A stretch of 12,035 bases of DNA from Candidatus Thorarchaeota archaeon (GTDB lineage Archaea; Asgardarchaeota; Thorarchaeia; Thorarchaeales; Thorarchaeaceae), in assembly GCA_048882485.1 (NCBI GenBank), contig JBHLRP010000075.1:1-12035 (forward strand), given 5' to 3'. Shown here in pieces: positions 1 through 12,035 of this stretch. The first letter of the stretch is position 1, and each line of letters begins with the position of its first letter. The notes under the pieces are model-generated. The model was not told where the DNA came from and made no database searches. It saw nothing but the letters and a program-made list of their open reading frames with translations. A program made the translations under genes and the position numbers.

Positions 1-567
1 ATATTCGTTCTTCAGTTCGTGATGATTGGGACTGGAAAGAGCGTAAACGAGGACTTTGTGCGTTCAATGTCAAGGAGCGGTGACCCAAAGGAGCTCCTCG
101 GCGGCACTCTGTACTACGCATTTATGATGGTCGTCATTGGAATCCTCTGGTTCTACGTTCCTGCTGACGGTAATCTGGCCAATGCTACTCCATTGGCACT
201 GATCGTCTTTGGATGCCTAGCAGGAGGAGACGGATTCGCAGATGTTATTGGCCGAAAGTATGGAGGCGACAAGAAGTTCGGAATTGGTGGGGCTGAGAAG
301 ACATTTGCAGGTTTGATAGGGATGTTCATTGGGTCATTCCTGTTCAGCTTTGTCCTCGTGTTCCTGTTCTCAATCGAAGTGGCGACATTCTCAGTTGTCG
401 ACCTAATCATACCCATAGTAGTTGTGAGTCTTGTGGCAACCATCATTGAGGCAATAACACCGAAGGGCCTTGACAATCTGACCATCACCATTGTGGCTAT
501 CATCATGGTGCTTCTGCTACCCTTCATAGGCCTATATTGGCCGTTCCCAATGTTCAGTCTGTTCTAA
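1..567 (+). CDS. CTP-dependent prenyl-alcohol kinase, phytol/farnesol kinase (VTE5/FOLK)-like, dolichol kinase/cytidylyltransferase membrane family; 5'-truncated by the window
   Basis: Frame 1 is open from base 1 (IFVLQFVMIG...), so the true start lies upstream. The motifs VRSMSRSGDPKELLGGTLYY, GGDGFADVIGRKYG, KTFAG and IIEAITPKGLDNL match the phytol/farnesol/dolichol kinase signature, and there are several hydrophobic TM segments. Confidence 0.85.
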   Translation: MFVLQFVMIGTGKSVNEDFVRSMSRSGDPKELLGGTLYYAFMMVVIGILWFYVPADGNLANATPLALIVFGCLAGGDGFADVIGRKYGGDKKFGIGGAEKTFAGLIGMFIGSFLFSFVLVFLFSIEVATFSVVDLIIPIVVVSLVATIIEAITPKGLDNLTITIVAIIMVLLLPFIGLYWPFPMFSLF

Positions 568-585
568 CCTCTATGGTGGAGCCAA

Positions 586-1404
586 ATGAACAACGAGCTC
601 ACAGTCATCAAGCTTGGCGGTTCACTACTGACTGACAAAACGAAACCCTATACCTATAGGAAAGACGTGCTCGAATCTGTGTCACGTGAGATCAGGGAAT
701 GTCTTGATGAGGGCTTAATTAAGTCGCTTGTCCTGCTACATGGTGTGGGTTCCTACGGACATCCACCAGTTCTGGAGCACAAACTCCACAAAGGCTTCTT
801 GGGCCCTGATCAACTTCTACCACTCTCCAAGACACAAGAGAGTGTAGCTACCCTTCGGCACATCATTGTAAAGGAATTTCAGAATGCGGGAGTTCCGGTG
901 TGCCTAATGTATCCCTCTTCGATGGTGACATCTGAGAAGATGCAGATGACCAATTACTTCCTAGAGCCGCTGAAGGGCTTTGCCTCGCTTGGTATGATTC
1001 CTCTATTGGGAGGGGATATCTTAATCGACTCCGTCATGGGATGGAGTGTAGGCAGTGGAGACCAGCTGGCTGTCATCATTGCGAAGGAGCTAGGAGCCAA
1101 ACACCTGTTCTTTGCATCTGATGTAGCTGGACTCTACGATACAGATCCCAAGCTAAATCCAGATGCAGCTACCATTGATACAATCAACCTCAACAAACTG
1201 GAGGAAACCCTGCAGAGGATGGGTGCATCTGGAATTGATGACGCAAGTGGAGGAATGAAGGGGAAGATCAAGTCCTTAGTTCCAGCTAAGCCTCTGATAG
1301 AGAAAGGTCTGGAAGTTGGACTGCTTTCCATGATGAGCTATGGAAACTTGAAGGCCTATCTTAGAAACGAAGACTGTCAGTGTACACGAGTTGTTGTAGA
1401 ATAG
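586..1404 (+). CDS. ipk: Isopentenyl phosphate kinase (amino acid kinase superfamily)
   Basis: VIKLGGSLLTDK, LHGVGSYGH (IPK-specific His), GD...SGD, SDVAG and DASGGMKGK. SD-like GGTGGAG at 575-581; 18-bp gap after the upstream kinase gene. Confidence 0.88.
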   Translation: MNNELTVIKLGGSLLTDKTKPYTYRKDVLESVSREIRECLDEGLIKSLVLLHGVGSYGHPPVLEHKLHKGFLGPDQLLPLSKTQESVATLRHIIVKEFQNAGVPVCLMYPSSMVTSEKMQMTNYFLEPLKGFASLGMIPLLGGDILIDSVMGWSVGSGDQLAVIIAKELGAKHLFFASDVAGLYDTDPKLNPDAATIDTINLNKLEETLQRMGASGIDDASGGMKGKIKSLVPAKPLIEKGLEVGLLSMMSYGNLKAYLRNEDCQCTRVVVE

Positions 1405-1411
1405 ACATATT

Positions 1412-1434
1412 TGTGGGGTTCACAAAGCCCCACA
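1412..1434. terminator. Stem-loop between convergent ipk and glycosyltransferase genes (possible terminator or 3'-end stabiliser)
   Basis: TGTGGGGTT-CACAA-AGCCCCACA forms a 9-bp stem (one G-U pair on the + strand) with a 5-nt loop in the 33-bp gap between the two stop codons. A T-rich tract (CTTTTTCTTT, 1441-1450) follows on the + strand. Confidence 0.45.
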
Positions 1435-1437
1435 CAC

Positions 1438-2652
1438 TCACTTTTTCTTTCTATCAATCAGTTCTTGATAGATTGTCAATAGCTGTTTCGCATGCTGCAT
1501 AATGTCATATCTCTCCCTAACAGACATGAGTGCGTTTTGTGCAATTCGTTTCATGAGTTCATCGTCTGAAAGGAGCCTCTCGACGGCATCAGCAAGCGCA
1601 CGAACATCATTCGGTGGCACAGTAATTCCATCATAGTTATTCCTGACTATCTCCCGTGGACCAAACACATCTGTGGTCACCACTGGCACACCGCAGGCCA
1701 TTGCTTCAACTATTGAGAGTCCAAATGGCTCTCTTCTTGATGGGTAAAGAAAAATCCTGCTCTTGTTTATCAGAATAGGGACGTCCTCAGTCTTAACGAC
1801 GCCTTGATAGTCGACCATAGACGTGATGCCTTGTTTCTCGAATTCCTTGAATAATTCCTCTTTGAGAGACCCCTCGCCGGTCATCACCATCGTTAGATGG
1901 GGAAACTTGACTCTAAGGAGAGATAGCATCTCTGGAAACAAATCGACAGACTTCATTTCTTCGAGTCTACCCATGAATGCCAAGTCCCACTGTTTGTCCA
2001 TATCAGGTATTGGTCTAAAAACTGAGAGGTCTATCCCGCTGTATACTGTACGTAGTCTGTTGTGAAACTCCCCTTTGAGATACTTTTTGATAGTGCCTGC
2101 GACATTCTCGCTCACTGCTACAACAAGGTCGAACACAAATTCCTCGAAGAGCTCATCGTAGTCGGTGGTTTCTCTCCCATCTGGCAGAATGAGCGGCTTC
2201 GGAAGACCATGTATTGTCAATACTACTGGGACCTTGATTTCTGATTGCAGCCTCAGATTTGACAACACTCTGTTGAAAATCACATACGTACTATGTGCAT
2301 GAATCACATCTGGCTCAACCTTACAAATGAGCTTCTGGAGCTGGTCTGTGAGTCTATCAACGTTCTGGGCGATGTCTGTTGATTTGAAAAGCCTCTTGGC
2401 TGCTTCTGCCTTCTTTTCTTCAGGGAGTGCATAGAACTCCCATTTCCTAGCCTCAAGCAAGTTTCCAGTCAGGTGAAAGATTATGTAATGCTCCTTCTGA
2501 ACTGACTCTGGAGAGTCTCGATACGGTGACTGTGTGACTACAAACGATTCATGTCCCAATGAAGCCATCGCCTTTGAAAGATAATGGATGATGGACTCGT
2601 AACCACCAAGACCGGCAGGGTTAAGGCTATCACAAAGGTGGAGAATTCTCAT
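1438..2652 (-). CDS. Glycosyltransferase family 4 (GT-B fold, RfaB/WcaL-like)
   Basis: N-terminal MRILHL...GGYE, PDVIHAH, LTIHG, GIDLSVF, FMGRLEEMK and the ExFG...EAMA motif EPFGLSIVEAMACGVPVV. Confidence 0.93.
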   Translation of the reverse strand: MRILHLCDSLNPAGLGGYESIIHYLSKAMASLGHESFVVTQSPYRDSPESVQKEHYIIFHLTGNLLEARKWEFYALPEEKKAEAAKRLFKSTDIAQNVDRLTDQLQKLICKVEPDVIHAHSTYVIFNRVLSNLRLQSEIKVPVVLTIHGLPKPLILPDGRETTDYDELFEEFVFDLVVAVSENVAGTIKKYLKGEFHNRLRTVYSGIDLSVFRPIPDMDKQWDLAFMGRLEEMKSVDLFPEMLSLLRVKFPHLTMVMTGEGSLKEELFKEFEKQGITSMVDYQGVVKTEDVPILINKSRIFLYPSRREPFGLSIVEAMACGVPVVTTDVFGPREIVRNNYDGITVPPNDVRALADAVERLLSDDELMKRIAQNALMSVRERYDIMQHAKQLLTIYQELIDRKKK

Positions 2653-2711
2653 TCACAGTCACAATCAATCTCAGTAGGAGGCCCCTAATCTATCTAACGA
2701 GGAGCACACCA

Positions 2712-3797
2712 GTGAAGTCTGATGAGGAAAAACATCCAGCATTGGTTCCCCTTCCGGATAGAGTACGTGATCGAGATGTATTTCATGATAAGGTTGAAAG
2801 GGTCTATGTGACCCTCGGCTACATACAGCCAGAAGACAGAATCCTTTCGTTCTTCAAATACATTCCACATCCAGAAGGAAAGTGGCGAACAGCAGACCAA
2901 CGATACAAGCGTATCTTCTGGGGAGGGGGTGCATCAGCAGCCGAGGGTATGACCAAGGTTCCAGATGACTATCTTGTACACGATTCGCACTTCGGTAGTG
3001 ATCTCCTTGAGGTTCCTAGAACAGATGTTGAGAAGTACTTCAGTCCTGAGATTCGTGTGAAAGAGATTCTGGAATCTACATCACGTGATCCTCTTGAGGA
3101 GAGTGTCGCCCAGATGACTGAAACCCTCCATGACACACTTGGTATCCCCTTCGAAAGACTTGGCGTCACTGGCAGTATTGTATGGAAAGCGCATAACCCA
3201 AGCTTTTCTGACATCAACATGAACATCTATGGCTTTGATAGAGCCTGGCATCTACAGAAGGGTTATGATGAAGTTGCAGAGCGGAACCCTCACATGCGCC
3301 TTCGACAGATGCATGAATGGAAACGGACCATGGCCAGAGTCGTGGAACGTATTCCTGTTCTTCCTATCGAATCCATGAAAGAGCTGTTCACAAGGAGAAA
3401 GGGCCTTCTCTGTCATGAACGATCAATAGGAGTCATGCCAATACTTCTCCCTGATGAGGCTCCAATAACTCATGGTAGTGAGTCGTATGCAACAATAACA
3501 CCTGAACCAGTGCGAGTAAGCATGGAGATATCCGATGAAACATATGGCCTGTTTCTTCCTGCAATCTATCTGGGCGAGTCCCAACCTATCGAGCTTTTAG
3601 CTGACGAACGCGTCACTAGAATCATGGTCTATGAGGGGTCATTCCGTGGGCTCATTCGGAGTGGTGACAGAGTTGAGGTGTCCGGGATTATCCAAAGAGT
3701 TACACCCATAGATTTGGACACTGATCCATTCTATCAATTAATGGTTGGTTCAAAGGCTGGTGCAGGGAAGGAGTATATCAGACTTACAAATTCCTAG
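2712..3797 (+). CDS. Archaeal predicted nucleotidyltransferase (COG1665-like, Pol-beta superfamily core plus C-terminal OB-like domain); catalytic motif degenerate (DxN)
   Basis: RDRD...GY..P N-terminus, LGVTGS...SDINMNIYG, and C-terminal YEGSFR...GDRVEVSG. GTG start with SD GAGGAG at 2699-2704. Confidence 0.75.
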   Translation: MKSDEEKHPALVPLPDRVRDRDVFHDKVERVYVTLGYIQPEDRILSFFKYIPHPEGKWRTADQRYKRIFWGGGASAAEGMTKVPDDYLVHDSHFGSDLLEVPRTDVEKYFSPEIRVKEILESTSRDPLEESVAQMTETLHDTLGIPFERLGVTGSIVWKAHNPSFSDINMNIYGFDRAWHLQKGYDEVAERNPHMRLRQMHEWKRTMARVVERIPVLPIESMKELFTRRKGLLCHERSIGVMPILLPDEAPITHGSESYATITPEPVRVSMEISDETYGLFLPAIYLGESQPIELLADERVTRIMVYEGSFRGLIRSGDRVEVSGIIQRVTPIDLDTDPFYQLMVGSKAGAGKEYIRLTNS

Positions 3798-4867
3798 AAC
3801 TCGACGGTGTCAATCGTCTTGAGGACATTAGCCTCCCATCCCAGCGGATAGCTCAATGCGATTTGGTCGTACTCGGTTCTTCTCCTTTCAACATGCTCGA
3901 GTATTCCGGAAACTATCACCTCTTCATCTCTAAAGGCCATCATCCTGAACTGCTCAATATAGTTGAGGACTCTTGTTGGAGAGGCGCTTGAGTCGCCTTC
4001 AATCACCTCAAGTGTTTCAATTCCATACTCGCTGGGCATGTAGTAACTATCTTTGTGGTCTGTGATTCGTGCCCTGACGGTGATACGCTCACCCGGGGTC
4101 ATTATTGCGTCCTCAGCAAGGTTGTCAATCTCCTCAAATCTGCGAATTGGTTCAAACTCAACCTTCAGAAACTGGTCACGGACTCCAGGAAGGACTCCAT
4201 AAATCCCTTTTCGTCGGTGGTGAGCAATAATCTCCTCGCGGGTTATCGCGGTGAATGGAGAAGGCTTCTCCAGAAACTGCTGCACTTCAACAATGAACTC
4301 ATTGGCAAGATATCCGTTGGGCTCCGAATACCACTCGAGCAGATGTGGACGAAGCCGTTCAAAGGTCTTCCTTCCGTAGACTGTTATGTCCAAATCTGAG
4401 AATTGAGGATGATATATTCCAGCCAGAAGACTCCCAAATATGCCTAAGTCAGCCCTCTTTATTGATGTGTTTTCAACGAGGTAATCAATGAGTTCAACCA
4501 AGAGATTCGCAAGCAGGTCATCAGGCGGCGATTCAAGCATCTCCCTCAAACGAGCATCAGTCCTTAGCTCCTTTTGGATGTCATGATGTGTCACTCCAAC
4601 AAGGGTTGTTTTCAGTGGAGAATAGGGGATCATGAATTGAGGATACCTCTCTGTGACGAACTCGATACCCTCCGAGCCATAGAACTTACAGTACCCTTTC
4701 TTTCGAATTCGTTGGTCAAGGAGAGTCTCTGAGTTGAAGATTGACATGGGTACATATTCAGGGTCACAGACATAGCCTGATGATGGATGCCAATAGCCAT
4801 AGACCCGAAAGAAGATTCCAGGTTCTGTGAGAATGAGATCACGGTCTCGGAGTGTATGTTTTGACAA
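3794..4867 (-). CDS. Archaeal predicted nucleotidyltransferase (COG1665-like) with intact GS...DxD motif
   Basis: LRDRD...GYWHP, LGIFGSLLAGIYHPQFSDLDITVYG (hG[GS]-x-DhD), and C-terminal YIEQFR...DEEVIVSG. TTG start; the stop overlaps its paralog's stop in CTAG (3794-3797). Confidence 0.8.
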   Translation of the reverse strand: MSKHTLRDRDLILTEPGIFFRVYGYWHPSSGYVCDPEYVPMSIFNSETLLDQRIRKKGYCKFYGSEGIEFVTERYPQFMIPYSPLKTTLVGVTHHDIQKELRTDARLREMLESPPDDLLANLLVELIDYLVENTSIKRADLGIFGSLLAGIYHPQFSDLDITVYGRKTFERLRPHLLEWYSEPNGYLANEFIVEVQQFLEKPSPFTAITREEIIAHHRRKGIYGVLPGVRDQFLKVEFEPIRRFEEIDNLAEDAIMTPGERITVRARITDHKDSYYMPSEYGIETLEVIEGDSSASPTRVLNYIEQFRMMAFRDEEVIVSGILEHVERRRTEYDQIALSYPLGWEANVLKTIDTVEF

Positions 4868-4956
4868 TATTGCAGCCCCTGCTGAAGAGAAGTCGCGTTT
4901 ACGCCTGATGATAATCCTTGCCCTCGACAGCCAGACTCATTAGGCACGATTGTTAA

Positions 4957-6027
4957 TTGATAACCGTGTCGTTCGATAGACCTTTCGTACGAACAAAAGA
5001 GCGTGATGGAGAGAAGGCTAGACAGGCCCTTATTGACGCAAAACTTCTAGATACTGAGTGCAAGATAGCAAAAGACGAAGACTGGCTATACTTTCCACTG
5101 ACTCAGAAGAAGACAGAGAAAGGACTCAAGAAAATCCTTGGGAAAATAAAATATGAGATTGGTAGGCGAGAGTTCACACCAGTATTCATGGGTCCCAAGA
5201 CCCTTTCAGAAGCACTTGTAGGTCTTATTCCTTCAGATCTATTGGAATTGCTCCCTCGTGCGTACGACCTGATTGGCGATATCGCTGTCATAGAGATTCC
5301 TGATGAACTCACAGACTATGATCGCCAAATTGGTGCAGCTCTCAAGACAGTCCACAAGAATTTCAATACTGTACTCGGTAAGAAGGGTGCAATATCCGGA
5401 ACAACACGAGTACGTGAATATGAGGTGCTAGCAGGCCAGAATAAGACAAAGACCATTCACACAGAGTATAATCTTAGGATTGCGGTCGATGTCGCGAAGG
5501 CCTATTTCAGCCCAAGACTGCTTGAGGAACACAACAGAATCGCCGACTTGGTCACAGATGATGAGCTGGTCATTGACATGTTTACGGGAGTTGGACCCTT
5601 TGCATTACATATTGCAAGACGCCACAGGGTCAAGGTCTACGCAGTGGATATCAACCCGGATGCCATTGACCTGCTTCAAGAAAGCTTGGAGCTAAATCGT
5701 TTCGCCGGAGAAGTCATCCCAATACTAGGAGATACCCATGAATACATTCAGAGCGGCTTTGATGGTGATGTCGACCGCGTGATTATGAACCATCCTTCAG
5801 GGGCATTCGAGTTTGTGGTGGATGCCTGCAAAGCTCTGAAACCGGAAGGCATCATGCATTACTATGAGTTTATTGGAGGGGACGACCCCGAGGGCAGCCT
5901 GACCGAGAGGATTACTAGTCTTGTCGAGGAAGCTGGCAGACAGGTTGCTCGGATTGAAACGATTCGTAGAGTGCGTGATAGCGCGCCTCATGAGTACCAG
6001 GTGGTTGCTGATGTTGTCATTCGGTGA
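4957..6027 (+). CDS. trm5: tRNA (guanine37-N1)-methyltransferase Trm5 (Met-10+ family, with N-terminal D1 domain)
   Basis: PRAYDLIGDIAVI, TIHTEY...DVAKAYFSPRL..E, SAM motif DMFTGVGPFAL, VDINP, DRVIMNHP and R.VR.SAP. The ~75-aa N-terminal extension is consistent with D1 of Trm5b/c-type enzymes. Confidence 0.88.
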   Translation: MITVSFDRPFVRTKERDGEKARQALIDAKLLDTECKIAKDEDWLYFPLTQKKTEKGLKKILGKIKYEIGRREFTPVFMGPKTLSEALVGLIPSDLLELLPRAYDLIGDIAVIEIPDELTDYDRQIGAALKTVHKNFNTVLGKKGAISGTTRVREYEVLAGQNKTKTIHTEYNLRIAVDVAKAYFSPRLLEEHNRIADLVTDDELVIDMFTGVGPFALHIARRHRVKVYAVDINPDAIDLLQESLELNRFAGEVIPILGDTHEYIQSGFDGDVDRVIMNHPSGAFEFVVDACKALKPEGIMHYYEFIGGDDPEGSLTERITSLVEEAGRQVARIETIRRVRDSAPHEYQVVADVVIR

Positions 6028-6442
6028 CAAAGAGGATCTCACATTGCAATTGCGTTTTATGATTCCTCAAAGCATCAACGAATGAGCGGTCCAAATCAAC
6101 GGCAGCCTTGTCTGCGCCTACCATGAGTGTCCTATCACAAATGAATGAGCTTTTTCTTGCCACCATGCTGACCGTATCTAAATATGTGAGTCTTGGATCC
6201 CCTCTTCCTGTTATCTCCTCCATGAGATTACCCACCTTCAACTTCAGAACGATCTTGGTCTTTTTTGATGCCGCAAGTGCCTTTATTTTGGGGGGGACCT
6301 CATTCAATGATTTGTCAGCTCGGACCCCTATGATGCATGTGCCCCTCTGAGTGAGAAAGTCTTCAGTGGTGATCTCCACTGTGGTCCTGTGATTTGCAAG
6401 CACATTTACATGCCCACAGGCCTGAAAGTGCACACTCTGCAT
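6017..6442 (-). CDS. DUF371 family protein (COG2090), function unknown
   Basis: GHVNVLANHRTTVEITTEDFLTQRGTCIIGV, G.GDPRLT, SMVARKS.F...RT...ADKAA.DLDR. Confidence 0.88.
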   Translation of the reverse strand: MQSVHFQACGHVNVLANHRTTVEITTEDFLTQRGTCIIGVRADKSLNEVPPKIKALAASKKTKIVLKLKVGNLMEEITGRGDPRLTYLDTVSMVARKSSFICDRTLMVGADKAAVDLDRSFVDALRNHKTQLQCEILFVTE

Positions 6443-6461
6443 AGCGAAAACATGGCGGTCA

Positions 6462-6474
6462 ACGCTTTTATCAT
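6462..6474. promoter_or_regulatory. Putative shared TATA element for divergent DUF371 and pcm genes
   Basis: TTTTATCA at 6466-6473 lies about 25-30 bp from both the DUF371 ATG (6442) and the pcm ATG (6499). This fits leaderless archaeal transcripts; neither start has an obvious SD. Confidence 0.4.
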
Positions 6475-6498
6475 TGCATGTTCATTCGTGTATTGGTA

Positions 6499-7179
6499 AT
6501 GATGCGGGACAGCTCACTAGAAAAGCAGAAGGAAAACCTCGCTCACAGTCTTCAACGCAGAGGTTACCTCAAGACAGATGCAGTAAAACGCGCATTCATG
6601 GCTGTCCCCCGCGAGGAGTTTGTGCTACCAGAGTCCAGAAAACATTCCTACCGCGACTCGCCCCTCTCCATAGGACTTGGTCAGACAATCTCAGCTCCGC
6701 ACATGTGTGTCATTATGTGTGAAGGCCTTAATCTGACTGAGGGGCTTAGCGTCTTAGAAGTGGGTGCAGGTTCTGGCTATCACGCCGCTCTATGTGCTGA
6801 GATAGTGGCACCACCGAACTCCCCCAATCCAGGACACGTCTATACCATTGAGATTGTCAAGGGCCTCATTGACTTTGCACAGGGCAATCTTGAACGTGCA
6901 GGATATGCAGACAGAGTGACCCTGATTCAGGGTGATGGCGGCAAAGGCCTGCCTGATGAGGCTCCGTTCGACAGAATACTTGTTGCGGCCGCTGCCCCAA
7001 CTGTTCCCCCGCCTCTGATAGAACAGCTCCGACCTGGAGGGATTATGCTAATCCCAGTAGGATCTCGCGGGTTCTATCAAGAGCTGATGATGGTTCAGAA
7101 GGATGAAGACTCGAAAGTGACGAAGAGAAGATGGGGTGGGGTGGCTTTTGTGCCTCTCACTGGAGAGTTTGGTCACTAA
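6499..7179 (+). CDS. pcm: Protein-L-isoaspartate O-methyltransferase
   Basis: VPREEF, GQTISAPHM, VLEVGAGSGYHAA, GDGGKG, APFDRILVAAA, LRPGG.MLIPVG, VAFVPL.G. Start chosen at ATG 6499 from TATA spacing; 6478 and 6502 are alternatives. Confidence 0.95.
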   Translation: MMRDSSLEKQKENLAHSLQRRGYLKTDAVKRAFMAVPREEFVLPESRKHSYRDSPLSIGLGQTISAPHMCVIMCEGLNLTEGLSVLEVGAGSGYHAALCAEIVAPPNSPNPGHVYTIEIVKGLIDFAQGNLERAGYADRVTLIQGDGGKGLPDEAPFDRILVAAAAPTVPPPLIEQLRPGGIMLIPVGSRGFYQELMMVQKDEDSKVTKRRWGGVAFVPLTGEFGH

Positions 7180-7181
7180 AA

Positions 7182-7859
7182 TCAGGCTTTGTGCAGCGGG
7201 ACTATTGTGAGTGTTATTGAATCGTTGTCCTTGAGCTTCAGCTTGGCCCTCAGGTTGACCTCCGAGATGACCTCCAAGATCTCTTGTCCATGGTGAGTTC
7301 TCTGCGCGATGACGACAGCGCCATCAATTTTCTCGTTTATTTTAGCACGATAGCAGACTACATCACCAAATGACCGACCCTCATGAGTGAATCCTGGCAC
7401 GATAAGCGGGGGTGTCTGCTTCATTCTGTTTATCGCACTCCGTGAGTCATCATCAACAATCTTGACATTAAGGGTGCCAGAAAATGGCTCGAATCCAAGT
7501 GCATCATAGAATCTAGGAGCATATGCATCGACATAGTACGCGCCTTGCCCAAGGCCGTGCACAACCCGCCCAGCTATTACTATCTCCTCCTCAAAGGGAA
7601 CAAGCGCAAGTTCGAGGCCTGTCCTCACGCTCTTCAGTTCCTTGACGCCTTTTTTGGATATCTGAATAAGCATCCCATTTGCCGTATGTATTCTATTCAC
7701 ATAGCCCTCATCAGCACAGTAGGTCACTCTGCGGGATGCAGTCTGCTGGCTAACTCCTAGTAAATCACCAAGCTTTCGAGTTGTCAGGACGGTTCTCTTA
7801 TGAACTGCACCTTCTTTAGCCAGTACATAGAGAGTGAACCAAACATCAGGTGCAATCAT
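7182..7859 (-). CDS. ribK: CTP-dependent riboflavin kinase with N-terminal winged HTH (RbkR-type bifunctional kinase/regulator)
   Basis: HTH TTRKLGDLLGVSQQTASR; kinase motifs GRVVHGLGQGAYY, PFSGTLNV, RTHH..EILEVIS..NLR..L.LKD.D. SD AGGAG at 7871-7875. Confidence 0.92.
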   Translation of the reverse strand: MIAPDVWFTLYVLAKEGAVHKRTVLTTRKLGDLLGVSQQTASRRVTYCADEGYVNRIHTANGMLIQISKKGVKELKSVRTGLELALVPFEEEIVIAGRVVHGLGQGAYYVDAYAPRFYDALGFEPFSGTLNVKIVDDDSRSAINRMKQTPPLIVPGFTHEGRSFGDVVCYRAKINEKIDGAVVIAQRTHHGQEILEVISEVNLRAKLKLKDNDSITLTIVPLHKA

Positions 7860-7887
7860 CTTACTCTGCTCTCCTAGCTCTCTCTTA

Positions 7888-8523
7888 TTATTGATTGCCT
7901 CTCAGTCGGTCTTCAAAGCCTCTGAGTTCCTCCACCAGTTTGCTCTGTTGAATCGCTGAAGTGATGTCCCCACGGGTCCGTTCAATGATAGATCTGGCCA
8001 CATCACATTTTCTCCTGAGTTCCGGTACTAGAGCATTTGGAAAATCAAAAGTGTGTAGCTCGTCAAGTATCTCCTCCATGAAACCAAGTAAGTTCACTGC
8101 GGAATCGACCTTCTCCTCTCGAAGTGAGTCCAATACTGCTCTTCTCAATTCGCCGACAGTATCTGCAAGGCCAGTTAGATAGGCTCGTGTCGGAATCCCG
8201 TACTTATCAGGTGGAGTAAAGGCGCCGTCTTTGAGGAGGGCTAATAGATTTGCTGCTTCTGCTACCTCTTGATAGGCAATATCTAGCAACTTGGAGCGGG
8301 ACACGAATTCGCTCCCTTTCATTTCTTTCATAGCCTGCTCTATGATTTCTTGAGCCTGAGATAGAAGATTCTCGGCCGAGTCGAAGTTCCCCCTATGGGT
8401 TTCTTTTATTGACTCACTACATTTTCTTACTGCAGACCTTGACAATGGGAGTACTTTCTCTCGAACTCCATCGTCTGTTTCAATTTCAGCCCTCATGGGC
8501 TTAAGAATCTCGGAAAGCTTCAT
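7888..8523 (-). CDS. Translin/Trax family (archaeal C3PO-like) ribonuclease, COG2178
   Basis: D.VRE....SR, YQEVAEA, YLTGLADTVGELRR, LRRKCDVAR...ERT. ATG 8523 is preceded by SD AGGTGA (8535-8540); GTG 8538 and ATG 8535 are alternatives. Confidence 0.9.
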   Translation of the reverse strand: MKLSEILKPMRAEIETDDGVREKVLPLSRSAVRKCSESIKETHRGNFDSAENLLSQAQEIIEQAMKEMKGSEFVSRSKLLDIAYQEVAEAANLLALLKDGAFTPPDKYGIPTRAYLTGLADTVGELRRAVLDSLREEKVDSAVNLLGFMEEILDELHTFDFPNALVPELRRKCDVARSIIERTRGDITSAIQQSKLVEELRGFEDRLRGNQ

Positions 8524-9559
8524 GGCTGTCGCCATCACCTTGATTATTGTGAATCTTCTTTATGTGTTTCTTACTAGATAGCAGAACGACTCTGCTTTCG
8601 ACCTGCTCGTTTTGAATATAATACCCTGTTAACGATGCTAGCTTCTCAGAAAAGGCACGAATCTCTCGATGTGAAGGTGCATTCTCTTGGGCCAGTCGTC
8701 CCCTGGATGAACCCAGATACATGAACCCCTTTACTTCGATGAAATCGGGTTCTCCCCTAAGAATCATATCCGCGTAGGATCGAACTTCATGCATGTTCTC
8801 TCCCTCGACCATTGTGAGTCGATTCGTGCGCCGACATGAGAGTGAATGAAGCAGCTCCTGTGTTTCGTTCAGTCTTTTCCAGCCTTCAGAAATACCCGGC
8901 CTACATAGATTTCTGTACACCTCTTCATTTGGTGCTGCAAGTGTGATATACAGCTGTGTGGGGAGTGACATCTGAGCTAGCACTTCTGGTTGAGTGCCAT
9001 TTGTTACAAGAAAAGTGGTCATATCACGCTCTTGTGCTTCATCAATGAGTTCGCTTAGATAAGGATAGAGGGTTGGTTCTCCTGCTAATGAAATGGCAAG
9101 ATGCTTTGGATCTCTGGCCTCCTCGTACTTCTTGGCAGGAACACTTGGAGTAACATCAGGGTTGTAACCTCCTAATGACCTAAGGTTCGCCATGAGAGTC
9201 TGGTCTAGCAATTCTGATGGAGGAAGTACATCGTCTTGTGTAATAGATGTCTGATCCCATCCCACACCCACATCCGCAGGTGTGACTCGCCAGCAGAAGT
9301 CGCAGTTCTGAGTGCATTTGTCAACAACTGGAGTCATCTGCAGGCATCTATGGCTTTCAATCCCATAGAATCGCTGCTTATAGCAGACATCTCCATACAG
9401 CAGGCTCTTTCTCTGCCATTGACATGCCTTGAATGCTCCACGCTCTCCTAGAAGATGATACCCCTGCCGTTTGAGCTTCTCTTGCAATTCAGTAGGCATG
9501 TCAGAACTCAATGTACATTCGGGCAGAGTCCGAGGGGCTGTCTTATGAGGGTTTGGCAA
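8501..9559 (-). CDS. taw1: tRNA 4-demethylwyosine (imG-14) synthase Taw1/TYW1, radical SAM
   Basis: Auxiliary-cluster Cx12Cx12C (CQWQRKSLLYGDVCYKQRFYGIESHRC) with the Schiff-base Lys; radical SAM CTQNCDFCWR; AISLAGEPTLYP, FLVTNG, PDFIEVKGFM..G.S, SRVVLL. Start is TTG 9559 or ATG 9499. Confidence 0.95.
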   Translation of the reverse strand: MPNPHKTAPRTLPECTLSSDMPTELQEKLKRQGYHLLGERGAFKACQWQRKSLLYGDVCYKQRFYGIESHRCLQMTPVVDKCTQNCDFCWRVTPADVGVGWDQTSITQDDVLPPSELLDQTLMANLRSLGGYNPDVTPSVPAKKYEEARDPKHLAISLAGEPTLYPYLSELIDEAQERDMTTFLVTNGTQPEVLAQMSLPTQLYITLAAPNEEVYRNLCRPGISEGWKRLNETQELLHSLSCRRTNRLTMVEGENMHEVRSYADMILRGEPDFIEVKGFMYLGSSRGRLAQENAPSHREIRAFSEKLASLTGYYIQNEQVESRVVLLSSKKHIKKIHNNQGDGDSHEAFRDS

Positions 9560-9570
9560 TAGCCATTACA

Positions 9571-10833
9571 TCACTCGGGCGAAGCCAATCTTGTTGCCAG
9601 AGCTTCTTGACTGCTCCATGACCCAGTCAATATACCCCTTCGAGAGAGCTCCCCAAGTGCACTCCTACTATCTTGGTCCAGTCTTCCAGGTGACATGTTC
9701 TCAAAAGCACTCCCTGGCAAGGGCATGAAGACATGGCCGTGGACCTTTGCACCCATATCTGAAAGCATCTCGCACATGTCTATGCTATCATCAAGTTCTT
9801 TCCTTGATTCACCAGGAAGTCCGAATATCATGTCAACATGCGGCGTGAAATCACAATCAAGTGCAATCTCAACTGCGTCTAGCCCTTCCCGTACGGTATG
9901 ATGACGATTGCTATATTCGAGAACTTTGTCACTGGCTGACTGAAGCCCAATCTGGAGCGTATCATTCGCCACATAGGTCCGCATCATCTCCAAGACTTGT
10001 CTGGTGACAAACTCAGGTCTTACCTCAGATGGAAACGCTCCGAAGAATACCTCCTCAAGTCCTTCCACTGATGCGGATTCCTTTAGCAGACGCTCTAGCT
10101 TATCGGGTACCACACTAAGTCCTTTTCCACCATACGATAGGGCATTAGGAGAGAGGAACCATGTTCTCTTGAAGCCTCTTCTTTCAACCGCTTGTTCAAG
10201 CCAATAAACCACCGAATCCACGGATCTGTGTCTTACGCCCCCGCCGGTGAGGAAAGGTGTACAGCAGAATTTGCAGGCAAACGGACACCCTCGAGTCACT
10301 TCTACTGGTCCCAGGATATTCAGACCTAGAGCAAACGGTGGGTAGTCATCAAGCGAAACCGTGGGTCGGTCTCTTGGCTTCGGGATGGAAACATCCTCTT
10401 CTGTGACCACTCCATCTATTTTCGTGGGCTCATCATCATTGATTAGACTATACATCAAATCTCTGAATACCTTCTCACCTTCGCCAATCACGACGAAATC
10501 AAAGCCCGTTCTTATCAATTCCTTGGGCCTTGCACTTGCATGAGGTCCGCCGCCGACGATTATCACGGATTCACCAAATCTGTCCCTTATCCTCTTAGTC
10601 TCATTATAGACTCGATCTATCTGGGTGCTCATGACTGACTGGGCAATGATGACCTGTCCCCGCTCAGCCTCTCGTTGAATCATGTTATCTGAGAGTTCAA
10701 GAGGTGCACTCACCTGAAGGTCATTCAACCGATGGTCTGTTTCTATTGACCCAAGAAGGGCTGCTACGCTATAACGTGAAGAGGAATGTGAACGGAATAT
10801 CAAATGATGGGATGCCAAACAATGCACACGCAC
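9571..10833 (-). CDS. B12-binding domain/radical SAM protein (MJ1487/TIGR04013-like), function unknown
   Basis: Cobalamin-binding region GGGPHAS...DFVVIGEGE; EVTRGCPFACKFC (CxxxCxxC); RHRS, SPNALSYG, FFGAFPSEVRPE, DMIFGLPGE, H.FMPLPGS. Confidence 0.88.
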   Translation of the reverse strand: MRVHCLASHHLIFRSHSSSRYSVAALLGSIETDHRLNDLQVSAPLELSDNMIQREAERGQVIIAQSVMSTQIDRVYNETKRIRDRFGESVIIVGGGPHASARPKELIRTGFDFVVIGEGEKVFRDLMYSLINDDEPTKIDGVVTEEDVSIPKPRDRPTVSLDDYPPFALGLNILGPVEVTRGCPFACKFCCTPFLTGGGVRHRSVDSVVYWLEQAVERRGFKRTWFLSPNALSYGGKGLSVVPDKLERLLKESASVEGLEEVFFGAFPSEVRPEFVTRQVLEMMRTYVANDTLQIGLQSASDKVLEYSNRHHTVREGLDAVEIALDCDFTPHVDMIFGLPGESRKELDDSIDMCEMLSDMGAKVHGHVFMPLPGSAFENMSPGRLDQDSRSALGELSRRGILTGSWSSQEALATRLASPE

Positions 10834-11426
10834 TAGTTGTCAAAGACCTGTTCAGTGACCCCATCCTTGGTCACTGTCATAACGCGTATAGCTCCACCAG
10901 ACTGTGCATCTCTGGCAATTCCAGCCTTCACTGCGTCGACCGCAATCTTCTCAGCTTCCTTGACTGTCAGGCCTTCTTTGTAATCTTTCTCAAGGACACC
11001 GTATGCTGTCTGTGTACCACTCCCTGTAGCTGTAAACTCATCAGGGATGAGTGATCCACCCATGTCTAGGGAGTAGAGTGCAGGGCCGCTTTCATCAACG
11101 CCGACAATCACTGTCTGTACATAAAGGGGTGCCATCTTCTGCTGATAGAGAGTATTGGAGATCATCTTGGAGAGGGCCCTCACGCTGATGGTCTTCTTCT
11201 GATTCAGCTCGTAGAGCTTGATGTAGGCCTGAAGCCTGTTCACAAGCATTTGATAGTCTGACGTTAGTCCAGCAGAGGCCAAGACTATGGAATCAGTCAG
11301 CTTGAACGCCTTGACGCCTTGGTCTGTGAGAATGAAAGTGCCCCAGCTAATCAATGAGTCAGTAGCGACTACGGCACCATCGCTGCATTTTATTCCGACA
11401 ACAGTTGCACCAGTAGGAAGTGACAT
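10833..11426 (-). CDS. psmB: 20S proteasome beta subunit, predicted non-catalytic (Ala at Thr1)
   Basis: MSLPTG-ATVVGIKCSDGAVVATD, AGLTSD, IVGVD..GP.LY..D.GG, ATGSG, ARDAQSG. True start ATG 11426 with SD GGAGGT at 11436-11441. The ORF-track extension to 11681 would overlap nog1. Confidence 0.93.
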   Translation of the reverse strand: MSLPTGATVVGIKCSDGAVVATDSLISWGTFILTDQGVKAFKLTDSIVLASAGLTSDYQMLVNRLQAYIKLYELNQKKTISVRALSKMISNTLYQQKMAPLYVQTVIVGVDESGPALYSLDMGGSLIPDEFTATGSGTQTAYGVLEKDYKEGLTVKEAEKIAVDAVKAGIARDAQSGGAIRVMTVTKDGVTEQVFDN

Positions 11427-11481
11427 TAATACAAGACCTCCGTCGGGACTCACGTCCCAGATTAGGGTCAGGAAGGTTCTG

Positions 11482-11494
11482 TTTAAAACGTTTT
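11482..11494. promoter_or_regulatory. Putative bidirectional TATA box with overlapping palindrome between psmB and nog1
   Basis: TTTAAAA (11482-11488) reads as a TATA box on both strands, sits midway between the divergent starts (11426, 11545) and overlaps the perfect palindrome AAAACGTTTT (11485-11494). Confidence 0.45.
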
Positions 11495-11544
11495 GACCTG
11501 TTCCTTTTGTACGGACAGTAGCTTTCAGGAAATGGTAGTCGGAA

Positions 11545-12035
11545 ATGAAATGGTTGAATCCCTTTGTAAAGATCCCAACAATCATGACTGCAGAGGAGAT
11601 TATAGACTTCGCCCATAGGAAGTCAACAAGACTCAGCATGAAGAGCTCTCTTAGATTAAAGCGGGTTGAACGCACTCGCATCAGAGAGATATCTCGCCTT
11701 CAAGAGTTCACAAAACAGGTCAAGACGAAGCTGAAGAACGCGGTAGAGGACTTTCCTACTCTAGACCGACTTCATCCATTCTACTATGAACTGGCCGAGA
11801 TTCTAGTTGGCACTGATAGACTGAAGCAAGCCCTTGGTGCAGTCTATAATTGCATTCCTCCCATTGACGACATCACAAACAACCATATCCAAGCATTGAA
11901 GCTCGCAGACGACTTCCGGCAGATGAAGAAGACACGCAGGGCTGCAAAGGGGAGGATCTCATCCATCCTACGAGCAACTGCGCCCAATCTGGACTTCATT
12001 ATTGAGGCAAAGATGAAGATGGCTCGTCTTCCTGG
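11545..12035 (+). CDS. nog1: NOG1 family GTP-binding protein (ribosome biogenesis), N-terminal helical domain; 3'-truncated by the window
   Basis: Manual translation of frame 1: MKWLNPFVKIPTIMTAEEIIDFAHRK...REISR...FPTLDRLHPFYYEL...LKQALGAV...AKGRISS...MARLP. It is open to the window end and absent from the ORF track. TTG 11554 is an alternative start. Confidence 0.9.
   Translation, partial: MKWLNPFVKIPTIMTAEEIIDFAHRKSTRLSMKSSLRLKRVERTRIREISRLQEFTKQVKTKLKNAVEDFPTLDRLHPFYYELAEILVGTDRLKQALGAVYNCIPPIDDITNNHIQALKLADDFRQMKKTRRAAKGRISSILRATAPNLDFIIEAKMKMARLP

Follow-up and report, generated by a model that had tools for sequence, protein, structure and literature searches.

CitX and MdcG, the phosphoribosyl-dephospho-CoA transferases, work with the partners CitG and MdcB in synthesizing the prosthetic groups of citrate lyase and malonate decarboxylase. 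In the Pol-beta superfamily both carboxylates of the DxD motif bind catalytic metals, and Asp-to-Asn mutants are normally inactive. Minimal nucleotidyltransferases (NTases) span about 100-140 aa and carry their motif close to the N terminus, and inactive NTase-fold paralogues are kept for binding, among them the N-terminal module of TUT4/7, domains I-II of OAS3, OASL and the DZF of NF45/NF90. To our knowledge, and by our search, no enzyme has been assigned to attaching the ribose-phosphate-hydroxyglutarate tail of methanopterin. We compare these systems with genes A and B, which meet tail to tail in the window, the whole 12,035-nucleotide stretch of Candidatus Thorarchaeota DNA that was analysed (Table 1).

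Table 1. Coordinates of the A-B locus and its neighbours in the window
Feature	Position	Strand	Remarks
GT4 glycosyltransferase	1438..2652	-	Conserved neighbour on the upstream side of A; shown for context
AGGAGC, Shine-Dalgarno-like site	2700..2705	+	6 nt before the GTG of gene A
Gene A	2712..3797	+	ORF of 361 aa, GTG start; Thorarchaeaceae-wide DxN clade
Gene A, N-terminal beta domain	about 2745-3041	+	
Gene A, Pol-beta NTase-like core	about 3045-3461	+	
Gene A, former active-site loop GVTGSIVWKAHNPSFSDINMNIYG	3162..3233	+	GVTGS...SDINMNIYG
Gene A, SIGVMP strand	3423..3440	+	Aligns with KVEFEP of B; acidic residues, 0
Gene A, C-terminal OB fold	about 3495-3794	+	OB-fold matches, Z 8.0-8.4
Overlapping stop codons, CTAG	3794..3797	.	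TAG of A on +, TAG of B on -
Gene B	3794..4867	-	ORF of 357 aa, TTG start; intact GS...DxD
Gene B, OB fold	about 3797-4102	-	
Gene B, NTase core	about 4133-4531	-	
Gene B, KVEFEP strand	4148..4165	-	E237 and E239 invariant in B clade; candidate third carboxylates
Gene B, active-site loop GIFGSLLAGIYHPQFSDLDITVYG	4373..4444	-	GIFGS...SDLDITVYG; G145, S146, D158, D160
Gene B, N domain	about 4565-4855	-	
Trm5b-like tRNA (m1G37) methyltransferase	4957..6027	+	Conserved downstream neighbour of A in every other genus sampled; here B intervenes

A and B are paralogues built of three domains, in order a beta domain at the N terminus, a Pol-beta NTase core and a C-terminal OB fold. They align by BLASTP over 334 aa (E 8e-17) and, as clade alignments compared in hhalign, over 318 columns (probability 99.5%, E 1.8e-22). 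The features that the initial annotation had picked out by eye (colinear motifs, DxD, DxN, the SIGVMP and KVEFEP strands, an intact ORF and Shine-Dalgarno site) are all present in the sequence, and its view that the duplication is old is supported; the two proteins are 25% identical. It had also called the pair orphan, but this genome encodes a third paralogue, C, on a separate contig, and the family counts 826 clusters at 50% identity. Within this family we distinguish several ancient paralogue lineages, X, Y, B and C, which all carry DxD, and A.

Several lines of comparison place these proteins among the NTases. The PF01909 (NTP_transf_2) model of Pfam matches B with 26.4 bits and the DxD-bearing paralogue C with 22.5 bits, both above the gathering cut-off of 21, whereas A has no Pfam match at E 0.1; many orthologues carry the JGI annotation 'predicted nucleotidyltransferase'. 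The models of A (AlphaFold2) and B have pLDDT of 93.3 and 91.7, and their fold scores lie within the range that the structure tool terms common arrangements. Searching the PDB by sequence with the B-clade profile and with each of the three proteins A, B and C returned nothing beyond weak, chance-level matches, the profile meeting HI0073 at a weak E of 0.22, and Foldseek against the PDB returned OB-fold rows alone, at E > 0.001. The OB domain also dominated the VIA-align lists, masking the N-terminal domain of about 100 aa, and no NTase chain stood among the best 50 rows for A. NCBIfam and PADLOC gave no meaningful match, and a defence-system reading was dropped on that ground.

The family motifs are shared unevenly between the two proteins. 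The G-x-x-G-S of the hG[GS] motif, G154/S155 in A, is invariant in the A and B clades and across all five lineages. The carboxylate pair DxD/E is present in B as D158-L-D160 (120 of 121 B-type proteins), whereas A reads D167-I-N169, with Asn169 (codon AAC, 3216-3218) in place of the second metal-binding Asp. The initial annotation had added that A has no acid in the strand where the third carboxylate is expected; the strand is indeed free of acids, but this argument carries little weight, since the DxD types X and Y are acid-free there too. Paralogue C has an acid ([DE]) two residues earlier on this strand, which holds no acid in A, X and Y. Just past that strand, an acid that is at least 90% conserved across the family is retained in both proteins, as E246 in B and its counterpart E249 in A.

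Asn occupies the second DxD position in all 121 A orthologues, which rules out a sequencing error or a private mutation; the initial annotation had allowed that orthologues might keep DxD, and none does. Because Asn is thus a fixed character of the clade and not an error, a canonical two-metal site in A is unlikely, and from general knowledge of the Pol-beta superfamily we infer that catalysis would have been lost through Asn169. Within A, conservation peaks in the loop around this residue (entropy 0.85 versus 1.31 overall, 10 of 29 positions invariant), which is under constraint similar to that of the B loop (0.87 versus 1.47). Between genera A is 42-55% identical, compared with 50-57% for Trm5b, so that it diverges about as its housekeeping neighbours do. 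Judged by these alignments, gene A is clearly under purifying selection and is probably not a decaying pseudogene; its strong conservation is highest in the former active-site loop.

The same substitution has also arisen repeatedly. Within the X/A/Y branch DxN has at least 3-4 separate occurrences, in Thorarchaeaceae, Hodarchaeota, Sigynarchaeota and Thermoprotei. Clades A, B, C and Y are all monophyletic, with SH-aLRT support of 99-100, and the longest stem branch (2.01) belongs to A. The tree does not single out the lineage from which A descends; by its motifs, which most resemble those of the X lineage, A looks like an X-type descendant. Together, the highly conserved loop and the recurrent Asp-to-Asn change speak for a shift in chemistry or in the binding of a ligand, and against decay.

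Across 87 Thorarchaeia genomes, A and B differ in distribution. About 76 of the genomes carry A, which reaches 15 of the 16 genera of Thorarchaeaceae, and 72 carry C; B is confined to genus g1 (13 of 16 genomes) and one sister-family genome, G001. The tail-to-tail arrangement is found in the window and 12 further g1 genomes. The initial annotation had seen a dedicated catalytic and non-catalytic pair and had asked whether DxD and DxN clades stay adjacent. This reading finds poor support: B is missing from 15 of 16 Thorarchaeaceae genera, it adjoins A in genus g1 only within that family, and A is the sole family member in four genomes (G010, which is closed, G018, G022 and G037). In one genome from each of the other 14 genera, A is followed by a co-directional Trm5b with no B between them (14/14); Taw1 lies in the same block, and the whole 10-gene block is syntenic. 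A stretch of 9 kb in a more distant Asgard MAG carries C, GT4, A (DxN) and B. Additionally, genus g15 (genomes 96-99% complete) has kept CitG and Mch with no family member, which shows that CitG and the methanopterin-pathway genes can be present in a genome that does without the family.

In other archaea, the family sits among genes of C1 cofactor metabolism. Around 66 non-Thor B-type loci, collected with the B-clade alignment as query and thus centred on B, another paralogue lies within 10 kb in 63 (Y in 55, C in 41, X in 16). CitG is present at 26 of these 66 loci, mostly from related and therefore non-independent Bathyarchaeia, Mch at 19 and FTR at 12. The cluster order in Bathyarchaeia and the sister Asgard family is FTR> <X Y>B> <C ... 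CitG> ... Mch>, in which Y and B overlap as an operon. At the G001 locus the order is X-Y-B, MtdB, FwdB/A/C-like, Mch, ATP-grasp, CitG, B12-radical SAM and C, and on two further Bathyarchaeia contigs FTR, MTD, a flavoprotein and CitG adjoin the paralogues. In the present genome CitG is on contig C2 and A and B are on C75, and none of A, B and C is linked to CitG in Thorarchaeaceae. The window holds a B12-radical SAM gene of its own (9571-10833), which we considered and rejected as an orthologue of the G001 cluster gene, the Thorarchaeota orthologues scoring 47-61 bits against the G001 sequence.

Because the DxD paralogues cluster with CitG and with C1 genes of methanopterin and methanofuran metabolism, a role in cofactor side-chain synthesis appears likeliest, rather than RNA tailing. 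We propose, with a probability of roughly one half and on the strength of sequence and gene context, that the family performs CitX/MdcG-like transfer in such synthesis, with A an independent DxN protein and B an accessory paralogue kept beside it in one genus. Intact members such as B would let an acceptor hydroxyl attack the alpha-phosphate of a triphosphoribosyl intermediate made by CitG, releasing PPi, and would thereby build the tail of a methanopterin-type cofactor. A would work independently of B, either binding a nucleotide or cofactor intermediate or acting as an enzyme with altered, non-canonical chemistry. The multi-paralogue clusters of other archaea would fit the split, multi-step system that had earlier been suggested as one option. 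Our literature search found no paper linking CitG to methanopterin biosynthesis or describing triphosphoribosyl or hydroxyglutarate steps, and none on COG1665 or on an archaeal NTase-OB family.

Among the alternatives, A may be a working transferase, a Thorarchaeaceae isoenzyme of the X lineage in which the Asn carboxamide would still ligate a metal or the mechanism would need one metal or other ligands; we consider this rather improbable. The invariance of GS...SDIN in the most conserved part of the protein, the retention of the family-wide later acid as E249, and the presence of A as sole family member in genomes with CitG would all suit an active enzyme, and an identical change recurring at least three times is unlike random degradation. 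However, established knowledge of Asp-to-Asn mutants in the superfamily speaks for inactivity, the very long stem branch suggests a functional shift, and Pfam gives no NTase match.

An RNA role seems unlikely. B would be a template-independent 3'-end NTase with RNA held by its OB fold, and A an RNA or tRNA binder serving with Trm5b at position 37. The core of B superposes best on TUT7 (Z 8.1), TUT1 (Z 7.3) and Trf4 (Z 7.1), and its C terminus on ssDNA/RNA-binding OB folds at Z about 8, resembling SSB/MCM-N (Z 8.4); A lies directly upstream of, and co-directional with, Trm5b in 14 genera, in a block with Taw1. These Z scores nevertheless fall in the common-arrangement range, and in this genome all three paralogues have an acidic OB domain (pI 4.5-4.7, net charge -5 to -8). 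The synteny of the entire block implies that the adjacency of A and Trm5b may only reflect low rearrangement in one family, and outside Thorarchaeaceae it is CitG, Mch and FTR that recur nearby rather than RNA genes. The initial annotation had argued for an RNA substrate from nearby tRNA genes, but searches of the window with ARAGORN and Rfam detect no such gene; what lies nearby is Trm5b and Taw1, which encode enzymes of tRNA modification, and the wider context is one of CitG and methanopterin/methanofuran genes.

It is more doubtful still that the DxN lineage, far from being a dead enzyme, has been neofunctionalised from a cofactor-tail transferase into a stand-alone binder or sensor of a nucleotide-like or cofactor intermediate, or a one-metal enzyme, perhaps recruited in Thorarchaeaceae to Trm5b and tRNA position 37. 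Least probable is a heterodimer in which B would be the catalytic subunit and A a partner without catalysis, serving as scaffold or for specificity or regulation: their overlapping stops in g1, a linkage that may be ancestral given the distant Asgard MAG, and the clustering of paralogues elsewhere with Y/B operon overlap, compatible with hetero-oligomers in general, are set against the rarity of B, the four good genomes with A alone, the convergence of the genes, which are not co-transcribed, and the DxN relatives in Hodarchaeota and Thermoprotei, which have no paralogue within 8 kb. The complex prediction for A and B (score 0.00, below the mark) counts neither for nor against binding.

The cofactor side-chain reading makes this three-domain NTase family, together with CitG, a testable candidate for the methanopterin-tail steps. 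The Thorarchaeaceae DxN clade additionally offers a natural experiment: one Asp of the metal site has become Asn, without exception in the clade and repeatedly in the family, in a protein that stays strongly conserved and can be the family's sole representative in a genome. If A still catalyses, the scope of Pol-beta-fold sites would be widened; if it only binds, it would be a prokaryotic pseudo-nucleotidyltransferase with a function of its own. On present evidence, A and B should be annotated neither as a heterodimer of catalytic and regulatory subunits nor as enzymes acting on RNA.

Set beside described systems, the family resembles the minimal NTases of PF01909 (HI0073, MNT of HEPN-MNT) in that B passes the gathering score and its clade profile weakly meets HI0073. 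In contrast to those proteins, its motif stands about 145 residues into the chain, flanked by two extra domains, and it has no HEPN partner. TUT7, TUT1 and Trf4/TRAMP are the best structural matches to the B core (Z 7.1-8.1 over 93-95 aligned residues) and have GS/DxD in common with it, but identity is 10-17%, the Z scores are those of a common arrangement, the B family is without a PAP-associated domain, and the gene context is different. With the inactive NTase-fold paralogues A shares a fold that is kept under purifying selection after loss of a metal-binding carboxylate. Those are unrelated eukaryotic families, however, whereas A changes one ligand, always to Asn, keeps its loop invariant and can be the sole member.

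CitX and MdcG are the systems after which the proposed chemistry is modelled. Their Pfam and NCBIfam models do not match A, B or C at E 0.1, and in the window, at the G001 locus and on three Bathyarchaeia contigs Pfam annotation reveals no citrate-lyase, malonate-decarboxylase or ACP genes, for which the 66-locus scan carried no markers. Unlike CitX and MdcG, the present family carries two further domains, one N-terminal and one an OB fold, to a total of three, forms clusters of up to four paralogues, and adjoins methanopterin/methanofuran genes, CitG being on another contig in this genome. What it shares with them is a GS...DxD motif of Pol-beta type, in relatives, a recurrent partner of the CitG family, as at over a third of the B-type loci (26/66) and in the G001 operon, and a predicted chemistry in which a triphosphoribosyl compound reacts at its alpha-phosphate and PPi departs.

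A and B, the DxN and DxD nucleotidyltransferase genes of the window, and their relatives (including the further DxD types C, X and Y) make up a family of the Pol-beta nucleotidyltransferase superfamily that has not been described before; its members have three domains and fall into several paralogue types, and it includes a DxN sub-lineage. The two genes are convergent, and their stop codons share the CTAG at 3794-3797. They are 25% identical over 334 aligned residues (E 8e-17), profile-profile comparison of the two orthologue alignments gives a probability of 99.5%, and the old duplication proposed in the initial annotation is upheld. All of the motifs it described were recovered in place, including the AAC codon of Asn169 at 3216-3218. 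AlphaFold2 models built from orthologue alignments were confident (pLDDT 91.7 and 93.3) and share one three-part layout: the ~100 N-terminal residues form a beta-rich domain, a Pol-beta-type nucleotidyltransferase core occupies the centre, and the C-terminus is an OB fold. The core of B structurally resembles TUT7 (Z 8.1), TUT1 (Z 7.3), Trf4 (Z 7.1) and PolX (Z 6.8), and the OB fold is similar to SSB and to the N-terminal domain of MCM (Z ~8.4). The window belongs to a Thorarchaeota (Asgard) genome; the nearest database proteins to those of the window are all from Thorarchaeota MAGs. The pair is no orphan, as a third paralogue, C, is encoded in the same genome.

Positions of the paralogues in this genome and of the upstream site of A
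Feature	Position	Strand	Description
A	2712-3797	+	ORF, 361 aa, GTG start
AGGAGC site	6 nt upstream of the GTG start of A	+	
B	3794-4867	-	ORF, 357 aa
C	contig C21 of the same genome		342 aa, DxD

The Asn of A is a real feature and a clade character, as G-x-x-G-S...S-D-[IV]-N was found in all 121 A-type proteins sampled (49-91% identity to A); S-D-x-D occurs in 120 of 121 B-type proteins. The surrounding loop (G148-G176) is the most conserved segment of A, with a mean entropy of 0.85 versus 1.31 for the whole protein and 10 of 29 positions invariant, and the equivalent loop of B is equally constrained (0.87 versus 1.47). Intergenus identity is 42-55% for A and 50-57% for the neighbouring tRNA (m1G37) methyltransferase, Trm5b. 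This loop conservation and Trm5b-like divergence indicate that A is under selection and that its pocket still matters; it is not a decaying copy. Given the fixed DxN, canonical catalysis has probably been lost from A, in line with its earlier description as an apparent pseudo-enzyme. The strand of A aligned with KVEFEP is acid-free, as was also noted, but this has no diagnostic value, because the DxD types X and Y are likewise acid-free there. The sole later acid conserved across the family is E246 in B, kept in A as E249.

In the class, represented by 87 genomes at one per species, A is present in ~76 and reaches 15 of its family's 16 genera, and C is present in 72. B is limited to genus g1 (13 of 16 genomes), where it directly follows A wherever contigs permit checking, and to G001, the single genome of a sister Asgard family. 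In 14 other genera, each represented by one genome, the order is (AAK)-GT4-A>Trm5b> <DUF371 PCMT> <RFK <translin <Taw1 <B12-rSAM <proteasome, with Trm5b co-directional and immediately downstream of A, and B absent. The ten-gene block itself (window 4957-11681; loci L094-L107), with Trm5b, DUF371, PCMT, a MarR-fused CTP-dependent riboflavin kinase, a translin-like protein, Taw1, a B12-binding radical SAM protein and a proteasome subunit, has the same gene order and gene directions across 14 genera of Thorarchaeaceae; in the window, Trm5b shares 11 nt (6017-6027) with the DUF371 gene, which is convergent to it. A family-wide profile (E 0.1) identified A as the sole member in the single-contig genome G010 and in G018, G022 and G037. 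None of A, B or C was found in genus g15 (96-99% complete), and A is missing from its Trm5b block. The A-B partnership suggested initially does not fit this distribution: since most lineages have A but no B, and four genomes have A alone, an obligate heterodimer is unlikely. In a more distant Asgard MAG, C, GT4, a DxN A-type gene and B all lie inside 9 kb, and thus the closeness of A and B may be left over from an ancestor and not the product of a new insertion. A closed Thorarchaeota genome (CP070658.1) has a second A'-B' copy at ~1.217-1.219 Mb (L025, versus L023 at ~2.106 Mb), in which B' is full length and A' covers profile positions 136-354 only, which suggests that a segment was duplicated and that its A is truncated or diverged.

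A maximum-likelihood tree recovers each of A, B, C and Y as a clade (SH-aLRT 99-100); B stands apart from the others, and the longest stem, at 2.01 substitutions per site, is that of A. X is nearest to A by motif (GVTGS...P-x-F-S-D-I-[DN]) and profile score; the tree does not settle the sister lineage of A. A search of 1.84 billion representatives returned 826 family clusters, in which the core A clade is distinct (at least 398 bits; next full-length match 218 bits). Additional DxN proteins occur in Hodarchaeota, Sigynarchaeota and Thermoprotei, and at least 3-4 changes are needed to explain the DxN state on a tree of 119 representatives. No paralogue was found within 8 kb of the Hodarchaeota and Thermoprotei genes. 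Such recurrent, specific replacement of Asp by Asn in stand-alone conserved proteins is better explained by a shift towards binding a ligand, or towards different chemistry, than by lost function. New here are the spread of the DxN lineage, its autonomy and its recurrence.

B-type proteins are common in Bathyarchaeia. We surveyed 80 B-type loci, 66 of them outside Thorarchaeota, scoring ORFs with profiles made for this analysis. At least one more paralogue lies within 10 kb in 63 of these 66 (Y 55, C 41, X 16), which also contain a gene of the triphosphoribosyl transferase-like CitG family (26) and the methanopterin/methanofuran C1 genes Mch (19) and FTR (12). The usual order is FTR> <X Y>B> <C ... 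CitG> ... Mch>, with Y typically overlapping the start of B, and DxD is retained by X, Y, B and C types alike. An instance independent of the Bathyarchaeia loci is a compact C1 island in G001 (L009, G001:C18:27500-47400), in the order X-Y-B, AIR-carboxylase-like gene, MtdB, FwdB/A/C-like genes, Mch, RimK-type ATP-grasp ligase, CitG, an unannotated 232-aa gene, B12-radical SAM and C; its 232-aa and 593-aa genes had no Pfam match. The same neighbours occur on two other Bathyarchaeia contigs.

Several loci have further features. Between a C-type gene and CitG, a Bathyarchaeia contig of 1.9 Mb encodes a polytopic membrane protein of 329 aa (L010, 7128-8117, minus strand) that has no Pfam match. 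A contig from a bacterial bin assigned to Krumholzibacteriaceae (L036, DATKLC010000055.1) carries B-type, C-type and B12-radical SAM genes typical of the archaeal module, reflecting either misbinning or horizontal transfer. At locus L002, a class-V aminotransferase/SufS-like gene (196-1596, minus strand) overlaps the start of paralogue C (1462-2490) head-to-head. In the genome under study (L013, G000:C2:197982-201893), a CitG-like gene (1468-2460, minus strand) precedes, on the same strand, a gene for a D-isomer-specific 2-hydroxyacid dehydrogenase, which could be a source of 2-hydroxyglutarate for a methanopterin-type tail; the CitG-like gene also has a Sir2-family gene at its flank.

We consider it improbable that the family acts on RNA. 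An OB fold joined to a TUTase-like core would allow it, and the conserved place of A before Trm5b is noteworthy; however, synteny within one family extends over all ten genes of the block, the OB domains in this genome are acidic (pI 4.5-4.7), and cofactor genes are the recurrent neighbours outside Thorarchaeaceae. The nearby tRNA genes once taken as pointing to RNA are absent from the window.

Against a role in cofactor synthesis, no sequence match to CitX/MdcG was found, CitG is not linked to the paralogues in Thorarchaeaceae, genus g15 has CitG and Mch but no family member, and most of the CitG-linked loci belong to related genomes and do not count as independent. From ATP, CitG makes a 5-triphosphoribosyl adduct, which is then transferred, with loss of PPi, by the partner of CitG, the GS/DxD nucleotidyltransferase CitX/MdcG; methanopterin terminates in ribose-5-phosphate ester-linked to 2-hydroxyglutarate. 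By analogy with this chemistry and this tail, CitX-like transfer in cofactor-tail synthesis would be the most economical mechanism for intact members of the family.
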